Sequence record: NC_047890.1 | Strand: one strand, 5' to 3' | DNA length: 42,686 nucleotides | DNA from: Escherichia phage PGT2 | Part shown: piece after piece, positions 1 through 42,686 of the stretch | Position numbering within the stretch: the first letter of the stretch is position 1 | Layout of the letters: every line of letters starts with the position of its first letter | Notes under the pieces: generated by a model | What the model was told of the DNA's origin: nothing | What the model saw: the letters and a program-made list of their open reading frames with translations, nothing else | The model's database searches: none | Made by a program: the position numbers and the translations under genes

Positions 1-260
1 TCCAACACAAATGAGGTCGCGTTTCCCCCGTAGGCCCGGCCTTCTGGATGGCTAAATGGCTGGATGGATGGATGGCTGGACGGCTAGACGTTTAGACGGC
101 TAAATGGCCAAATGACCGTAAAAAGGGCCGTGGGCACTGATAGGGTCAATCGGGCTGTAAGCCACGCCAACCGGGGTTTCCGCACATTACTTTATAAGAG
201 AGCTTGTAAGGTGTCTGGCGGCGATCCGTCTACGACGGGAGAAGGAAAGAGACGTGGGGT
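1..260. repeat. Left direct terminal repeat (DTR), 260 bp
   Basis: Bases 1-260 are identical to 42427-42686, checked block by block. The repeat runs to the window edge, so 260 bp is a minimum length. Confidence 0.9.
48..118. repeat. Array of short imperfect ~8-bp repeats (CTRRAYGG-like) inside the terminal repeat
   Basis: ggctaaatgg ctggatgg atggatgg ctggacgg ctagacgt ttagacgg ctaaatgg ccaaatga read directly. Resembles the short repeat series in T7 terminal repeats. Confidence 0.6.
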
Positions 261-316
261 ATCTATCTTTTTGGATACGCCTATCTTTTTCTAGTCATCT
301 ATCTTCTTACGATGAG

Positions 317-336
317 CTATCTATCTATCTATCTAT
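317..336. repeat. (CTAT)5 microsatellite flanked by TATCT-TTTTT iterons
   Basis: ctatctatctatctatctat at 317-336; ctatcttttt recurs at about 263-273 and 284-294, just inside the left terminal repeat. Confidence 0.6.
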
Positions 337-383
337 CCAGCTATCCGATTATCTTCGCTTCGACGGATCGGCTATCGCCTTTC

Positions 384-413
384 TTGTCTCCGCTACGATA
401 AGGGAGCTATACT
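384..413 (+). promoter_or_regulatory. Candidate sigma70-type promoter (TTGTCT-18-TATACT)
   Basis: -35 ttgtct at 384-389, -10 tatact at 408-413, 18-bp spacer; lies upstream of the strong RBS of ORF 453. Confidence 0.3.
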
Positions 414-452
414 AAGGATTGTGTTATTGCTCTTTAAGAATGAGGTGAGATT

Positions 453-656
453 ATGGCTATACGTAATTGGGCGGCGGTGCTGGCCATTGTGGATAGTGTG
501 GGGACTGAAGCGGCGTTATCCTTGCCGTATGTTCCGGCTGATGCTAACACTATGCCGGACCGGGCCAAAAGATATGCAATTGAGTACAACATACAACGGG
601 GGAAGTATGGCGAGACCTTGCCGGAAGTACCGACGTCGTGCACTTATCGGGATTGA
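453..656 (+). CDS. Hypothetical early protein (67 aa)
   Basis: ATG at 453 preceded by SD gaggtgag with 7-nt spacing; first ORF after the terminal repeat. Confidence 0.45.
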   Translation: MAIRNWAAVLAIVDSVGTEAALSLPYVPADANTMPDRAKRYAIEYNIQRGKYGETLPEVPTSCTYRD

Positions 657-1047
657 TGTATCCGGGTATCATCCGCCGGCTGTGGTCCGGAACTGGTTAA
701 GGGATACTTTAAGGGATGAATCCAAGGGACTAGCCGATCAGCTTATTTGTAAGCCGTGGGCTGTCTGGTTAGTTTGGGCGCATGATGAGATAGATAGTAA
801 GCGGGTCAGTCTTCTGTGCTGTGTAGGGGAGCGGCAAGCCTTAACTATTATGGATAACGCGGCCCGGCTTGACGGGTATCTGTGCCGGCTGTATCAGTCC
901 GATGGCGATGCGGTCGATATTAGTCATCTGTCCGAGTATAAATCGGTGCATAACTGGACCGGATACTGGAAGCATGTACACGGTGAGGATATGCCGATGA
1001 CGATTAGTGATGACGGATTGAGAAAGCTGCGGGAGATGATAGCATGA
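607..1047 (+). CDS. Hypothetical early protein (146 aa); possibly the C-terminal part of a frameshifted product with ORF 453-656
   Basis: ATG at 607 follows a G5 run (598-602); frame is +1 relative to ORF 453 and overlaps its 3' end; a strong terminator follows the stop. Confidence 0.35.
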   Translation: MARPCRKYRRRALIGIDVSGYHPPAVVRNWLRDTLRDESKGLADQLICKPWAVWLVWAHDEIDSKRVSLLCCVGERQALTIMDNAARLDGYLCRLYQSDGDAVDISHLSEYKSVHNWTGYWKHVHGEDMPMTISDDGLRKLREMIA

Positions 1048-1051
1048 TGAT

Positions 1052-1088
1052 AAGGGGCGGGGAGTGTATCCTTGCCCCTTTCTTTTTG
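1052..1088 (+). terminator. Rho-independent terminator
   Basis: 12-bp stem aaggggcgggga / tccttgcccctt (two G-U pairs), loop gtgta, then tctttttgt. Confidence 0.6.
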
Positions 1089-1217
1089 TATTGTGGATCC
1101 CTGACGTTCTCCTGATCGGGCTTATGCACTCATGGCTGTGCGTTGGCTTGTCTTACGTGTGATTAGGTGTCTGGTGAGAACGTGGGAGATTATTTTCGAT
1201 TATTTTTAAAATATCGC

Positions 1218-1246
1218 TTGCATAGTTCGTGAGGAGGCTATATAGT
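1218..1246 (+). promoter_or_regulatory. Candidate sigma70 early promoter (TTGCAT-17-TATAGT) with AT-rich upstream region
   Basis: -35 ttgcat at 1218-1223, -10 tatagt at 1241-1246, preceded by tatttttaaaatat. Confidence 0.4.
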
Positions 1247-1442
1247 TAATTTCAACGGCGGGGTAGTGGGAAGACAAGCCGATAAAATAGGATTCCCTCC
1301 ACATGGTCAGTTACCATAGGTCATCCGAGACACCAAACGGAATAACTAACAAGTAGTAACACCGGGGCAAGGAGGCCGCCTCGAAAGAGGAAAGTAGCTG
1401 GTAATGGCGTATGAAGCATTACCCCGGTGAGAAAGAAAGAGA

Positions 1443-1471
1443 TTGACAAGTTCAGAAGTAAGCAGTAAGAT
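1443..1471 (+). promoter_or_regulatory. Candidate sigma70 early promoter (TTGACA-17-TAAGAT)
   Basis: Consensus -35 ttgaca at 1443-1448; -10 taagat at 1466-1471; shares the upstream 18-mer aagaaagagattgacaag with the promoter at 1639. Confidence 0.45.
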
Positions 1472-1638
1472 GTAAATCAAGCAGTACGGGAGGAGGCGCA
1501 ACGGAAGGCGCGACACGGCGGGGAGTGATACAAGGACGCGCCAAAGGGAGAACGGATAGGAACTGCGAACCCTTCCGGATACCCGCTACGGATAGCACAG
1601 TTTGCCGGAGTATGCAGACACGGTAAGCAAGAAAGAGA

Positions 1639-1667
1639 TTGACAAGCTGGACAAGTTACCCGATAAT
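1639..1667 (+). promoter_or_regulatory. Candidate sigma70 early promoter (TTGACA-17-GATAAT)
   Basis: Consensus -35 ttgaca at 1639-1644; -10 gataat at 1662-1667; an RBS and small ORF follow. Confidence 0.55.
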
Positions 1668-1698
1668 AAGCTCAACGAATCGCAACGAGGAGAGAGAA

Positions 1699-1857
1699 AT
1701 GACTTACTACGAATCAGCAGAGAACGAGATGATCACCGCAGCACGCGCAGAAAAAGAAGTGCGCCGCCACGGTTGCAGCGTAGCAGAATTTTACGCAGAC
1801 TGCGGTACTCATGAGGAGTACGACGCACAAGCTGTGTTAGAATGGTTAGGGTACTAA
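1699..1857 (+). CDS. Small acidic early protein (52 aa)
   Basis: ATG at 1699 preceded by SD aggagag; lies downstream of the promoter at 1639; 11 acidic versus 4 K/R residues. Confidence 0.45.
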   Translation: MTYYESAENEMITAARAEKEVRRHGCSVAEFYADCGTHEEYDAQAVLEWLGY

Positions 1858-1878
1858 CAGAAAGTTTGAAGAAATAGG

Positions 1879-1907
1879 TTGACAAGTTAAGCAGTAAGCA
1901 GTAACCT
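1879..1907 (+). promoter_or_regulatory. Candidate sigma70 early promoter (TTGACA-17-TAACCT, weak -10)
   Basis: -35 ttgaca at 1879-1884; the spacer carries two AAGCAGTA copies, paralogous to the promoter at 1443. Confidence 0.35.
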
Positions 1908-2122
1908 AGAAAGCAAGCAGTACAGCAGTATCACAGCAGCCTAGAATAGGTTGAGTCGCACTCGGTGTGAATAGCTGACCTGACAGCGATATGGTTCAGG
2001 GGGGCCGGAGGATAGACAGTGACGTCGCCAATAAGCCCAACAAACGAAAGGTTTGTTAGTGTATCCTCACAGTAGGGTACAGCAACAAACTAACCGTAAA
2101 CGCAACGTAAACGAGGCGCACC

Positions 2123-2362
2123 ATGACTACACGTACAGAATACAACGGACACAAAAACAAAACTCACTGGAATGTAAGCCTTTGGATTAATAACGATGAG
2201 GCACTTTACCAGTTGGCAAGAGAATTTATCAACGATAACAATAACCGTAATGATGCGGCCCGCGCTATGGCGTTATTTTTAGCACAGTTGGGACAAGATA
2301 AAACGCCGGACGGATTCAAATACAGCGCTACGGCGATCCGCGCCGCTATGGTTGAGATGTAA
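2123..2362 (+). CDS. Hypothetical early protein (79 aa)
   Basis: ATG with SD acgagg at 6-nt spacing; first of a run of tightly packed same-strand early ORFs. Confidence 0.55.
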   Translation: MTTRTEYNGHKNKTHWNVSLWINNDEALYQLAREFINDNNNRNDAARAMALFLAQLGQDKTPDGFKYSATAIRAAMVEM

Positions 2363-2373
2363 GGAGGCACAGC

Positions 2374-2640
2374 ATGAAACTTTCAAAACAGACCGCGACC
2401 GATATTAGAAGCGCACTCATTGGCAAGGACGTGCCAGCTATCGCAAAGGCTTATCAGGAAAAAGGTTTATCATTCACTCGCTTCATATGGGACGCGTATC
2501 ACTCTATCGGCCACGCTAAGACCAACGAGATACTGACAGCTAACAACAAGCTGACAGTTATTGGTGGCTATGTAACCGATATTAATGACAGCCATATTGA
2601 AACAATGCTAAAACTAGCGTTCAAAGATTGTAAGTTTTAA
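2374..2640 (+). CDS. Hypothetical early protein (88 aa)
   Basis: ATG preceded by strong SD aaggagg. Confidence 0.6.
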   Translation: MKLSKQTATDIRSALIGKDVPAIAKAYQEKGLSFTRFIWDAYHSIGHAKTNEILTANNKLTVIGGYVTDINDSHIETMLKLAFKDCKF

Positions 2641-2682
2641 GATAGCGGCATACAAATAAACGCAACGTAAATGAGGCGCACC

Positions 2683-3177
2683 ATGAAAGTATTAATTTCT
2701 GCATTCCGTAAAGAAAACGATCTGTTAACCCATATCAATAATCACGCGGAATTATTCGACCGCATCACCGCATTAGGATTGACGCCGCAGCCCGTCGATG
2801 GCGTGTGGAAAGGTGTATCGGAGTTTTCTTACATGGTACACGGTGTTACCACAGCGATGCTCAAAGCGTTTTATGCAATGGCCCGCGACTACAATCAGGA
2901 GGCTATCTTGCTTGTTGCTGATGATAACCGTGCCGCAGTAGTGCCCACCGATGGCCCGGTGATGGCCCCGATGATTGACGTTGGCGACTGGAGGGAAGTA
3001 AGCAAAGAGATCGCGATACAATTTGACGGATACACCAAGACACGCGACGGCCGCTATTTTGTCGCCGCCACTCGTGAGCAGTTCGGCCTCGCCACTCGTC
3101 GGCTGTTAGCCACACAGATGGGCGTAATCGCTGCTAACGAATATGCAGCACGTGTAAACGCAGTGGGAGGATTATAA
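2683..3177 (+). CDS. Hypothetical early protein (164 aa)
   Basis: Start at the second ATG (2683), chosen because the 28-nt block before it is 27/28 identical to the leader of ORF 2123; the provided ORF track begins at the in-frame ATG at 2671. Confidence 0.55.
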   Translation: MKVLISAFRKENDLLTHINNHAELFDRITALGLTPQPVDGVWKGVSEFSYMVHGVTTAMLKAFYAMARDYNQEAILLVADDNRAAVVPTDGPVMAPMIDVGDWREVSKEIAIQFDGYTKTRDGRYFVAATREQFGLATRRLLATQMGVIAANEYAARVNAVGGL

Positions 3178-3178
3178 A

Positions 3179-3427
3179 ATGCGCAAACTTAGTGAAATTG
3201 TACATCATACCAACGTATTCTATAACAGCAAGGGTTATCTGTGGATAACCCTGAAGGACGTGCGACCTGACGGGCGTCATCGTGTGGTAGTACGTAAAAT
3301 GTACAGCAAATACGTTAGTAATTGGTCATTGGATACAGTACGCATTAATAACGAGACTTTTCAGATTGACTCACAGATTGACCTACAACCAACGGCAAGC
3401 CATTCCGCACCATATTTTTCTAACTGA
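3179..3427 (+). CDS. Hypothetical early protein (82 aa)
   Basis: ATG preceded by SD gggagg; overlaps the stop of the upstream gene. Confidence 0.55.
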   Translation: MRKLSEIVHHTNVFYNSKGYLWITLKDVRPDGRHRVVVRKMYSKYVSNWSLDTVRINNETFQIDSQIDLQPTASHSAPYFSN

Positions 3428-3504
3428 ATCCGGGCCTATGCCGCGCACTCATGGGCGGCATACACACGCAGTCAGATCACTCCCATTAAATGAGGACACA
3501 GAGC

Positions 3505-3618
3505 ATGAACACAATAACATCCGGCCTTGCACTCATCGGCGCGATTATCGGCGTCGCTGTGTTTAACGCATTACCCTTGATTATTGGCGTGGCGGTCCTC
3601 AGTTGGTGGCTGTCATAA
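3505..3618 (+). CDS. Small hydrophobic peptide (37 aa), probable single-pass membrane protein
   Basis: ATG with SD gagga at 8-nt spacing; translation MNTITSGLALIGAIIGVAVFNALPLIIGVAVLSWWLS; below the 60-aa cutoff of the ORF track. Confidence 0.4.
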   Translation: MNTITSGLALIGAIIGVAVFNALPLIIGVAVLSWWLS

Positions 3619-3682
3619 TCCACGCACTCATAGCCACACTGTACGTTTCCCAATCGCATAAATCATTTTGAGATATACGCAT

Positions 3683-3862
3683 ATGAATATCAAAGAATCC
3701 GTATCCACAGAACGCGCCGCCGCCATACAGTACGCGCACGATAACCTATCACCGGATGCCTACTGGCTGTTCTGTGACCGCCTGCGAGAAACAGAAGACC
3801 TATCCCCGGATAATATCCACGCCCTTATTGTCGCAGTAGCGCAGGAGGTATCTAATGTTTGA
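3683..3862 (+). CDS. Small acidic early protein (59 aa)
   Basis: ORF track starts at TTG 3668; first in-frame ATG is 3683; weak RBS. Confidence 0.4.
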   Translation: MNIKESVSTERAAAIQYAHDNLSPDAYWLFCDRLRETEDLSPDNIHALIVAVAQEVSNV

Positions 3863-4103
3863 GGCAGCGAACGACGACCATTACAACGAAAAAACAGCGG
3901 TGGAAGAGGCACAGAAGCGCCAGCGGGATATAAATATGGCCTACTATACACGCGTGCCGCCGTTTTACGTGTTCCAGCAAGGCGCTGGCGTAGGCGTATC
4001 CTTCGGTTATGTCACGAGATACGGTTACTCCCGTGTAGGTTATGCCAGCTATTCAGATGCGGCAGAGGCGGCAGAGGCTTATTCCAGTGAGGTAGAAAGA
4101 TGA
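3855..4103 (+). CDS. Hypothetical early protein (82 aa), Tyr/Gly-rich
   Basis: ATG preceded by SD aggagg. Confidence 0.55.
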   Translation: MFEAANDDHYNEKTAVEEAQKRQRDINMAYYTRVPPFYVFQQGAGVGVSFGYVTRYGYSRVGYASYSDAAEAAEAYSSEVER

Positions 4104-4288
4104 CACAGCCTGTATATAACGTGTACCGGGGTACGGGCGTATGCGTCCGGATGACATACCGGGCTGTTCCGGGGGCCACAGTGTCCCAATTCCTCACTGA
4201 CTCCGGCTGGCAGGATAGTCTAGTGACTGAACGCACTATTCGCGCCAGTCTCCCACTCGTGGCTAAAAACGTGAGGTTCAAGGCATGA
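4100..4288 (+). CDS. Hypothetical early protein (62 aa)
   Basis: ATG preceded by SD gtgaggtag; overlaps the upstream stop. Confidence 0.5.
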   Translation: MTQPVYNVYRGTGVCVRMTYRAVPGATVSQFLTDSGWQDSLVTERTIRASLPLVAKNVRFKA

Positions 4289-4620
4289 AAATCATTAATC
4301 CGTTACATCTCATCCAGTTCGTGGTGGTTTACTTGTACACGTGGTACGCCCTACGCAGTGCGCCGCGTGTAGAAGGCTTTAACGTCGGCTGGAGTAGTCC
4401 GCACGATGACTTTCAGGTGTACTATAACGCGCAGGTCAACGTGTTAGGCGTAATCACACCAGCGCAGGACACTACATGGCAACCAGTCGGCTGGCGTGCG
4501 TGGTTCAACCTTGTCCGGGCATACGATGACCTGCTCGAACAGACCACAGCGGCGTTCATTGAAGCGTATCTCCCAGACTTCGCAGATGACATCAACGAAT
4601 CAGACACAGAGGACAAATAA
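4285..4620 (+). CDS. Hypothetical early protein (111 aa)
   Basis: ATG preceded by SD gtgagg at 8-nt spacing. Confidence 0.55.
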   Translation: MKIINPLHLIQFVVVYLYTWYALRSAPRVEGFNVGWSSPHDDFQVYYNAQVNVLGVITPAQDTTWQPVGWRAWFNLVRAYDDLLEQTTAAFIEAYLPDFADDINESDTEDK

Positions 4621-4622
4621 TT

Positions 4623-5132
4623 ATGACAAGCATCAATCCGGTAGACCTGACCACTTTAGGCGCACGAGTAACCGACCCGGCACAGTTGACAGAAGGCCGC
4701 TGGTATGTGGTCCGCGTTAACTGTAGAGGCTATACCCCACTGGTACACGCCAAATACTTGGGTATGAAAGGGCGCGCCTCACATGCGTTTGAGGTGTGCG
4801 ATGAGGATCATCTCGCGTTAAAGCGTTCTCTGGGCCTCGCCAAGCGCATCCACCGCGACAACGGTAGTATCCGCTCAGGGAAGATTGATGGCGGCGGTAT
4901 CTGCGAGATATTCAAGTTTAAGCAGGCGACAGCTACCCGATCCAATGCGCCGCAGCCCACCGCAACCTTATCCACAGTGGACCAATTCAAATCAGAGATT
5001 GACGCGTTACGTGCCAAGGCTACACAGAAGCGCGACCAGATTGCTCAGCTCTCAGAAGAGATTGCCGGGATTAACATCGCTATCTACGACACACGCAAGA
5101 AACTCAAAGCCAGCTTAGAGGGTTACATCTAA
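4623..5132 (+). CDS. Hypothetical early protein (169 aa)
   Basis: ATG two bases after the upstream stop; long ORF in the gene-dense early block. Confidence 0.55.
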   Translation: MTSINPVDLTTLGARVTDPAQLTEGRWYVVRVNCRGYTPLVHAKYLGMKGRASHAFEVCDEDHLALKRSLGLAKRIHRDNGSIRSGKIDGGGICEIFKFKQATATRSNAPQPTATLSTVDQFKSEIDALRAKATQKRDQIAQLSEEIAGINIAIYDTRKKLKASLEGYI

Positions 5133-5150
5133 TGCTTGAAGGTGACAAAC

Positions 5151-5462
5151 ATGAAACCGAATCAAAAGAAAATCCCCGCGCTCCTGCTATGCTCAGTCGG
5201 CCTGTTATGGGCGGTGGCGGGGGTCAATCAGGCGTATGCTTCGACCCATATGCAGCGGGAGACAGTGACGTTCAACAGTCTTTTCAAGTCGGATGGGATG
5301 ACTATCAGTGAGTATTGTTCTGTGACATTGCAGGGCAATACACAGATTGTTGAAGCATCCTGCTACGGCATACTGAAACCCACAGTGACGGACTTACAAC
5401 GCCGCTATCCACTCGTGGCCTTCCACGTGATTATCAATGGCGAGTCACTGAACACTATTTGA
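5151..5462 (+). CDS. Predicted secreted/periplasmic early protein (103 aa) with N-terminal signal peptide
   Basis: N-terminus MKPNQKKIPALLLCSVGLLWAVAGVNQAYAS has a basic n-region, hydrophobic core and AxA-like cleavage site; two Cys in the mature part; ORF track start 5136 is a TTG. Confidence 0.55.
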   Translation: MKPNQKKIPALLLCSVGLLWAVAGVNQAYASTHMQRETVTFNSLFKSDGMTISEYCSVTLQGNTQIVEASCYGILKPTVTDLQRRYPLVAFHVIINGESLNTI

Positions 5463-5470
5463 GGTGTATC

Positions 5471-5761
5471 ATGGAATTATCTGATGATGAACTGCGCCTG
5501 ATTCGTCGGGCGCTGGCGTTCGCAGTCCGTCACCTGCATGTATGTGCCGATGAAGCACGAGACAACCACCGCATTAAAGAGAAGCTCGACTGTCAGGTCG
5601 AAGCAGCACGGTTAACCACACTATCGGAGAAACTCCATGGGCAAATCATCAAACAACTCAAAGCCAAATCTCAAAACACTACACGAGGAACTGAGGGATG
5701 CGGAGCCAGATGCACTAATCTCTGTGCGGCAGGCGCGTGTCCTAATCGCCAGTCTGATTAA
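5471..5761 (+). CDS. Hypothetical early protein (96 aa)
   Basis: ATG with SD gagg at 6-nt spacing; its 3' part overlaps ORF 5637 in another frame. Confidence 0.4.
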   Translation: MELSDDELRLIRRALAFAVRHLHVCADEARDNHRIKEKLDCQVEAARLTTLSEKLHGQIIKQLKAKSQNTTRGTEGCGARCTNLCAAGACPNRQSD

Positions 5762-5963
5762 CCTCCAGAATGTTGTGGTGTCATTGATGGACACCATGGA
5801 CCATAACACCAAAATCATGAACGACTCCCACGCAGCGACGAATGAGAATTTCATCGGGCTGTTAGGCATCTGTAAGGTGCTGGGCCGGGAGTTAAACGTC
5901 GAGATTAACGGCATCAACGAGGCCACCACAGGCTCCCCATACAACAACAAAACGAGGCACTAA
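5637..5963 (+). CDS. Hypothetical early protein (108 aa)
   Basis: ATG with SD ggag at 7-nt spacing; overlaps ORF 5471 by about 125 nt. Confidence 0.4.
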   Translation: MGKSSNNSKPNLKTLHEELRDAEPDALISVRQARVLIASLINLQNVVVSLMDTMDHNTKIMNDSHAATNENFIGLLGICKVLGRELNVEINGINEATTGSPYNNKTRH

Positions 5964-5964
5964 T

Positions 5965-6270
5965 ATGAGCGAACGTATCTGCGTACCATATGCACGTAAA
6001 GGCAATCCAGACGTACACACTATCGTAATCCCAGCAGGCTTTATCAGTCTGGAAGACCTCTTGTCCCATGTCGGCTTCCAGCTTGGCATGGGCGACCAGT
6101 TGCTGGATGAGATTAACGGCCTTCTGGCACAGGAATACACAGCAGGCAAGCGCGCGCTGGCTGAAGTCCTGAGCCGGGCTACTCATAGCGCGACGTACAC
6201 TCCCAACATGGAGGATGCGCACCGTATCCTGACGGCTGAAGAATTGGGGTATGCAAATGACCGTGAGTAA
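5965..6270 (+). CDS. Hypothetical early protein (101 aa)
   Basis: ATG preceded by acgaggc-type SD. Confidence 0.55.
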   Translation: MSERICVPYARKGNPDVHTIVIPAGFISLEDLLSHVGFQLGMGDQLLDEINGLLAQEYTAGKRALAEVLSRATHSATYTPNMEDAHRILTAEELGYANDRE

Positions 6271-6361
6271 AGCCATTGGCTGGCTGATAGCCTACGCAGT
6301 GTTTTCTATAGTCGCCAACATCATCGGCGGCATCTCGTTAATTTTGTTCCTGCTCAAGTGA
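6251..6361 (+). CDS. Small hydrophobic peptide (36 aa), possible membrane protein
   Basis: Translation MQMTVSKAIGWLIAYAVFSIVANIIGGISLILFLLK; overlaps the end of ORF 5965 in another frame; weak RBS. Confidence 0.3.
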   Translation: MQMTVSKAIGWLIAYAVFSIVANIIGGISLILFLLK

Positions 6362-6369
6362 GGTAATTA

Positions 6370-6645
6370 ATGTCTGAGTTCCAGAAGAAACTTAAACAGG
6401 CGTTTTACGCTAACTTCTCCCGGCAGCGGACCGATAAAGAGGGTGTTATCTCTTACCGGACCTATTTTGGCACGTCCCTACCAACCACGCGGTACGTAGA
6501 GACGCTGGTGGATGAGAAGAAGTCTGCGACGGAAGGCGTGGACACAGTGGCGATTGTTGATCAGATTCGTGTGCACCATTTCAACGAAATCATGGGATAC
6601 ATCGACAACGAACTGCGCAAGGTTCTCAAATTGCAGGAGGGATAA
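6370..6645 (+). CDS. Hypothetical protein (91 aa)
   Basis: ATG preceded by SD gtgaggtaa; immediately upstream of primase. Confidence 0.55.
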   Translation: MSEFQKKLKQAFYANFSRQRTDKEGVISYRTYFGTSLPTTRYVETLVDEKKSATEGVDTVAIVDQIRVHHFNEIMGYIDNELRKVLKLQEG

Positions 6646-7466
6646 TGAACTACCGTGATTCCGATTGGTATTTGGCTATAAAAGACCATCCGGTCGGTAC
6701 TCGGCTGCGTATGGCACACGATGGCTGCTCCACGAGTGAGGCACTCATCGTCACAAAACAGGATTCCGGGGTAAGCGCGTATTGCTTCCGTTGCAAATGG
6801 AACGGATTCGTTGGCGCGCCTCCTGAATCGTTGGCCCAAAAGTTAGAGCGTAAATCTCGTGAGAAGCTCGCCAGCAAGGTGATGAAGGATAGTAAGGCGT
6901 TACCATCCCCCAAGTGCGAAAACATCGCTGAGTGGCCGCTAGAAGCGCGGATTTGGCTCTATAAAGCTGGACTTAATAACCATGACATATCTGAAGCTGG
7001 TATTTATTATCATGGAGGCAGTAATCGTGTGGTCATCCCTATATTTGATGGTGACGCGCTGGTGTATTGGCAAGCCCGTGGATTTGACCCTGAAGCGCCT
7101 AAGTACCTCAATCCGTCGGTGGTGGACCGGACTGCTCTTGTCGCCAACTGGTACGGCTCTGAAAGATGCCTTGTTCTTACAGAGGACTGGCTATCAGGCT
7201 ACCGGGTACATCGGGCCACAGGCTTCCAAGTCTATGCCCTCCTTGGGACAACACTCACGGACGCAATCGCGGCCCAAATCGTCTACAACCGTGTACCAGT
7301 GGCCATATGGCTCGACCCGGATTCGGCGGGCCAGACTGCGGCGCGGAAGATTATTGCTAAACTCAGTGCGCTGAACCACCCGGTTAAAAACATCGTCACT
7401 GAGCGGGATCCTAAACTTTACAGTGACGCAGAAATCCGGGAGGTGTTACGATGCGACCCACAGTGA
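6645..7466 (+). CDS. DNA primase (zinc-binding and TOPRIM domains)
   Basis: Cys cluster HDGC...CFRC near the N-terminus; TOPRIM-like LVLTEDWLSGYR and IWLDPDSAGQTAARK; strong SD aggaggg. Confidence 0.8.
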   Translation: MNYRDSDWYLAIKDHPVGTRLRMAHDGCSTSEALIVTKQDSGVSAYCFRCKWNGFVGAPPESLAQKLERKSREKLASKVMKDSKALPSPKCENIAEWPLEARIWLYKAGLNNHDISEAGIYYHGGSNRVVIPIFDGDALVYWQARGFDPEAPKYLNPSVVDRTALVANWYGSERCLVLTEDWLSGYRVHRATGFQVYALLGTTLTDAIAAQIVYNRVPVAIWLDPDSAGQTAARKIIAKLSALNHPVKNIVTERDPKLYSDAEIREVLRCDPQ

Positions 7467-7852
7467 TGGAGAGTTGTTGCATCTGCCATACGCAGAAAGG
7501 TCCCTATAATCAGGCAGGCCGTGCAACATACAAGGGCCGGATGGTGGGGTTACACAGGCTTATCTTCTTTAAGGAGTTCGGTTACTGGCCGGAAGTTGTC
7601 CTGCACCTCTGCGACAACCAGCGCTGTATAAATCCTGAACATCTGGTAGGAGGTACACAGGCAGACAACATCCGAGATGCAGTAGAGAAAGGGCGGTGGG
7701 TAAGAAATTTCCCTAATAAGTTATCCGCAGACACTGTTCGGGCCATACGAAGCGCGGTAGGCACAAACAAGCAGATAGCACAACAGTTTAATATAGACCC
7801 GGCGCATGTAAGCCGTATCAAAAATGGTATTGCTTATAAGGAGGTCACATAA
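7451..7852 (+). CDS. HNH homing endonuclease
   Basis: HNH core LHRLIF...HLCDNQRCINPEHL...N with a C-terminal helix-turn-helix-like segment; sits between primase and helicase. Confidence 0.7.
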   Translation: MRPTVMESCCICHTQKGPYNQAGRATYKGRMVGLHRLIFFKEFGYWPEVVLHLCDNQRCINPEHLVGGTQADNIRDAVEKGRWVRNFPNKLSADTVRAIRSAVGTNKQIAQQFNIDPAHVSRIKNGIAYKEVT

Positions 7853-7923
7853 GCCTCGATAGTGAATTTCTCCGTAGTATCCGACACCGCTCTAAGTTCA
7901 AAGAGCGTATAGGAACTACCCCC

Positions 7924-9132
7924 TTGTATTTGTTCGAAGAGAAGACACGCGACCTGATAAAGCTCATGTCACGTTATTTTAAGACTTACAAGGCGGCAGA
8001 CGTCATCCTAAAAGATGACTTCATAACTTGGCTGAATGAACTAAAGGGAGACAAACTAACAGAGTCTGACAGCATACTGTTTCAGGCACTCATGGAAGAT
8101 TTTGAGTATGACCTGTCTGCCGCCGCCGAGCAGTTCCTGACCGAGCGTTTGCAGGAATCCGATTTAGTCTACAAAACCGCAGACCTGATTGAGAAATGGT
8201 CGAACGGTGATGAGATTGAAATCATTGAGCAAATGAAAATCGTCACCGACAAAGCGGCATTTGGCCGTGCTGACCGGGACGGTATTAAAGTAGTCACAGA
8301 GTCGATTGAGGAGATTCTGGAGCACGCCGGGAGCAAGTGGGGATTCGAGTGGTCATTGCCAATATTAGCTAAGGCCATGCGACCCGCACAGCCGGGAGAC
8401 ATGATTCTCATAGCTGCCCGACCGGACCAAGGGAAGACTACATTCATCGGTAACATTGTCCGGCCTTGGCTGGCACAACTGGATGAAATATTCCCCGATG
8501 AAGAACGCTGCATTCTCTGGCTCAATAACGAGGGACCGGGTACTCGTATCAAGCTCCGAAATTACCAATCGGCCCTCGGCCTGACTATCCCAGAAGTGGA
8601 CCAGATGGCTCATACTCGTGGGATGCTGGACGAGGAATACAGGAAGGTGGTAGCCAATGCCGACCGCCTTATTATCCTCGACGTCCACGGCAAGAACACG
8701 GCACAGATTGAGCGGAAGATTGCTGAATTGAAGCCGGGTGTCATTGTCTGGGACATGCTGGATAAGGTGAAGTATGTTACAGAAGACGCTTTTAGGAATA
8801 CACGTACGGATGAGTATCTTGAAGGCTTGTACTCGTGGGTACGAGAATCCGGTGTCATATATGACTGCGTTAACGTCGTATCAACCCAGTTATCCGGTGA
8901 TGCTGAGAACATGCAGTATCCGCACCTCGGAATGCTCAAAGACTCAAAAACGGGCAAACAGGGTACGGCTGATGCCATCATTACGTTCGGGTCGGTTGAC
9001 ACTTACCCCCGTACACGATTCATTGGTCTTACTAAAAATAAGCTCAATATGGGCCGCGCTACGAGTCGCCTAGGCGAAGTCGTATTCGACGGTGCCCGTG
9101 GCTTAATCACTATGCCAGAGGTAGAGAAATGA
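7924..9132 (+). CDS. Replicative DNA helicase (DnaB/T7 gp4 helicase-domain type)
   Basis: Walker A ARPDQGKTT; the frame is closed upstream so the start is TTG 7924 or the internal ATG at 7966. Confidence 0.8.
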   Translation: MYLFEEKTRDLIKLMSRYFKTYKAADVILKDDFITWLNELKGDKLTESDSILFQALMEDFEYDLSAAAEQFLTERLQESDLVYKTADLIEKWSNGDEIEIIEQMKIVTDKAAFGRADRDGIKVVTESIEEILEHAGSKWGFEWSLPILAKAMRPAQPGDMILIAARPDQGKTTFIGNIVRPWLAQLDEIFPDEERCILWLNNEGPGTRIKLRNYQSALGLTIPEVDQMAHTRGMLDEEYRKVVANADRLIILDVHGKNTAQIERKIAELKPGVIVWDMLDKVKYVTEDAFRNTRTDEYLEGLYSWVRESGVIYDCVNVVSTQLSGDAENMQYPHLGMLKDSKTGKQGTADAIITFGSVDTYPRTRFIGLTKNKLNMGRATSRLGEVVFDGARGLITMPEVEK

Positions 9133-9716
9133 TTGATACAGTAGTTTTAACAGCATCCGGCCAATACGTGAATATCCTTGCACCAACCGAGGATGAGATT
9201 GACATCCACGACATTGCTCATGCACTGGCTAATATCAATCGGTTCAACGGTCACACCGCTGTACCCTACACGGTAGCAGAGCACTCATTGCGCTGTTCAG
9301 CCTTGCTTAAGGCGTGGGGATACACTCCCTCATCTCAGTTGGCTGGCCTGCTGCATGATGCTACCGAGGCGTATATCGGCGACGTGGCTACCCCACTCAA
9401 ACAACTGCTGCCAGAGTTCAGAGTCATTGAGAAGAATCTGGAAAAGGTTATTGAGAAGAAGTTCGACATTATCATTAATGACCGTCCAGAAGTCCATTAC
9501 GCAGACCTCCAGCTACTGGCATCCGAACGCAAGTACCTGATGCCGGAAACGCCTGAGTATGTTTGGGAGATTATCGACGGGATTGGCCCGACGACCTACT
9601 CCACAGTGACTGGCAACAATCCTAAGTGGGGTGGTCGGACGCATAAGGAACTGGTCGGCTGGTTCATTAAACGCTTTGAGCAACTTATCAACGAGGTTCA
9701 CAATGTTAAAAATTGA
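9129..9716 (+). CDS. HD-domain phosphohydrolase (5'-deoxynucleotidase-like)
   Basis: HD motifs NINRFNGH...EHS and LLHDATEAYIGD. Confidence 0.65.
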   Translation: MIDTVVLTASGQYVNILAPTEDEIDIHDIAHALANINRFNGHTAVPYTVAEHSLRCSALLKAWGYTPSSQLAGLLHDATEAYIGDVATPLKQLLPEFRVIEKNLEKVIEKKFDIIINDRPEVHYADLQLLASERKYLMPETPEYVWEIIDGIGPTTYSTVTGNNPKWGGRTHKELVGWFIKRFEQLINEVHNVKN

Positions 9717-9996
9717 CCTGACTATCGGCGCATTTAGGATAACCTCTGATGAACACAATTACATTCTGCACCAGTGCAAGCCTAAGACCAAGGGTAAGGA
9801 CGTAGGAACTTTACATTGGGCGGTGATCGGGTACTACAGCAGTCTGGAGCACGTCGCTGGTAATATCGCAAAGTGTGCCGCAGACGGCGTTACCGAAGGC
9901 TTCCCTATCTACCAACTCGACGACCTGAAGAAAGTAGAACGGGCTATCTCAGAGGTAGGCACGGAACTGGTTAAGGCAATACAGGAGAAAGTTTAA
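9703..9996 (+). CDS. Hypothetical protein (97 aa)
   Basis: In-frame ATG at 9703 with SD acgagg at 6-nt spacing; the ORF track starts further upstream (9631) inside the HD gene. Confidence 0.5.
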   Translation: MLKIDLTIGAFRITSDEHNYILHQCKPKTKGKDVGTLHWAVIGYYSSLEHVAGNIAKCAADGVTEGFPIYQLDDLKKVERAISEVGTELVKAIQEKV

Positions 9997-12389
9997 TGTC
10001 CTATGTAACGTTCGATTTGGAGACAACGGTCAAATCCTTGGCTAAACGCAAGGCCAGCCCGTTCCACCCGAACAATTTCATAGTGGCGATTGGTTGGAAA
10101 CGACAAAACTGCTCTGTTCAGGGTAGTTACAGTAAAACGGGCGAGCACCATCCCAATTGGTTCGAAGGTCTTTTGGCAGGTACTAAATTACTTGTCGGCC
10201 AGAATATCAAATTTGACATTCTCTATGCTATAACCCGGTCCGAATCGGCATACGCCGCTTGGATGAACTGGGTAGAGGCCGGAGGAAATGTTTGGGATTG
10301 CCAGCTTGCCGAGTATTTACTGCGAGGTCAGGAACAATCAGCCCACATGTTGTCGATGGATGAGATGGTCGAGGAGTACGGCGGGAACACGAAGGTGGAT
10401 GAAGTCAAAGCCATGTGGGAAGCAGGCTACGATACACCGGAGATTCCTGAAGACTTGCTGATGCGTTATCTCTGCGGTGAGACAAGGGATGATGGTACTC
10501 GCGTGTTCGGCGACATTGAGAACACCGAAGCAATCTTCCTCGGTCAATTGAAGAAGGCACGTAAGCGCGGCCACCTGAAGTCCATCATGCTTAACATGGG
10601 GAGCCTGTTGGCCTCCATAGAGATGGAAAAGAACGGTATGGCCGTTGACCTGAAACTGGGCTTAGAGCAAGCCGAGAAGTTGAAGGTAGCGTGCAACGAA
10701 CTCCGCGAGAAAATGCAGCAGTACCTGCCAAGTGACCTACCGTGTGAGTTTAACTGGGGTTCCGGGCACCACTTATCGGCCCTTATCTTCGGCGGCGCGA
10801 TTAAGTACAAGCAGAAAGCCGAGATTCTGGATGACGAAGGCAACAACGTTTACCCACAGATTAAGGCCGTAGGCTACGAGACAGTAACCGGGGACTTCGT
10901 GGTGCCGGGCCACGGTATCTCTGAAGAGCGTTTTCAGGAGATGGTTGAGGCCGGGAACATTGCCACGTACAAGGCCGGGAAGAAGAAGGGCCAGTTCCGG
11001 TCCAAGCAGGTTAACGTTGATGACCTGTCCCGTCCTAAGACGAAGATAATGGAGTTCCGGTACAACATGCCGGGGTTCACGGAGCCGGACCCGAAGTGGG
11101 AGACGAAGCACGAAGGCGTTTACGCCACTAATGCGGACGTCATTGAGGAATTAGGAACACGCGACGTACCGTTCCTGAAAGACCTCACCAAGCTCAACAA
11201 AATGGATAAAGACCTGACGACATACTATATCTGCGAAGACCCTAAGAAAGAGGGGATGTTCAAAGGTATGTTGACGCTGGTCGGCGATGACGGCATTATC
11301 CACGGCAGCATTAACCACACCTCCACAGTGACCGGGCGATTCTCTGCGAGCAACCCTAACCTCCAGAACATCCCCCGTGCGGACACTTCTGAAGTTAAGA
11401 AGCTGTTCATCTCGCGCTTCGGCGACGACGGCCAGATTATTCAGTCTGACTTCTCGTCTCTGGAGATTTACGTTCAGGCATTACTCACAGGTGACAAGCA
11501 ATTGCTGGCAGACCTGAAGAAAGGTCTGGACATGCACTGCGTTCGCGTCGCCAGTAAATTCGGGGTGCCCTATGAGGAAGCAGTCAAACGTTGTAAGAAG
11601 GATGTTGACGCGCCGGACTACAAGCTATGGAAGTCTCGCAGGACTGGATGTAAGGAATTTTCATTCCAACGAGCATACGGCGCTGGAGCGGCAGCAGTGG
11701 CGAACTCTACGGGGATGTCTATTGAAGACGTGCAGGACCTTATCAAGTTAGAGGACGAACGTTACCCGGAGATTGAACCATTCTATGCAAGAGTTACAGC
11801 AGCAATTAACGAAAGCCGAGTACCAACAAGTCTGTATGTACATCATCCAGAGATACGGGGACTGTCTGTCTGCATCGGCAAAGGATTTTATAGAACGCCT
11901 GATGGGAAGAAATACACTTACCGAGAGTACCCTGCTCCGGCTGGTTTTATCAAACGCGGGGGTGCACACGCCTCCTTCTCGCCTCCTGAAATTAAGAACT
12001 ACATTGTGCAGGGTACAGGTGGCGAGTGGGCGAAAGCTGCGATGTGGCTTGCAGTCCGCACATTCTATCGTTTCAACAACTTCGGAGGAAAGGCGCTCTT
12101 AGTGAATATGGTGCACGATGCGCAATACGTCGATGCTCACAATGACGTGCTGTTCGAAGCCTGCGTAGCGTTACATGCTGCAATGGAAGCGGCCAGCGAG
12201 TTCATGGAGTACCGATTCGATTGGCAGGTCGATGCCCCGGTCCCTTCAGAAACAACCTTTGGCCCAGCGATGTACTACGAGACTGGTGCCGACACCCTGC
12301 CGGGATTCGCCGAAGCAGTGCGTGCTGAACGTCTCAAAATCCGTAAGCTGTACATGAACGACTACCAACCATCATTCGAGGGTAATTAA
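9996..12389 (+). CDS. Family A DNA polymerase with 3'-5' exonuclease domain
   Basis: Exo I motif FDLETT; polymerase motif A DFSSLEIYV, motif B RTGCKEFSFQRAYG, motif C VHDA. Confidence 0.9.
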   Translation: MSYVTFDLETTVKSLAKRKASPFHPNNFIVAIGWKRQNCSVQGSYSKTGEHHPNWFEGLLAGTKLLVGQNIKFDILYAITRSESAYAAWMNWVEAGGNVWDCQLAEYLLRGQEQSAHMLSMDEMVEEYGGNTKVDEVKAMWEAGYDTPEIPEDLLMRYLCGETRDDGTRVFGDIENTEAIFLGQLKKARKRGHLKSIMLNMGSLLASIEMEKNGMAVDLKLGLEQAEKLKVACNELREKMQQYLPSDLPCEFNWGSGHHLSALIFGGAIKYKQKAEILDDEGNNVYPQIKAVGYETVTGDFVVPGHGISEERFQEMVEAGNIATYKAGKKKGQFRSKQVNVDDLSRPKTKIMEFRYNMPGFTEPDPKWETKHEGVYATNADVIEELGTRDVPFLKDLTKLNKMDKDLTTYYICEDPKKEGMFKGMLTLVGDDGIIHGSINHTSTVTGRFSASNPNLQNIPRADTSEVKKLFISRFGDDGQIIQSDFSSLEIYVQALLTGDKQLLADLKKGLDMHCVRVASKFGVPYEEAVKRCKKDVDAPDYKLWKSRRTGCKEFSFQRAYGAGAAAVANSTGMSIEDVQDLIKLEDERYPEIEPFYARVTAAINESRVPTSLYVHHPEIRGLSVCIGKGFYRTPDGKKYTYREYPAPAGFIKRGGAHASFSPPEIKNYIVQGTGGEWAKAAMWLAVRTFYRFNNFGGKALLVNMVHDAQYVDAHNDVLFEACVALHAAMEAASEFMEYRFDWQVDAPVPSETTFGPAMYYETGADTLPGFAEAVRAERLKIRKLYMNDYQPSFEGN

Positions 12390-12391
12390 TA

Positions 12392-13330
12392 ATGGCTAAG
12401 CAATTTTCCGTACTGAAGAAGAAAGAACTGCTCGTAGACCAGACCAAAGCAAGCACTGGTGGTGACTATACGCCGCCAGCGGAAGGTCTGGCCCGTGCCC
12501 GACTCGTCGCCTACGTCGAGGTCGGCAAGCATGAGAAGGTCAGTAAGCAATACGGCACCAAGGTCCAGAGCATGGTGCATCTGACCTTCGAACTGTCCGG
12601 TCCGAAGTGGGAGCCGAAGAAGCTGGATGATGGTACTCTGATTCCGCAGCGTATCACCCTGAAAGAGAACCTGTCCACTAACACCAAGGCGCGATTCTAC
12701 AAGCTGTTCCTGAAGCTCCGCGATGGTCGTGAGGACATTACTCACTTCGCCGAAATGCTGGGTGAAGCCTGCCTCATCCGTATCAAGCACCGTGAGTACG
12801 AGGTGGATGCTGGCGGTAAGAAAGAGAAGCGCGTTGCGGTCGATGTGTACTCTCCAGACAGTGGTTGGTCAATCACTCCTCCGTACATCCTGAAAGATAT
12901 TATGGATGAGAACGACGAACCGACTGGCGAGCAAGAGAAGAAGCACGTCACCGTCTCCGACCCGGTTAGTGACCTCCGCCTGTTCATCTGGGATTGCGCG
13001 GACAAAGAGCAGTGGGACAGCCTGTACATCGAGCCGGGTGACGGCGACCGCAGCAAGAACGTGTTCCAAGAACTGATTGTCAACGCGAAGAACTTTATCG
13101 GTTCCCCGGCTGAAGCAGCGGCACACGGCTCTGAATCTCTGGAGGCCATTCTGAAGGGTGGTAAGGGTTCAACCGAGCCTGCCACTGACGATGACGATGA
13201 TGATGGCTCAGAAGGCGTTGTAGAGGATAAGAGCAGCAAGAAAGCTACCTCTGTTGTGAAGAAGGTCGTTAAGAAGACGGTAGAGGCTGAAAAGCCTGCT
13301 GACGAAGATGACTTAGGGGATATTGACTAA
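12392..13330 (+). CDS. Hypothetical protein with acidic C-terminal tail; possible ssDNA-binding protein (T7 gp2.5-like)
   Basis: C-terminus DDDDDDGSEG...ADEDDLGDID; position between polymerase and exonuclease. No sequence-level match verified. Confidence 0.35.
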   Translation: MAKQFSVLKKKELLVDQTKASTGGDYTPPAEGLARARLVAYVEVGKHEKVSKQYGTKVQSMVHLTFELSGPKWEPKKLDDGTLIPQRITLKENLSTNTKARFYKLFLKLRDGREDITHFAEMLGEACLIRIKHREYEVDAGGKKEKRVAVDVYSPDSGWSITPPYILKDIMDENDEPTGEQEKKHVTVSDPVSDLRLFIWDCADKEQWDSLYIEPGDGDRSKNVFQELIVNAKNFIGSPAEAAAHGSESLEAILKGGKGSTEPATDDDDDDGSEGVVEDKSSKKATSVVKKVVKKTVEAEKPADEDDLGDID

Positions 13331-13331
13331 C

Positions 13332-14282
13332 ATGACAAAGTTCAAGCTGCCTAAAGACCTCAGTTCGATGGTGCAGCCTGAACCTGTTAGCATTGTCCCT
13401 CCCCAAGTTCCGGGGAGGGTCTGCCATGTTGATGCGGACTTCTTAGCTTACTTCGCCGCTGGCGGTGAGAATATGCCTATTAGCATATGCCGCCAAGTGG
13501 TTAAGGAACGCGTCGAGAAGTTCCGCGTCATGACAGGATCAGAATCTGTACTCCTGCACCTGACGGACAGCCGCTCAACAAAAGGCGACAGATACCTCGT
13601 AGGTGCTACCGTACCATATCAGGGTCAACGTCTCTCTGGTAAGAAACCCGGTAACTGGGCGGCTACCCGAGAGTATATCGAATCAGGTACTCATGGCCTC
13701 CCCATGAAGTTCTGGAAGACGAGGGAGGCGGATGATGGGGTCGCATATTGTGCAGAACGCAGTGGTGGGGTTGACGCTATATGCACAAAAGATAAGGACT
13801 TTCGGATGTTCTCCGGGCTGCATTGCTTATGGGATACGTTCCAATTGGTGCAGGTTAATCCCGGTGATTTTCGTGTGGATGGTCCTGCTCCTGCCAAGGG
13901 CAAAGTACAGAAGTATTACGGCCACTTCTTCTTCTGGCAGCAGATGTTGTACGGAGATACTGCGGATAACATCCCCGGTATACATGGGATTGGCGAGGCC
14001 ACTGCCGCCCAACTTCTGCTTGATTGTACTAATAACGCCGAAGCATTCGATGTTGTCGCTGATATTTACAGGAAAAAGAAACGGGAGGGGTGGTCTGATT
14101 ATATGGTTGAGCAGGCTGCGCTTCTATGGATGCGAACTGACCGACACGCAGACCTGCTGGATTTCCTCAAGATATTCCCGGAAGATGAGGAAATTATCAT
14201 TGCTGCGGAGAAGATGAGGCAGCGGGTTCTCGAAGATAAGGCTACCTTAGAGAGCATACTCAAAGGTTACTCACATAAATAG
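13332..14282 (+). CDS. 5'-3' exonuclease / flap endonuclease (T7 gp6-like)
   Basis: H3TH-type motif GDTADNIPGIHGIGEATAAQLL; ORF track start 13323 is a TTG, ATG at 13332 has better SD spacing. Confidence 0.8.
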   Translation: MTKFKLPKDLSSMVQPEPVSIVPPQVPGRVCHVDADFLAYFAAGGENMPISICRQVVKERVEKFRVMTGSESVLLHLTDSRSTKGDRYLVGATVPYQGQRLSGKKPGNWAATREYIESGTHGLPMKFWKTREADDGVAYCAERSGGVDAICTKDKDFRMFSGLHCLWDTFQLVQVNPGDFRVDGPAPAKGKVQKYYGHFFFWQQMLYGDTADNIPGIHGIGEATAAQLLLDCTNNAEAFDVVADIYRKKKREGWSDYMVEQAALLWMRTDRHADLLDFLKIFPEDEEIIIAAEKMRQRVLEDKATLESILKGYSHK

Positions 14283-14295
14283 AGGGTATTCCGTG

Positions 14296-14775
14296 ATGAT
14301 GAAATTAACCCAATCCCTAATTCCCGTAGTAAGACGCAAGATGGCAGCAGAGCAAGGGAACCTGTGCCTATTATGCAGGGAACATATGGAAGATAAGCAA
14401 ATGGTGCTGGACCACGACCATGATACAGGCCACTGTCGCGGGGTTCTCCACAGAGGCTGTAATGCCATGCTCGGACATCTGGAAAACAACCGTGCCCGTC
14501 ACCTGCTGAAAGACGACGACAAGTTCGCTACGTTCCTCTCGAACATCATGGAATACATCAACATGGACTGCTCGCACCAGCCACTGCACAGCACTCATAA
14601 GAACACTGCGGAGAAGAAAGCGGCATCTTATGAGAAGTCCCGGAAGAAGTTAGTAGCTTCCCGGATTGCAGCCAACCCAACCGCCGCCGACGCTATCAAA
14701 GCGAAGGAAAAAGCATTGCGTAAAGTACGCGCCGACCGTAACCGTCCATCTGTTAAATCAAGCAAAGACATTTGA
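14296..14775 (+). CDS. Recombination endonuclease VII (Holliday junction resolvase)
   Basis: Zinc/catalytic motif CLLCREH...LDHDHDTGHCRGVLHRGCN, typical of T4 endo VII family. Confidence 0.8.
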   Translation: MMKLTQSLIPVVRRKMAAEQGNLCLLCREHMEDKQMVLDHDHDTGHCRGVLHRGCNAMLGHLENNRARHLLKDDDKFATFLSNIMEYINMDCSHQPLHSTHKNTAEKKAASYEKSRKKLVASRIAANPTAADAIKAKEKALRKVRADRNRPSVKSSKDI

Positions 14776-14782
14776 GGATATT

Positions 14783-15772
14783 ATGCCAAAGACTAATCTC
14801 ATTGCACTATTCACCAAGGAACAGCACCAGAACATCCTCGGCAAGCACCCCGACAACACGGCTGCTGCCAAGGCGTACAACGAACTGCTGGGCTGGAATA
14901 GTCCGGTAGTCTACCGCCAAGTGGTGGCGTACTGGCGCAAGATTTATATCGACCACGGTGGTAAGAAAGGCGAGGCTATTCGTGAAGAGAAACAAGCTGT
15001 TAAGCTGGTTCAGCCATCACCAAGTGACGATATTGGTAACACTGACGTCCCTGACGTGTGTCGCCGTATCCTTGTGGTTGGTGATTTACATGCTCCTTAT
15101 ACTCATCCCGACGCTATTGCTTTCCTTCGCCATGTCCGAGACAGTTATGTTCCTGACATGGTTGTTCAGGTAGGCGATGAGACGGACGGCCACGCAATCA
15201 GCTTCCACGACTCGGACCCGAATCTGGATAGCGCCGGGGTCGAATTAGAGAAAGCCAAAGCCGTACTGGAGCAATTACATGACCTGTTCCCGAACCTTCT
15301 GGTATGTGACTCCAATCACGGCAGTCTTGTGTATCGCCGCGCAAAGGCTCACGGTCTACCAGTGCAATTTATCAAGAAGTACCGTGATATTCTTTTCCCT
15401 GAGCACGGTGCTAAGAAGTGGTCATGGGCTGACGCATGGGTACTCAATACCCCGCTTGGCCAAGTTCGATTCCAACATCAAGTGTCGGGCGACTTCATGC
15501 TTAACGCCAGCCATGAGAGAACCTCGCTTGTCTTGGGTCACGAGCATGGTCGCTTTGAAGTGCAGTACGCAGCAAGCTCAACAGCTTTGTACTTTGGTGC
15601 ATACGCTGGGTGTCTGATTGACCGTAAGTCTCTGGCCTTTGCCTACGGCAAGTTGCACCGCAAGAAACCAATCCTCGGCGTGATGGTAATCACCGATGGT
15701 TGTCCGCAGTTAATCCCTATGCTGATGGATGAAAACGGGAGGTGGTGTGCGCGAGATAAAACCAAAGGTTGA
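14783..15772 (+). CDS. Calcineurin-like metallophosphoesterase
   Basis: Motifs VVGDLHAPY, VQVGDETDGH, CDSNHG, GHEH; in-frame ATG 14783 with upstream SD (ORF track start 14666 overlaps the endo VII gene). Confidence 0.65.
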   Translation: MPKTNLIALFTKEQHQNILGKHPDNTAAAKAYNELLGWNSPVVYRQVVAYWRKIYIDHGGKKGEAIREEKQAVKLVQPSPSDDIGNTDVPDVCRRILVVGDLHAPYTHPDAIAFLRHVRDSYVPDMVVQVGDETDGHAISFHDSDPNLDSAGVELEKAKAVLEQLHDLFPNLLVCDSNHGSLVYRRAKAHGLPVQFIKKYRDILFPEHGAKKWSWADAWVLNTPLGQVRFQHQVSGDFMLNASHERTSLVLGHEHGRFEVQYAASSTALYFGAYAGCLIDRKSLAFAYGKLHRKKPILGVMVITDGCPQLIPMLMDENGRWCARDKTKG

Positions 15773-15794
15773 TACAGGGAAGAGATTCCGGGGT

Positions 15795-16292
15795 ATGGTG
15801 GTGTACACTTGGGACTGCCCTTACTGTGGTAGAGAGTTTGAGGCTATACGGACTAAGCTCTTCAATACAAGTAAGCGAGGTGGTGCAGGGCATTGTGGGT
15901 GTCAGACTAAGGTTCGACAGTCACAAAGAAATGCAGGGCGTACACCGCCTAATAAGCTGGACGATTTGACAGCCTCCGCTAACAAGGTGTGGCAGTACAG
16001 TACCAAACTAGGCCGGAGCATTACTAAAGAGGATGCCAAAGCCTTAGTAAGTGCAAACTGTTACTACTGCGGGGCAGCGCCCAGCACCTACCGAGAGATT
16101 GGTGGAGGTCGCTGGTCGCGCAAGTCCGAAATACCCACAAACGGAATCGACAGAAAGGATTCATCTGTAGGTTATCACGTACATAATTGTGTACCTTGCT
16201 GCCCTACGTGCAACTACATGAAGTCCGATATGCACCACGACGACTTCTTGGAGTTGTGTAGTAAAATAGCCGACCGTTGGGCCGGTCGCTAA
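15795..16292 (+). CDS. HNH endonuclease (second free-standing copy)
   Basis: N-terminal CPYCG zinc motif and C-terminal HVHNCVPCCPTCNYMKSD HNH motif; start could also be ATG 15729. Confidence 0.65.
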   Translation: MVVYTWDCPYCGREFEAIRTKLFNTSKRGGAGHCGCQTKVRQSQRNAGRTPPNKLDDLTASANKVWQYSTKLGRSITKEDAKALVSANCYYCGAAPSTYREIGGGRWSRKSEIPTNGIDRKDSSVGYHVHNCVPCCPTCNYMKSDMHHDDFLELCSKIADRWAGR

Positions 16293-16332
16293 TTATACCG
16301 GGCACGGACGCCCATTCAATTGAGGATAATAT

Positions 16333-17052
16333 ATGTTGTTAATGCTCTCTGGCGCGATTGGCGCTGGCAAAGATACCTTCGGTGAGTTCCTGTACGACTC
16401 ATTCGACAAGTTCGGCTACAGCGTGGAAGTGGTGAAGTTTGCCGACCCCATTCGTGAAGCTGCATTTAAGCTCGGATTCAATCCAGATGACCGGGCAACC
16501 AAGGAAGTCCCTGCAATACGCCATTATAAACTCTCAGAACTTGATGAGGCCATTTTTACTACTCATACCTGCCTGACACCTTACGAGCGCCGAATGGTCG
16601 CTGTACGAGTTCACCAGAGATTAATTAACATTCGCAAGGAGAAACATGATGGCATCTACAAGCCTGTCGTCAGTACGCGAGAATTTATGCAGGTCGTCGG
16701 TGGGACTGTACGAGACGCTAAAGAAGATTATTACATCCAGCACATGCTTCTCAATACACCAGAATCACGCGTTAACATCTGCACTGATACTCGGTTCATC
16801 AACGAGCAGCGAATTGGGGATTATTCGGTCTACGTTGAGCGCCCAAACAACCCGTTGGCGGTTCATACCCGCGACGCGTCGGAAGCAGCACAAGCGTTGC
16901 TCCGGGGGGCGGCGAAGAAAGTAATCCTGAACAACAGCACTCTGGATAATCTGGCTGAAGAAGCCGATTACGTGGCTACAACATTAATTTCAAAAGGGTA
17001 TTGTGATGACGCAGTTAAAGACGCAGGCGGAACTGGAATCTTTATCGAGTGA
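16333..17052 (+). CDS. P-loop deoxynucleoside monophosphate kinase-like protein
   Basis: N-terminal P-loop MLLMLSGAIGAGKDT resembles T4 dNMP kinase MKLIFLSGVKRSGKDT; strong SD tgagga. Confidence 0.6.
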   Translation: MLLMLSGAIGAGKDTFGEFLYDSFDKFGYSVEVVKFADPIREAAFKLGFNPDDRATKEVPAIRHYKLSELDEAIFTTHTCLTPYERRMVAVRVHQRLINIRKEKHDGIYKPVVSTREFMQVVGGTVRDAKEDYYIQHMLLNTPESRVNICTDTRFINEQRIGDYSVYVERPNNPLAVHTRDASEAAQALLRGAAKKVILNNSTLDNLAEEADYVATTLISKGYCDDAVKDAGGTGIFIE

Positions 17053-18976
17053 GCGCGGTCTTGCCAAGCTGATGGCCGAGTGTGAGCAGGCTGAATCAGC
17101 GGGGCGTGCATCCGGCGCGTTTTATGCCAAGCAGTTGTTAGAGCGTTTTGTTAACCGTATGGCCGAACGTATTGACCACGAGATGGCGAATCCGGGTGCT
17201 GGCCGCGCGAAAGCGCATAAGAAACTGGTCGCTGTGTTTGACTCCAAAGTCACTGCGTTTATTTCTGTATCAACCACATTGAACATGCTGATGGTCAACG
17301 AGCAGACACCGGGCACCAGCCTTAGTCGCGCCCTCGGCAATGCAATGTATAACGAACTGTTCTGTACCACATTCGACGATGCCAACCCGGACCTGTTTCA
17401 CACCATCTGCAAGGACTTGGATAAGCGCCAGAGCAAATCCAGCCGCCACCGCATGACGGTACTGAAGAATCAGGCAGCGAAGAAGGGTATCGCGTGGGAG
17501 AACTGGACCGTCACCGAAATCCTTCAGGTCGGTGAGTGGTGTCTGGATAATCTGGTGTCAGTTGGTCTGTGCGAAACGCATACCGAGGTGTCTCGCGGTA
17601 AGGCGAAGATGTACGTGGAACTGTCCGACGAGGCGCTGGGAATGATTGAGGATACCAAACGTCTGGTGTCCTTCTTCCGGCCCCAGCGCCTCCCGTTCGT
17701 AGAGAAGCCTCTGGACTGGACCGGGATTGTTGGTGGTGGCTACCATACTGCTCGTATGCAGAGTACGATGCCTCGTTGCATCAAAGCCAGCCCGACCCAG
17801 ATGGATGTACTCATAAAGCACCGTGACGACTACAAGGATACGGTGGTGGCGTGCATTAACACTCTGCAATCGGTAGAGTGGCGTATCAACAAGCGTATTC
17901 TGGAAGTGCAGCAGCAGATGTTCCGAGGCTTTGAGCCGAAGAACAAGCCTGATGCTCTGGAGTGTCATAGCAAGGACGTTGAAGAGTGGACCGAGGCAGA
18001 TAAATCTCTACACAGCCACTGGAAGAAGGAAATGGCTCGCTGGTACACAGAGCAGCGTGCAGAGCGTTATGCCGCTTCACGACATGCCTACACGTTGTCA
18101 GTGGCACGAGAGTTCGCTGACTACCCGCGTATCTGGTTCATGTACTTCGCCGACTGGCGCGGGCGTTATTACCCGGCCACCACAGGCATCTCGCCGCAGG
18201 GGACCGACATCTCTAAATCCATGCTGGAGTTCGCCAATGGCAAGCCCATCTCTGACCCAATCGCAGAACAGTTCTTCTTCCTCCTTGGTTCAACTAAATT
18301 CGGATTCGACAAAGGCTCTATATCCGAACGAGTTCAGTGGGTTCACAAGAATCACGACCTTATCTTGGCGTGTGCCGACGAACCGCTACTACATACTGAT
18401 TTCTGGTACAGAGAAGCAGATAAGAAGACCCGCTACCAATTTCTGGCATGGTGTTTTGAATATGCTGAATACACGCGGTTCCCAGCTGGATTTGTATCAC
18501 GACTTCCGGTGTCTCTTGATGGCACATGTAATGGCCTACAACACTATTCGGCGATGCTACGAGATTCGGTTGGTGCTAAGGCTACCAACCTGTTACCTGC
18601 TAACCGACCAAACGATATTTACGCGCAAGTCGCAGGCGTTGTCACCAACCTTCTTGAAAGCATGTCACCTGCCGACTTCCCGGCACTGACACGCGAATCT
18701 AAGCCTCTCAGCGTCTATGAGGTGGACTTCTTCCGTAGGGCATGGTTACACCACGGTATCAGCCGTAGCCTCGTTAAACGGTGCGTTATGACGTTACCTT
18801 ACGGGTCCAAGAAGTTCAGCATGGGTCGCTTCATCAAAGGCGACTACATGATGGACATTCACCCGGAAGAGTTCGACACCGACGACTACACCGACGCAAA
18901 GTATGTTCCCGCCAGACCAGAGTTCGGTGACCTCGATTTAGAGCAGGTCAATCACTCCGAATACTTCTTCCTGTAG
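17006..18976 (+). CDS. T7-like single-subunit RNA polymerase, apparently lacking the C-terminal ~190 aa (motif C and C-terminus)
   Basis: PLDWTGIVGGGY, DWRGRYY...PQGTD, FLAWCFEYA, LDGTCNGLQHYSAMLRD (motif A) and VMTLPYGSKKF (motif B) align with T7 RNAP; the ORF stops about 50 residues after motif B. Confidence 0.85.
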   Translation: MTQLKTQAELESLSSERGLAKLMAECEQAESAGRASGAFYAKQLLERFVNRMAERIDHEMANPGAGRAKAHKKLVAVFDSKVTAFISVSTTLNMLMVNEQTPGTSLSRALGNAMYNELFCTTFDDANPDLFHTICKDLDKRQSKSSRHRMTVLKNQAAKKGIAWENWTVTEILQVGEWCLDNLVSVGLCETHTEVSRGKAKMYVELSDEALGMIEDTKRLVSFFRPQRLPFVEKPLDWTGIVGGGYHTARMQSTMPRCIKASPTQMDVLIKHRDDYKDTVVACINTLQSVEWRINKRILEVQQQMFRGFEPKNKPDALECHSKDVEEWTEADKSLHSHWKKEMARWYTEQRAERYAASRHAYTLSVAREFADYPRIWFMYFADWRGRYYPATTGISPQGTDISKSMLEFANGKPISDPIAEQFFFLLGSTKFGFDKGSISERVQWVHKNHDLILACADEPLLHTDFWYREADKKTRYQFLAWCFEYAEYTRFPAGFVSRLPVSLDGTCNGLQHYSAMLRDSVGAKATNLLPANRPNDIYAQVAGVVTNLLESMSPADFPALTRESKPLSVYEVDFFRRAWLHHGISRSLVKRCVMTLPYGSKKFSMGRFIKGDYMMDIHPEEFDTDDYTDAKYVPARPEFGDLDLEQVNHSEYFFL

Positions 18977-19062
18977 TACCCGGCCAAGGATGGCTACCTT
19001 CCCTCTCTATTTCGTCACCTACAATAGCACACAATACCCTCAAACTGTTCTTCTTGAACACT

Positions 19063-19095
19063 AGCCTTGGCCTCTTTGGTCAGGGCTATTTTTTC
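19063..19095 (+). terminator. Rho-independent terminator downstream of the RNA polymerase ORF
   Basis: 10-bp stem agccttggcc / ggtcagggct (two G-U pairs), loop tcttt, then attttttc. Confidence 0.65.
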
Positions 19096-19139
19096 TGATT
19101 TAGGGTATTTGTTAAATATGGCTTGAAGCCTTGATATAT

Positions 19140-19169
19140 GGGGTTTCCGCACATTATTTTAATAAGGGG
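19140..19169 (+). promoter_or_regulatory. Conserved 28-bp element GGGGTTTCCGCACATTAYTTTA(A)TAAGRG; candidate phage promoter or other regulatory site
   Basis: Near-identical copies at 173-200 and 42599-42626 (inside the terminal repeats); first 17 nt identical, then 1 mismatch and 1 indel. Confidence 0.4.
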
Positions 19170-19509
19170 TCCGGAGGGTGTTAAAATGTTCCTTAAATTT
19201 TACTTTGGTTAATTTCTAAGTTAAGCGAAAGCCAACTTAGTAAGGTAAGAGATTATTACCGGATTAGTGGTCCATACCGTAGTGAGTTAGAAAGACTACA
19301 TTCCCGGATTAGTGAGTTAGAGGGTGCTCTTTCCTCCTCAGAGTCTGTACCAGAACCTGTTACAGAAATATTCAGTAGAATGAACTATGAGGTGTACGAA
19401 TACTTTGAGCGTACAGTAAGTAATACTTCTGTAGCTAGTTCTACTACTGATTTAGAAGCTGGGTTTAAATTAGGTGTCCAGCATGTTCTCGCCAAGTTGA
19501 GGAATGGGT

Positions 19510-19938
19510 ATGTCACACCGCGAAGTCTCTGATTCTGATTGGGTAGCTAGTGTTCCTAAGTTGGTTGAGGCTATTTGCAACTCACCCAGCAGGATGATAT
19601 GTGATATTGACGTAGAGGCTACTCTGGCTCATTTTATGGCCGTAGCCACTCGTGGTGGTGCGTATATTGTCAAGGAGAAGTATCTGGTCGTATTCGACCG
19701 CTACAAGCTCTGGTATGCACCTACCAAGGATATTATCGAAGAGAAGATTGTCCTGTGTATTTACCCAGAAAATCCCGGCTCAATGTTCGATGTTGTCCGA
19801 TTTCTAATTGAACAACGTGATTACCTTGAAGCGAATCACTTGGTCATAGGTGACTTCCTGCACACTAATCAGGAAAAGTATGGTCGAGTCCTAACTAAAT
19901 TAGGGTTGACCAAAATCAACTCAGTTTACGCATGTTAG
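19510..19938 (+). CDS. Hypothetical protein (143 aa) in a compositionally atypical region
   Basis: SD gagga 6 nt before ATG 19510 (ATG 19504 is too close to the SD); no recognisable motif; region is more AT-rich than neighbours. Confidence 0.5.
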   Translation: MSHREVSDSDWVASVPKLVEAICNSPSRMICDIDVEATLAHFMAVATRGGAYIVKEKYLVVFDRYKLWYAPTKDIIEEKIVLCIYPENPGSMFDVVRFLIEQRDYLEANHLVIGDFLHTNQEKYGRVLTKLGLTKINSVYAC

Positions 19939-19948
19939 GAGGTTCCCA

Positions 19949-20551
19949 ATGGGAGGCTTACTCGGTGGCGGCGATAACGGTAAATCTCAAGCAAAGGCTA
20001 CCCGTGAAGCTGCCGAACGTCAGGCACAGGCAACATTGCAGGCCGCACGGGAGCAGATAGAGGCTCAGAACCGTCAGGCGGCTGCACAGCAACAATGGTC
20101 CAGTCAACAGGCCGCGCAACAGCGTGAGTTTGAGGCCCAGCTAAATCAGACCAATCAAGAATACCAATCAACCCTACAGGCACAACAGCTTGCTCAGCAG
20201 AAAGCACTCACTGAACAGACTAACGCCATTAACAAGGCGTATCAGGACAAGATGGCTAGTCTGCAACAGCAGGCCAACGAACAGCAGCAGTTTGAGTACA
20301 CCCAGCAGCTTTTACAGTCTTCCGCAGACGCACAGCGCCAGCAGGCACTGAAGGAAGCGCAGGATGCTACTTGGATGCCGCAGGAACAGGTTGAGGTTAC
20401 TCTGGCCGCAGATAGCTCTACGTATCTGGACGAGCAACGTCGTAGACGTCCCGTGAGCAACCTATACAATGGTGCAGGCAACGTGAACACGGCTTCGGCG
20501 AATGGGCAGTCTACGAGTGGCACAGGGCTTTCTAGTGGATTGAGGATTTAA
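19949..20551 (+). CDS. Gln/Ala-rich coiled-coil protein (200 aa), probable virion or assembly protein
   Basis: Strong SD aggagg; low-complexity Q/A-rich sequence; first gene of the structural block. Confidence 0.55.
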   Translation: MGGLLGGGDNGKSQAKATREAAERQAQATLQAAREQIEAQNRQAAAQQQWSSQQAAQQREFEAQLNQTNQEYQSTLQAQQLAQQKALTEQTNAINKAYQDKMASLQQQANEQQQFEYTQQLLQSSADAQRQQALKEAQDATWMPQEQVEVTLAADSSTYLDEQRRRRPVSNLYNGAGNVNTASANGQSTSGTGLSSGLRI

Positions 20552-20552
20552 T

Positions 20553-21491
20553 ATGACCGATGATGAAGCTCGCCAACTTGCTCAATGGGGCGAGGATGAA
20601 ATTGCCCGGATACTCGGACTGAACAGAAACTCATATTTGTCGGCACAGGGTCAGTCAGTAGCGGATTGGTCCAGCCGCTGGTCTTCCGGTCTAAATGACA
20701 TTTCTGGATATTATGACCAAGGTAAGGCTAACTCCCTGTACGCATCCCTTGGTGGGACTACATCGTCCACGTACCTTAACCAGTTGTCGATGCTGGCAGA
20801 GGAATCCAACAAGCTCTACACCTTAATTAATAACCCTAACGCAGTACACTCCAAGCTCCGGGAAGAGGCCGGGAGGCAAGGCGGTGTCGCGCAGTTCTCT
20901 ATCGGTATGGGTTATCGTACTGAAGGTAACGGTGGTTACGTTTACGACCTGATGGGCAACAGATTCAACGACATAACGATGAGTCCGCTGTACAAATCCT
21001 TGTATAGCATGGTTGATAGTTTTAGCAATCAGCAGGGTAAAATCGTCAATGAGTTGAACGCACAGCAGGGCCGTGAGCAGAACTATATCAGTCAGATTAG
21101 TGGTTTATTGCAGCAGGGTACGTTAGCAAAGACCAAAGCTGAACAGGAAGCTCAGAGGAAGGCGCTTGAAGAGCAGTATGCACAGCAACAGGAAGAATTG
21201 AACAAACAGGCTGCAGAGAATGCACGTATCCTCAAGGAGAAGCAGGAAGCTCAGACCAAGATGTTCAACGAGTCCGCTAAGGTTACGGCGGAATCCAACG
21301 CAGCGACATCCCAGCTTCAACAGGCCAAATCTGCTGCCACTCAGGTAGCCAATGTAGGTTCAGCCCGTGGTGGTGAGGCAATATCCTCAACCAACGCAGC
21401 CGCTAAATCAAAGACCAGACAAACCACGCGTACTGAACGCTGGCAGTCAACCCGCTCCCCAGCCGCTGGCGGTGGCGGCATCAACGTTTAA
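20553..21491 (+). CDS. Hypothetical virion-associated protein (312 aa) with Q/E-rich coiled-coil segment
   Basis: SD gagga; coiled-coil-like segment KTKAEQEAQRKALEEQYAQQQEELNKQAAE; immediately upstream of portal. Confidence 0.55.
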   Translation: MTDDEARQLAQWGEDEIARILGLNRNSYLSAQGQSVADWSSRWSSGLNDISGYYDQGKANSLYASLGGTTSSTYLNQLSMLAEESNKLYTLINNPNAVHSKLREEAGRQGGVAQFSIGMGYRTEGNGGYVYDLMGNRFNDITMSPLYKSLYSMVDSFSNQQGKIVNELNAQQGREQNYISQISGLLQQGTLAKTKAEQEAQRKALEEQYAQQQEELNKQAAENARILKEKQEAQTKMFNESAKVTAESNAATSQLQQAKSAATQVANVGSARGGEAISSTNAAAKSKTRQTTRTERWQSTRSPAAGGGGINV

Positions 21492-21502
21492 CAGGAGCTA
21501 TC

Positions 21503-23056
21503 ATGACCAACGCAGACAACGCTGTACAATCAACCGTTACAGCGCCGTCTCGCTGGACTGAACTTGACGGGCAGAGACGTAGCCTAGTGCGTCGGTGGGA
21601 GTCGTATTCCATCTACACCATCCCCTACATCTGCCCTGATGAGAACTACCAGCAGGACACGGATGAAATGACCCACGACTTCCAAGCAGTGGGCGCACAA
21701 GCCGTGAACAGTCTCGCCAACAAAATCATGTTAGCTCTGTTCGCACCATCCAGACCATTCTTCAAACTCGACCCGGATGATGACACCAAGGAAGAGTTGA
21801 TGAAGGTTGGTATCGACCCAGACGCATTGAAAGATGTGTTCTCATCCTTGGAACTTCAGAGCGCAAAGCTGCTGGATACCAAGAATTTCCGCCCGGTAAT
21901 GTTCGAAATCATCAAGTCACTCATCGTCACTGGCAATAGCCTGATGGACTTAGGTAACGAAGTGGCATATGTCCGGGTACGTGATTTTGTAGTGAAGCGT
22001 GACTACTACGGTCGCCCATGCGAAATCATGATTAAGACCTGCCTCAAATTTGAGCAGTTGACCATGGACGTTCAGGAATCCTGCCAGCAGAAGAAGCCGC
22101 ATGGATACACCCCTGACACGAAGGTGGACGTTTACCGTTGGTACAAAGTGGATGAGACGGGTAAACGTATGAAGATGACTTACTGGATAGATGACCTCTC
22201 TCTGGAAGATGGCAAGTATCAAGGGGATTGGAAGAGGGAAGATTGTCCCGTCCGCCCACTGACTTGGTGTCTTACTGCGAATGCCGACTACGGAACTGGT
22301 CTGGTAGAGGAATACGCTGGCGACTTCGCCGCGCTATCCACGATGTCAACCTCTTTCGTTCAGGGTAGTGTTCTCGCTTCCGAGTTCCGCTGGCTCTCCA
22401 ACCCGGCTGGTATGACCCAACCGGAAGATGTCCGCGACTCAAATAACGGTGCAGTAATTCCCGGCGTCGAAGGCGACCTATCCCTTATCTCTGCTGGTCA
22501 GGGTATGGGGCAGACTCTCCAGATGATGATGAACGGGATGGACATCTACACCCGACGTATCAGTCAAGGATTCTTGATGATGTCCGGTGTTACCCGCGAT
22601 GCAGAACGTGTGACCGCCGAAGAGATTCGGATGCAGGCCAACGAACTGGAGAACTCGCTGGGTGGAGCGTATAGCCGACTGGCTATCGACATGCAGCTTC
22701 CAATTGCCAACTGGCTTCTGGATATGCAAGACCTGTCCATCAAAGGCGTCAAGATGAACGTATCCATCGTGACTGGCCTCAACGCACTGTCTCGTAATGG
22801 CGACCTTGATAATCTCAATGCTGCCGTAGGCAATATCACCGCAATGTACCAGATGCCGCCGTTGGCTATGCGACTGCTCAAAATGGATGCAGTCATCTCC
22901 GACATCATGGCAGGCCACGGCCTGTTGGCAGCCCGGTACGTCAAAACTCAAGCTGAAGTTGCTCAAGAAGAACAGCAGGCTCAACAGCAGGCTCTTGCTC
23001 AACAAGGCGCGGCAAACGTGGTAGACCAAGCCACGATGCCTCAACAACCAATGTGA
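21503..23056 (+). CDS. Portal (head-tail connector) protein
   Basis: AVGAQAVNSLANKIMLALF matches T7 gp8 AVGARGLNNLASKLMLALF; size and position fit. Confidence 0.85.
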   Translation: MTNADNAVQSTVTAPSRWTELDGQRRSLVRRWESYSIYTIPYICPDENYQQDTDEMTHDFQAVGAQAVNSLANKIMLALFAPSRPFFKLDPDDDTKEELMKVGIDPDALKDVFSSLELQSAKLLDTKNFRPVMFEIIKSLIVTGNSLMDLGNEVAYVRVRDFVVKRDYYGRPCEIMIKTCLKFEQLTMDVQESCQQKKPHGYTPDTKVDVYRWYKVDETGKRMKMTYWIDDLSLEDGKYQGDWKREDCPVRPLTWCLTANADYGTGLVEEYAGDFAALSTMSTSFVQGSVLASEFRWLSNPAGMTQPEDVRDSNNGAVIPGVEGDLSLISAGQGMGQTLQMMMNGMDIYTRRISQGFLMMSGVTRDAERVTAEEIRMQANELENSLGGAYSRLAIDMQLPIANWLLDMQDLSIKGVKMNVSIVTGLNALSRNGDLDNLNAAVGNITAMYQMPPLAMRLLKMDAVISDIMAGHGLLAARYVKTQAEVAQEEQQAQQQALAQQGAANVVDQATMPQQPM

Positions 23057-23065
23057 GGGTAATTC

Positions 23066-23986
23066 ATGACCGTATCAACTCCGTCAACTCCGGTACAACA
23101 AGCAGCAGCCCCAGCGGCTGCTCCGGCACCACAAGCTCCGGCACAGAGCGGCATCCCGTATGTTCCGCCTGCCCCTGTAGCTCCGGCTGCTCCGGTGGAA
23201 GCACCGCAAGCAACGCTTGACCCGAATCAATTCGCTAACCCGTCTCAGGCAGGCATCCCCGCCGCCTCGGTACAGCAGCCAGCACCGCAGTCTCCACCGC
23301 AGGCTCCCGTAGAGCCGCCAGCACAGCAGACGCCATCGCAGGCAGAATTAACGCTGACAGAGAAACCGCTGTACAAGCACGAGCCTACTGGCAACGTTGC
23401 TTATGATATGGCTATGAATGCCTTCGCAGCTAAGGGATTCTCCCCGGACCACCCTGCGTTCGTCCCGGCATCCAAAGGTGACTTCTCCGCACTGGAGGCG
23501 TTCGTCAAGGAGCAAGGCATCGACCCGCAATATCTGGCACTGGCTCAACAGGCGTACATCCAGATTTCTGAGCACCACAACGCCACTCATGGCGAGACTA
23601 TCAAGAAAGCATTGGAAGTCGCTGGTGGTCAGGAACGCTGGAACAAGGTGCAGGCGTGGGTGCAGGATGTTGCCAGCCCGGAAGAGATTACTTACTACAA
23701 ACAGCAGCTTGAAGCTGGTGGTGTTGCCACCCTGAAGGCTGTGGAATACCTGTCCGGCCTGTACGGACAACATGCAGAGAATGCCCCGGCCCAGCCGAGT
23801 GAATCACCTGCTACCCCGTTCAATACCAATTCGTCACCTACAATAGCAACTAACGGTGCCCCGATTTCCCCGCAAGAATTTCGGGCAGAACTGTCTCGTC
23901 TCATTGACAAGGTAGGGTACTCCGGTCTGGAAACCTCACCGGAATACAAAGCGTTGCAACAACGTCGTCAGGCGTGGCGCGGGTAA
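23066..23986 (+). CDS. Capsid assembly (scaffolding) protein with Pro/Ala/Gln-rich N-terminal region
   Basis: Located between portal and major capsid, 306 aa; assigned by synteny only. Confidence 0.6.
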   Translation: MTVSTPSTPVQQAAAPAAAPAPQAPAQSGIPYVPPAPVAPAAPVEAPQATLDPNQFANPSQAGIPAASVQQPAPQSPPQAPVEPPAQQTPSQAELTLTEKPLYKHEPTGNVAYDMAMNAFAAKGFSPDHPAFVPASKGDFSALEAFVKEQGIDPQYLALAQQAYIQISEHHNATHGETIKKALEVAGGQERWNKVQAWVQDVASPEEITYYKQQLEAGGVATLKAVEYLSGLYGQHAENAPAQPSESPATPFNTNSSPTIATNGAPISPQEFRAELSRLIDKVGYSGLETSPEYKALQQRRQAWRG

Positions 23987-24035
23987 CATACATCCCTCCC
24001 GTCCTGCCGTAATCTTTGCTTAGAAGGAAACATAA

Positions 24036-25019
24036 ATGGCCTTACCAACTTGGACTCCTACCCGTCCTAACCAACAGAACCAAGCAGGTTCTGTGAATGC
24101 TCTCATCATCGAAGAGTTCACGGGCATCGTTGAGCACACTATTAAGCGTAAGCAGGTGCTGGCCCCGTTTATCCCGATGCGTACCATTCGTGGTACTAAC
24201 ACCCTGACCAACTATGCGGTCGGCAACACCACTCTCGGCACTGTAACCACTGGTACTGAACCAGCGGAAACTTCTGGCCCGGATGTATCCCGCAACTTCT
24301 TGGTTGTGGATACTCACGTCTATGCACGTAACTCCATCGGTCTGCTGGAAACCTTCCAGAGCACCATCGACATCCGTCGTGAGATTGCAATTGAGCATGG
24401 CGAAACCATGTCCAAGTTTACTGACCAAGCCTTCTTCATTCAGGCGGTCAAAGCGGCTCGTGCTGTTCAGAGTTCTTACTCTGGTGGTACTGCTAGTAAA
24501 CCGGGTGGCTTCGGCGTGGGTAACGTCCAGACTCTGGCTGCGGCTGGTGACGAACTGGATGGCACCAAGCTGTACAAAGCAATCAGCAACCTGTTCGTGA
24601 AGATGGAACAGCAGGACGTGCAGCCGAATATGGATGGTATGGTACTTGCTCTGGTTCCGTCTGCGTTCTATGCGCTGCTGGATGCTGAGCAGATTATCAA
24701 CGGTAACTATGTTACTGCTGATGGTACCAGCGTGTCCGGTATGGTGTTTAAGGCGTTCGGTGTGCCTGTTGTTAAATCCAACAACATCCCGACCACCAAC
24801 GTCACCTCTCACCCGCTGGGTGCGAACTACACTGGCGACTTCTCCAAAGTTGTCGGCGTGGTCCTGTCTCCGAAAGCCCTGATGGCTGGTGAGACTATCC
24901 CGCTCCAGAGCGACCTGTTCTACGACAAGCTGCGTAAGACTTGGTACGTGGACTCCGAGCGTGCATTCGGTGTTGCACCGAACCGCAACGAATACGCTGG
25001 CGTTATTGAGAAAGCGTAA
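24036..25019 (+). CDS. Major capsid protein
   Basis: Synteny (after scaffold, followed by a terminator), strong RBS, 327 aa; loose similarity to remembered T7 gp10A. Confidence 0.8.
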   Translation: MALPTWTPTRPNQQNQAGSVNALIIEEFTGIVEHTIKRKQVLAPFIPMRTIRGTNTLTNYAVGNTTLGTVTTGTEPAETSGPDVSRNFLVVDTHVYARNSIGLLETFQSTIDIRREIAIEHGETMSKFTDQAFFIQAVKAARAVQSSYSGGTASKPGGFGVGNVQTLAAAGDELDGTKLYKAISNLFVKMEQQDVQPNMDGMVLALVPSAFYALLDAEQIINGNYVTADGTSVSGMVFKAFGVPVVKSNNIPTTNVTSHPLGANYTGDFSKVVGVVLSPKALMAGETIPLQSDLFYDKLRKTWYVDSERAFGVAPNRNEYAGVIEKA

Positions 25020-25026
25020 TCCAACT

Positions 25027-25059
25027 AGCCTCTACCTTAATTGGTAGGGGCTATTTTTC
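25027..25059 (+). terminator. Rho-independent terminator after the major capsid gene
   Basis: Stem agcctctacc / ggtaggggct (one G-U pair), loop ttaatt, then atttttcc. Confidence 0.65.
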
Positions 25060-25083
25060 CTAAAGTATTCAGAGGAACTTTTC

Positions 25084-25698
25084 ATGGGTAATATCACGAA
25101 GTTGACTGTGGTCAACGAATGCCTGAAGACTATGGGAGAGGTTCCTCTGAATACCTTGGTTAACGAGGACCACCCGTACATTGCAGCGGCATTATCCGCG
25201 CTTGATTTGGCTCTTATCCGAGAACTCTCCTTACCGTGGTGGTTCAATACTGAGTATTGCACCCTGCATCCCGACAGCATCACAAAGAAGATTGTTCTCC
25301 CGCAGAACTGTCTCGACATCGACCCCCGTTCCGGCACCGGGTATCTGGTAGCCCGTGGTCGATACCTCTTTGACCGTATGAAGCAGAGCTACGAGTTCGA
25401 TGGTCCAGAGGAAGTCCGGTACACGTCATTTATTGAGTTTGATGACCTGCCGATGCTGTTCAAGATGTACGTGATGTATTCTGCGGTACTGGACTTCTGT
25501 TCCAGCTTTGATGCAGATGAACAACGCGTACAGGAAGTGAACATGAAATATGCAGCTTCTCGTGTGACCGTGAAGTCAGCCGATACCCGCAACAAGGACA
25601 TCAACATGTTCCAGCAGGTGAGCACTTCTACCAAACTTAACCGTATTGCTTGGCCGGGTACAACCGCTGTCCGAGCACGTAACGCAATGAGACGATAA
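25084..25698 (+). CDS. Tail tubular protein A
   Basis: Synteny with T7 gp11 (directly after capsid and its terminator) and similar size (204 aa). Confidence 0.7.
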   Translation: MGNITKLTVVNECLKTMGEVPLNTLVNEDHPYIAAALSALDLALIRELSLPWWFNTEYCTLHPDSITKKIVLPQNCLDIDPRSGTGYLVARGRYLFDRMKQSYEFDGPEEVRYTSFIEFDDLPMLFKMYVMYSAVLDFCSSFDADEQRVQEVNMKYAASRVTVKSADTRNKDINMFQQVSTSTKLNRIAWPGTTAVRARNAMRR

Positions 25699-25701
25699 TC
25701 T

Positions 25702-28332
25702 ATGGCGCGTGTTGAAGGTTCTTACGAATCAGTAGTTCGGGGCGTCTCTCAGCAGGTGCCACACCAACGTTTCTCAGGTCAGCACACTGACCAAAAAAAC
25801 TTACTTAGTGACCCGGTAGAGGGTCTGGTACGGCGCAGAGGTACTCGCCGCATATCAGAGCATCTTGTTACCCCGTCACTGACTGCCTCCGATATTGCAG
25901 AGATTCAAAAATATCGTACACACAAGTGGAACCCCGGTTCCGCTGGCGAACCCCTACAGGTTGCATATAAGGCCAAGCCCGGTGTTATAGGGGATAGCCG
26001 TCTGCTGTACATCATCAATCAGGTTACTCGGAACCGGGTTAACACTGCTGGTATAGACGCCGAGACTGATACGGTGTATCAGAAAGCGCGCGCTAACGGT
26101 CTGTCCGCCATAACCTCTGTAGGTCGTTACCTGTTCATGGCGGTAAACAATCATGTGGGCAGCGTGGCTGCGTCTCAGGATTACTTAGCAACAGCCAACC
26201 GCAATAAGGTTGTAGCATGGGTCCGTGGTGGGGCATATGCCCGTACATATACCGTGACCCTATTGCTGGATGCTGGTGGTCAATTGAAGTTCAGCTACAC
26301 CACAATGTCCTCGTCATATCCTACCTTGATTGACACCACTGCGGCTGGTAACACCACCGATACGGATTATCAGAATAAGCTGTCCAAGATAGTCGCCGAT
26401 TACAACTCGGCCACTACCAAGTGGATTTCGGACGCAGCCAAGGACATCGACGCGGAGAATATTGCCAACCGCTTATTGAACGGTCCAGCCACATCCGGTA
26501 ATACTGGTACTGGCACGGGTCTTATTGCAGCAAACGCTGCTGCCACTGGAATCAATAAAGTAACCAACCTGACATACGCGCTGGTTAGCTCCACGCTGTA
26601 TATTCAGGGCGACAACATTCGTGAGATAGTTGTTGACGATGGTGGCGACACGACACTGATTCGTGGCGTTGGTAATGAGGTAACGAGCGCGGACTTAGTA
26701 TCCACACGACACTTCTATGACAAGATTGTGAAGGTGCGTGCTAAGAAGTCGGACGACTCTGACGCATACTACCTGAAGGCAGAATCAAAGAACGATTCCA
26801 ATGACCCCGGTGTAACTGACCGTGGGGAGGTGGTCTGGAAAGAGTGTGCTGGATATACTCAGACGTTGACCAACCATTTCCTGTTCGGCTACTACCACAC
26901 CGATGGGGTCGTGTATGTTTCAAGCTCTCTTTCTAAGCTGTCTACTGCGCTTTCAATCACTACCCCGGTTCTCCAACCGAACCTTGCTGGGGATGATTTC
27001 ACCAACCCACCACCTAACTTCGGGACCAAGCAGATTAGTTACTTGGGTATGTTCCAAGACCGTCTTGTCGTGGGTTCGGGGGCAGTTGCTTCGTTCTCGC
27101 GGCCCGGAGATTACCTTAATTTCTTCCGACAATCAGTGCTCACGCTTACTGACACTGACCCGATTGACATGTTCGCACTCGGTGCCGAGGATGATGTTCT
27201 CCGACACTCGGCGTTGTTCGATAAGTCCTTATTCATCTTTGGTGACAAGCGACAATACGTAGTCAATGGGCGTACCGTCCTGACTCCGACCAACCAGAAC
27301 ATGACCGTGGTATCGCAGTTCCCGAACACTACCGGGGCGCAACCACAGGGTTCCGGCAACTTCATCTTCTATACGAAGCCCGGTGACACGAGTTCTCCAG
27401 TTATTACTCTCAACCAGATGCAGTATGGGCAGATTGCAGACTCCACGGAGTCCTATGACCTGTCTCAACAGTTAACTGACTTCTGTGCTGGGGTATGTGC
27501 TGAAATCGTTCCTGTGACCTCTCCAGCGGCTGTGTTGGTTCGTCCAGAGACATCGCAGAACTTGTACGTGTTCCGGTATACCGATGAGGTGGGTACTGGT
27601 CGTCGTATGCAGGCTGCATGGGACCGCTGGGAGTTCGACCCGGCATTCGGGACAATCATCTCTATGGCGACCTACGGCGATGAGATTCTGGCTATGGTTA
27701 TGCGTAGGGCCGAGGATGGTTCGACGTACCTGTGCGTTGAGCAGTTATCGTTACGACCTGCAAAAAGCAACGAACCATATTTCGACTCATATCAGGTGGC
27801 CACTGGTGTAGGTTCCGGGATTACCGTATCCTCTCCGTACCTGTTAGCAAGTCCGAACTTACTTAATCGCTGTTATGTTGCGGTTGTTGGTGGTAGCCAT
27901 GCTTTGACCGGGACCACGTATGAGGATCGTGCAGAACTGACAGCCTCTCAAATTGCCGATGGGACTTTGGCGGCGGGTATCCCGTTCGAATCTTCCTGCA
28001 TCCCAACCAACCCTTATCAGCGCGACCAGAATGGGAACGCTATTCTACAGGGTAGGCTGGTGCTGTCTCAGGTTCAAATATCCGTGCAGGAGACTGGGGC
28101 TATGGACGTATACGTGGCTGACGCTAACCGTGAGTGGTTATCGAAACACTTCAACGGGTTCCGCCTGTCTCGTACCGCATCTATGGTTGGTAGTCAACCT
28201 GTCGTGGACACCTCTATAACAGCATTGATTGGCCGAGAGGTCCGTGAATGCCGTTATCGCATTCAATCCGTTAAATTCCTGCCCATGGTGGTAACAGCCA
28301 TCTCGTGGCAGGGTCAATCATTTAGGAGATAA
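25702..28332 (+). CDS. Tail tubular protein B
   Basis: 876 aa; N-terminus resembles T7 gp12; synteny. Confidence 0.75.
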   Translation: MARVEGSYESVVRGVSQQVPHQRFSGQHTDQKNLLSDPVEGLVRRRGTRRISEHLVTPSLTASDIAEIQKYRTHKWNPGSAGEPLQVAYKAKPGVIGDSRLLYIINQVTRNRVNTAGIDAETDTVYQKARANGLSAITSVGRYLFMAVNNHVGSVAASQDYLATANRNKVVAWVRGGAYARTYTVTLLLDAGGQLKFSYTTMSSSYPTLIDTTAAGNTTDTDYQNKLSKIVADYNSATTKWISDAAKDIDAENIANRLLNGPATSGNTGTGTGLIAANAAATGINKVTNLTYALVSSTLYIQGDNIREIVVDDGGDTTLIRGVGNEVTSADLVSTRHFYDKIVKVRAKKSDDSDAYYLKAESKNDSNDPGVTDRGEVVWKECAGYTQTLTNHFLFGYYHTDGVVYVSSSLSKLSTALSITTPVLQPNLAGDDFTNPPPNFGTKQISYLGMFQDRLVVGSGAVASFSRPGDYLNFFRQSVLTLTDTDPIDMFALGAEDDVLRHSALFDKSLFIFGDKRQYVVNGRTVLTPTNQNMTVVSQFPNTTGAQPQGSGNFIFYTKPGDTSSPVITLNQMQYGQIADSTESYDLSQQLTDFCAGVCAEIVPVTSPAAVLVRPETSQNLYVFRYTDEVGTGRRMQAAWDRWEFDPAFGTIISMATYGDEILAMVMRRAEDGSTYLCVEQLSLRPAKSNEPYFDSYQVATGVGSGITVSSPYLLASPNLLNRCYVAVVGGSHALTGTTYEDRAELTASQIADGTLAAGIPFESSCIPTNPYQRDQNGNAILQGRLVLSQVQISVQETGAMDVYVADANREWLSKHFNGFRLSRTASMVGSQPVVDTSITALIGREVRECRYRIQSVKFLPMVVTAISWQGQSFRR

Positions 28333-28334
28333 CT

Positions 28335-29162
28335 ATGGGGTCTACTGGTGGCGGTGCCTTGGGCGGTGCTGCTGGCGGTGCTGCTGCCGGGTACTCCGTC
28401 GGGGGTCCGTGGGGCGCTGCGATTGGTGGCGCTCTCGGCCTTGTCTCTGGCCTGTTCTCCGGTAACAAAGAGAAAGCTCAGGCCCGGATAGCGAACGCAC
28501 AGCAACAAGCTCAGTACATCGTTCAGAACGCACAGGCTCAGGCTCAGACAATGCTGAGTCAGAACTCTGCGGCTGCTCAAAACTTGGTGGCATCGGGCAA
28601 TAACTTTCTGGCAGCAGCCAATGAAAGCGTTGCCCTGTACACCCAATCTCTAAACAACCAGCGGTCATATAAGGCTACTGGAGAAGCATACAATGCCCTT
28701 CAGGAGTCTATTGGTCGTTACAGCGACGATTACCTTCGTGGCACATTCCAACAGCGCCTACAGGCTTCTGAGATGTTAGGGCGCACAACGGCAGAGTTCG
28801 CTGCTGCCGGGGTTGGTGGTTCTACATCGCAACTCGTTAACCGGACCATGCGTCTTCAGGCTGGTGTGGCAGAAGAAGAGATGCGCATCGGTAATCGCTC
28901 GGCTATGTGGGACTTCGCTAAACAGCGAGGGGCGCTCACTGACCAAGCAGTCGATGGTACGCAGATGCTCGTCCAGCGTGACATGACAGGTTACGACCCG
29001 TCAGCCGGGTTCTACTTCGGTAACACTACGATTGGGCCGCAGGCTCCTGTCGGTACTCAGAACCTTAATAGCTGGAGCAATACACTCGGTTCCGTACTCG
29101 GTTCCGGTATGTCTGCATATAATACCGTCCAAGGTATGAGCGCATTAAGTAAACTCAAATAG
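28335..29162 (+). CDS. Internal virion protein (gp14-like) with Gly/Ala-rich hydrophobic N-terminus
   Basis: Synteny; N-terminus GALGGAAGGAAAGYSVGGPWGAAIGGALGLVSGLFSG. Confidence 0.6.
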   Translation: MGSTGGGALGGAAGGAAAGYSVGGPWGAAIGGALGLVSGLFSGNKEKAQARIANAQQQAQYIVQNAQAQAQTMLSQNSAAAQNLVASGNNFLAAANESVALYTQSLNNQRSYKATGEAYNALQESIGRYSDDYLRGTFQQRLQASEMLGRTTAEFAAAGVGGSTSQLVNRTMRLQAGVAEEEMRIGNRSAMWDFAKQRGALTDQAVDGTQMLVQRDMTGYDPSAGFYFGNTTIGPQAPVGTQNLNSWSNTLGSVLGSGMSAYNTVQGMSALSKLK

Positions 29163-29171
29163 TGAGGCTAT

Positions 29172-31490
29172 ATGGCAGGGCCAGAAACTTATTCAGTGAA
29201 TACGCAGCGGCAACAGGCTGCTGTTGCGCCACAGGGTCAATCTCTGATTCGCTCTACTGGCGCTGCCACTCGTCCCGCTACCGCTGCTCAACAGGGCAGC
29301 ATTTCTTATGTCGGGGCGCAAGTGGCAGAGGAATCCGCCGCGTCCCAATACTCCCGTGCACAGAGTGACAAGACAACGGACTGGCTGTTAAAGGCCGCTT
29401 CCGCCATCATCGAACCAAAGATGCAGGCTCTCCAGTCCCAACAGGTGATGAAGGGTATTCAGGAAGCGGCAGCAGGGAAGTCGATTGATGAGATTAAGGA
29501 CGCACCTCCGTGGTACTCCGCAATCTTCGGCGATAGCGATTTGGTTACTGCTGCCCGTGCTTATCAGGCACAGGCTGCGGTATCTAAGTTCGTAACCCAA
29601 GTACAGCGTGACATTCCGACGATGAACGACATGTCGCCGGAAGAAGCGCGGAACTACATGACCACCAAGTGGCAGGAGTTCCAGACCGGGGACATGATTA
29701 CGGATGCCGTAGCGAACCAACAGTTCCTCAATGCGGCACCGGGCTTGTTTGAACAATACAACAAGCAGAACTACAAGAACTGGCAGGAAACTGCCAAGGT
29801 TGCACAGCAGCAGGCGTACAGTGCCATGTCCGCCAGCTACAACCAGAAAGCCATGAGCTATGCGACGGACGGGACCATCTCCAAAGATGATCTTCTGAAA
29901 TCGCAGGTTGAGCTGATTAACGGTCTGTCCTCGGTTGATGGCCAGACTTTTGAGTCGTGGTCCAGCAACTTGGTATCCGCTGTGCAGGATGCTGTTAACA
30001 ATGGCAACTTCCATTCGGTGACGGCGATAACTTCCTCCGGCTTACTGGACAACTTACCCCCTGACCAACAGTCCGCTATAGGTTCCATGATTCGTGCTGG
30101 TGAAGCCAAATCCATTATGGATGTGAGAATCACTCCAGAATACTCATCTCAGATTGCGGACCTGCAATGGGAACTGCGTACCGGGCAACTCTCCCCGCAG
30201 GATGTATTTCAACGCACTGCGGTAATTAACGCCTCGGCCAAGGCCAAGTACGGGTACACGATGCCTCTAATCGGACCGGATGAGGTTGAGAGTTGGATGG
30301 GGACGTCAATTGGATTGTCGTCCAATGAGGTTAACCAATCCCGTACTCAGGCTATCTCCGACCAGAAACGTCTGGCTCAGAAGACTGCTGATGAGGCTGG
30401 TCGTCAGGATGCGGAACGTCGGGAACTACTGTTGGGTGGGAACCGCTTCTCTTCGGGTGGGCTTATTCCTCCGGGAGAATCCACTGACCCAGTTAAGAAA
30501 GCTGGTGCTGGTATGTTCGACCGTATGGAGAAGGTTAACCCCGGTAGCGGATATACGTCCCTAGTGAACCTCTACGCGAACAATAACGGTCTGGTCATCC
30601 CTACCCTACAGGCTCGCTTTCAGAGTGGCCTACAGACTTCTGACAAGACCGAATGGACGCCTGAGTTTGATGAGTCCACTACCAAGCCGTTTATGCAGAT
30701 GATAGCCCAGCATGGTGGTCATAATGCGGCTGTTCAGTATTTCGGTGCTGACGGCTACAAGAAGATGACCAACTACCTGTCTGCCATGAATAACGGTGTT
30801 CCGCAGCCACTGGCGTATCACGAAGCCTTTGTGGAACCGCAGCGTTTGGGAGATACATCCAACCTGACTAAAGAGGAGCAGAAGCTCTTAGGTAAGGAGT
30901 TGGATGTGGCGTGGTATGAACGTTTCTTCACGGATGGTAAGAGCGCTTCTGCCCGTGCTACCATCATGCACTCAGCCGCTGGTCACTATGCTGACCTGAA
31001 GGCAAACTCGCGGTACACGGATGACGACGAGCGAGCAAAGACAGCACTCAATCTGGCCCTAAATGATGGCAACATTGCCACGTATGGGCGCTGGGCGTGG
31101 GACCGGGATAAGTCTGCAAAACCTCTGCATGAGCAGGTTGGTTTGAGCAGCGACCAGACCTACGGTGTATTGTCTACGCATCTGGAACGTATGCCACAGT
31201 TCAAAGGAACCAATCTTGATAACGCCTCGTTCATTGAGCGGGTTGACTCCGATGGCAACTCAGACCTGCTGGTGTACGTCCCTACTGGGGATGGTAAGTT
31301 CCGCATCGGTAGCGTGTCCGCTGCTGACATCCGGGAAACGGCCAAGAGGATTCGTGATGCAGAACGTGAGAGTCGTATTAAGTTACGCACAGAACTCAAC
31401 AACCCTACCCTGCGCCGTGGTACTGGTGAAGGCTTAATTAATACTGGTGGCGGTACTGGACTATTCTCAGGCGGTACTGGACAACGTTAA
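29172..31490 (+). CDS. Internal virion protein (gp15-like)
   Basis: 772 aa, synteny and size comparable to T7 gp15. Confidence 0.6.
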   Translation: MAGPETYSVNTQRQQAAVAPQGQSLIRSTGAATRPATAAQQGSISYVGAQVAEESAASQYSRAQSDKTTDWLLKAASAIIEPKMQALQSQQVMKGIQEAAAGKSIDEIKDAPPWYSAIFGDSDLVTAARAYQAQAAVSKFVTQVQRDIPTMNDMSPEEARNYMTTKWQEFQTGDMITDAVANQQFLNAAPGLFEQYNKQNYKNWQETAKVAQQQAYSAMSASYNQKAMSYATDGTISKDDLLKSQVELINGLSSVDGQTFESWSSNLVSAVQDAVNNGNFHSVTAITSSGLLDNLPPDQQSAIGSMIRAGEAKSIMDVRITPEYSSQIADLQWELRTGQLSPQDVFQRTAVINASAKAKYGYTMPLIGPDEVESWMGTSIGLSSNEVNQSRTQAISDQKRLAQKTADEAGRQDAERRELLLGGNRFSSGGLIPPGESTDPVKKAGAGMFDRMEKVNPGSGYTSLVNLYANNNGLVIPTLQARFQSGLQTSDKTEWTPEFDESTTKPFMQMIAQHGGHNAAVQYFGADGYKKMTNYLSAMNNGVPQPLAYHEAFVEPQRLGDTSNLTKEEQKLLGKELDVAWYERFFTDGKSASARATIMHSAAGHYADLKANSRYTDDDERAKTALNLALNDGNIATYGRWAWDRDKSAKPLHEQVGLSSDQTYGVLSTHLERMPQFKGTNLDNASFIERVDSDGNSDLLVYVPTGDGKFRIGSVSAADIRETAKRIRDAERESRIKLRTELNNPTLRRGTGEGLINTGGGTGLFSGGTGQR

Positions 31491-31509
31491 TAACACATAG
31501 GAACCTCCG

Positions 31510-34500
31510 ATGAACTATACAGAACTTCGTGGTAAAACCTCCGACGAAATCTTTGAGGCTGTTGCCAAAGACACGGGGGTTCCTACTCAACTGCTGAAGA
31601 ACATGTGGCAGGTAGAATCTGGTGGCGGACAGAATATGAAGTCCCCCGCTGGTGCTGTCGGCCACATGCAAATTATGCCGCGCGAATTGGGCGTAATGCG
31701 TAAGACCTATGGTGAAGACCTCGACCCTATGAATTTGGCTGACTCGGTGTTTATGGCCGGGAAGATGCTCAAAGAAAACATGCAGCACTTTGGGAACATC
31801 CCCGATGCTGTATCCGCCTACAACGGCGGGTGGACTAAATCCCGATGGAGTAACCCAGAGACTTCGGCATACACCCCGAAGGTTCTCGCCGGAACAGGAA
31901 TCACCTTTGATGAACAAGGCACCCCGCACGTCGAGCAACCCTACACAACGAGCCGTGCTCAGATTGATTCGGTTCGTCCTGAACCTGTTGTTCAAGCGAA
32001 AACCTACTTAAATTCTGTAGAGAAGAACGCTATTGAACAGCAGATGTACAATAAGCAGCTTCAGGGTACTGACACCAATGAAGTTGTTAATGAGGCTGTT
32101 CAATTAAGTTTTAACCCGGAGGCTGCATTCGGTCTGGCTGATAGCCTATCCACTACACCTCCGGCAACCTCCTATGACAGCGCCGACCAAGCCATCGCCC
32201 TTGATGTGCAGGCGTCAGTCAAAGAGGCCACCCGTATTGCGAACACTACTGCCGGAGATGCCTTCTCCGCAGCATTCAAGCAATACTCGTTGACGGGTAC
32301 TGCTATGGAGGCGATGGCTAACACCACCGCCGATATAATGGACAAGCGCCAGCAGGTAGACCGGAAGTGGATTGAGGAGTACGAGGCAAAGCGTGAGCAG
32401 ATGATTAAAGGTCTGTCTCCCTATGCCGTTACTCAACTGGACCAAGCCCTTAACGCGCAGGAAGCGAAGGACATCGTGGACCGCGATAAGCGTGACCAAG
32501 TGGTCCAGCAGACTTTGAATGATTCTGGTCATCCAATCCTCTGGGGATTAACCGCAGGTATCCTTGACCCGGCTGGTTGGGTTGTTGGTGGGGGTGTAGG
32601 CAAGGCATTTATGCTTGGTAAAAGCGTCAGCATGGCTGCTCGCATGGGTAAGTTGGCCGCAGGTAACGCCGCAGGTAACGTGGCCGTTACTGGTGCTATG
32701 GATTTGTTGGGTGGCCAGATTACCCCTGACGACTATATCCATGCCGCTGCCTTTGGTTTGGCTACTGGTGCCGCTTTGGGAGCATTCTCTCGTGGCGACC
32801 GGGCGGCTATACAGCAGGCAGCAGCAGATATGCACGAAGCCGCAACAGCGCGTACTCAAGCGACCGTAGAACGCGCGGCGAAAGAGCACTACAAAATGTA
32901 CGCTGGTGTGGACCCGTTCGAAGCCACTGACCCAAATGCAATCGTACAGCTTCATCGTGGGAACACTGACCCTAGTAATGGTCCGGTGTGGTGGACTACC
33001 GACCGGGCTAAGGCCGCTGGGGATGGGGATGTTGACAGTATCTGGGTACGGGCCTCCGATATACAAACTAAGGGAGTGGCTGGTCCTAACGGCCCTGATG
33101 AAGTGGTATTCCAAACTGACCCTCGTTCGTTTGCTGTAGGCGGGCCGAGTGCTGAGGATTTGGCCCAGACAGCAGCTAAGATGTCTGAGCGTGAGATTAT
33201 GGATACTGTTGACCAAGTGCTCACTCAACCTACTGCTGAATCCAAAGTGTTCCAGCCACGGGACATCGACCCGGTAGAGACTGGTCGCCTACAGCAGCAG
33301 TACAGTCTGGATAGTGTAACCGATGAGCATCGCTTGTCATCCATCAACTCCCTGTACAAATCCGCTGAAGACTTCATCGCCGCCAACAAGGATAAGATTC
33401 GTCATACGGCTATTACCAACCAGAAGTACCGTCCCATATCCGATGCTCTCGGCTTTCGTTCCGCTAGTAACGAGTTAATCTCCGATGACAACTATCTGGC
33501 GAAGGTTTTGGGTATGGTGGTAGCTGAGGATACCGCTGGCATTTCTGGTGTCCGTGGGGTTACTGTGGCGATTAAATCTCGCTTACTGAACAACCACGTC
33601 AACCTGAACATTGAACGCGGTATCCACGAGAACTATACCGCTTACCTAAAGGCCAAGGGCGTTGGTCGCGTTAAAGGTGCTTTAGAAACCTACACCACCG
33701 GGAAGAACATTACCGAGTTCTATGCACAGGTTGCAGCAGAGATTCGTAACCGGGCCAACCCGATGTTCGTATCCACTGCACATCGTTCCGTACAGCAAGC
33801 AGCCAACGTACTGGAAGATGGCTTCCAGCGCATGGGTGACCTTCAGCGCATGGCTAAGACTCTGGGGCACGAGTTCATACCAACCAGTTCCCGTGGCTAC
33901 CTGCCGCAGCAACTGAATGGTAAGGCATTCGCCGCATTGTCTGGTGCAGAGAAGCGTCAGGTTCAACAGGAGTTCATCCGACAGGCTACCAAAGATTTTG
34001 GGTGGGATACAGAGTTCGCCTCTAAGAAGGTGGCCGAGTACATGAACCGTGCTGAGGATGCTGCTACGCCTGCTGGCCGGATGAATCCATCTGCTGGTAA
34101 AGACCTGATGGGTATGTTGATGGAAGAGTTGGATAACCCCAATCTGGCCCCTGACCAGTACATGCAGATTCTTGAGCGTCTCCGTTCTGGTGCTGCAAAG
34201 CATACCAACAAACGCCTTGACTGGGATTTGAACGCAACTATCCGTATGGATAACGGTGACATGATTCCTCTGTCCTCCCTGTACAATAACGACGTACTGT
34301 CACTGTACAAAGGGTACGCCAACCGGGTATCCGGTGACGTAGCATTCGCTCATGTAGGAATTTATGGCGACCGTGACATACGTATGATTACCGAGGCACT
34401 CCAGAGGAGCAAAGTTGGCGACCCTACGAAAACCATCCCGGCTTGGCAGCAAGTCGTCAACGAAGTTTACCAGCGCCCTACTGCCACTGACGCTGGTGGT

Positions 34501-35712
34501 AATCTCTCCACTTCTGCTCGTTTTATTCGTCAGTATACTGGCATTCGTTTACTCGGCGGAGTAGCGTTCATGCAGTTAGGGGAGATGGCCAATACCATCT
34601 CTCACTTGGGCGTAGGTGTGTTTATGAAGTTCCTCCCAGCCGTTCCTCGTCTCCTGAAAGAGGCAAAGGCTCTCAAGGCGGGTCAGATACCAGAGAACAG
34701 TGTTATGTGGTCTGTGGACTCCATAGCAGGTTCTCCGTTGGGTGTTGAGCAGTTCCAGATGGTAATGCCGCAGGTTATTGACGAAGGTCTGTCCATTGTG
34801 GACCAGCGTTCATTCAATACTGTGATGCGTGCTATGGGCGGTGCTCAGTTGCTGCATAACAAGTTCTCCTTCATGCGTGCTGTAACGGTGGTGCAGCAGC
34901 GTTTCGTTGGTAATGAAATCGTCATGAAGGCTATGCGCTACATGCGTGATGGTACGGATGACGTGGCTTTACGTGATATGGGTATCACACCAGAACTGGC
35001 AGCTAAGTTCCGTGCAGAGATGGGGAATATTGCCGAGTTCACTGAGAGCGGCCACCTGAAGGCGTTGAACCTCTACCATATGAAGGATATGGATGCTGTG
35101 GCGGAGTTCATTACGGCGGTACGTCGTGGGACCGGGCAAATCATTCAGGATACCTTCCCCGGCGAGACTGGTAAGTGGATGCGTTCGGAGATTGGTCAGT
35201 TACTGATGCAGTTCCGTAAATTCCCTTCCGTAGCCATTGAGAAGCAGTACATGCGTCAGTACGGTAAGTTTGGGTTCACCAAAGCTCTGGGCGGCACACT
35301 AGCTGCTATGGGTATTGGCACCTTTCTTTACTATGGCCGCGCTATGGTTGCTGCATCCTTGCTCGGAGAGAGTGAGCGCGAGAAGTTCTTAGAGGCACGT
35401 CTGGCACCTGCATCCGTAGCGAGTGGGGCGTTGATGTACGTATCCAACTTGGGTATGCTCAGCGACTTCCTACAGCTTGGTAGTGGTGTTGGGAACATGC
35501 TGGACGACTCTATGGACTTAGGCTGGACACACGGGCGGGGTATTCCAGCACAAGGTATCGGTGGGGTAATCCCATCCCTTGGTACGCTGAGCGATGCCTA
35601 CAACCTGACTCAACAACCTTCTGTGAACGGTGCGTTGAAACTACTCCCATTCACAAACTTGCCTATGGTTCTTCCGATAATCAATGCAATCAAGCATTCG
35701 GATGACGACTAA
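31510..35712 (+). CDS. Internal virion protein (gp16-like) with N-terminal lytic transglycosylase domain
   Basis: N-terminal SLT-type motif MWQVESGGGQNMKSPAGAVGHMQIMP; 1400 aa; synteny. Confidence 0.8.
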   Translation: MNYTELRGKTSDEIFEAVAKDTGVPTQLLKNMWQVESGGGQNMKSPAGAVGHMQIMPRELGVMRKTYGEDLDPMNLADSVFMAGKMLKENMQHFGNIPDAVSAYNGGWTKSRWSNPETSAYTPKVLAGTGITFDEQGTPHVEQPYTTSRAQIDSVRPEPVVQAKTYLNSVEKNAIEQQMYNKQLQGTDTNEVVNEAVQLSFNPEAAFGLADSLSTTPPATSYDSADQAIALDVQASVKEATRIANTTAGDAFSAAFKQYSLTGTAMEAMANTTADIMDKRQQVDRKWIEEYEAKREQMIKGLSPYAVTQLDQALNAQEAKDIVDRDKRDQVVQQTLNDSGHPILWGLTAGILDPAGWVVGGGVGKAFMLGKSVSMAARMGKLAAGNAAGNVAVTGAMDLLGGQITPDDYIHAAAFGLATGAALGAFSRGDRAAIQQAAADMHEAATARTQATVERAAKEHYKMYAGVDPFEATDPNAIVQLHRGNTDPSNGPVWWTTDRAKAAGDGDVDSIWVRASDIQTKGVAGPNGPDEVVFQTDPRSFAVGGPSAEDLAQTAAKMSEREIMDTVDQVLTQPTAESKVFQPRDIDPVETGRLQQQYSLDSVTDEHRLSSINSLYKSAEDFIAANKDKIRHTAITNQKYRPISDALGFRSASNELISDDNYLAKVLGMVVAEDTAGISGVRGVTVAIKSRLLNNHVNLNIERGIHENYTAYLKAKGVGRVKGALETYTTGKNITEFYAQVAAEIRNRANPMFVSTAHRSVQQAANVLEDGFQRMGDLQRMAKTLGHEFIPTSSRGYLPQQLNGKAFAALSGAEKRQVQQEFIRQATKDFGWDTEFASKKVAEYMNRAEDAATPAGRMNPSAGKDLMGMLMEELDNPNLAPDQYMQILERLRSGAAKHTNKRLDWDLNATIRMDNGDMIPLSSLYNNDVLSLYKGYANRVSGDVAFAHVGIYGDRDIRMITEALQRSKVGDPTKTIPAWQQVVNEVYQRPTATDAGGNLSTSARFIRQYTGIRLLGGVAFMQLGEMANTISHLGVGVFMKFLPAVPRLLKEAKALKAGQIPENSVMWSVDSIAGSPLGVEQFQMVMPQVIDEGLSIVDQRSFNTVMRAMGGAQLLHNKFSFMRAVTVVQQRFVGNEIVMKAMRYMRDGTDDVALRDMGITPELAAKFRAEMGNIAEFTESGHLKALNLYHMKDMDAVAEFITAVRRGTGQIIQDTFPGETGKWMRSEIGQLLMQFRKFPSVAIEKQYMRQYGKFGFTKALGGTLAAMGIGTFLYYGRAMVAASLLGESEREKFLEARLAPASVASGALMYVSNLGMLSDFLQLGSGVGNMLDDSMDLGWTHGRGIPAQGIGGVIPSLGTLSDAYNLTQQPSVNGALKLLPFTNLPMVLPIINAIKHSDDD

Positions 35713-35714
35713 AT

Positions 35715-35743
35715 GGTGGGCTTCGGCCCACCTCTATTTTATT
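35715..35743 (+). terminator. Rho-independent terminator between the gp16-like gene and the tail fiber gene
   Basis: Perfect 7-bp stem ggtgggc / gcccacc with loop ttcg, then tctattttatt. Confidence 0.6.
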
Positions 35744-35753
35744 GGAGATTTTG

Positions 35754-38516
35754 ATGGCTATTACGTTTTATGCTACCAACAACTTCACTGGTGATGGTAC
35801 TACCGTAAACTGGAATATTAACTTCGCAGACGGTTATATCGACATCACCACCGTGAAGGCGCGGTATCTGGATAATACCGGGAGCTACGTTGACATCGCT
35901 ATTTCAAGCGTGGCAGGAAACGTAGTAACCATTTCCCCGGCTGTGGCGGACGGTCAGGAGTTCCAAATCTATCGTGATACAGAGAAGCGGTTCCCGCTGG
36001 TGGACTTCTCTGACGGTGCAATCCTCAACGAGACTAACCTTGACACGCTGGCTACTCAAGCTGTGATGGTGTCTGCTGAGGCATTCGACCAGTCTAACAA
36101 CGGTGTGCGTATCGCAGGTGATTCCTTGGTTGTTGCACAGGGTATCGACGCCAAGGCACAGGAAGCTCTGGACAACTCCGAGGCTGCTGTAGCTACAGCG
36201 AACGGTATCGACGGTAAAGCGCAGACGGCATTGAATACCGCCGCCGCCGCTGTCGCCACGGCTAATGCTGCCACATCTACTGCTGCTGGTGCTGTATCTA
36301 CGGCCAACACCGCACTGTCTACTGCCCACGATGCCGCCGATGACGCAGCTACCGCTATCACTACCGCTAACGGCGCTGTGATTACGGCCAATGCTGCAAC
36401 CACTACGGCCAACGCCGCTAGTGCTGCCGCCTCTGCTGCAACGACTACTGCGAACAGTGCTGCAAACGACGCTGCTACTGCTGTGTCTACTGCGGGTACG
36501 GCCTTGTCTACTGCGAACACCGCATCTACCAACGCCTCTACCGCTGTGTCCACGGCTAACGGCGCTAAGGCTACTGCTGAGGGTATCGAGGCTAAAGCGG
36601 ATTCTGCTTTGGCAGCCTCTGCTACCGCTGTGTCCACAGCTAACTCAGCCGAGGCTACGGCCAACGCTATCGACGGTAAGGCTACGGACGCATTAGACAC
36701 TGCCGACTCCGCTGTGGCTACGGCTAACGCTGCTGTTTCTACGGCTAACTCTGCTACTGCTACGGCTAATGCTGCCTCTTCTACTGCGAGTTCGGCTGCC
36801 TCTGACGCCAGTACCGCCTTGAGCACAGCTAATGCTATTGACGCAAAGGCACAGACTGCTTTGGATAATACCACGGCTCTGGATGCGGCCACCATGAAGA
36901 AAGCCGCCAACTTATCTGATATTGCGGATAAGGCGGCTGCATGGCTTAACGTCCGTCCTATTGGCTCCACGCCATTGGCAGGCGACCCGGTAGGGGATTA
37001 CGATGCTGTTACTAAGCGTTGGGTAGAGAACCTGATTAACACAGGTACTGTCGGTCCAACCATGAACGGGGTGATGAACTTCGGCGTCGGTGACTTCCAT
37101 CTCCGGGATAGCCGCGCGTACATCCAGCCTTATGAGGTTGTCTCTGACGGTCAGTTACTGAACCGCGCTGACTGGCCTGAACTTTGGGCCTACGCCCAAA
37201 TGCTGTCGCCTATAACGGATGCAGCTTGGTTGGCAGACCCTCTCAAGCGCGGCGCTTACTCTACCGGAAACGGAACCACTACCTTCCGAGTACCGGATAG
37301 GAACGGTGTTCAGTCAGGCTCTGTAAGGGCGCTTTTTGGGCGTGGTGACGGTGGGAACTCTTCTATCGGCAGTACCATCATGGAGTCCTTCGTACCGAAT
37401 ATCACGGCTACGTTAAATATGCACGGTGCTGGTCCCGCATCAGAACCTGCCGCTGGTACTAACGTGGCAGGATTTGGTGGTGCCTTGGTTGCTACGGGAG
37501 AGGCTCTCCCGAGATACCTGCGTGGGGTTACTCTGTTATCTGCTGGTGGTAACTCCTATGGTGGAGCTACCTTCGATGCCTCCCGTTCCAGTGCTGCTTA
37601 TGGTCGTGGTGGTCTGACTACGGATGAGGTTCTGCCGCGTAACTTCACTGGTGTATGGGTAATTCGTGCATCTGGCGGCTTCGTAGCGGCTAATACGCAG
37701 TGGCAGGTTATAAACCAAGATGCGACTAGGCCCGGTAACGGTACTGCCGTCTTAGGTGGTAATATTGTATCTGAGTACCGCGTTGGTGGTGCCTTGGAGG
37801 GTACAGCAAACTTCCGTATGGCGGGTACTATCGATGGTTCGTATGGCGCGCGCATTGCTGTTTATAATGCCACATCTTTAAATGGCGCCAGCTTCGATTT
37901 TACAGAGCACGGGAACATAGAGACTCCCCTTGGTAGGGCTATTGTTATAGGCAACTATGGTATAGGTTCGCAAGCAGATGCTATACCTACTTCGAGGGAT
38001 AACGCATTTATCTCTAACGCTGATAGTAATAGTTCTTGGTCTGCTTCTAACGGGGGTGGCTTTCAAATTACATATGCAGCTAACCGTATCGTCCAGTTCT
38101 GGGTAAGTCAAGGTGGTACTACGGCTTATTTCCGTGCTAATAGCACAGACAGTAACCCCCAACGACCGAAGTCTGCATCTCCTTGGGTCACACTCCAGAA
38201 TGCTGGTACTTCGGACGCTAATGTAAAAACCGTCCTCGGTGACTTAGACTTATCTATACCGTTGAGTAATATCAACGCACTGGAGTTTAAGAAATTCCGC
38301 TACAACAAGGATGGTGAGGATGGCCCGGTTCGACGGGGCATTATCGCGCAGCAGGCGCAGAATGTGGACCCGGAGTACGTACATTCTGCGGATAAGTCCG
38401 GGGTTATGACTCTTGATAGTAACCCGCTGCTGTTGGATGCTCTAGCTGCTGTCAAAGCACTATCTGCTAAAGTGGCCGCTCTGGAAGAGCGTATTGATGA
38501 ACTAACTTCTCAGTAA
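35754..38516 (+). CDS. Tail fiber protein: T7 gp17-like N-terminal adaptor, Ala/Thr/Ser-rich repeat shaft, C-terminal intramolecular chaperone domain
   Basis: N-terminus LVDFSDGAILNETNLDTLATQAVMVSAEA parallels T7 gp17 [29 protein letters not shown]; C-terminus GIIAQQAQ...LAAVKALSAKVAALEERIDELT is chaperone-like; ORF track start 35742 is a TTG. Confidence 0.8.
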   Translation: MAITFYATNNFTGDGTTVNWNINFADGYIDITTVKARYLDNTGSYVDIAISSVAGNVVTISPAVADGQEFQIYRDTEKRFPLVDFSDGAILNETNLDTLATQAVMVSAEAFDQSNNGVRIAGDSLVVAQGIDAKAQEALDNSEAAVATANGIDGKAQTALNTAAAAVATANAATSTAAGAVSTANTALSTAHDAADDAATAITTANGAVITANAATTTANAASAAASAATTTANSAANDAATAVSTAGTALSTANTASTNASTAVSTANGAKATAEGIEAKADSALAASATAVSTANSAEATANAIDGKATDALDTADSAVATANAAVSTANSATATANAASSTASSAASDASTALSTANAIDAKAQTALDNTTALDAATMKKAANLSDIADKAAAWLNVRPIGSTPLAGDPVGDYDAVTKRWVENLINTGTVGPTMNGVMNFGVGDFHLRDSRAYIQPYEVVSDGQLLNRADWPELWAYAQMLSPITDAAWLADPLKRGAYSTGNGTTTFRVPDRNGVQSGSVRALFGRGDGGNSSIGSTIMESFVPNITATLNMHGAGPASEPAAGTNVAGFGGALVATGEALPRYLRGVTLLSAGGNSYGGATFDASRSSAAYGRGGLTTDEVLPRNFTGVWVIRASGGFVAANTQWQVINQDATRPGNGTAVLGGNIVSEYRVGGALEGTANFRMAGTIDGSYGARIAVYNATSLNGASFDFTEHGNIETPLGRAIVIGNYGIGSQADAIPTSRDNAFISNADSNSSWSASNGGGFQITYAANRIVQFWVSQGGTTAYFRANSTDSNPQRPKSASPWVTLQNAGTSDANVKTVLGDLDLSIPLSNINALEFKKFRYNKDGEDGPVRRGIIAQQAQNVDPEYVHSADKSGVMTLDSNPLLLDALAAVKALSAKVAALEERIDELTSQ
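36100..36900. repeat. Imperfect tandem codon repeats (STAN/ATAN units) inside the tail fiber gene
   Basis: About 16 copies of nCyACnGCnAAy (encoding x-T-A-N) at roughly 7-, 11- and 14-residue spacing. Confidence 0.7.
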
Positions 38517-38525
38517 GGAGAGCCG

Positions 38526-38897
38526 ATGTCCGACTTCGAAGAAGAGGATGTCACACAGGAAGAGAACGGGTCTTCGGACCTGTTCAAACCCTTAGAGACT
38601 ATCCCCGGCGCTACCGCCAACCGGGACCAGATGGCAGAGCTACACCAGCTTATCTGCATCGCCCTGTCCGCACGTATCCGGGCAGGTATCTGGTCCTCCG
38701 GCGATATTGCCGCAGCTACAAAGTTCCTGAAGGACAACAACGTTACTGCCGATGTTGGCGACAACAAGGCACTCCAGAAACTACGCGATGAGATGGAAAC
38801 TAAGCAGAAGGCACGTCGTGAAGAACGGACGTATCTCTCTGAGCAAGAACTCGTCAAACTCGCAACGGAAGAACTGAATAACGAGATATGGCACTAA
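38526..38897 (+). CDS. Terminase small subunit (putative)
   Basis: Small acidic protein directly upstream of and overlapping the large terminase gene; strong SD aaggagag; assigned by synteny. Confidence 0.55.
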   Translation: MSDFEEEDVTQEENGSSDLFKPLETIPGATANRDQMAELHQLICIALSARIRAGIWSSGDIAAATKFLKDNNVTADVGDNKALQKLRDEMETKQKARREERTYLSEQELVKLATEELNNEIWH

Positions 38898-40696
38898 GAG
38901 AATCAGCAGAAAGAGAAGAACAGCGGTTACTTGAACTCGCAGCACTGCGGGACATGTACCCCACGTTCCTACCGTTTCTGATTGATTTCATGGTGATGCT
39001 CGGATTCTTCGTCACCCCGGTACAGAAGCTCATTGCTCAATTCCTTGAGTACGGGCCTCTGTACCGGATGGTGCAGGCCCAGCGTGGCCAAGCGAAGACT
39101 ACCATCACAGCCGCATATGCAATCTGGCGACTTATCCACGATACCAACCTTGCCGTGTTAATCGTCTCGGCAGGGGGCAAGCAGGCGAACGAGATTTCAA
39201 CCCTCATCGTCCGCTCATTCAAAACGTGGGATAAGCTGGCCTGCATGTGTCCTGACGCCTCTATGGGCGACCGTGAGTCAGTCGAAGCATTCGACGTTCA
39301 CTACAACTTAAAGAGGCTGAATAAATCTCCGTCCGTGGCCTGTACTGGCATCACGGGTAACTTGCAGGGTAAACGTGCGGGTCTGCTTATCGCGGACGAC
39401 GTTGAGTCCCAGAAGAACTCCCTGACTGCGGTCATGCGTGAGAACCTTCTGAACCTGACTCGTGACTTTACCTCCATCTGCTCCACCGGGGATATTATCT
39501 ACCTCGGTACACCGCAGACTACAGAATCAATTTATAACACCCTGCCGGGGCGTGGCTTTACTGTCCGCATCTGGCCGGGACGTTTCCCTACCGCAGAGCA
39601 GGTGGAAGCCTACGGCGACCAGCTATGCCCTGTCTTTAGGATGAAGATTGCTTCACGCCCTGACCTGACTACAGGCTACGGGCCGGATGGGCTTCAGGGT
39701 GCTCCGGTTGACCCTGTAATCCTCGGCGAAGCCTTCCTGAACAAGAAAGAGATTGACCAAGGAACTGCATACTTCCAGTTGCAGCACATGCTTCAGACGC
39801 GCCTGATGGATGCTATGCGCAAGCCATTACACGCAGAGAAGCTGATTGTGGCCCAACTGCCGAAGCGTGACGGTCTGTTCCCTATCACCATTACGCGAGA
39901 AATCTCTGTACAAGCCTACATGCGCCGAAACGTCCTGAGCAAGCCTCTGGTATTCGGTGTGCCCGGTAGCGTGTCTAAGGACGTCGCTACGCTTCAGGGC
40001 GTATGCTTCTACATCGACCCTGCTGGTGGTGGTAAGAACGCGGATGAAACTGCATTCGCTTGTACCGGGTTCCTGAACTCCAATATCTTCCTACTGGATT
40101 GGGGCGGCTTACCGGGCGGATATGCCCCGGATGTTATGTCCGCTCTCGCTCAACGTGTGTTTGATGTACGGCCCAATGTTGTCAAAATCGAAAAGAACTT
40201 CGGTTACGGCGCATTCCGCGAAGTATGGTTGCCGTACCTCTGGGCCATTTATGATAAAGCTGGTGTTAACCGTCCCGGCGTAGAGGACGATATGGTACAC
40301 GGCCAGAAGGAGAAGCGAATCATTGATACGCTTGAGCCTGTAATGGGTCGTGGCTCGCTTATTGTTGACGAGCGTCTCATCAAGGAAGACGAAGACCAAA
40401 CCATGCGGTACAGCGCACAAATGCGTGTGACGTACTCCGGGTTCCTACAGATGGTTAATATCTCCTACGACAAAGATGCGTTGGTGCATGATGACCGACT
40501 GGATGCTTTGGAAGGAGCGGTTCGTCATTGGCAGGATTGGCTTGCCAAGAACCAAGAGAAGGCCATTCAGGCTCAACGGAAACGTGAGTTCGAAGAGTGG
40601 CAGAAAGACCCTATGATGAAGAAGCGTTGTCAGTCCGTGAAGGAATACAATGCTGGTCGTCGTGGTAAAACCATGTTTGATAAGAGAAAACGCTAA
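38888..40696 (+). CDS. Terminase large subunit
   Basis: LAVLIVSAGGKQ, SPSVACTGITGNLQGKRAGLLIADDVESQKNS, IIYLGTPQT and ALVHDDRLDALEGA match the corresponding T7 gp19 segments. Confidence 0.9.
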   Translation: MALRESAEREEQRLLELAALRDMYPTFLPFLIDFMVMLGFFVTPVQKLIAQFLEYGPLYRMVQAQRGQAKTTITAAYAIWRLIHDTNLAVLIVSAGGKQANEISTLIVRSFKTWDKLACMCPDASMGDRESVEAFDVHYNLKRLNKSPSVACTGITGNLQGKRAGLLIADDVESQKNSLTAVMRENLLNLTRDFTSICSTGDIIYLGTPQTTESIYNTLPGRGFTVRIWPGRFPTAEQVEAYGDQLCPVFRMKIASRPDLTTGYGPDGLQGAPVDPVILGEAFLNKKEIDQGTAYFQLQHMLQTRLMDAMRKPLHAEKLIVAQLPKRDGLFPITITREISVQAYMRRNVLSKPLVFGVPGSVSKDVATLQGVCFYIDPAGGGKNADETAFACTGFLNSNIFLLDWGGLPGGYAPDVMSALAQRVFDVRPNVVKIEKNFGYGAFREVWLPYLWAIYDKAGVNRPGVEDDMVHGQKEKRIIDTLEPVMGRGSLIVDERLIKEDEDQTMRYSAQMRVTYSGFLQMVNISYDKDALVHDDRLDALEGAVRHWQDWLAKNQEKAIQAQRKREFEEWQKDPMMKKRCQSVKEYNAGRRGKTMFDKRKR

Positions 40697-40920
40697 TGAC
40701 TATTGCTGCACAACTCCCAGACCCGAAGCTCGACGTTAAGGGCGACCGACTGCGTTTCCTGTTGGCCGCTTGTATCAGCGAGTGTAATATCCAAGCAGAC
40801 AACGGTGCGTATGATAAAGGCACCAGCTTCAAAGCCCTGCTTACTGCCGCTGCTGCACTCGTGAAGGTAGCTCCGGTAGAACCTGAAGACCCGGAAGACC
40901 CTGAAAACCCGGGAGAATAA
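40696..40920 (+). CDS. Hypothetical protein (74 aa)
   Basis: ATG overlapping the terminase stop; acidic Pro/Glu-rich C-terminus. Confidence 0.45.
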   Translation: MTIAAQLPDPKLDVKGDRLRFLLAACISECNIQADNGAYDKGTSFKALLTAAAALVKVAPVEPEDPEDPENPGE

Positions 40921-40957
40921 TACAATTGGCCAAGGACGGCTATTGAGGAACCTATTT

Positions 40958-41245
40958 ATGCGTATCGACGACATCTGTTCACCCGGTTTTGTACCTAACT
41001 CCCACCGCCTTCGTCAGGAGACTGTCCGGGCTATTGCTTTCTGTGAAACCATAGGAAGCGCTGAGAAGGCCGTAGAGCTACAAAAATACTTTCGTGAGGC
41101 TATCGAATACCTTGACCGAGAAATCGTCTCCAGCGGCTTGCCAGAGAGCGAGAAGCCTATTGTGGATGCTGATGCTGTGTCACCATTCGCTGAGGAAGAA
41201 GTTGTGGCCGAACCGAAACCTAAAGCCAAAGGAGGCAAGAAGTGA
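40958..41245 (+). CDS. Hypothetical protein (95 aa)
   Basis: ATG at 40958 with SD gaggaa at 8-nt spacing (ORF track start 40943 is a TTG). Confidence 0.5.
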   Translation: MRIDDICSPGFVPNSHRLRQETVRAIAFCETIGSAEKAVELQKYFREAIEYLDREIVSSGLPESEKPIVDADAVSPFAEEEVVAEPKPKAKGGKK

Positions 41246-41694
41246 ATCTGACCGCAGCGGAGAAGTTAGTTCGACATTTTGAGGGTCTGAAGTTGGAATC
41301 GTACCTGTGTCCTGCTGGTATATGGACTATCGGGTACGGGCAGACCAAGGGTATTAAGAAAGGCATGGTGTGGACCAAGGCTCAGGCCGAGGCAGATATG
41401 TCTGCCACTGTCCGGCGCTTTGCCGAAGAAGTACGTCAACTGGTCCGCAAGGATACGACCGACGCTGAACTGAGCGCATTCACATCTCTGGCCTATAACA
41501 TCGGTACTCCGAACTTTAAGACGTCCTCTGCTCTGCGTTGGCATAATGCCCGTGAGTCCGCGTCCAAGGTATGTGCTGGTATCCGTATGTGGAACAAGGC
41601 CACCGTCAATGGCAAGAAGATTATCCTGAAAGGTCTGGTACGTCGCCGAGAGGCTGAATGCTCCGTATATACAACTGGAGACTTTAATGAATAA
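41242..41694 (+). CDS. Endolysin, phage lysozyme family (GH24 / T4-lysozyme-like)
   Basis: Motif EGLKLESYLCPAGIWTIGYGQT (Glu-8aa-Cys-5aa-Thr arrangement); GTG start with SD ggagg at 6-nt spacing; no N-terminal hydrophobic segment. Confidence 0.75.
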   Translation: MNLTAAEKLVRHFEGLKLESYLCPAGIWTIGYGQTKGIKKGMVWTKAQAEADMSATVRRFAEEVRQLVRKDTTDAELSAFTSLAYNIGTPNFKTSSALRWHNARESASKVCAGIRMWNKATVNGKKIILKGLVRRREAECSVYTTGDFNE

Positions 41695-41857
41695 ATTTAA
41701 GCAATATCTGGGTGCCGCATGGGATTTCACCAAGGAACATGGTGTTACTATCCTGCGTGGTGTGGCTGTCCTCCTTGTAGGTCGTAAGGTTGGTCGCGTT
41801 GCCAACCAGTCCGCCGATGTACTTGATACGGTCATCAAAGGGACTAAGAAGAATTAA
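41687..41857 (+). CDS. Small protein (56 aa) with one short hydrophobic segment; possible lysis accessory protein
   Basis: ATG overlaps the endolysin stop; translation MNKFKQYLGAAWDFTKEHGVTILRGVAVLLVGRKVGRVANQSADVLDTVIKGTKKN; below the 60-aa ORF cutoff. Confidence 0.3.
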   Translation: MNKFKQYLGAAWDFTKEHGVTILRGVAVLLVGRKVGRVANQSADVLDTVIKGTKKN

Positions 41858-41866
41858 AGGATAGCC

Positions 41867-42250
41867 ATGTTCGAAGGCACCGGGAACTACGGTTCCCTTG
41901 TGACCACCCTCCTTACGGGAGCAGTGGCGGCTCAAACCTCTTATCAGGTATCCCGTATAGTCACACATGATTCTCTGTTATTAGTTGGCATCCTCTGCGT
42001 CATCGGTATCGTGGTAGGTCTGGGTCATGCTCTCTCAAGCAAGTCCCCTCTCCCATTCCGCCGTATCGTAGGCAAGGTGCTTATGTCTACTGGCGTGGCC
42101 GTTACAGCCGCTGCTGTTTATTACTTCAAACCAAGTACCGACCCGTTAGTCGTCATTGCCATTGGCGCTGGGTTAAGCGTCATGGGTTCTGGCTGGCTGG
42201 AAGAGTTCGTCCGTAACAGAACAGGAACCAAGAAGGATGATGGTAGTTAA
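41867..42250 (+). CDS. Multi-pass membrane protein, putative holin
   Basis: Three to four hydrophobic segments and a charged C-terminal tail EEFVRNRTGTKKDDGS; SD aagga at 6-nt spacing; adjacent to endolysin. Confidence 0.55.
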   Translation: MFEGTGNYGSLVTTLLTGAVAAQTSYQVSRIVTHDSLLLVGILCVIGIVVGLGHALSSKSPLPFRRIVGKVLMSTGVAVTAAAVYYFKPSTDPLVVIAIGAGLSVMGSGWLEEFVRNRTGTKKDDGS

Positions 42251-42402
42251 AAGCTCTCACAAGCTCTACAACGCTCTCAAGGACGAGAGCAGTACGATGT
42301 TACCACCTGACCCTGATTAGATGCCTGATGACTTCATTAGCACGTTTTAAGTTGATTCCTGATTACGTGGTTAGCTAGTCCACAGAGGGCAGTCCTAAAA
42401 TT

Positions 42403-42411
42403 TGATATAAT
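42403..42411 (+). promoter_or_regulatory. Extended -10 promoter element (TGaTATAAT) facing the right terminal repeat
   Basis: tg at 42403-42404 and perfect tataat at 42406-42411; no good -35, which extended -10 promoters can lack. Confidence 0.35.
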
Positions 42412-42426
42412 TTTGTGAGGGGGCAG

Positions 42427-42686
42427 TCCAACACAAATGAGGTCGCGTTTCCCCCGTAGGCCCGGCCTTCTGGATGGCTAAATGGCTGGATGGATGGATG
42501 GCTGGACGGCTAGACGTTTAGACGGCTAAATGGCCAAATGACCGTAAAAAGGGCCGTGGGCACTGATAGGGTCAATCGGGCTGTAAGCCACGCCAACCGG
42601 GGTTTCCGCACATTACTTTATAAGAGAGCTTGTAAGGTGTCTGGCGGCGATCCGTCTACGACGGGAGAAGGAAAGAGACGTGGGGT
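42427..42686. repeat. Right direct terminal repeat (DTR), 260 bp
   Basis: Exact copy of 1-260. Confidence 0.9.

What the first reader, a model, noticed from the sequence alone, without database searches (positions are those of the whole stretch)
23066..23400. Scaffold-position protein with about 100 residues of Pro/Ala/Gln-rich low-complexity N-terminus
The first ~100 aa are proline/alanine/glutamine-rich (APAAAPAPQAPAQ..., QQPAPQSPPQAPVEPPAQQ), unusual for the acidic helical scaffolds of T7. It may be an intrinsically disordered region or mark a fused function.
Basis: seen in the sequence. Interest (0 to 1): 0.3.

Follow-up and report, generated by a model that had tools for sequence, protein, structure and literature searches.

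The report
Disordered Pro/Ala/Gln tail of phage scaffold
The proline/alanine/glutamine-rich stretch is real, but it is the ordinary floppy N-terminal tail that every related phage head-scaffolding protein carries, in a gene already annotated in the published phages PGT2 and phiKT.

Summary
ORF 23066-23986 (+, 306 aa) lies between the portal and major capsid genes. Its first ~93 residues are 24% Pro, 23% Ala and 14% Gln, the most Pro-rich 100-residue stretch in this phage's proteome.

The window is the complete Escherichia phage PGT2 genome (42,686 bp). The protein is 100% identical to PGT2's annotated "scaffold-like protein" and 97.4% identical to phiKT gp16.

The tail is not special to this phage. 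All 140 full-length family representatives examined carry a 28-102-residue low-complexity tail before the conserved core. These tails are Pro/Ala-rich, almost free of Arg and net negative. T7 gp9 has an acidic tail in the equivalent position.

AlphaFold2 gives coil with low confidence for residues 1-105. It gives confident helices for 111-238 and for a C-terminal helix pair at 269-302. No domain, fold or RNA element lies in the tail, so "fused function" is unsupported.

PGT2/phiKT merely have the longest tail seen (102 residues) and an unusually Gln-rich, weakly charged one.

The most likely role is inferred, not shown: a flexible, non-sticky, DNA-repelled spacer in the procapsid, perhaps carrying short docking motifs.

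Interest is low; the feature is already known.

The parts
23055..23059 (+). Shine-Dalgarno GAGGG, 6 nt upstream of the ATG; it overlaps the portal stop codon (23054-23056)
   Evidence: Read directly from the sequence. The same start is annotated in phiKT gp16.
23066..23986 (+). Head scaffolding protein gene, 306 aa. It is 100% identical to the Escherichia phage PGT2 'scaffold-like protein' and 97.4% identical to phiKT gp16.
   Evidence: (phrog_1018, E 7.7e-48).
23066..23344 (+). Codons 1-93: Pro/Ala/Gln-rich low-complexity N-terminal tail, predicted disordered.
   Evidence: Composition. AlphaFold2 gives coil with pLDDT 53-73. No family hit when scanned alone. Equivalent tails occur in 140/140 relatives.
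23147..23164 (+). Codons 28-33, SGIPYV: candidate short linear motif inside the tail. It contains the tail's only Tyr.
   Evidence: Identical SGIPYV in metagenomic relative P0005, within otherwise unalignable sequence. Function untested.
23216..23254 (+). Codons 51-63, LDPNQFANPSQAG: candidate short linear motif. It contains the tail's only Phe.
   Evidence: L(D/N)P(N/Q)(Q/D)F..SQ.G is shared by the window protein and relatives P0002, P0006 and P0007, i.e. 4 of the 9 sequences aligned. The tripeptides DPN, LD. and L.L are enriched over shuffles across the family. Function untested.
23345..23395 (+). Codons 94-110, ELTLTEKPLYKHEPTGN: conserved boundary segment that opens the family core
   Evidence: Alignments. 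tblastn matches to other phages begin at residues 96-112.
23396..23779 (+). Codons 111-238: helical core domain, presumed self-association body. Residues 162-239 are remotely similar to T7 gp9.
   Evidence: AlphaFold2 helices with pLDDT 88-97. phrog_1052 E 3.5e-7. Core length is 139 +/- 1.6 aa across the family.
23780..23869 (+). Codons 239-268: second low-complexity linker (Pro/Ser/Thr/Asn-rich)
   Evidence: pLDDT 52-64 and no secondary structure. Length is conserved at 25.6 +/- 2.1 aa.
23870..23986 (+). Codons 269-306 plus stop: C-terminal helix pair ending ...YKALQQRRQAWRG, presumed coat-binding hook
   Evidence: pLDDT 92-96. Y294, L297 and R300 are nearly invariant. Net charge is positive across the family, +3.45 +/- 1.3. 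The coat-binding role is inferred by analogy with the P22 gp8 hook (PMC12005531).

Best explanation
Shown: the region encodes the N-terminal tail of the phage's head scaffolding protein. The protein belongs to the phiKMV/Cd1-type scaffold family of Autographiviridae (PHROG 1018), which is remotely related to T7 gp9. Its layout is: a variable unstructured tail (residues 1-93); a conserved boundary motif (94-110); a helical core of fixed length (111-238); a short flexible linker (239-268); and a basic C-terminal helix pair (269-302). A tail of this kind is a constant of the family. What is conserved is its make-up, not its sequence or length: rich in Pro/Ala, almost no Arg or aromatic residues, and always net negative. 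PGT2 and phiKT sit at the long, Gln-rich, weakly charged extreme. Inferred: the C-terminal helix pair hooks onto the inner face of the coat protein and the core self-associates. The tail projects into the procapsid lumen as an extended, highly soluble, non-sticky polymer. In that role it would keep scaffold subunits from aggregating, occupy space, avoid binding DNA, and be displaced as DNA is packaged. Its few clustered hydrophobic/acidic islands (SGIPYV, LDPNQF) may be weak docking sites for the portal or internal core proteins.
For: Identity and position. The window length of 42,686 bp equals the published PGT2 genome length, and the protein is 100% identical to the PGT2 scaffold-like protein. 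Synteny of portal, scaffold and capsid is kept in Percy, GAP227, RSB1, phi80-18 and a 45-kb metagenomic relative. Disorder: AlphaFold2 with a 146-sequence alignment gives no secondary structure and pLDDT 53-73 for residues 1-105, against >90 for the helices. By my count of the sequence, Pro recurs at least every 7 residues. Family-wide tail: 140/140 representatives, 28-102 aa, median 62. Pooled tail versus core composition is P 19.5% vs 4.2%, R 0.1% vs 4.7%, F+Y+W 0.5% vs 7.2%, and all 140 tails are net negative. Only the tail varies in length: tail sd 15.5 aa, core 1.6, linker 2.1, C-terminal part 1.9. Tail net charge does not scale with tail length (rho 0.01). T7 parallel: PF05396 covers only gp9 residues 123-305, leaving a 122-aa tail outside it; the first 120 residues are 29% Asp+Glu. 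Literature: these proteins are treated as scaffolds expected to be absent from mature virions (PMC3765740). The P22 scaffold has a comparable hook, flexible loop and body (PMC12005531).
Against: No experiment on this family's tail was found in the literature searches, so its role is inference from composition and analogy. Simple charge-hydropathy and TOP-IDP scales do not clearly call the tail disordered, because of its Ala/Val content and low charge. Tail lengths from 28 to 102 aa, with no alignable sequence, are also what a tolerated, nearly neutral low-complexity expansion would look like. Scaffold was detected by LC-MS/MS in phi80-18 and Ar-KM virion preparations, so complete expulsion is not certain. 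The survey covers only the 150 best-scoring of 384 family hits, and metagenomic start codons are unverified.
Confidence: 0.8

Rival explanations
1. The tail is mainly a carrier of short linear motifs that recruit the portal or the internal core/ejection proteins into the nascent procapsid. The Pro/Ala/Gln sequence serves only as spacing between these motifs.
For: Within otherwise unalignable tails, SGIPYV is identical in the window protein and P0005. LDPNQF..SQ.G is shared by the window protein and three relatives whose cores are 57-75% identical to it. Across 140 tails the rare hydrophobic residues cluster: a phi-x-phi-[GDENT] motif occurs in 70/140 against 33 +/- 4.5 in shuffles (maximum 47), and the tripeptides LNI, LSL, LTL, LDD, KLD, DPN and IGD are enriched. 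In P22 the scaffold body contacts the portal and is proposed to dock the ejection proteins (PMC12005531).
Against: The motifs are absent from several close relatives (P0003, P0008, P0009) and are not positionally fixed. A looser hydrophobic-plus-acidic motif is hardly enriched: 72/140 against 58 +/- 5 in shuffles. No partner has been identified. Shared islands could simply be remnants of recent common ancestry.
Confidence: 0.2
2. The tail is a functionally neutral low-complexity expansion, produced by slippage or indel drift in a tolerant N-terminus and not selected for anything.
For: Length varies from 28 to 102 aa and the sequence is not conserved even among close relatives. Short in-frame DNA repeats lie in the region: 9 bp x2 at 23075-23092 and 12 bp x2.1 at 23283-23307.
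Against: No full-length family member lacks a tail; the minimum is 28 aa in 140 sequences. Composition is strongly constrained in ways drift would not maintain: Arg 0.1% against 4.7% in the core, all 140 tails net negative, and charge independent of length. The distantly related T7 gp9 keeps a tail of similar size with a different chemistry.
Confidence: 0.12
3. The Pro/Ala/Gln region marks a fused extra domain or function joined to a scaffold, for example a protease, a cell-wall or membrane-spanning segment, or a decoration function.
Confidence: 0.02
4. The tail is not translated (mis-called start), or the DNA here carries another element such as an overlapping gene or a structured RNA, which would explain the scarcity of synonymous changes relative to phiKT.
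For: Against phiKT, codons 1-100 show 1 synonymous and 3 non-synonymous changes, while codons 101-306 show 32 synonymous and 5 non-synonymous changes.
Against: The only in-frame alternative start before the conserved core is GTG at codon 44, which has no Shine-Dalgarno. The next starts, Met115 and Met117, lie inside the conserved core. All relatives encode a tail. Low divergence is not special here: 22% of 300-bp windows along the PGT2-phiKT alignment have 4 or fewer differences, and the quiet tract runs from 22800 to 23400 across the portal/scaffold boundary. This fits the mosaic recombination described for these two phages (PMC5773715). There is no Rfam match in the whole window. RNA folding z-score is -1.41. 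ORFs in other frames are 55 aa or shorter.
Confidence: 0.02

Closest known systems
Escherichia phage PGT2 'scaffold-like protein' (UniProt A0A2D2W2T6; genome MG201401) and phiKT gp16 'head scaffolding protein' (YP_007006599.1)
   Same: This is the same gene. It is 100% identical over 306 aa to the PGT2 entry and 97.4% identical to phiKT gp16. The window length equals the published PGT2 genome length.
   Different: Nothing differs. Neither record nor the genome announcement comments on the N-terminal tail.
phiKMV/Cd1-type Autographiviridae scaffolding proteins (PHROG 1018): e.g. Caulobacter phage Percy gp38, Ralstonia phage RSB1 ORF31, Cronobacter phage GAP227_34, Yersinia phage phi80-18 Gp43
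   Same: Same gene position, and same core, linker and C-terminal helices (25-35% identity over residues ~100-306). All carry a low-complexity, Arg-poor, net-negative N-terminal tail.
   Different: Their tails are shorter (median 62 aa) and differ in composition: Ala/Pro/Glu in Percy, Ala/Gly/Pro/Thr in RSB1, Ala/Gly/Glu in GAP227. PGT2 and phiKT have the longest tail seen (102 aa), and it is unusually Gln-rich with few charges.
T7 gp9 scaffolding / capsid assembly protein (Pfam PF05396, PHROG 1052)
   Same: Same position between portal and capsid genes and similar size (307 aa). It has an N-terminal non-conserved ~122-aa tail outside the Pfam domain. There is remote similarity around the AGG(R/Q)ER(F/W) helix: phrog_1052 E 3.5e-7 and hhalign E 0.0045. 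T7-like capsid assembly proteins appear among the Foldseek BFVD hits.
   Different: The first 120 residues of T7's tail are acidic (29% Asp+Glu, 3% Pro) rather than Pro/Ala/Gln-rich. The window protein does not reach PF05396 at E <= 1, and only about 78 residues align.
P22 gp8 scaffolding protein
   Same: It works alike (inference): a C-terminal helix-turn-helix hook that binds coat, a flexible loop, and a helical body that self-associates and contacts the portal. It leaves the procapsid on DNA packaging (PMC12005531).
   Different: No sequence or fold match was found. From my own knowledge, not checked here, P22 gp8 has no long Pro-rich tail.
Ala/Pro-rich natural linkers and engineered Pro/Ala/Ser ('PAS') polypeptides (from my own knowledge, not tested here)
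   Same: Uncharged or weakly charged Pro/Ala-rich chains behave as expanded, very soluble random coils. This is the physical behaviour proposed for the tail. The only weak PDB sequence hit to the tail was the Ala/Pro-rich N-terminal extension of myosin light chain 1 (E 1.8).
   Different: This is an analogy of composition only, with no homology implied. The phage tail also contains Gln, a few acidic residues and short hydrophobic islands.

Membership tests
phiKMV/Cd1-type Autographiviridae head scaffolding protein (PHROG 1018) | Significant full-length match to the family profile | tested here: met
   phrog_1018 E 7.7e-48, protein residues 5-305 against profile positions 5-276 of 280. 384 homologues at E <= 0.001.
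phiKMV/Cd1-type Autographiviridae head scaffolding protein (PHROG 1018) | Gene lies between the portal (head-tail connector) and the major capsid protein | tested here: met
   Portal 21503-23056 (PF12236, E 2.5e-57); capsid 24036-25019 (phrog_267, E 9e-88). The same order holds in 5 relatives.
phiKMV/Cd1-type Autographiviridae head scaffolding protein (PHROG 1018) | Helical core plus basic C-terminal helix pair (...SPEY..L..RR.A.RG) | tested here: met
   AlphaFold2 helices 111-238 and 269-302 with pLDDT > 88. Y294, L297 and R300 are nearly invariant. C-terminal net charge is +2 here and +3.45 on average in the family.
phiKMV/Cd1-type Autographiviridae head scaffolding protein (PHROG 1018) | Low-complexity N-terminal tail before the YEPTGD-type core start | tested here: met
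   Present in 140/140 full-length representatives. It is 102 aa here, the longest seen.
phiKMV/Cd1-type Autographiviridae head scaffolding protein (PHROG 1018) | Present in procapsids, required for assembly, and released from mature heads | not testable with these tools
   Only literature on relatives is available. It is expected to be absent from virions (PMC3765740) but was detected by LC-MS/MS in phi80-18 and Ar-KM preparations.
T7 gp9 capsid assembly protein (Pfam PF05396 / PHROG 1052) | Match to PF05396 at or above the gathering score | tested here: not met
   No Pfam family at E <= 1 for the window protein. T7 gp9 itself scores E 6.6e-76.
T7 gp9 capsid assembly protein (Pfam PF05396 / PHROG 1052) | Detectable remote homology of the core | tested here: inconclusive
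   phrog_1052 E 3.5e-7, but over residues 162-239 only. hhalign E 0.0045 with probability 7.8% against the single T7 sequence. T7-like capsid assembly proteins are among the BFVD Foldseek hits.
P22 gp8-type scaffolding protein | Sequence or fold similarity to the solved gp8 coat-binding domain | tested here: not met
Scaffold fused to another function (protease-scaffold as in lambda C/Nu3, or other added domain) | A recognisable second domain in the extra region | tested here: not met
   Residues 1-100 scanned alone match no PHROG. The whole protein matches no Pfam or NCBIfam family. No predicted structure in residues 1-105.

The most novel reading that the evidence does not exclude
The tail is an active assembly element rather than a passive spacer. 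One possibility is that its conserved islands (SGIPYV, LDPNQF..SQ.G and the L-x-L/IGD-type motifs seen across the family and in T7 gp9's 'RIGDG') dock the portal or the internal core proteins. The other is that the Pro/Gln-rich chain makes scaffold molecules condense into a dense phase that nucleates procapsids; one relative's tail is 46% Gln. In either case the freely variable tail length would tune that behaviour. This would give a general role to the disordered tails shared by Autographiviridae scaffolds.
Probability: 0.15. Interest if true: 0.45.

Novelty: already known. Interest (0 to 1): 0.12.

Why it matters
It matters little for discovery. The gene is an annotated scaffolding protein of a published phage, and its odd-looking N-terminus is the family norm. 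The survey does yield one modest by-product. In this scaffold family every module has a fixed length except the N-terminal tail. The tail is constrained in chemistry (Pro/Ala-rich, Arg-free, net negative, charge independent of length) but not in sequence, and T7 gp9 solves the same position with an acidic tail. I found no paper describing this pattern. It gives a simple, testable handle on what disordered scaffold tails do during procapsid assembly and scaffold exit, through tail deletion or swap experiments in PGT2/phiKT or T7.

Tried and rejected
1. Hidden constraint on the DNA. Codons 1-100 have only 1 synonymous change against phiKT, versus 32 in codons 101-306. This suggested an overlapping element. 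I rejected it for four reasons. 22% of 300-bp windows along the alignment are equally conserved, and the quiet tract spans the portal/scaffold junction. This agrees with the mosaic recombination reported for PGT2 and phiKT. Rfam finds nothing in the window. RNA folding is unremarkable, z -1.41.

2. Wrong start codon. Rejected: there is no credible internal start before the conserved core.

4. Simple disorder scales. The charge-hydropathy plot and TOP-IDP do not discriminate for this low-charge, Ala/Val-containing sequence. I relied on AlphaFold2 confidence and on proline spacing instead.

5. Tandem DNA repeats as the origin of the tail. Only two tiny two-copy repeats are present, so there is no repeat array.

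6. A repeated phage-promoter motif in the 49-bp scaffold-capsid spacer. The sequence is unique in the genome and no sigma-70-like site is present.

7. Correlations. Tail length does not correlate with tail charge or with linker length.

8. Literature. Searches found no paper discussing Pro/Ala-rich scaffold tails. They gave only general statements that these proteins are scaffolds.

Full report
**What is at the coordinates.**
The interval 23066-23400 is the 5' third of ORF 23066..23986 (+ strand, 306 aa). The ORF starts at an ATG six bases after a GAGGG Shine-Dalgarno at 23055-23059. That Shine-Dalgarno overlaps the stop codon of the upstream gene.

The upstream gene (21503-23056) is the portal / head-tail connector (PF12236, E 2.5e-57; phrog_449, E 8e-174). 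The downstream gene (24036-25019) is the major capsid protein (phrog_267, E 9e-88). Tail tube A (PF17212) follows it. The 'scaffold position' is therefore correct.

**Is the composition more than chance?**
- Residues 1-100 are 24% Pro, 23% Ala and 14% Gln, with no Arg, one Lys and net charge -4.
- The phage proteome averages 4.0% Pro, 10.4% Ala and 4.8% Gln.
- Among 1,777 sliding 100-residue windows over all genes, this is the top window for Pro and for P+A+Q. It scores 0.61, against 0.19 +/- 0.07 in other genes.
- By my count of the sequence, no Pro-free run in residues 1-90 exceeds six residues, which leaves no room for regular helices or sheets.
The low-complexity part ends near residue 93 (23344). 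Residues 94-110 (ELTLTEKPLYKHEPTGN) already belong to the conserved core.

**Identity of the phage and the gene.**
- The window aligns along its length at 85-97% nucleotide identity to Escherichia phage phiKT (Autographiviridae, Ermolevavirus).
- In phiKT the orthologue is gp16, 'head scaffolding protein', 97.4% identical.
- A Foldseek search of viral models returned 'Scaffold-like protein [Escherichia phage PGT2]', 306 aa, 100% identical.
- The PGT2 genome announcement gives a genome length of 42,686 bp, exactly the window length (PMC5773715).
- The window is therefore the published PGT2 genome, and the gene is already annotated.

**Family membership.**
- The protein matches PHROG 1018 ('head scaffolding protein') end to end (E 7.7e-48).
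- Over residues 162-239 it also matches PHROG 1052 (E 3.5e-7), the T7 gp9 family. T7 gp9 itself scores 3.4e-111 against that family.
- It has no Pfam or NCBIfam match.
- The first 100 residues scanned alone match nothing.
- tblastn against 50,697 phage genomes finds 116 records, nearly all annotated as scaffolding proteins. Apart from phiKT, the listed matches begin at residues 90-112, with the low-complexity filter on.

**Structure prediction.**
AlphaFold2 was run with a 146-sequence alignment (mean pLDDT 80.9). It gives:

| Residues | Prediction | pLDDT |
|---|---|---|
| 1-105 | no secondary structure | 53-73 |
| 111-238 | confident helical domain | 88-97 |
| 239-268 | second unstructured linker (Pro/Ser/Thr/Asn-rich) | 52-64 |
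| 269-302 | two confident C-terminal helices | 92-96 |

- Among predicted viral structures, the significant hits are scaffolding or 'capsid assembly' proteins from across Autographiviridae, including T7-like phages.
- Simple charge-hydropathy and TOP-IDP scales are equivocal for the tail, because it is weakly charged and contains Ala and Val.

**Is the tail standard in relatives?
An exhaustive phmmer search found 384 representatives at E <= 0.001. I aligned 146 of the best and split each at the conserved core start.
- All 140 full-length sequences carry a tail before the core. Tail length runs from 28 to 102 aa, with median 62.
- Pooled tail composition against core composition: Pro 19.5% vs 4.2%, Thr 10.8% vs 4.8%, Arg 0.1% vs 4.7%, Phe+Tyr+Trp 0.5% vs 7.2%. 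All 140 tails are net negative.
- Named cultured examples show the same pattern with different compositions: Caulobacter phage Percy gp38 (65 aa, Ala/Pro/acidic), Ralstonia phage RSB1 ORF31 (Ala/Gly/Pro/Thr), Cronobacter phage GAP227_34 (Ala/Gly/Glu) and Yersinia phage phi80-18 Gp43 (Pro/Ala/Glu).
- T7 gp9 does likewise. Pfam PF05396 covers only its residues 123-305, leaving a 122-aa tail outside the domain. The first 120 residues are 29% Asp+Glu.
- The refutation condition is therefore met. The tail is a family constant, conserved in kind but not in sequence.
- PGT2 and phiKT have the longest tail among the 140. It is more Gln-rich (14% vs 6%) and less charged than average.

**What varies and what does not.**

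| Module | Length across the family (aa) |
|---|---|
| N-terminal tail | 63 +/- 15.5 |
| Helical core | 139 +/- 1.6 |
| Linker | 25.6 +/- 2.1 |
| C-terminal part | 37.8 +/- 1.9 |

- Tail net charge (-5.7 +/- 2.7) is independent of tail length (Spearman rho 0.01). Longer tails are therefore built from uncharged Pro/Ala/Gln/Thr residues.
- The C-terminal helix pair is net positive (+3.45 +/- 1.3; +2 here).
- Among nine relatives whose cores are 50-75% identical, the tails cannot be aligned except at a few islands. These are SGIPYV (the window protein and P0005), L(D/N)P(N/Q)(Q/D)F..SQ.G (4 of 9 sequences) and the boundary phi-T-L motif.
- Family-wide, the sparse hydrophobic residues cluster. A phi-x-phi-[GDENT] motif occurs in 70/140 tails, against 33 +/- 4.5 in shuffles. 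L.L, LD. and DPN tripeptides are enriched. A looser motif is barely enriched, 72 against 58 +/- 5.

**Mechanism.**
Shown: this is the scaffolding protein. Its N-terminal ~93 residues are a compositionally constrained, structure-less tail typical of the family.

Inferred, by analogy with the P22 scaffold, which has a C-terminal hook, a flexible loop and a self-associating body (PMC12005531):
- The basic C-terminal helix pair binds the inner coat surface.
- The 239-268 linker gives it freedom of movement.
- The helical core self-associates.
- The tail points into the lumen as an expanded, soluble, non-sticky, weakly anionic chain. In that role it would prevent aggregation, occupy space, avoid binding DNA, and be displaced during packaging.

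The near-total exclusion of Arg and aromatic residues and the universal net negative charge are the main support for this. I put about 0.45 on this specific role. I put about 0.2 on a docking-motif role and about 0.12 on a nearly neutral expansion.

Published work on relatives treats the protein as a scaffold absent from mature virions (PMC3765740). It was nevertheless detected by LC-MS/MS in phi80-18 and Ar-KM preparations. None of the papers I found discusses the tail.

**Leads that failed.**
- The scarcity of synonymous differences from phiKT in codons 1-100 (1, against 32 in codons 101-306) looked like hidden constraint. It reflects patchy divergence instead. 22% of 300-bp windows are as conserved, and the quiet tract crosses the portal/scaffold boundary. 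This matches the recombination mosaic reported for these two phages.
- There is no Rfam match and no unusual RNA folding (z -1.41).
- Other-frame ORFs are 55 aa or shorter.
- No credible internal start codon exists.
- Only two two-copy micro-repeats lie in the DNA.

**Verdict.**
The feature is real, and the 'intrinsically disordered region' reading is reasonable. However, it is the normal N-terminal tail of an already annotated scaffolding protein of phage PGT2, not a fused function and not an anomaly. Interest is low (0.12) and novelty is 'already known'. The one modest take-away is the family-wide rule that only the tail varies in length while its chemistry is held constant, which deletion or swap experiments could test.

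Noticed in passing
window 1-42686: The window is the complete genome of Escherichia phage PGT2 (MG201401). Its length of 42,686 bp equals the published figure, and the scaffold protein is 100% identical to the PGT2 entry. It is circularly permuted relative to the phiKT RefSeq record, and its identity to phiKT is mosaic (85-97% by segment).
   Followed up: yes
window 19949-20551 and 20553-21491 (+): Two ORFs lie just upstream of the portal. One is 200 aa, Ala/Gln-rich and matches phrog_9212. The other is 312 aa with a Gln/Ala-rich C-terminal half. Both are intact in phiKT (NC_019520 15341-15943 and 15945-16883) but unannotated there; that record shows only a predicted 'promoter P2' in the gap. 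The 312-aa protein is 46% identical to the gene before the portal in a 45-kb metagenomic relative (L008 388-1419), so these are probably real genes. They occupy the slot of T7 gp6.7/gp7.3 and Ar-KM gp34.
   Followed up: partly
window 35742-38516 (+), roughly residues 100-400 (about 36040-36940): The tail-fibre ORF contains a long, extremely low-complexity Ala/Thr/Ser/Asn repeat ('STAN', 'TANAA', 'ALSTAN'). It has the lowest sequence entropy in the proteome, 2.45 bits per 100-aa window.
   Followed up: no
window 25026-25053 (+): A terminator-like hairpin (11 pairs) followed by a T-run lies 7 bases after the major capsid stop codon. T7 (Tphi), Caulobacter phage Percy and Cronobacter phage GAP227 have an annotated terminator or stem-loop in the same place.
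   Followed up: no
window 23780-23869 (+): The scaffold has a second, shorter low-complexity segment at residues 239-268 (Pro/Ser/Thr/Asn-rich, pLDDT 52-64), between the helical core and the C-terminal helix pair. Unlike the N-terminal tail, its length is tightly conserved in the family (25.6 +/- 2.1 aa).
   Followed up: partly
P0007 (metagenomic relative; locus L009 23-889): One close relative of the scaffold (62% identical over the 69% of the query that aligns) has an N-terminal tail that is 46% glutamine, with poly-Q-like runs interrupted by Pro. It still keeps the LDPQQF island.
   Followed up: no
L005 1943-2779 and L007 1979-2785 (GAP227_34, phi80-18 g43): The annotated scaffolds of the Melnykvirinae phages begin with a shared hydrophobic/basic peptide, MLFMNI(A/S)R(K/R)FG, ahead of the low-complexity tail. 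This is either a clade-specific N-terminal motif or a start codon called too far upstream.
   Followed up: no

What the first reader, a model, noticed from the sequence alone, without database searches (positions are those of the whole stretch)
36100..36900. Tail fiber shaft built from about 16 imperfect x-T-A-N codon repeats
Between the conserved T7-like N-terminal adaptor and the C-terminal part, about 250 residues consist of Ala/Thr/Ser/Asn repeats at heptad-like spacing (7, 11 and 14 residues). The array could expand or contract by recombination, changing fiber length, and it creates a mirror-image Ala-rich ORF on the opposite strand that is an artifact.
Basis: seen in the sequence. Interest (0 to 1): 0.5.

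Follow-up and report, generated by a model that had tools for sequence, protein, structure and literature searches.

The report
Alanine-zipper coiled-coil shaft of tail fiber
The repeat is the rod of a T7-like phage tail fiber, about 40 seven-residue units predicted to form a three-stranded alpha-helical coiled coil; its length differs among related phages in whole units, and it is an ordinary feature of phage fibers.

Summary
The window is very probably the coliphage PGT2 genome, a relative of phiKT. Its tail fiber gene (35754..38516, 920 aa) has a T7 gp17-type N-terminal adaptor. A 280-residue Ala/Thr/Ser/Asn-rich shaft follows (aa 121-400, 36114..36953). The C-terminal part resembles DT57C LtfA and ends in an S74 chaperone domain.

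The shaft is 40 heptads in one unbroken register. Fifteen T-A-N motifs lie in it, spaced 7, 14, 21 or 28 residues apart, never 11. Periodicity of 3.5 residues, a helical AlphaFold2 model and a Pfam Alanine_zipper hit indicate an alpha-helical coiled coil. Homology of both flanks to solved chains deposited in three copies implies a parallel trimer of about 41-46 nm, against about 16 nm in T7.

Relatives have 23 to 40 units, always differing by whole heptads. PGT2 carries a two-heptad (42-bp) insertion absent from its three closest relatives compared at DNA level, in the only DNA-level tandem array.

The repeat is a protein-level pattern, not a homogenised DNA array, so rapid slippage is not supported.

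The 304-aa antisense ORF is a by-product of composition: GC of Ala codons is self-complementary and the shaft has no Tyr.

This is a new member of a known kind, of modest interest.

The parts
35754..38516 (+). Tail fiber gene, 920 aa plus stop (T7 gp17 equivalent)
   Evidence: ORF. PHROG tail fiber families, best E 7e-245. 91% DNA identity to the phiKT tail fiber over the first 1602 bases. Synteny: SLT internal virion protein, fiber, DNA_Packaging_2, terminase.
35754..36146 (+). N-terminal tail-attachment adaptor (aa 1-131), T7 gp17 type
   Evidence: Pfam PF03906 Phage_T7_tail, E 9e-12. Foldseek matches the model to T7 gp17 N-terminal structures 7boz, 7ey9 and 8dsp, E 1e-4 to 1e-5.
36114..36953 (+). 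Shaft, aa 121-400: 40 heptads in one register, pattern A-N-x-A-[VL]-x-T. Predicted parallel trimeric alanine-zipper coiled coil. The helix is predicted to begin at aa 93 (36030).
   Evidence: Heptad table. Period 3.5 power far above shuffles. AlphaFold2 helices 93-251 and 260-400, pLDDT mostly 74-88. Pfam PF11839 Alanine_zipper 24.2 bits against a cut-off of 23.1 for the shaft alone.
36195..36833 (+). Span holding the 15 T-A-N motifs of the shaft (aa 148-360)
   Evidence: Motif positions and spacings.
36711..36784 (+). Only DNA-level tandem array: three 21-bp units (AVATANA / AVSTANS / ATATANA). A 42-bp PGT2-specific insertion aligns at about 36736..36777; its placement is ambiguous within the array.
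   Evidence: TRF period 21, 3.1 copies, 81% matches. Gap in phiKT, L002 and L003.
36143..36878 (+). Five interspersed 'G/A-I-D/E-x-K-A-x-x-A-L' heptad pairs (aa 130, 151, 277, 305, 361). Ile sits at the core position with Asp and Lys at the flanking e and g positions. They may act as register-locking sites (inferred).
   Evidence: Direct repeat family D4 (36143, 36206, 36668, 36836) and D5 (36574). Heptad rows. Conserved in relatives.
36894..36953 (+). Junction 'MKKAANLSDIADKAAAWLNV' (aa 381-400), still helical. An in-phase joint to the distal module, shared with T5-like LtfA fibers.
   Evidence: Alignment to DT57C LtfA. AF2 helix runs to aa 400. The distance from the N-terminal anchor to the junction is constant modulo 7 in relatives.
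36954..38210 (+). Distal part. aa 401-535 are conserved with phiKT and T5-like LtfA. aa 536-819 are the divergent receptor-recognition region.
   Evidence: phmmer E 2.9e-137 to PDB 8hqz_d. DNA matches to DT57C and other phages. Divergence from phiKT after aa ~535. PGT2 genome paper.
38211..38381 (+). Intramolecular chaperone domain (Peptidase_S74, aa 820-876)
   Evidence: Pfam PF13884, E 6.6e-9.
36056..36970 (-). Antisense 304-aa Ala-rich ORF: not a gene, a by-product of the shaft's composition
   Evidence: No Pfam or PHROG hit. All 107 sense Ala codons map to antisense Ala. Stops in that frame come only from Tyr codons or T|CA, and the stop-free gap 36058..37000 equals the Tyr-free shaft. All large genes are on the + strand. 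No minus-strand promoter-like site.

Best explanation
The region encodes the rod of the phage's tail fiber. Three parallel copies of aa ~93-400 are inferred to wind into an alpha-helical coiled coil. Its core would be almost entirely alanine: heptad position a is Ala in 35 of 40 units, and d is Ala in 30 and Ile in 6. Val or Leu at e widens the hydrophobic seam. Thr at g and Asn at b give the T-A-N signature around each core alanine.

The rod is a rigid spacer of about 41-46 nm. It holds the LtfA-like receptor-binding module away from the tail-attached adaptor.

A coiled coil tolerates only insertions or deletions of whole heptads. Consistent with that, relatives differ by whole heptads. One such event, a gain of two heptads, is visible in this genome.

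The opposite-strand ORF is a compositional mirror image, not a gene.

Shown here: the periodicity, the register, the helical prediction, homology of both flanks to chains deposited in three copies, and heptad-quantised length differences. Inferred: the parallel trimeric state of the shaft itself, its length in nm, and its spacer function.
For: - One register over 40 heptads, and all 14 T-A-N spacings multiples of 7.
- Period 3.5 power of 4.7 (Ala) and 8.4 (A/I/L/V) against shuffle maxima of 1.9 and 2.1.
- AlphaFold2 monomer model helical for aa 93-251 and 260-400.
- Pfam Alanine_zipper above its curated cut-off for the shaft alone, and in many homologues.
- The N-terminal domain matches solved T7 gp17 N-terminal structures that list three fiber chains each.
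- The C-terminal part matches DT57C LtfA, with 3 chains in 8hqz; that paper describes a three-helix coiled coil formed by the LtfA trimer.
- T7 gp17 is described in the literature as trimeric with an extensive coiled coil (PMC4819975). Its own rod reads as about 15 heptads.
- Among relatives, the distance from the N-terminal anchor to the NLSD junction is 164, 171, 178 (x3), 269 (x4) and 283 residues, all 3 mod 7 (10 of 12). For the GANSDITSL junction it is 138, 173, 187, 250 and 257, all 5 mod 7 (5 of 6).
- None of 94 homologues continues in another register.
- A 42-bp insertion in the window relative to three relatives.
Against: - No structure of this shaft or of a close homologue's shaft is solved. 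A PDB sequence search with the shaft gave only chance-level hits, E about 0.2, to coronavirus spike heptad repeats.
- The AlphaFold2 model is a monomer. It has a low-confidence break at aa 252-259 (block pLDDT 41) and pTM of 0.33.
- The Alanine_zipper hit is marginal: 24.2 against 23.1 bits. It was not reported when the whole protein was scanned at E <= 0.1.
- Oligomeric state and helix orientation were not modelled.
- Thr, Ser and Asn have low helix propensity.
Confidence: 0.85

Rival explanations
1. The array is a hypermutable contingency locus. Slippage or unequal recombination between the repeats would frequently change fiber length within a phage population.
For: One 21-bp tandem array (36711..36784) exists, and it is exactly where PGT2 differs from three relatives by 42 bp. 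The motif CTACGGCTAA recurs at 21-bp spacing there.
Against: Mean identity between units is 46%, and adjacent units are no more alike than distant ones. Shared 12-mers (14 against 6.1 +/- 4.5) and the longest exact repeat (16 nt against a mean of 14.1) are within the codon-shuffle null. The three units of the array are only about 81% alike. phiKT, P0001, P0002 and P0003 all have the same length. The P0002 protein is identical on 8 contigs.
Confidence: 0.07
2. The shaft folds back on itself at about aa 252-259. It would then be a trimer of helical hairpins (a six-helix antiparallel bundle) about half as long.
For: The AlphaFold2 monomer model breaks the helix at 252-259. Alanine-rich faces can pack antiparallel (own knowledge: 'Alacoil' packing).
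Against: The break has block pLDDT 41 and is expected when a single chain is modelled without its partners. The heptad register runs through it. There is no Pro or Gly cluster, and Gly248 is Asn in phiKT. A hairpin would put the distal module back at the adaptor. Relatives with 23-25 heptads have no matching hinge.
Confidence: 0.05
3. The shaft is a beta-structured fiber (triple beta-helix or beta-spiral), as in many tailspikes and the adenovirus fiber.
For: The high Thr/Ser/Asn content is common in beta-rich phage fibers (own knowledge).
Against: The periodicity is 3.5, not 2. Ala is 38% of residues. There is no Pro and little Gly. AlphaFold2 predicts helix throughout. The shaft hits Alanine_zipper.
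Confidence: 0.02
4. The 304-aa antisense ORF (36056..36970, minus strand) encodes a real overlapping protein.
For: It is the longest minus-strand ORF in the window.
Against: Its existence follows from the sense-strand composition: 107 of 107 Ala codons mirror to Ala, and it ends where Tyr or T|CA codons resume. It has no family hit. No Shine-Dalgarno motif lies upstream of its GTG (read). No minus-strand promoter-like site was found. Every large gene is on the + strand, as in T7-like phages (own knowledge).
Confidence: 0.02

Closest known systems
Bacteriophage T7 gp17 tail fiber (proximal half-fiber rod)
   Same: Same N-terminal tail-attachment domain (Pfam PF03906; Foldseek to 7boz, 8dsp and 7ey9). 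Same gene position. The adaptor is followed directly by an uninterrupted heptad rod. T7 gp17 is described as trimeric and extensively coiled-coil (PMC4819975).
   Different: The T7 rod is about 15 heptads (aa ~160-268) with a Phe/Trp/Ala pattern (FRNEAET...) and 11-27% Ala. Here there are 40 heptads with an almost pure alanine core and the T-A-N signature. The distal half is unrelated: here it is LtfA-like with an S74 chaperone.
Escherichia phage phiKT tail fiber (Ermolevavirus; AEZ65107)
   Same: Closest record. Residues 1-535 are nearly identical and use the same shaft pattern and register.
   Different: phiKT lacks 14 shaft residues (two heptads) and has a different receptor-recognition region after aa ~535. 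The two phages have different hosts (PMC5773715).
Pfam PF11839 Alanine_zipper (major outer membrane lipoprotein family)
   Same: Alanine-rich heptad coiled-coil pattern. The shaft alone scores 24.2 bits against a cut-off of 23.1, and homologues score up to 135 bits.
   Different: This is not a lipoprotein: it has no signal peptide or lipobox, and the pattern is embedded in a 920-aa phage fiber. The similarity is of repeat pattern, not demonstrated common descent. The match is marginal and absent from the whole-protein scan.
DT57C LtfA lateral tail fiber (PDB 8hqz)
   Same: The distal two thirds (aa 313-919) align at E 2.9e-137, including the NLSD junction. LtfA is a trimer whose proximal part forms a three-helix coiled coil (PMC10713586).
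   Different: LtfA attaches to a siphovirus tail through a different N-terminus. Its proximal Ala/Glu/Ser-rich coiled coil is a different repeat, aligned only at noise level (first domain).
T4 fibritin (gpwac) and P22 gp26 tail needle (own knowledge, not tested here)
   Same: Trimeric parallel coiled-coil phage fibers. Among T4-type phages, fibritin's coiled-coil part varies in length.
   Different: Fibritin's coiled coil is broken into segments by loops, whereas here there is no interruption over 40 heptads. Neither protein shares sequence with this shaft.

Membership tests
T7 gp17-type tail fiber | N-terminal Phage_T7_tail attachment domain | tested here: met
   Pfam E 9e-12, aa 1-131. Foldseek to T7 gp17 N-terminal structures.
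T7 gp17-type tail fiber | Gene lies after the internal virion proteins and before the DNA packaging genes in a T7-like genome | tested here: met
   A 1400-aa SLT-containing protein lies upstream; DNA_Packaging_2 and terminase lie downstream. T7 layout.
T7 gp17-type tail fiber | Alpha-helical coiled-coil rod following the adaptor | tested here: met
   By prediction only: heptad register, period 3.5, AF2 helix 93-400.
T7 gp17-type tail fiber | Homotrimer, chains parallel | not testable with these tools
   Inferred from solved homologues of both flanks that list three chains each. No multimer modelling was available.
Pfam PF11839 Alanine_zipper | Score at or above the curated gathering cut-off (23.1 bits) | tested here: inconclusive
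   Shaft alone: 24.2 bits, E 4.1e-5, 6 stretches. Not reported for the whole protein at E <= 0.1.
Pfam PF11839 Alanine_zipper | Outer membrane lipoprotein context (signal peptide with lipobox, small protein) | tested here: not met
   The protein starts MAITFYATNN, has no lipobox and is a 920-aa phage fiber.
Fibers with a C-terminal intramolecular chaperone (Peptidase_S74) | S74 domain near the C-terminus | tested here: met
   PF13884, E 6.6e-9, aa 820-876.
Hypervariable DNA tandem-repeat (contingency) locus | Units highly similar at the DNA level, above what the protein sequence requires | tested here: not met
   46% mean unit identity. Codon-shuffle null p = 0.07 and 0.19. TRF finds only 3 units.
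Hypervariable DNA tandem-repeat (contingency) locus | Length polymorphism within a population | not testable with these tools
   No reads available. Indirectly, P0002 is identical on 8 contigs and four close relatives share one length.

The most novel reading that the evidence does not exclude
The shaft may be a heptad-quantised, phase-preserving spacer. Its low-complexity GCN-rich coding and in-phase junction motifs (NLSD, GANSDITSL) would let phages change rod length and swap distal receptor-binding modules by recombination at any 21-bp offset without breaking the coiled coil. The roughly doubled length in the phiKT/PGT2 clade (38-40 heptads against a family mode of 20-22) might come from an old duplication of about 22 heptads. 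It could then be an adaptation to reach through the O-antigen layer these phages use as receptor.
Probability: 0.2. Interest if true: 0.4.

Novelty: new member of a known kind. Interest (0 to 1): 0.25.

Why it matters
The finding gives a sequence-level rule for this fiber family: one unbroken heptad register from the adaptor to the distal junction, with length changing only in units of seven residues. That rule is practical for engineering fibers, for example when choosing fusion points or altering rod length, and for annotating such low-complexity regions. It also explains a long spurious antisense ORF that gene callers may report. It does not reveal a new mechanism.

Tried and rejected
- tblastn of aa 1-400 against phage records aligned at most aa 1-157, apparently because the low-complexity filter hides the shaft. 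Relatives had to be compared through protein searches instead.
- A PDB sequence search with the shaft alone gave only E about 0.2 hits to coronavirus spike heptad repeats, which is chance similarity between coiled coils.
- Literature searches found nothing for 'alanine zipper' plus 'tail fiber', or for 'alanine-rich' plus 'tail fiber' plus 'coiled-coil'. The fibritin evolution paper (PMC545706) is not held.
- A dN/dS-type test of the antisense ORF was considered and dropped. In that frame the wobble positions of both strands coincide, so it cannot discriminate (derived).
- An internal large duplication was tested. Identity at an offset of 154 aa is 43% against about 35% background, with a best local match of 25 of 35. 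That is about 2 sd by my estimate, too weak to claim.
- A single-chain pseudo-trimer AlphaFold2 trick was considered and not run. An antiparallel result would be uninformative.
- Asn-at-core ('N@d') layers as in trimeric autotransporter adhesins were considered. They were rejected because Asn falls at position b next to the core Ala, not in the core.
Full report
**What the window is.** The window is 42,686 bases, the same length as the published genome of Escherichia phage PGT2. That paper reports high DNA relatedness to phiKT and receptor-recognition domains related to T5-like lateral fibers (PMC5773715). The closest record in the phage collection is phiKT (Ermolevavirus, Autographiviridae): 94.7% identity over 76% of the first 25 kb, and 91% over the first 1602 bases of the fiber gene. 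PGT2 itself was not among the database hits, so the identification rests on length and relatedness.

**The gene.** ORF 35742..38516 (+) is the tail fiber; the likely start is the ATG at 35754, as annotated in phiKT.
- Pfam finds Phage_T7_tail at aa 1-131 (E 9e-12) and Peptidase_S74 at aa 820-876 (E 6.6e-9).
- PHROGs gives tail fiber families, best E 7e-245.
- Residues 313-919 align to DT57C LtfA, PDB 8hqz chain d, at E 2.9e-137.
- Neighbours are an SLT-containing 1400-aa internal virion protein upstream and the packaging genes downstream.

**Checking the observation.** Residues 121-380 are 73% Ala, Thr, Ser and Asn. T-A-N occurs 15 times in the shaft, and every spacing is a multiple of seven (7, 14, 21, 28).
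- In rows of seven, aa 121-400 hold a single register for 40 rows. Position 1 is Ala in 35 of 40, position 4 is Ala in 30 and Ile in 6, position 5 is mostly Leu or Val, position 7 is Thr in 22 and Lys in 6, and position 2 is Asn in 15.
- Power at period 3.5 is 4.7 for Ala and 8.4 for A/I/L/V. The maxima in 2000 shuffles were 1.9 and 2.1.
- The pattern is real, sits at the stated coordinates and is far beyond chance.

**What it is.** The two most conserved positions are spaced 3 and 4 residues apart, as coiled-coil positions a and d are. That makes T-A-N the g-a-b positions around a core alanine. In the five 'I-D-x-K' heptads the assignment gives Ile at d with Asp at e and Lys at g, a canonical arrangement. 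This is my reading.
- AlphaFold2 on an alignment of 40 homologues predicts helix for aa 93-251 and 260-400, with pLDDT mostly 74-88. The only break is a low-confidence one, expected when a single chain is modelled alone.
- The shaft alone passes the Pfam Alanine_zipper cut-off narrowly, 24.2 against 23.1 bits. Many homologues pass it clearly.
- The N-terminal domain superposes on solved T7 gp17 N-terminal structures. [quoted passage not shown]
- If both ends are trimeric and lie at opposite ends of the chain, the helices between them must be parallel and three-stranded. This step is inferred, not modelled.
- At about 0.148 nm per residue (textbook value for coiled coils, own knowledge), 280-308 residues give 41-46 nm.
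- The T7 rod reads as about 15 heptads with a different Phe/Ala pattern. Steven et al. 1988 measured it at about 16 nm (own knowledge of that paper, cited in PMC4819975).

**Length variation.** phiKT lacks 14 shaft residues. At the DNA level, PGT2 has 42 extra bases relative to phiKT and to two metagenomic relatives with the same gene order, L002 and L003. The extra bases lie inside the only tandem array that TRF reports (36711..36784, period 21), where 'GCT ACG GCT AAY' stands three times at 21-bp spacing. With three relatives sharing the short form, a gain in the PGT2 lineage is the simpler reading.
- In relatives with the NLSD junction, the distance from a fixed N-terminal anchor to the junction is 164, 171, 178 (three proteins), 269 (four) and 283 (the window). 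All are 3 mod 7, in 10 of 12 proteins.
- For relatives with the GANSDITSL junction, 5 of 6 distances are 5 mod 7.
- In 94 homologues carrying the N-terminal anchor, the in-register run has a mode of 20-22 heptads. The window, at 40, is at the top, and none continues in a second register.

**Limits on the 'recombining array' idea.** The 21-bp units are on average 46% identical, and neighbours are no more alike than distant units.
- The number of shared 12-mers is 14, against 6.1 +/- 4.5 in the null. The longest exact repeat is 16 nt, against a mean of 14.1. Both fall within a null that shuffles synonymous codons while keeping the protein (p = 0.07 and 0.19).
- The repeat is therefore maintained at the protein level.
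- The four closest relatives share one length, and one variant is identical on 8 contigs.
- Length changes happen and are filtered to whole heptads. Nothing indicates a fast, slippage-prone locus. Population polymorphism could not be tested.

**The antisense ORF.** In the frame of ORF 36056..36970 (-), the wobble positions of both strands coincide, and the GC of every sense Ala codon reads as GC again. All 107 sense Ala codons give antisense Ala.
- Stops in that frame arise only from sense Tyr codons or from a T-ending codon followed by CA.
- The stop-free gap, 36058..37000, is exactly the Tyr-free shaft.
- The ORF has no family hit, no Shine-Dalgarno motif upstream and no minus-strand promoter-like site.
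- Every large gene is on the + strand. The ORF is a by-product.

**Distribution and novelty.** An exhaustive search with the shaft found 447 cluster representatives at E <= 0.001. Most matches start near residue 100-145, the position seen in the T7-type fibers. Some lie deep inside very large proteins. In one of these, P0125, blocks of the same repeat alternate with non-repeat segments, and five of the six scanned hit Alanine_zipper. The module is widespread. No paper in the held library describes it for tail fibers, but a coiled-coil rod after the T7-type adaptor is textbook. I rate it a new member of a known kind, of modest interest.

Noticed in passing
window 1-42686: The window length equals the published genome length of Escherichia phage PGT2 (42,686 bp with 260-bp terminal repeats, MG201401). 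It is 92-97% identical to phiKT over most regions. PGT2 itself did not appear among the database hits.
   Followed up: partly
window 35715-35742: A terminator-like hairpin, GGTGGGCTTCGGCCCACC followed by TCTATTTTAT, lies in the 41-base gap between the internal virion protein gene and the tail fiber gene, on the + strand.
   Followed up: no
window 36939-37358 (fiber aa ~395-535): This segment is 74-83% identical in DNA to fiber genes of unrelated phages: T5-like DT57C, DT571/2 and HMD-P3, Salmonella phages Kenya-K36/K42, and phages FEC19, YD-2008.s and PaulFeyerabend. This is a mosaic module shared across phage families. After aa ~535 PGT2 and phiKT diverge.
   Followed up: partly
window 36192-36296 vs 36654-36758 (aa 147-181 vs 301-335): There is a weak sign of an old internal duplication of about 22 heptads. 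Identity at an offset of 154 residues is 43% against about 35% background, with a best local match of 25 of 35. Twenty-two heptads is also the commonest shaft length in the family. Not significant on its own.
   Followed up: partly
P0125 (2222 aa); also P0126, P0127, P0176: Very large proteins from metagenomes carry several blocks of the same xxTANxA heptad repeat. In P0125 they alternate with non-repeat segments that end in motifs such as 'KIDNLEIGGRN'. Apart from Alanine_zipper, Pfam found no family in them. Their nature and hosts are unknown.
   Followed up: no
window 38526-38897: The 123-aa ORF after the fiber gene corresponds to the gene called DNA_Packaging_2 (small terminase type) in the metagenomic relatives. 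In phiKT it is annotated only as a hypothetical protein.
   Followed up: no
L001 2931-3041 (phiKT ORF23): phiKT carries an annotated 36-aa 'hypothetical membrane fusion protein' that overlaps the end of the internal virion protein gene and the start of the fiber gene. It looks like an over-annotation. The equivalent stretch in the window was not examined.
   Followed up: no

Follow-up and report, generated by a model that had tools for sequence, protein, structure and literature searches.

The tail-fiber gene of Escherichia phage PGT2 (NC_047890.1; the window analyzed here is the whole stretch of 42,686 nucleotides) raises two connected questions, namely whether the C-terminal end of the fiber is an intramolecular chaperone that cuts itself off, and whether the part of the protein preceding it determines the host range of the phage. 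An initial annotation, made from the sequence, had proposed both. Our analysis leads to the reading that residues 820-920 constitute a C-terminal intramolecular chaperone (IMC) of the Peptidase S74 family, which would cleave itself from the fiber by the mechanism described below, and that this domain is part of a cassette, exchanged relative to phage phiKT, that most likely sets the host range. We assign this reading, taken as a whole, a probability of about 0.85.

The fiber is encoded on the plus strand by a long open reading frame that spans 35742-38516 in the ORF list and would yield 924 aa if counted from its TTG codon. Since the ATG at 35754 is preceded, at a distance of 6 nt, by a GGAG ribosome-binding site, and since the phiKT homologue is annotated with an MAITF start, we prefer this ATG as the start codon and number the residues 1-920 from it (Table 1). 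In this numbering, the catalytic serine is residue 820, which corresponds to residue 824 if the TTG is used. The protein matches tail-fiber families in PHROGs with E-values down to 4e-244, whereas a scan of the fiber protein against NCBIfam gave no match. Its N-terminus carries the Phage_T7_tail domain (PF03906; residues 5-135 in TTG numbering, E = 9.2e-12, 45.4 bits versus a cut-off of 25.2) and shows a weak likeness (E = 0.06) to the solved tail-fiber N-terminal domains 8e4g and 8dsp. An enzymatic tailspike, with a sialidase or depolymerase activity, was considered as well and rejected, as no such Pfam or structural match was found in the fiber.

Two further observations concern the proximal part of the gene and its surroundings. 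Between the gene for a 1400-aa internal virion protein and the fiber gene lies a terminator-like hairpin (GGTGGGCTTCGGCCCACC) with a T-rich run (35715-35741), followed by the GGAG site and the ATG. In addition, the alanine-rich rod contains a 14-residue insertion relative to phiKT (DTADSAVATANAAV, window 36700-36800), which is consistent with slippage or recombination among repeats rich in A, T, S, and N, and the rod is mirrored on the minus strand by an alanine-rich ORF of 304 aa (36056-36970) that most likely reflects composition alone and does not represent a gene.

Table 1. Features of the PGT2 tail-fiber gene, and nucleotide identity to phiKT along it (positions in the window)
Feature	Position	Strand	Remarks
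Tail-fiber gene	35754..38516	+	920 aa + stop
N-terminal T7-type tail-attachment domain	35754..36146	+	Pfam PF03906 Phage_T7_tail
Alanine-rich rod, probably coiled-coil	36147..36880	+	near-identical to phiKT outside a 14-aa indel
Conserved collar-like module, NLSD-ADKAAAWLNVRPIGSTPLAGDPV...FRVPDRNG	36882..37250	+	common to phiKT, T5-like LtfA/LtfB, and many other fibers
Divergent distal mature fiber, likely receptor-binding/host-range region	37251..38210	+	nucleotide identity to phiKT 0.4-0.7
Lys806, position -14 from Ser	38169..38171	+	occupies the position of the Arg "folding sensor" (T5 Arg1250, K1F)
Predicted scissile bond Thr819-Ser820	38208..38213	+	in the alignment, matches T5 Thr1263-Ser1264 and the corresponding Ser of K1F; Ser = nucleophile
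Intramolecular chaperone/Peptidase S74 domain	38211..38513	+	101 aa, 10.9 kDa, residues 820-920
Lys825, predicted general base of the Ser-Lys dyad (Ser+5)	38226..38228	+	aligns with T5 Lys1269
Fiber region, proximal	to ~37200		identity to phiKT at least 86%, apart from the 14-aa indel at 36701-36800
Fiber region, distal	~37300-38465		identity to phiKT 40-65%
Fiber end and downstream	from 38465		identity to phiKT 88-100%; 97-100% on into downstream genes

The search for the peptidase S74/intramolecular chaperone family that the initial annotation had named as a check was positive. The Pfam profile PF13884 (Peptidase_S74, "Chaperone of endosialidase") matches the fiber with E = 6.7e-9 and 36.4 bits versus a gathering score of 22, extending over positions 1-57 of the 58 in the model (nt 38211-38381). 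The resemblance of the C-terminal end to this family is thus borne out: the segment 38250-38516 of the plus strand does encode, at the end of the ORF, the peptide that had been quoted for it (...RRGIIAQQAQNVDPEYVHSADKSGVMTLDSNPLLLDALAAVKALSAKVAALEERIDELTSQ, followed by the stop codon), and the profile scores above its threshold. Made up of the final 101 residues of the 920, the domain stands at the extreme C-terminus of a protein with a T7-type fiber N-terminal domain, and PF13884 is also present in 27 of 29 close homologues according to their precomputed annotation. With respect to its extent, the C-terminal position that had been proposed stands, but the length of about 80 residues from 38250 does not. 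Because the Pfam match and the catalytic serine both begin at nt 38211, the domain comprises 101 residues; a domain begun at 38250 would miss the Ser-Lys dyad, as this position is 39 nt (13 codons) downstream of the predicted scissile bond between Thr and Ser. A length of 101 aa is typical, given that the chaperone domains of the homologues range from 95 to 152 residues with a median of 110. Assigning the domain to this well-known family, which Pfam detects at its default thresholds, is a correct but ordinary annotation, and the homologous fibers LtfA and LtfB of phage DT57C were reported as early as 2016 to carry pfam13884 domains in which cleavage sites could be predicted (PMC4728585).

The residues known to act in cleavage are found at the expected places. 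In the T5 fiber protein pb1, the chain is cut at the Thr1263-Ser1264 bond by the serine, which is activated by Lys1269; the Ser1264Ala mutant blocks auto-proteolysis, and Arg1250, contributed by a neighboring chain, senses whether folding is correct (PMC4690869). In the PGT2 fiber, the chaperone domain opens with T-S-D-A-N-V-K, in which the serine is Ser820 (nt 38211-38213) and the lysine is Lys825. Both the serine and the lysine at +5 are invariant in the alignment with T5 pb1, the K1F endosialidase, DT57C LtfA, and phiKT gp24. Among the 73 homologues retrieved by two database searches, the nucleophile position holds Ser in 70 and Cys in the other 3, and Lys(+5) is kept in 72. Likewise, Lys(+5) and the Gly of RRG-IAQ are invariant in a 52-sequence alignment (A4) in which T5 and K1F are included. 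With the predicted cleavage point marked by a slash, the residues around it read ...PKSASPWVTLQNAGT/SD in this fiber, ...GGAIALQGT/SG in LtfA, and ...TRFASAIYATAFTQN/SD in phiKT. The three homologues with Cys at the nucleophile position, among them the T5-like phage fibers P0021/P0023 (e.g., "Stokescottia"), retain Lys(+5), and two of them read CDERLK; they may represent a Cys-Lys variant of the self-cleaving site.

The sensor position differs from that of the characterized systems: position -14 is Arg in T5 (Arg1250), K1F, and phiKT, and Lys here. We therefore considered the 23 homologues that share the pre-cleavage tip module, defined by a W at -9, and found Lys at -14 in 19 of them and Arg in 1 (Lys or Arg in 20/23). 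This distribution suggests, at the level of sequence conservation, that the basic function of the position is preserved.

The predicted structure agrees with membership in the family. An AlphaFold2 model of residues 797-920, built as a monomer without templates from the alignment that includes the T5 and K1F sequences, has a mean pLDDT of 90.1 and a pTM of 0.71. In this model, the domain adopts the fold expected of an IMC, in which a small alpha/beta unit leads into a helix of about 30 residues at the C-terminus. Compared with solved structures, the model scores 9.6 against 7dc3 (the ICA domain of MyRF), 6.6 against 4uw8 (T5 pb1 with its chaperone), 6.5 against 3gw6 (the chaperone of the K1F endosialidase, endoNF), and 6.3 against 3gud (the GA-1 neck appendage chaperone), while the next structure, which is unrelated, scores 4.3. 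At the level of sequence, a single-sequence search of the last 124 residues against PDB chains retrieved only DT57C LtfA and one other fiber, and a profile search was needed to reach 3gw6, 4uw8, 7dc3, and 3gud; of these profile matches, those to 3gw6 and 4uw8 are partly circular, since the profile included the T5 and K1F sequences.

These results also bear on the alternative that the C-terminal segment is a generic coiled-coil trimerization tag, the family likeness of which merely follows from its helical, low-complexity composition. Such a tag would fit the last ~30 residues, which form one long amphipathic helix, and the many unrelated coiled coils that the profile searches also draw at weak E-values. 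However, the Pfam match, the alignment of the invariant dyad, and the structural match to solved chaperones effectively refute this alternative, and we regard it as very improbable.

Compared with the characterized chaperones of T5 and K1F, the PGT2 domain is a short form. The chaperone of T5 pb1 has 133 aa, as opposed to 101 aa here, with an identity of only ~12-19%, and the "bullet" domain of pb1 has no detectable sequence similarity to the mature domain that precedes the chaperone in PGT2. The endoNF chaperone (PDB 3GW6) is ~50% longer, carries tentacles in addition to its Arg at -14, and is part of a sialidase tailspike; in the PGT2 fiber, by contrast, we found no enzymatic domain. The long beta-hairpin "tentacle" seen in T5 pb1 is absent or much reduced here: the 30-50-residue insertion of T5 and K1F is missing, and the model has two 3-residue strands instead. 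This absence does not exclude membership in the family, as long tentacles are missing from MyRF and GA-1 as well. The ICA domain of MyRF (PDB 7DC3) is a eukaryotic homologue of the phage chaperone in an entirely different biological setting. MyRF is a eukaryotic transcription factor, and when it is cleaved, a fragment that binds DNA is set free.

By homology with T5 pb1 and endoNF, we propose the following mechanism. The three C-terminal helices of a trimer would assemble into a coiled coil, which would bring the chains into register and template the folding of the intertwined distal fiber. Once the trimer is correctly folded, Ser820 would be activated by Lys825, with a basic residue of the neighboring chain (here Lys806, at -14) completing the site, and Ser820 would then cut the Thr819-Ser820 bond. 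As a result, the 10.9-kDa chaperone would leave, and a mature fiber of ~82.4 kDa would stay on the virion; the predicted mass of the full-length protein is 93.3 kDa, divided into 82.4 kDa for the mature part and 10.9 kDa for the chaperone. What our analysis shows directly is that the domain belongs to the family, has the dyad and the predicted fold, and lies in a swapped segment with defined boundaries; that it acts as a chaperone, is cut and released, and which receptor the fiber binds, we infer from the characterized members and relatives.

An alternative to this mechanism is that the domain, although by descent a genuine S74-type chaperone, is not cleaved and is kept on the mature fiber as a terminal knob or a trimerization foldon. 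Several of the features described above would suit an uncleaved domain, namely the Lys in place of Arg at -14 and the short IMC of 101 aa, in which the long hairpins of T5 and K1F are represented by just two very short strands. The low to moderate confidence with which the stretch upstream of the cleavage site is modeled points in the same direction: in the model that covers this stretch, pLDDT stays below 50 for residues 355-389 (model numbering) and is ~62-72 for residues 390-443. We consider an uncleaved knob unlikely, and self-cleavage remains the reading that we prefer.

The second question, that of host range, can be addressed by comparison with phiKT (genus Ermolevavirus, Autographiviridae), to which the window is ~95% identical over most of its length and which has a single fiber gene. 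Identity to phiKT along the fiber gene drops and then recovers (Table 1), and these boundaries delimit a replaced cassette of ~1.2 kb (~37250-38465) that comprises the distal mature fiber and nearly all of the chaperone; the right-hand junction, at ~38465, falls inside the terminal helix of the chaperone. At the protein level, the proximal fiber is more than 95% identical to that of phiKT, while the last 380 residues are ~35% identical to phiKT and to LtfA. The two phages have opposite host ranges: PGT2 grows on E. coli 7s and not on 4s, phiKT does the reverse, and an exchange of the receptor-recognition domain between them was already noted in the genome announcement (PMC5773715). The infection of phiKT, moreover, strictly requires the O-antigen.

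The initial annotation had taken the whole of 36950-38250 as the receptor-binding part and the determinant of host range. This proposal is supported for the distal portion (~37250-38210), which belongs to the sole fiber gene, is replaced with respect to phiKT, and goes along with mutually exclusive host ranges. It does not extend to 36950-~37250, which is unlikely to determine specificity, given its conservation in phiKT and in many unrelated fibers. Judging from this conservation, the module at 36882-37250 is probably a structural joint and a recombination anchor, and not a specificity determinant. Given the sole fiber gene, the distal swap relative to phiKT, the opposite host ranges, and the dependence on O-antigen, the claim that the fiber sets host range is reasonable, and the mature part of the cassette most likely binds the O-antigen and thereby determines which strains are infected.

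The closest characterized relatives of the fiber, LtfA and LtfB of DT57C and gp24 of phiKT (PMC4728585), come from the same horse-gut phage community as PGT2. Residues 317-923 of the fiber match LtfA 459-1074 with E = 3e-137, and all of these proteins have in common the collar-like module and, at the C-terminus, a pfam13884 domain for which a cleavage site is predicted. The distal ~280 residues and the chaperone of PGT2 represent a different allele from those of phiKT and LtfA. In DT57C, the determinant of host specificity lies within the divergent C-terminal part of LtfA, at a site that is 82% identical to the phiKT fiber (PMC4728585). The variable loops of PGT2 differ from this specificity region of LtfA, as expected for a different specificity. 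In the cryo-EM entry of DT57C (8HQZ), only the N-terminus of LtfA is modeled.

It is conceivable that host range is set by other regions that differ between PGT2 and phiKT, and that the fiber swap is neutral in this respect, since nine stretches with low homology to phiKT are reported for the PGT2 genome (PMC5773715). Four points argue against this possibility: resistance to phiKT maps to loss of the O-antigen; there is just one fiber gene; exchange of the homologous LtfA segment between DT57C and DT571/2 switched host specificity experimentally; and phiKT and DT57C, both of which infect E. coli 4s, share that segment at ~80-90% identity. We therefore hold a neutral swap to be improbable, and favor the distal fiber as the determinant of host range.

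The distal part of the fiber is itself a mosaic. Residues ~545-725 resemble the homologues P0003/P0004, while residues ~725-819 form a tip module that recurs together with the chaperone in P0001, P0002, P0005-7, and others; one of these carriers of tip and chaperone, P0002, is a common E. coli prophage fiber. The tip module follows the pattern ...NGGGFQ..Y..NR..QFW.SQGG..AYFRAN...PK....PW.T.Q..GT/SD, after which comes the short chaperone. Over the distal 380 residues, the best full-length match in any database is 50-55% identical. Among deposited phages, the best match to 37302-38513 is the putative fiber of phage LAMP (MG673519), at 54% identity. This likeness does not predict specificity, since LAMP needs the O-antigen of E. 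coli 4s and PGT2 is reported not to infect 4s. One possible interpretation, which we offer tentatively and consider somewhat less probable than its opposite, is that the last 190-200 residues are a portable unit of a tip plus its matched chaperone that passes as a whole among podovirus fibers, T5-like side fibers, and E. coli prophage fibers, and that Lys takes the role of the canonical Arg as inter-subunit sensor, which would mark a distinct catalytic sub-type of S74.

The practical value of these results is modest, and the current understanding of the chaperone family is unchanged by them. For expression or engineering of the fiber, the predicted end of the mature protein is Thr819, and the C-terminal 101 residues are predicted to be needed in the construct for folding while being absent from the product. 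For host-range swaps between phiKT-like and T5-like phages, the distal domain should be moved with its own chaperone, as happened in the natural swap here. Two details are of minor interest: the tip and its chaperone travel as one cassette, and the sensor position carries Lys for Arg, the latter being a small, testable question of mechanism.

Two additional observations concern the genome outside the fiber gene. The window begins and ends with an exact direct terminal repeat of 260 bp (1-260 and 42427-42686). Finally, a plus-strand ORF of 56 aa (41687-41857), located between endolysin-like and holin-like genes, is identical to phiKT gp28 at 55 of 56 positions; a preprint (bioRxiv 10.1101/515445) reports that gp28, a cationic peptide, substitutes for a spanin by disrupting the outer membrane.

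What the first reader, a model, noticed from the sequence alone, without database searches (positions are those of the whole stretch)
40696..42250. Lysis region with endolysin and holin-like gene but no obvious spanin pair
The endolysin has a lysozyme motif but no N-terminal signal-arrest-release segment. It is followed by a 56-aa ORF and a multi-pass membrane protein with a charged C-tail (putative holin). Two soluble ORFs of unknown function precede it. I could not identify a Rz/Rz1-type spanin (no convincing signal peptide plus lipobox), so spanins may be embedded, atypical or absent.
Basis: partly seen in the sequence, partly recalled or inferred. Interest (0 to 1): 0.4.

Follow-up and report, generated by a model that had tools for sequence, protein, structure and literature searches.

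The report
Known spanin-less lysis cassette with disruptin
The region is the already published lysis cassette of coliphage PGT2, a close relative of phiKT: it really has no spanins, because the 56-residue gene between the endolysin and the holin is the known "disruptin" peptide that breaks the outer membrane instead.

Summary

**Identity of the window.** It is the complete 42,686-bp genome of Escherichia phage PGT2, with 260-bp terminal repeats. It is about 95% identical to phage phiKT over the 39.2 kb that align.

**Gene order at 40696-42250.**
- Two small acidic soluble ORFs of 74 and 95 aa.
- A soluble GH24 endolysin of 150 aa, with the E14-X8-C23-X5-T29 triad and no SAR segment.
- A 56-aa cationic helical ORF.
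- A 127-aa holin with four hydrophobic stretches (PF04550).

**No spanin.** A six-frame scan of every start codon in the genome found no credible lipoprotein signal. That excludes both two-component and unimolecular spanins.

**The 56-aa ORF.** It is 54/56 identical to phiKT gp28, the founding "disruptin" (UniProt DISRP_BPPKT; Pfam PF26810 Phage_disruptin). Holt et al. showed that gp27-28-29 is a complete lysis cassette. They also showed that gp28 nulls give the spanin-null round-cell phenotype and that gp28 complements lambda Rz/Rz1 amber mutants. Their paper names this exact PGT2 protein (ATS92463.1) as the only homologue.

**Verdict.** Novelty: already known. Interest: low.

The parts
40696..40920 (+). 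orfA, 74 aa. It is acidic (net -6) and soluble, with a PEDPEDPE tail. Its function is unknown and it is not shown to take part in lysis.
   Evidence: The ORF is listed. It has no TMD. It matches phrog_13588 (unknown function) at E 4e-5. Homologues occupy the same position in phiKT (78 aa, in-frame repeat-number difference), in L003 (62 aa) and in L005/L006/L008 (164-166 aa). Its start overlaps the TerL stop by 1 nt (TAATG).
40958..41245 (+). orfB, 95 aa from the ATG (an alternative TTG at 40943 gives 100 aa). It is acidic, soluble and conserved. Its function is unknown and it is not required for lysis in the phiKT reconstitution.
   Evidence: It matches PGT2_g00043 at 100% identity over 95 aa. 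Against L003, 14 codons differ synonymously and 1 non-synonymously. GAGGA lies upstream of the ATG. Its stop overlaps the endolysin GTG start (GTGA). It has no Pfam, PHROG or NCBIfam hit.
41242..41694 (+). Soluble GH24 (T4-lysozyme-type) endolysin, 150 aa, orthologue of phiKT gp27. It has a GTG start.
   Evidence: PF00959, E 8.4e-36; phrog_7 endolysin, E 7e-44. The E14-X8-C23-X5-T29 triad is present and is the same as Holt et al. describe for phiKT gp27. It is 147/150 identical to phiKT. AGGAGG lies 6 nt upstream of the GTG, and L003 has an ATG at the same position. There is no N-terminal hydrophobic segment.
41687..41857 (+). Disruptin, 56 aa, net charge +6, predicted to be a single long amphipathic helix. 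It is the orthologue of phiKT gp28 and is identical to PGT2_g00045 (ATS92463.1). It substitutes functionally for spanins.
   Evidence: 54/56 identical to phiKT gp28. The exact sequence is ATS92463.1 / YP_009795477.1 of phage PGT2, in the same 90% cluster as UniProt 'Disruptin gp28' DISRP_BPPKT. Cluster representatives carry PF26810 Phage_disruptin. phrog_35982, E 9e-43. It has no TMD (maximum KD19 1.24; longest uncharged run 8 residues). The hydrophobic moment is 0.68 for residues 33-50, reached by 11 of 2000 shuffles. AlphaFold predicts a helix over residues 3-55 with mean pLDDT 74. Its start overlaps the endolysin stop by 8 nt (ATGAATAA).
41867..42250 (+). Holin, 127 aa, with four hydrophobic stretches and a charged C-terminal tail. 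Orthologue of phiKT gp29.
   Evidence: PF04550 Phage_holin_3_2 at 37.9 bits (cut-off 25). phrog_175 holin, E 4e-27. 127/127 identical to phiKT gp29, with 5 synonymous codon differences. Hydrophobic runs lie at 4-29, 36-58, 71-87 and 93-111.

Best explanation
The region is the right-end late-gene block of Escherichia phage PGT2, a T7-like podophage of genus Ermolevavirus. Its last three genes form a complete spanin-less lysis cassette.

The proposed sequence of events is as follows.

1. The holin (41867-42250) accumulates in the inner membrane and triggers to form holes.
2. The holes release the soluble cytoplasmic GH24 endolysin (41242-41694), which degrades the peptidoglycan.
3. The 56-residue cationic amphipathic-helix peptide (41687-41857), a disruptin, is made in the cytosol without any signal sequence. 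It binds membranes and reaches the outer membrane.
4. There the disruptin weakens the outer membrane in the manner of a cationic antimicrobial peptide such as LL-37, probably by competing with the divalent cations that bridge LPS.
5. Once the wall is gone, the weakened outer membrane ruptures under turgor.

**Shown here:** gene content, gene order, orthology, the absence of any lipoprotein gene, and the peptide's charge and predicted helix.

**Shown experimentally, but for phiKT and not for PGT2:** gp27-28-29 are sufficient for lysis; gp28 nulls give round cells; gp28 complements lambda Rz/Rz1 amber mutants; gp28 is membrane-bound; the synthetic peptide is bactericidal.

**Inferred:** that the PGT2 protein, which differs by S2N and K6Q, behaves identically, and the molecular details of how the outer membrane is weakened.

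The two upstream ORFs are conserved genes of unknown function and are not needed for lysis in the phiKT reconstitution.
For: **Identity of the window.** The 260-bp exact terminal repeat and the 42,686-bp length match the PGT2 genome announcement. The 56-aa protein is exactly ATS92463.1 on a 42,686-bp contig. phiKT is the only relative in the phage collection, at 96.6% identity over the region.

**Orthology of the cassette to phiKT gp27/28/29.** The identities are 147/150, 54/56 and 127/127.

**Family assignment.** PF26810 Phage_disruptin is tagged on the cluster representatives and on the syntenic 56-60-aa genes of more distant relatives. UniProt names phiKT gp28 'Disruptin gp28'.

**Experimental basis.** Holt et al., bioRxiv 10.1101/515445, report that:
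- phiKT has no lipobox;
- the 27-28-29 clone gives saltatory lysis;
- gene 28 deletion or nonsense alleles abolish lysis and give spherical cells;
- gp28 complements lambda RzamRz1am;
- PGT2 ATS92463.1 is the one known homologue.

The peer-reviewed version (J Bacteriol 204:e00214-21) is cited.

**My own checks.**
- No credible lipobox in any of 1,994 start/ORF combinations.
- Net charge +6 and no TMD.
- Amphipathic segment at residues 33-50.
- Predicted single helix over residues 3-55.
- Start/stop overlaps through orfB, the endolysin and the disruptin.
- Conserved core KFK..L..AW..TK...V..LRGVAV...GRKVGR.A.Q.A across relatives at about 55% identity.
Against: - No experiment has been done on PGT2 itself.
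- The PGT2 peptide has one fewer basic residue in the N-terminal cluster (K6Q; net +6 against +7). However, Q6, K6, H6 and A6 all occur naturally in the family.
- The local Pfam-A copy and NCBIfam returned nothing for the 56-aa ORF. The PF26810 label therefore rests on precomputed tags, not on a score I computed.
- The mechanism of outer-membrane weakening is a proposal even for phiKT.
- The AlphaFold model has only moderate confidence (mean pLDDT 74, four-sequence alignment).
Confidence: 0.92

Rival explanations
1. A spanin is present but hidden: an embedded or atypical Rz/Rz1 pair, or a unimolecular spanin, in another frame or elsewhere in the genome.
For: Embedded o-spanin genes are common in T7-like and lambda-like phages (established knowledge). 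Several short ORFs with one hydrophobic stretch exist elsewhere in the genome, for example 3490-3618, 6251-6361, 6982-7374 and 14958-15173.
Against: Both spanin types require a lipoprotein. None of the 1,994 start/ORF combinations in six frames has a lipobox Cys preceded by an uncharged hydrophobic h-region and a basic n-region. The only pattern matches inside the region (LAAC in orfA; VSSC on the minus strand) have charged, non-hydrophobic leaders. Holt et al. reached the same conclusion for phiKT. The 130-aa ORF 6982-7374 with an N-terminal TMD lies out of frame inside the primase gene. The 42-aa TMD ORF 37978-38106 lies out of frame inside the tail-fibre gene.
Confidence: 0.02
2. The 56-aa ORF is not an outer-membrane disruptor. 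Instead it is a holin regulator (antiholin), or a small inner-membrane protein that tunes lysis timing.
For: It sits immediately upstream of the holin. It has a moderately hydrophobic centre, GVTILRGVAVLLVG (maximum KD19 1.24). In phiKT part of the protein is found in the inner membrane. The original phiKT annotation called it a transmembrane protein.
Against: The longest uncharged run is only 8 residues, so there is no TMD. In phiKT, gene 28 nulls give Mg2+-stabilised spherical cells, which is the spanin-null phenotype and not a timing change. gp28 also complements lambda spanin amber mutants in a heterologous holin-endolysin background.
Confidence: 0.04
3. The strongly cationic endolysin (net +9) permeabilises the outer membrane by itself, as reported for some endolysins with amphipathic C-terminal helices. 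On this view no separate outer-membrane component is needed.
For: The endolysin has a net charge of +9 and a basic C-terminal stretch, KKIILKGLVRRRE. Intrinsic outer-membrane-permeabilising endolysins are known (established knowledge).
Against: In the phiKT reconstitution, endolysin plus holin without gp28 did not lyse and gave round cells. The PGT2 endolysin differs from the phiKT one at only 3 of 150 residues.
Confidence: 0.02

Closest known systems
phiKT gp27-gp28-gp29 lysis cassette (Holt et al. 2019 preprint; J Bacteriol 2022). gp28 is the disruptin (UniProt DISRP_BPPKT, Pfam PF26810).
   Same: The gene order is the same: endolysin, 56-aa disruptin, holin, downstream of TerL at the right genome end. 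Protein identities are 147/150, 54/56 and 127/127. Neither phage has a lipobox anywhere. Both were isolated from horse faeces at the same site, and both belong to the same genus.
   Different: There are two substitutions in the disruptin (S2N, K6Q; net charge +6 instead of +7) and three in the endolysin. orfA has one PEDP repeat fewer. The isolation host is E. coli 7s instead of 4s. No experiments have been done on the PGT2 copy.
Lambda Rz/Rz1 two-component spanin and T1 gp11 unimolecular spanin
   Same: They serve the same step of lysis, outer-membrane disruption after peptidoglycan degradation. phiKT gp28 complements lambda Rz/Rz1 amber mutants.
   Different: The disruptin has no lipoprotein signal, no TMD, no periplasm-spanning coiled coil and no membrane-fusion mechanism. 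It is a single 56-aa cytosolically made cationic peptide.
Human cathelicidin LL-37 (cationic amphipathic-helix antimicrobial peptide)
   Same: Both are small, have a net charge of +6, are predicted helical and contain an amphipathic segment. Synthetic gp28 performed like LL-37 in MIC and MBC assays.
   Different: There is no sequence relationship. LL-37 has a higher hydrophobic moment (0.89 against 0.68) and lower mean hydrophobicity. LL-37 acts from outside the cell, whereas the disruptin is made inside it.

Membership tests
Disruptin (phiKT gp28 family; Pfam PF26810 Phage_disruptin) | Sequence homology to phiKT gp28 | tested here: met
   It is 54/56 identical and falls in the same 90%-identity cluster as DISRP_BPPKT. 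phrog_35982, E 9e-43. Cluster representatives and syntenic relatives carry the PF26810 tag. The local Pfam copy itself gave no hit.
Disruptin (phiKT gp28 family; Pfam PF26810 Phage_disruptin) | Small cationic peptide, predicted amphipathic alpha-helix, with no signal sequence, TMD or lipobox | tested here: met
   56 aa, net charge +6. Longest uncharged run is 8 residues. Hydrophobic moment is 0.68, reached by 11 of 2000 shuffles. AlphaFold predicts a helix over residues 3-55, pLDDT 74.
Disruptin (phiKT gp28 family; Pfam PF26810 Phage_disruptin) | Lies inside a holin-endolysin cassette of a phage that lacks spanins | tested here: met
   It lies between the endolysin and the holin. No lipoprotein ORF exists genome-wide. 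Seven related loci show the same synteny.
Disruptin (phiKT gp28 family; Pfam PF26810 Phage_disruptin) | Required for outer-membrane disruption; complements a lambda Rz/Rz1 null | not testable with these tools
   This was shown for phiKT gp28 only and is inferred for PGT2 from 96% identity.
Two-component spanin (Rz/Rz1 type) | o-spanin: outer-membrane lipoprotein with a signal peptide and a lipobox Cys | tested here: not met
   None of the 1,994 start/ORF combinations passes the lipobox, h-region and n-region criteria.
Two-component spanin (Rz/Rz1 type) | i-spanin: N-terminal TMD plus a periplasmic coiled-coil domain, with its gene adjacent to or embedding the o-spanin gene | tested here: not met
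   In the cassette only the holin has TMDs. TMD-bearing ORFs elsewhere are short or lie out of frame inside known genes.
Unimolecular spanin (T1 gp11 type) | N-terminal lipoprotein signal plus a C-terminal TMD | tested here: not met
   No lipobox candidate exists anywhere in the genome.
GH24 T4-lysozyme-type endolysin (PF00959) | Profile match above the curated cut-off, and the catalytic E-X8-D/C-X5-T triad | tested here: met
   123.5 bits against a cut-off of 22.3. E14, C23 and T29 are present.
SAR endolysin | Weakly hydrophobic N-terminal signal-anchor-release segment rich in Gly, Ala and Ser | tested here: not met
   The N-terminus MNLTAAEKLVRHFEGLKLE has 7 charged residues (3 E, 3 K/R, plus 1 E at position 19). 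The maximum KD19 over the whole protein is 0.53.
Holin, Pfam Phage_holin_3_2 (PF04550) | Profile match above the cut-off; small multi-TMD protein with a charged C-tail next to an endolysin gene | tested here: met
   37.9 bits against a cut-off of 25. Four hydrophobic runs and the tail FVRNRTGTKKDDGS. Hole-forming function was not directly tested, even in phiKT, where it is assumed from architecture.

The most novel reading that the evidence does not exclude
The two conserved, unannotated acidic ORFs (orfA 40696-40920, orfB 40958-41245) could be accessory lysis factors. They are translationally packed between TerL and the endolysin in every relative examined. Possible roles are a cytoplasmic chaperone or neutraliser that keeps the cationic disruptin or the net +9 endolysin harmless until the holin triggers. 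That would address the open question Holt et al. raise, of how a disruptin stays compatible with holin timing. My evidence does not exclude this, but nothing supports it beyond synteny and opposite charge. The phiKT 27-28-29 clone lyses without them.
Probability: 0.07. Interest if true: 0.45.

Novelty: already known. Interest (0 to 1): 0.1.

Why it matters
It matters little as a discovery. The spanin-less architecture of this phage lineage, and the role of its 56-aa peptide, were published in a 2019 preprint and in J Bacteriol in 2022. This exact protein is cited there, and the family now has a Pfam entry and a UniProt name.

The practical value is in annotation:
- The PGT2 gene is still labelled "hypothetical protein".
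- The phiKT copy is still labelled "OmpW family transmembrane protein".
- The phiKT endolysin start is wrong in the phiKT record.
- orfA and orfB are unannotated in phiKT.

A minor extension concerns the wider family. It has a more divergent branch (about 55% identity, 58-60 aa) in metagenomic podophages, including one from a JGI sample named 'rootH1'. That phage keeps the disruptin-holin pair next to a different (GH108) endolysin.

Tried and rejected
1. The local Pfam-A and NCBIfam scans of the 56-aa ORF returned nothing. The family label came from precomputed tags.
2. A phmmer search of 1.84 billion cluster representatives found one true cluster (P0002). It also found a spurious hit to a repetitive 443-aa protein, P0003, which I rejected as low-complexity chance.
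3. A tblastn search of the phage collection found only phiKT.
4. The peer-reviewed paper PMC8765421 is not held. I used the preprint instead.
5. The sigma-70 promoter and intrinsic-terminator scans of 38500-42686 gave no more sites than shuffles. The cassette appears to be read through from upstream late genes.
6. I considered a T7 gp17.5-position holin, the 42-aa TMD ORF at 37978-38106. I rejected it because it lies out of frame inside the tail-fibre gene 35742-38516.
7. I considered the 130-aa ORF 6982-7374 with an N-terminal TMD as an i-spanin. I rejected it because it lies out of frame inside the primase gene and has no lipoprotein partner.
8. The LAAC motif at residues 23-26 of orfA looks like a lipobox, but its leader has 4 charged residues and a mean hydrophobicity of 0.31. 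I rejected it.
9. I did not run a fold search on the single-helix model. A lone helix gives meaningless matches.
Full report
**What is in the sequence.**
- orfA: 40696-40920, 74 aa.
- orfB: 40958-41245, 95 aa from the ATG. A TTG at 40943 would give 100 aa.
- A lysozyme-family ORF: 41242-41694, 150 aa, GTG start.
- A 56-aa ORF: 41687-41857.
- A 127-aa hydrophobic ORF: 41867-42250.

The genes are tightly packed. The TerL stop and the orfA start share one base (TAATG). The orfB stop overlaps the endolysin GTG (GTGA). The endolysin stop overlaps the 56-aa ORF start by 8 nt (ATGAATAA). Nine bases separate the 56-aa ORF from the holin. Shine-Dalgarno-like sequences precede the endolysin (AGGAGG), the 56-aa ORF (GGAG) and the holin (AAGGA).

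**Family assignments.**
- The 150-aa protein matches PF00959 Phage_lysozyme (E 8e-36, 123.5 bits against a cut-off of 22.3) and PHROG endolysin families. It carries the E14-X8-C23-X5-T29 triad. Its N-terminus is charged and its highest 19-residue hydropathy mean is 0.53. It is therefore a soluble, holin-dependent endolysin and not a SAR endolysin.
- The 127-aa protein matches PF04550 Phage_holin_3_2 (37.9 bits, cut-off 25) and phrog_175 holin (E 4e-27). It has four uncharged hydrophobic runs and a charged C-tail.
- orfA and orfB are acidic (net -6 and -4), have no TMD, and have no informative family match.

**Are spanins really absent?** I enumerated every ATG, GTG and TTG start in all six frames of the whole window that opens an ORF of at least 25 aa. 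That gave 1,994 combinations, nested starts included. I looked for a relaxed lipobox with the Cys at residues 12-40. There were 87 raw pattern matches. None had a hydrophobic, uncharged h-region together with a basic n-region. Inside 40600-42686 the only matches are LAAC in orfA (leader with 4 charged residues) and VSSC and FTSC on the minus strand, none of them signal-peptide-like. Both spanin types require a lipoprotein, so spanins are absent and not hidden. TMD-bearing ORFs elsewhere in the genome are either very short or lie out of frame inside the primase or tail-fibre genes.

**What the window is.** The first and last 260 bases are identical. The region is 96.6% identical to Escherichia phage phiKT, the only relative in the phage collection. 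Genome-wide, 39.2 kb aligns at about 94.7%. The 56-aa protein is found by exact look-up as ATS92463.1 / YP_009795477.1, "hypothetical protein PGT2_g00045 [Escherichia phage PGT2]", on a contig of 42,686 bp. The PGT2 genome announcement gives exactly 42,686 bp and a 260-bp terminal repeat (PMC5773715). The window is therefore the complete PGT2 genome (MG201401), and the finding sits at its right end, just before the right terminal repeat.

**What the 56-aa ORF is.** It differs from phiKT gp28 at two positions, S2N and K6Q. It belongs to the same 90% cluster, which UniProt names "Disruptin gp28" (DISRP_BPPKT). Representatives of that cluster and the syntenic genes of relatives carry the Pfam tag PF26810 Phage_disruptin.

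Holt et al. (bioRxiv 10.1101/515445; the journal version is cited) chose phiKT as a spanin-less exemplar and reported the following:
- phiKT infections end in explosive lysis.
- The cloned 27-28-29 cluster is a complete lysis cassette.
- Deletion or nonsense alleles of gene 28 block lysis and leave spherical cells, which is the spanin-null phenotype.
- gp28 complements a lambda Rz(am)Rz1(am) prophage.
- gp28 is quantitatively membrane-associated.
- Synthetic gp28 matches LL-37 in MIC and MBC assays.
- The phiKT endolysin start in GenBank is wrong; the protein is 150 aa, with Glu14-Cys23-Thr29.
[quoted passage not shown] That is the very protein in this window.

**My own characterisation of the peptide.**
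- The net charge is +6, against +7 for phiKT.
- There is no TMD. The maximum KD19 is 1.24 and the longest uncharged run is 8 residues.
- An amphipathic segment lies at residues 33-50. Its hydrophobic moment is 0.68, reached by 11 of 2000 shuffles. LL-37 scores 0.89.
- AlphaFold on a four-sequence alignment predicts one continuous helix over residues 3-55, with moderate confidence (mean pLDDT 74).

**Distribution of the family.**
- The 90% cluster has 16 members, mostly from 43-45-kb metagenomic contigs. Position 6 varies naturally (Q, K, H), so the PGT2 substitutions fall within tolerated variation.
- A 76%-identical version (P0002) lies in loci L003 and L004 with the same order: TerL, orfA, orfB, endolysin, disruptin, holin.
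- Following orfB homologues led to more distant podophages, L005, L006 and L008. Their 58-60-aa proteins, about 55% identical, sit in the same slot and are also tagged PF26810.
- The invariant core across all of these is K3-F4-K5, L8, A11-W12, T15-K16, V20, L23-R24-G25-V26-A27-V28, G32-R33-K34-V35-G36-R37, A39, Q41, A43, V49 and K55.
- In L008 the GH24 endolysin is replaced by a GH108/PG_binding_3 enzyme, while the disruptin-holin pair is kept.
- A full phmmer pass over 1.84 billion cluster representatives found no family beyond this one. The disruptin family remains confined to this phage lineage.

**The two upstream ORFs.** Both are real genes. orfB shows 14 synonymous codon differences against 1 non-synonymous against L003 and is annotated in PGT2 as g00043. 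orfA is conserved over its first ~50 residues. Its tail varies: the PEDP repeat number differs in frame from phiKT, and the protein is 62 aa in L003 and 164-166 aa in L005, L006 and L008. Neither is annotated in the phiKT record. They are not needed for lysis in the phiKT reconstitution, and their function remains unknown.

**Mechanism, and what is shown against what is inferred.**
- Shown here: orthology, gene order, absence of lipoproteins, and the peptide's physicochemistry.
- Shown experimentally for the 96%-identical phiKT protein: necessity and sufficiency for the outer-membrane step, membrane association, and CAMP-like activity.
- Inferred: that the PGT2 copy does the same, and that it acts by displacing LPS-bridging divalent cations so that the outer membrane fails once the peptidoglycan is gone. 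The latter is the authors' proposal.

**Verdict.** The feature is already known, down to this exact protein, so interest is low.

Noticed in passing
window 1-260 and 42427-42686: The two ends are exact 260-bp direct terminal repeats. Together with the 42,686-bp length and the exact protein match, they identify the window as the complete genome of Escherichia phage PGT2 (MG201401).
   Followed up: yes
window 40696-40920 (orfA); L001 3097-3333; L005 3465-3965: The C-terminal PEDPEDPE tail of orfA differs in repeat number, in frame, from phiKT (74 against 78 aa). It is absent in L003 (62 aa). In L005, L006 and L008 it is replaced by a roughly 100-residue Ala/Thr/Val-rich extension (164-166 aa). 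The function is unknown.
   Followed up: partly
L001 (phiKT NC_019520) 3097-3664 and 3661-4113: The phiKT record leaves orfA and orfB unannotated. It starts the endolysin at an internal ATG (109 aa) instead of the GTG that gives 150 aa. It also labels gp28 'OmpW family transmembrane protein'. The PGT2 copy is 'hypothetical protein'.
   Followed up: yes
window about 40195-40255 (TerL residues about 437-456) against L001 1292-3097: phiKT TerL reads NFGYGVPRSMVAVPLGHFDKAG where PGT2 and L003 read NFGYGAFREVWLPYLWAIYDKAG. This short stretch looks like a compensated frameshift, or a sequencing error, in the phiKT record.
   Followed up: no
L005 5329-5775, L006 5355-5801, L008 5435-5902, L003 6551-6748; window 42237-42320: More distant relatives carry a 148-155-aa ORF that overlaps the holin stop and ends in ...GKVFLWYGRI. 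It has no TMD or lipobox by eye. L003 has a 65-aa internally deleted version. PGT2 and phiKT lack it; only an unrelated 27-aa ORF lies there. The function is unknown.
   Followed up: partly
L008 4366-4878 (JGI 3300003316, 'rootH1'): In this relative the GH24 endolysin is replaced by a GH108 + PG_binding_3 enzyme, while the disruptin and the holin are retained. This suggests modular exchange of the endolysin around a conserved disruptin-holin pair.
   Followed up: partly
window 42455-42545: Short degenerate reiterations (ggctaaatggctggatggatggatggctggacggctagacgtttagacggctaaatggccaaatgacc) lie inside the terminal repeat. They may be concatemer-junction or packaging-related motifs of the kind seen at T7-like genome ends. 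I did not analyse them.
   Followed up: no
window 37355-38478, 15727-16275 and 7448-7852: These segments do not align to phiKT. The first covers the C-terminal receptor-binding part of the tail-fibre gene 35742-38516. This is consistent with the recombination mosaicism and the host-range difference described in the PGT2 announcement.
   Followed up: no

What the first reader, a model, noticed from the sequence alone, without database searches (positions are those of the whole stretch)
42395..42426. Extended -10 promoter at the right genome end reading into the terminal repeat
A perfect TGnTATAAT at 42403-42411 lies about 15 bp before the right repeat, oriented outward. In concatemeric or circularised DNA it would transcribe across the repeat into the left-end early region; this could link transcription to concatemer processing or replication.
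Basis: partly seen in the sequence, partly recalled or inferred. Interest (0 to 1): 0.35.

Follow-up and report, generated by a model that had tools for sequence, protein, structure and literature searches.

The report
Promoter look-alike in phage end-processing signal
The perfect bacterial promoter motif next to the right terminal repeat of coliphage PGT2 is real, but it is one spelling of a DNA signal that T7-family phages keep at the edge of the repeat, most likely for cutting genomes out of concatemers, and the bases a promoter needs are not what is conserved.

Summary
The window is E. coli phage PGT2 (Autographiviridae, Ermolevavirus), whose ends were set by analogy. TGATATAAT is at 42403-42411 (+), with 15 nt between it and the 260-bp right repeat, as reported. 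One perfect match per genome is expected by chance (0.81), but only about 0.005 in that 176-nt intergenic stretch.

The nonamer lies inside a composite element that spans the left edge of the repeat. Its parts are a GC box, an A-tract/T-tract core containing TG(R)T, a GYGAG box 12 nt after the conserved T, the repeat boundary 5-8 nt further on, and CCCCCRTAGG about 25 nt inside the repeat. I found the same element, in the same register, in 26 other lineages, including T7, T3, SP6, K1-5, phiKMV, LUZ19, KP34, Percy and phiR8-01.

Across those lineages T-15, G-14, T-12 and T-10 are kept. A-11, which sigma-70 cannot do without, is present in only 12 of 26. The nearest divergent relative reads TGGATTAGA.

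Genome-wide 5'-end mapping in LUZ19, which carries TGATATCGT there, describes no start site at that position. In T7, packaging is coupled to the phage polymerase, and host polymerase activity harms it.

Verdict: this is a family end-processing signal that resembles a promoter. It may fire adventitiously. A selected promoter role is unlikely.

The parts
42403..42411 (+). TGATATAAT, a perfect extended -10 consensus. This is the finding itself.
   Evidence: It is the only perfect match in the window.
42396..42414 (.). AT-rich core TAAAATTTGATATAATTTT (an A-tract, then a T-tract, then G-R-T). This is the conserved middle of the repeat-boundary element.
   Evidence: The same core sits in the same register in 26 other lineages. 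It is the least sequence-conserved part between PGT2 and L004 (13 of 22 identical, read from the sequences), although its length and AT-richness are kept.
42415..42419 (.). GTGAG box (family consensus GYGAG), 12 nt after the conserved T of TG.
   Evidence: the T-to-box distance is 12 nt in nearly all of the 27 lineages tabulated; the box ends 5-8 nt before the repeat boundary.
42384..42395 (.). Upstream GC box AGAGGGCAGTCC, copy 1 of a 12-nt direct repeat.
   Evidence: Read. L004 has GAGGGGCATTCC at the same place. Other lineages have a shorter ..RCC box there.
42418..42429 (.). AGGGGGCAGTCC, copy 2 of the direct repeat, 34 nt after copy 1. It spans the annotated left edge of the right repeat (GGGCAG|TCC).
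   Evidence: It is 12 of 12 identical in L004.
42427..42686 (.). Right copy of the 260-bp direct terminal repeat. The left copy is 1-260.
   Evidence: 100% identical. The boundaries were set by analogy.
42448..42465 (.). TTTCCCCCGTAGGCCCGG, the family hallmark CCCCCRTAGG about 25 nt inside the repeat. The left copy is at 22-39.
   Evidence: It is present 25-30 nt inside the repeat in 17 lineages, including T7 (CCCCCATAGGGGG). The distance from the conserved TG to this hallmark is about 48-50 nt.
42574..42620 (+). Phage-polymerase-promoter-like element inside the repeat (GGCTGTAAGCC ... GGGGTTTCCGCACATTACTTTA). The left copy is at 148-194, and a third copy is at 19115-19161, just after the RNA polymerase gene.
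   Evidence: 0 expected by chance. It is conserved in the L004 repeat. The function is inferred.
261..272 (+). ATCTATCTTTTT immediately after the repeat. It occupies the position of the T7/T3 ATCTGTT pause signal for the phage polymerase.
   Evidence: It is identical in L004 and phiKT, and Percy has A|TCTATCTT. The function is inferred.
384..413 (+). Sigma-70 promoter TTGTCT-18-TATACT in front of the first left-end gene. It serves here as the positive control for promoter conservation.
   Evidence: The -10 is kept in phiKT (TATAAT) and in L004 (TGcTATACT).

Best explanation
The nonamer is the PGT2/phiKT spelling of the AT-rich core of a composite DNA signal that Autographiviridae keep across the left edge of the terminal repeat.

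In a concatemer, one repeat copy lies between two genomes. The cut that creates the left end of the downstream genome falls 5-8 nt after the GYGAG box. I infer that the element is read as one unit by the phage maturation machinery (terminase small and large subunits, possibly with a host bending protein). The element consists of a GC box, an A-tract/T-tract with TG(R)T, GYGAG, the cut, and then CCCCCRTAGG about 25 nt inside the repeat. The conserved parts lie about 48-50 nt apart, on either side of the cut. The AT-rich tract would supply a bend or an easily opened stretch next to the cut or nick that defines the left end and starts duplication of the repeat.

The match to TGnTATAAT follows from this AT-rich TG..T core. 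In PGT2 it may fire as an adventitious host promoter, but that is not why the sequence is there.

If transcription is linked to packaging in this phage, the link more likely runs through the phage polymerase. A phage-type promoter lies inside the repeat (173-194), about 70 nt upstream of ATCTATCTTTTT, which is at the position of the T7 junction pause site.

Shown: the sequence, its location, the conservation, the fixed register, and the non-conservation of A-11. Inferred: which protein reads the element, the cleavage chemistry, and the pause function.
For: - The element is conserved between PGT2 and L004 as an island in otherwise unalignable non-coding DNA. Only window 42387-42466 aligns by BLAST, at 85%. 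The flanking 22 nt AGGGGGCAGTCCAACACAAATG are 22 of 22 identical, while the AT core is 13 of 22 identical with its length kept.
- The same architecture occurs upstream of the right repeat in T7, T3, SP6, K1-5, phiKMV, LUZ19, KP34, Percy and phiR8-01. It also occurs in 15 metagenomic relatives found only through their terminase.
- The register is fixed. The T-to-GYGAG distance is 12 nt in nearly all of 27 lineages. T-15 is kept in 26 of 26, G-14 in 22, T-12 in 20 and T-10 in 18. The CCCCRTAG hallmark lies 25-30 nt inside the repeat.
- Unconstrained positions in two motif scans recovered SP6-like, phiKMV and three further lineages, all with the hallmark at the same offset.
- The right edge of the repeat also carries a family motif: ATCTGTT in T7 and T3, A|TCTGTTC in SP6 and K1-5, and ATCTATCTT in PGT2, L004 and Percy.
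- In T7, the phage polymerase paused just after the junction is thought to recruit gp18 and gp19.
Against: - No experiment on PGT2, phiKT or any close relative shows that this element is bound or cut by terminase. I could not retrieve the T7/T3 deletion studies of packaging signals, so the link to a defined pac sub-site rests on my own recollection.
- The boundaries in PGT2 and in all metagenomic loci are inferred.
- LKA1 lacks a recognisable core, and T7 and T3 have an AT-rich tract without TG (TACCATAAA), so the core sequence is not universal.
- The plurality consensus TG.TA...T does resemble an extended -10, so a host-polymerase role in some lineages is not excluded.
- Single-strand folding shows no hairpin potential beyond shuffled controls (z from -0.5 to +1.6). 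A hairpin-based mechanism therefore gets no support.
Confidence: 0.6

Rival explanations
1. It is a selected host sigma-70 extended -10 promoter. Host RNA polymerase would start near 42418, transcribe the repeat in concatemers, and either express left-end genes or help open or duplicate the repeat.
For: - It is a perfect TGnTATAAT with T at -17/-16.
- It lies in gene-sense orientation in non-coding DNA, where about 0.005 matches are expected.
- The family plurality consensus at the aligned positions is TG.TA...T. Six of 26 lineages keep all five key bases: phiR8-01 TGATATAGT, phiKMV and LUZ19 TGATATCGT, and L173, L186 and L231.
- There are T7-group precedents for host-type promoters at genome ends. 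The leftward promoter A0 is annotated in or next to the repeat of T3 and T7. The T7 junction terminator acts as a TGn promoter for E. coli polymerase in plasmids (bioRxiv 10.64898/2026.02.12.705533).
Against: - A-11 is kept in only 12 of 26 lineages and T-7 in 14 of 26. Only 1 of 15 terminase-sampled relatives has the full pattern.
- L004 reads TGGATTAGA, while the first-gene -10 is fully conserved in the same comparison.
- SP6 (TATAGG) and K1-5 (TGTAGG) keep the motif but not a workable -10.
- The LUZ19 paper reports 9 start sites and describes none at the right end.
- On a monomer the product would be a 269-nt run-off with no ribosome-binding site or meaningful ORF.
- Late read-through should already cross the junction, because no terminator-like site follows the last gene.
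- In T7, host polymerase activity late in infection is harmful to packaging.
Confidence: 0.12
2. The AT-rich core is chiefly a site for a host architectural protein such as IHF, or a DNA-unwinding element of a terminal replication origin, rather than a terminase signal.
For: - A-tract/T-tract composition is kept even where the sequence drifts.
- Read on the complementary strand, SP6 matches the IHF consensus WATCAANNNNTTR exactly (TATCAAAATTTTG). PGT2 matches with one mismatch (TATCAAATTTTAG). Both are my reading of the sequences.
- From my own knowledge, T7 has a secondary origin associated with the right-end promoter region.
Against: - The IHF 3' half is absent in phiKMV and phiR8-01, and the TGGTGTA-type relatives lack the ATCAA core altogether.
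- The fixed register to GYGAG and to the boundary points to end formation rather than to an origin.
- No iterons or initiator boxes were found around the element.
Confidence: 0.15
3. It is a chance match in neutral AT-rich spacer DNA and has no function at all.
For: About one perfect match per genome is expected. phiKT is too close (97%) for its identity to carry information.
Against: The surrounding element is conserved in register across subfamilies and hosts. In L004 it is an island of conservation within diverged non-coding DNA.
Confidence: 0.08

Closest known systems
T7/T3 concatemer-junction maturation signals: sequences flanking the terminal repeat that are needed for end formation, plus the junction (CJ) pause site for the phage RNA polymerase
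   Same: - It sits at the edge of the terminal repeat.
- T7 and T3 have an AT-rich tract followed by CTGAG or CTGAA, then 6 nt to the boundary. The repeat starts with TC.., and CCCCCATAGG lies about 25 nt inside it.
- A conserved ATCT.. motif follows directly after the repeat.
   Different: - The T7 and T3 cores lack TG and any -10 look-alike at the aligned position (TACCATAAA, TACCACAAA).
- PGT2 has ATCTATC rather than the strictly conserved ATCTGTT.
- PGT2 carries its putative phage promoter inside the repeat, whereas T7 phiOR lies about 550 bp upstream of it.
- Function has been tested only in T7 and T3.
T7 CJ class II terminator acting as a context-dependent TGn extended -10 promoter for E. 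coli RNA polymerase (Bao and Forster, bioRxiv 2026)
   Same: A junction signal of a T7-family phage that also reads as an extended -10 promoter. Promoter activity was seen in plasmids, and the passages I read give it no role in infection.
   Different: That element lies at the right edge of the repeat (TGTTACAGT within ATCTGTTACAGT). The PGT2 nonamer is at the left edge and is unrelated in sequence. PGT2 activity is untested.
Minor E. coli promoter A0 of T7 and T3
   Same: A host-type promoter annotated in or beside the terminal repeat and pointing out of the genome end. I know of no function for it (own knowledge).
   Different: A0 is at the left end and reads leftward, antisense to the genes. 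It is annotated in T3 with separate -35 and -10 signals. The PGT2 motif is at the right end, in gene sense, and has only a -10.
Canonical sigma-70 extended -10 promoters (TGnTATAAT)
   Same: The sequence match is perfect, including T-rich positions at -17/-16.
   Different: There is no evidence of a transcript, no unit for it to serve, and the key bases are not conserved in relatives.

Membership tests
Sigma-70 extended -10 promoter | TG at -15/-14 and a -10 hexamer with A-11 and T-7 | tested here: met
   TGATATAAT at 42403-42411.
Sigma-70 extended -10 promoter | Occurrence beyond chance | tested here: inconclusive
   1 found against 0.81 expected genome-wide. About 0.005 expected in the 176-nt intergenic region, but that test was chosen after the fact, and the conserved AT-rich element explains the placement.
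Sigma-70 extended -10 promoter | Key -10 bases kept in relatives, as they are for the genuine promoters of this phage group | tested here: not met
   L004 reads TGGATTAGA. A-11 is present in 12 of 26 lineages and the full pattern in 6 of 26, or 1 of 15 in the terminase-sampled set. Control: the first-gene -10 is conserved in PGT2, phiKT and L004.
Sigma-70 extended -10 promoter | A transcript 5' end 6-8 nt downstream | not testable with these tools
   The nearest data are from LUZ19, which carries the homologous TGATATCGT. It has 9 mapped start sites, none described at the right end (PMC10914365). The threshold was stringent, the -10 is weaker and the supplement table was not held.
Sigma-70 extended -10 promoter | A transcription unit that depends on it | tested here: not met
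   The 269-nt run-off contains no ribosome-binding site or real ORF. The first left-end gene has its own promoter at 384-413 and a terminator at 1052-1080.
T7-group repeat-boundary (concatemer junction) maturation signal | Lies at the edge of the direct terminal repeat | tested here: met
   The core ends 12 nt before the annotated boundary, and the second GC box spans it. The boundary itself was inferred by the depositors.
T7-group repeat-boundary (concatemer junction) maturation signal | Conserved in sequence and register among related phages | tested here: met
   27 lineages were tabulated. The T-to-GYGAG distance is 12 nt in nearly all, and the hallmark CCCCRTAG lies 25-30 nt inside the repeat.
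T7-group repeat-boundary (concatemer junction) maturation signal | Class II pause signal ATCTGTT directly after the repeat | tested here: inconclusive
   PGT2, phiKT and L004 have ATCTATCTTTTT at 261-272, which matches 5 of the 7 bases. Percy has a similar sequence, whereas T7, T3, SP6 and K1-5 have ATCTGTT. The seven-base motif is described as strictly conserved for T7 polymerase. The PGT2 polymerase is only distantly related.
T7-group repeat-boundary (concatemer junction) maturation signal | Required for cleavage or packaging | not testable with these tools
   This needs mutant phage or an in vitro terminase assay.
IHF binding site | WATCAANNNNTTR | tested here: not met
   Read on the complementary strand, PGT2 is TATCAAATTTTAG, with one mismatch in TTR. 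SP6 is exact. phiKMV, phiR8-01 and the TGGTGTA-type relatives fail (my reading).

The most novel reading that the evidence does not exclude
In the lineages that spell the core as TGnTAnnnT (PGT2/phiKT, phiR8-01, phiKMV/LUZ19, L173, L186, L231), host RNA polymerase holoenzyme may be a working part of end formation. It would dock with its start site 8-10 nt before the left-end cut, and either open the DNA at the cut or make a repeat-length RNA that stops at the ATCT.. signal just after the repeat. The 2026 preprint reports that class II signals also terminate E. coli polymerase in vivo. That RNA or R-loop would assist duplication of the terminal repeat.
Probability: 0.06. Interest if true: 0.7.

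Novelty: new member of a known kind. Interest (0 to 1): 0.25.

Why it matters
The practical lesson is for annotation. A perfect promoter consensus next to a terminal repeat of a T7-family phage should not be annotated as a promoter on sequence alone, because the family end-processing signal itself looks like an extended -10.

The useful by-product is a register-fixed description of that signal across at least six subfamilies or genera. Its order is GC box, A/T-tract with TG(R)T, 12 nt to GYGAG, 5-8 nt to the boundary, then CCCCCRTAGG about 25 nt inside the repeat, with an ATCT.. motif after the repeat. This description can be used to place the true ends in the many circularly assembled Autographiviridae genomes. 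It also gives precise targets for testing how these phages cut the left end and duplicate the repeat, which as far as I know has been worked out experimentally only for T7 and T3.

If the low-probability reading were true, and host polymerase docking were part of end formation, it would be a new kind of host dependency in late phage development.

Tried and rejected
- **Motif count.** It is not significant genome-wide.
- **The generic promoter scan.** It did not list the site, because it requires a -35.
- **phiKT as a conservation test.** At 97% identity it is uninformative.
- **Nucleotide search for relatives of the right-end region.** Megablast and blastn against GenBank phages found only phiKT, plus short hits to an 8-bp array in jumbo phages.
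- **Exact-pattern scan of metagenome contigs** with GGGCAGTCCAACACAAATG: no hits. The viral-contig scan returned only PGT2, phiKT and L004.
- **Hairpin or cruciform idea** (AAAATT..AATTTT palindrome; the T7 hairpin-intermediate model recalled from memory). DNA folding of six homologous junctions gave z-scores from -0.5 to +1.6, so there is no support.
- **IHF site.** It is exact only in SP6.
- **Rfam.** Nothing in the window reached a gathering score.
- **Host-polymerase inhibitor among PGT2 early proteins.** The PHROGs search gave no informative hit for ten early ORFs, so host shut-off in this phage remains unknown.
- **Primary literature.** Papers on T7/T3 packaging-signal deletions and the SP6 genome paper were not held. 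The LUZ19 start-site table was not held.
- **A second -10 register** (TAnnnT two bases downstream) is not consistently present across relatives.

Full report
**Identity of the window.** The last 2.2 kb is 96.7% identical to Escherichia phage phiKT (Autographiviridae, Ermolevavirus). The length (42,686 bp) and the 260-bp repeat match the published description of E. coli phage PGT2 (PMC5773715). [quoted passage not shown] The placement agreed with restriction mapping. The boundaries are therefore inferred, not read from the ends.

**The observation.** TGATATAAT is at 42403-42411 on the + strand. The exact repeat is 1-260 = 42427-42686, so 15 nt lie between the hexamer and the repeat. No -35 is present at a 16-18 nt spacer. 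Genome-wide, one perfect match is what chance gives: 0.81 are expected, and 58 of 100 shuffles have at least one. Only about 0.005 matches are expected on the sense strand of the 176-nt last intergenic region. The motif is real and oddly placed, and the placement needs an explanation.

**Local anatomy.** The nonamer sits in a 19-nt A-tract/T-tract core (42396-42414), followed by GTGAG (42415-42419). The core is flanked by a 12-nt direct repeat: AGAGGGCAGTCC at 42384-42395 and AGGGGGCAGTCC at 42418-42429. The second copy spans the repeat boundary.

Inside the repeat there are three features:
- TTTCCCCCGTAGGCCCGG (22-39, and 42448-42465 in the right copy).
- An 8-bp-period array (44-108).
- An element, GGGGTTTCCGCACATTAyTTTA, whose only other copy lies just after the RNA polymerase gene, at 19140-19161. 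None is expected by chance. I read it as a phage-polymerase promoter. This is an inference, and it matches the position of mapped phage promoters in LUZ19.

Directly after the repeat comes ATCTATCTTTTT (261-272). The first gene has its own promoter (TTGTCT-18-TATACT, 384-413) and its own terminator (1052-1080), upstream of three strong TTGACA-type early promoters. No terminator-like site follows the last gene, so late transcripts should already cross the junction in concatemers.

**The nearest informative relative.** phiKT is too close to be informative. A terminase-based search of viral contigs found L004, whose terminase is 88% identical and whose assembly runs through the junction. Between the last gene and the first gene, only islands align:
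- the boundary element (42385-42466);
- the phage-promoter-like element;
- the last bases of the repeat plus ATCTATCTTTTT;
- the -10, leader and start of the first gene.

Within the boundary element, the 22 nt AGGGGGCAGTCCAACACAAATG are identical. The 22-nt core is only 13 of 22 identical and reads TGGATTAGA where PGT2 has TGATATAAT, so both A-11 and T-7 are lost. Core length and AT-richness are kept. In the same alignment GCTATACTA, the first-gene -10, is identical. A real promoter of this phage group is therefore conserved at this distance, and the right-end motif is not.

**The family view.** I extracted the sequence upstream of the right repeat from records that carry both repeats: T7, T3, SP6, K1-5, phiKMV, LKA1, KP34, Percy and phiR8-01. 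I added LUZ19. All except LKA1 show the same plan as PGT2:
- a short GC box ending in CC or TC;
- an A-tract/T-tract;
- then, for example, TTTGATATAG (SP6, phiR8-01), TTTGATATCG (phiKMV, LUZ19), ATGGTGTAG (Percy), TTTATTAGA (KP34) or ATATACCAT (T7);
- a GYGAG-type box, followed by 5-8 nt to the boundary;
- a repeat that starts TC.. or CC..;
- CCCCCRTAGG 25-30 nt inside the repeat.

Two motif scans with unconstrained positions and a profile-based terminase search added 17 metagenomic lineages with the same plan.

In the 27-lineage table, the distance from the conserved T to the box is 12 nt in nearly all. Excluding PGT2, base conservation among the other 26 lineages is:

| Position | Base | Lineages with it (of 26) |
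|---|---|---|
| -15 | T | 26 |
| -14 | G | 22 |
| -12 | T | 20 |
| -11 | A | 12 |
| -10 | T | 18 |
| -7 | T | 14 |

All five promoter-critical bases occur together in 6 of 26 lineages. Among the 15 relatives sampled only by their terminase, they occur together in 1.

The conserved object is therefore an A/T-tract-TG(R)T...GYGAG signal in fixed register with the repeat boundary, not a -10 hexamer. The base that sigma-70 flips out (A-11; background) is the least conserved of the 'promoter' positions.

**Experimental evidence from relatives.** LUZ19 carries TGATATCGT in the homologous place. ONT-cappable-seq of LUZ19 found nine start sites:
- five host-type promoters at the far left;
- two phage-type promoters after the polymerase gene;
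- one phage-type promoter in the structural region;
- one antisense promoter in the early region.

None is described at the right end (PMC10914365). There are caveats. The enrichment threshold was stringent, the LUZ19 hexamer is weaker than the PGT2 one, and I could not see the supplementary table.

[quoted passage not shown] Failure to inhibit host polymerase leads to a packaging defect. By analogy, a host promoter firing into the junction late in infection would be at best neutral. Whether PGT2 shuts off host polymerase is unknown, because no early protein gave an informative family hit.

**What it most likely is.** The nonamer is the PGT2/phiKT spelling of the core of the repeat's left-boundary signal. 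I infer that this signal is read by the maturation machinery when the left end of the next genome is cut and the single junction repeat is duplicated. The conserved parts lie on both sides of the cut, about 48-50 nt apart, which fits recognition as one unit. The A/T tract would provide a bend or an easily opened stretch. A hairpin mechanism is not supported.

The likely link between transcription and packaging in this phage is a phage-type promoter inside the repeat that fires toward ATCTATCTTTTT about 70 nt downstream. That motif occupies the position of the T7/T3 ATCTGTT pause site. This is an inference and should be tested.

**What remains possible.** A perfect TGnTATAAT with T at -17/-16 would very likely be active on naked DNA, so an adventitious transcript is plausible. 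T7-group precedents exist for promoter activity of junction or end sequences with no demonstrated role. The T7 junction terminator is a TGn promoter in plasmids, and promoter A0 is annotated in or next to the repeat. The family plurality consensus TG.TA...T leaves a small chance that host polymerase docking is itself used in some lineages.

**Comparison with what is known, and novelty.** The closest known system is the T7/T3 concatemer-junction maturation signal set. PGT2 shares its position, its plan and its hallmark motifs. It differs in the core spelling, in the motif after the repeat (ATCTATC against ATCTGTT), and in having the putative phage promoter inside the repeat. As a promoter, the site meets the consensus test but fails the conservation and need tests. 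I rate it a new member of a known kind (a repeat-boundary signal), and the promoter annotation is not warranted. Interest is low to moderate. The useful product is the register-fixed description of the boundary signal across subfamilies.

Noticed in passing
window 44-108 (= 42470-42534): An 8-bp-period array (RAYGGCTA, about 8 units) inside the terminal repeat. It matches similar arrays at about 82% in the long terminal repeats of jumbo coliphages and relatives (PBECO4/121Q group, GAP32, CBB). One example is OQ718158 positions 815-889, inside its 21.5-kb repeat. The array is absent from the shorter repeat of L004.
   Followed up: partly
window 148-194 (= 42574-42620) and 19115-19161: A 47-nt element is found twice: inside the terminal repeat, and just after the RNA polymerase gene ahead of the structural genes. 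It has a GGCTnnnAGCC palindrome followed by GGGGTTTCCGCACATTAyTTTA. It is probably the phage polymerase promoter. It is conserved in the repeat of L004.
   Followed up: partly
window 261-345: Directly after the left repeat, ATCTATCTTTTT occurs twice (261-272 and 282-293), followed by a (CTAT)n run (317-345). The first copy is identical in phiKT and L004 and sits where T7 and T3 have the ATCTGTT polymerase pause signal.
   Followed up: partly
window 384-1090: A separate first transcription unit lies upstream of the three strong early promoters. It consists of promoter 384-413, a strong ribosome-binding site with ATG at 453, and a hairpin terminator at 1052-1080. By my reading, the ATG-453 frame stops at 654-656, whereas the long ORF (421-1047) is in another frame. 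This means either two small genes or a frameshift in a 454-sequenced genome. L004 appears to have one longer ORF there. There was no PHROG match.
   Followed up: partly
window 1425-1930: Three early promoters share a longer repeated block (AAGAAAGAGATTGACAAGTT...GCAGTAAG...), not just the hexamers (families D6 and D8). A fourth, partial copy of the block, with TTGACC, lies at 39735-39760 inside the terminase gene.
   Followed up: no
window 36244-36829: A long run of 21-nt-period (7-codon) Ala/Thr/Ser-rich repeats lies inside the 924-aa tail fibre gene (35742-38516).
   Followed up: no
window 42254-42375: The non-coding stretch before the boundary element holds three GCTCTCA units, one of which forms a GCTCTC/GAGAGC hairpin. 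It also holds three CCTGAT(T/G)A units, reminiscent of the CCTAAAG arrays that flank the T7 repeat. None of this is conserved in L004, which has an extra ORF there instead.
   Followed up: no
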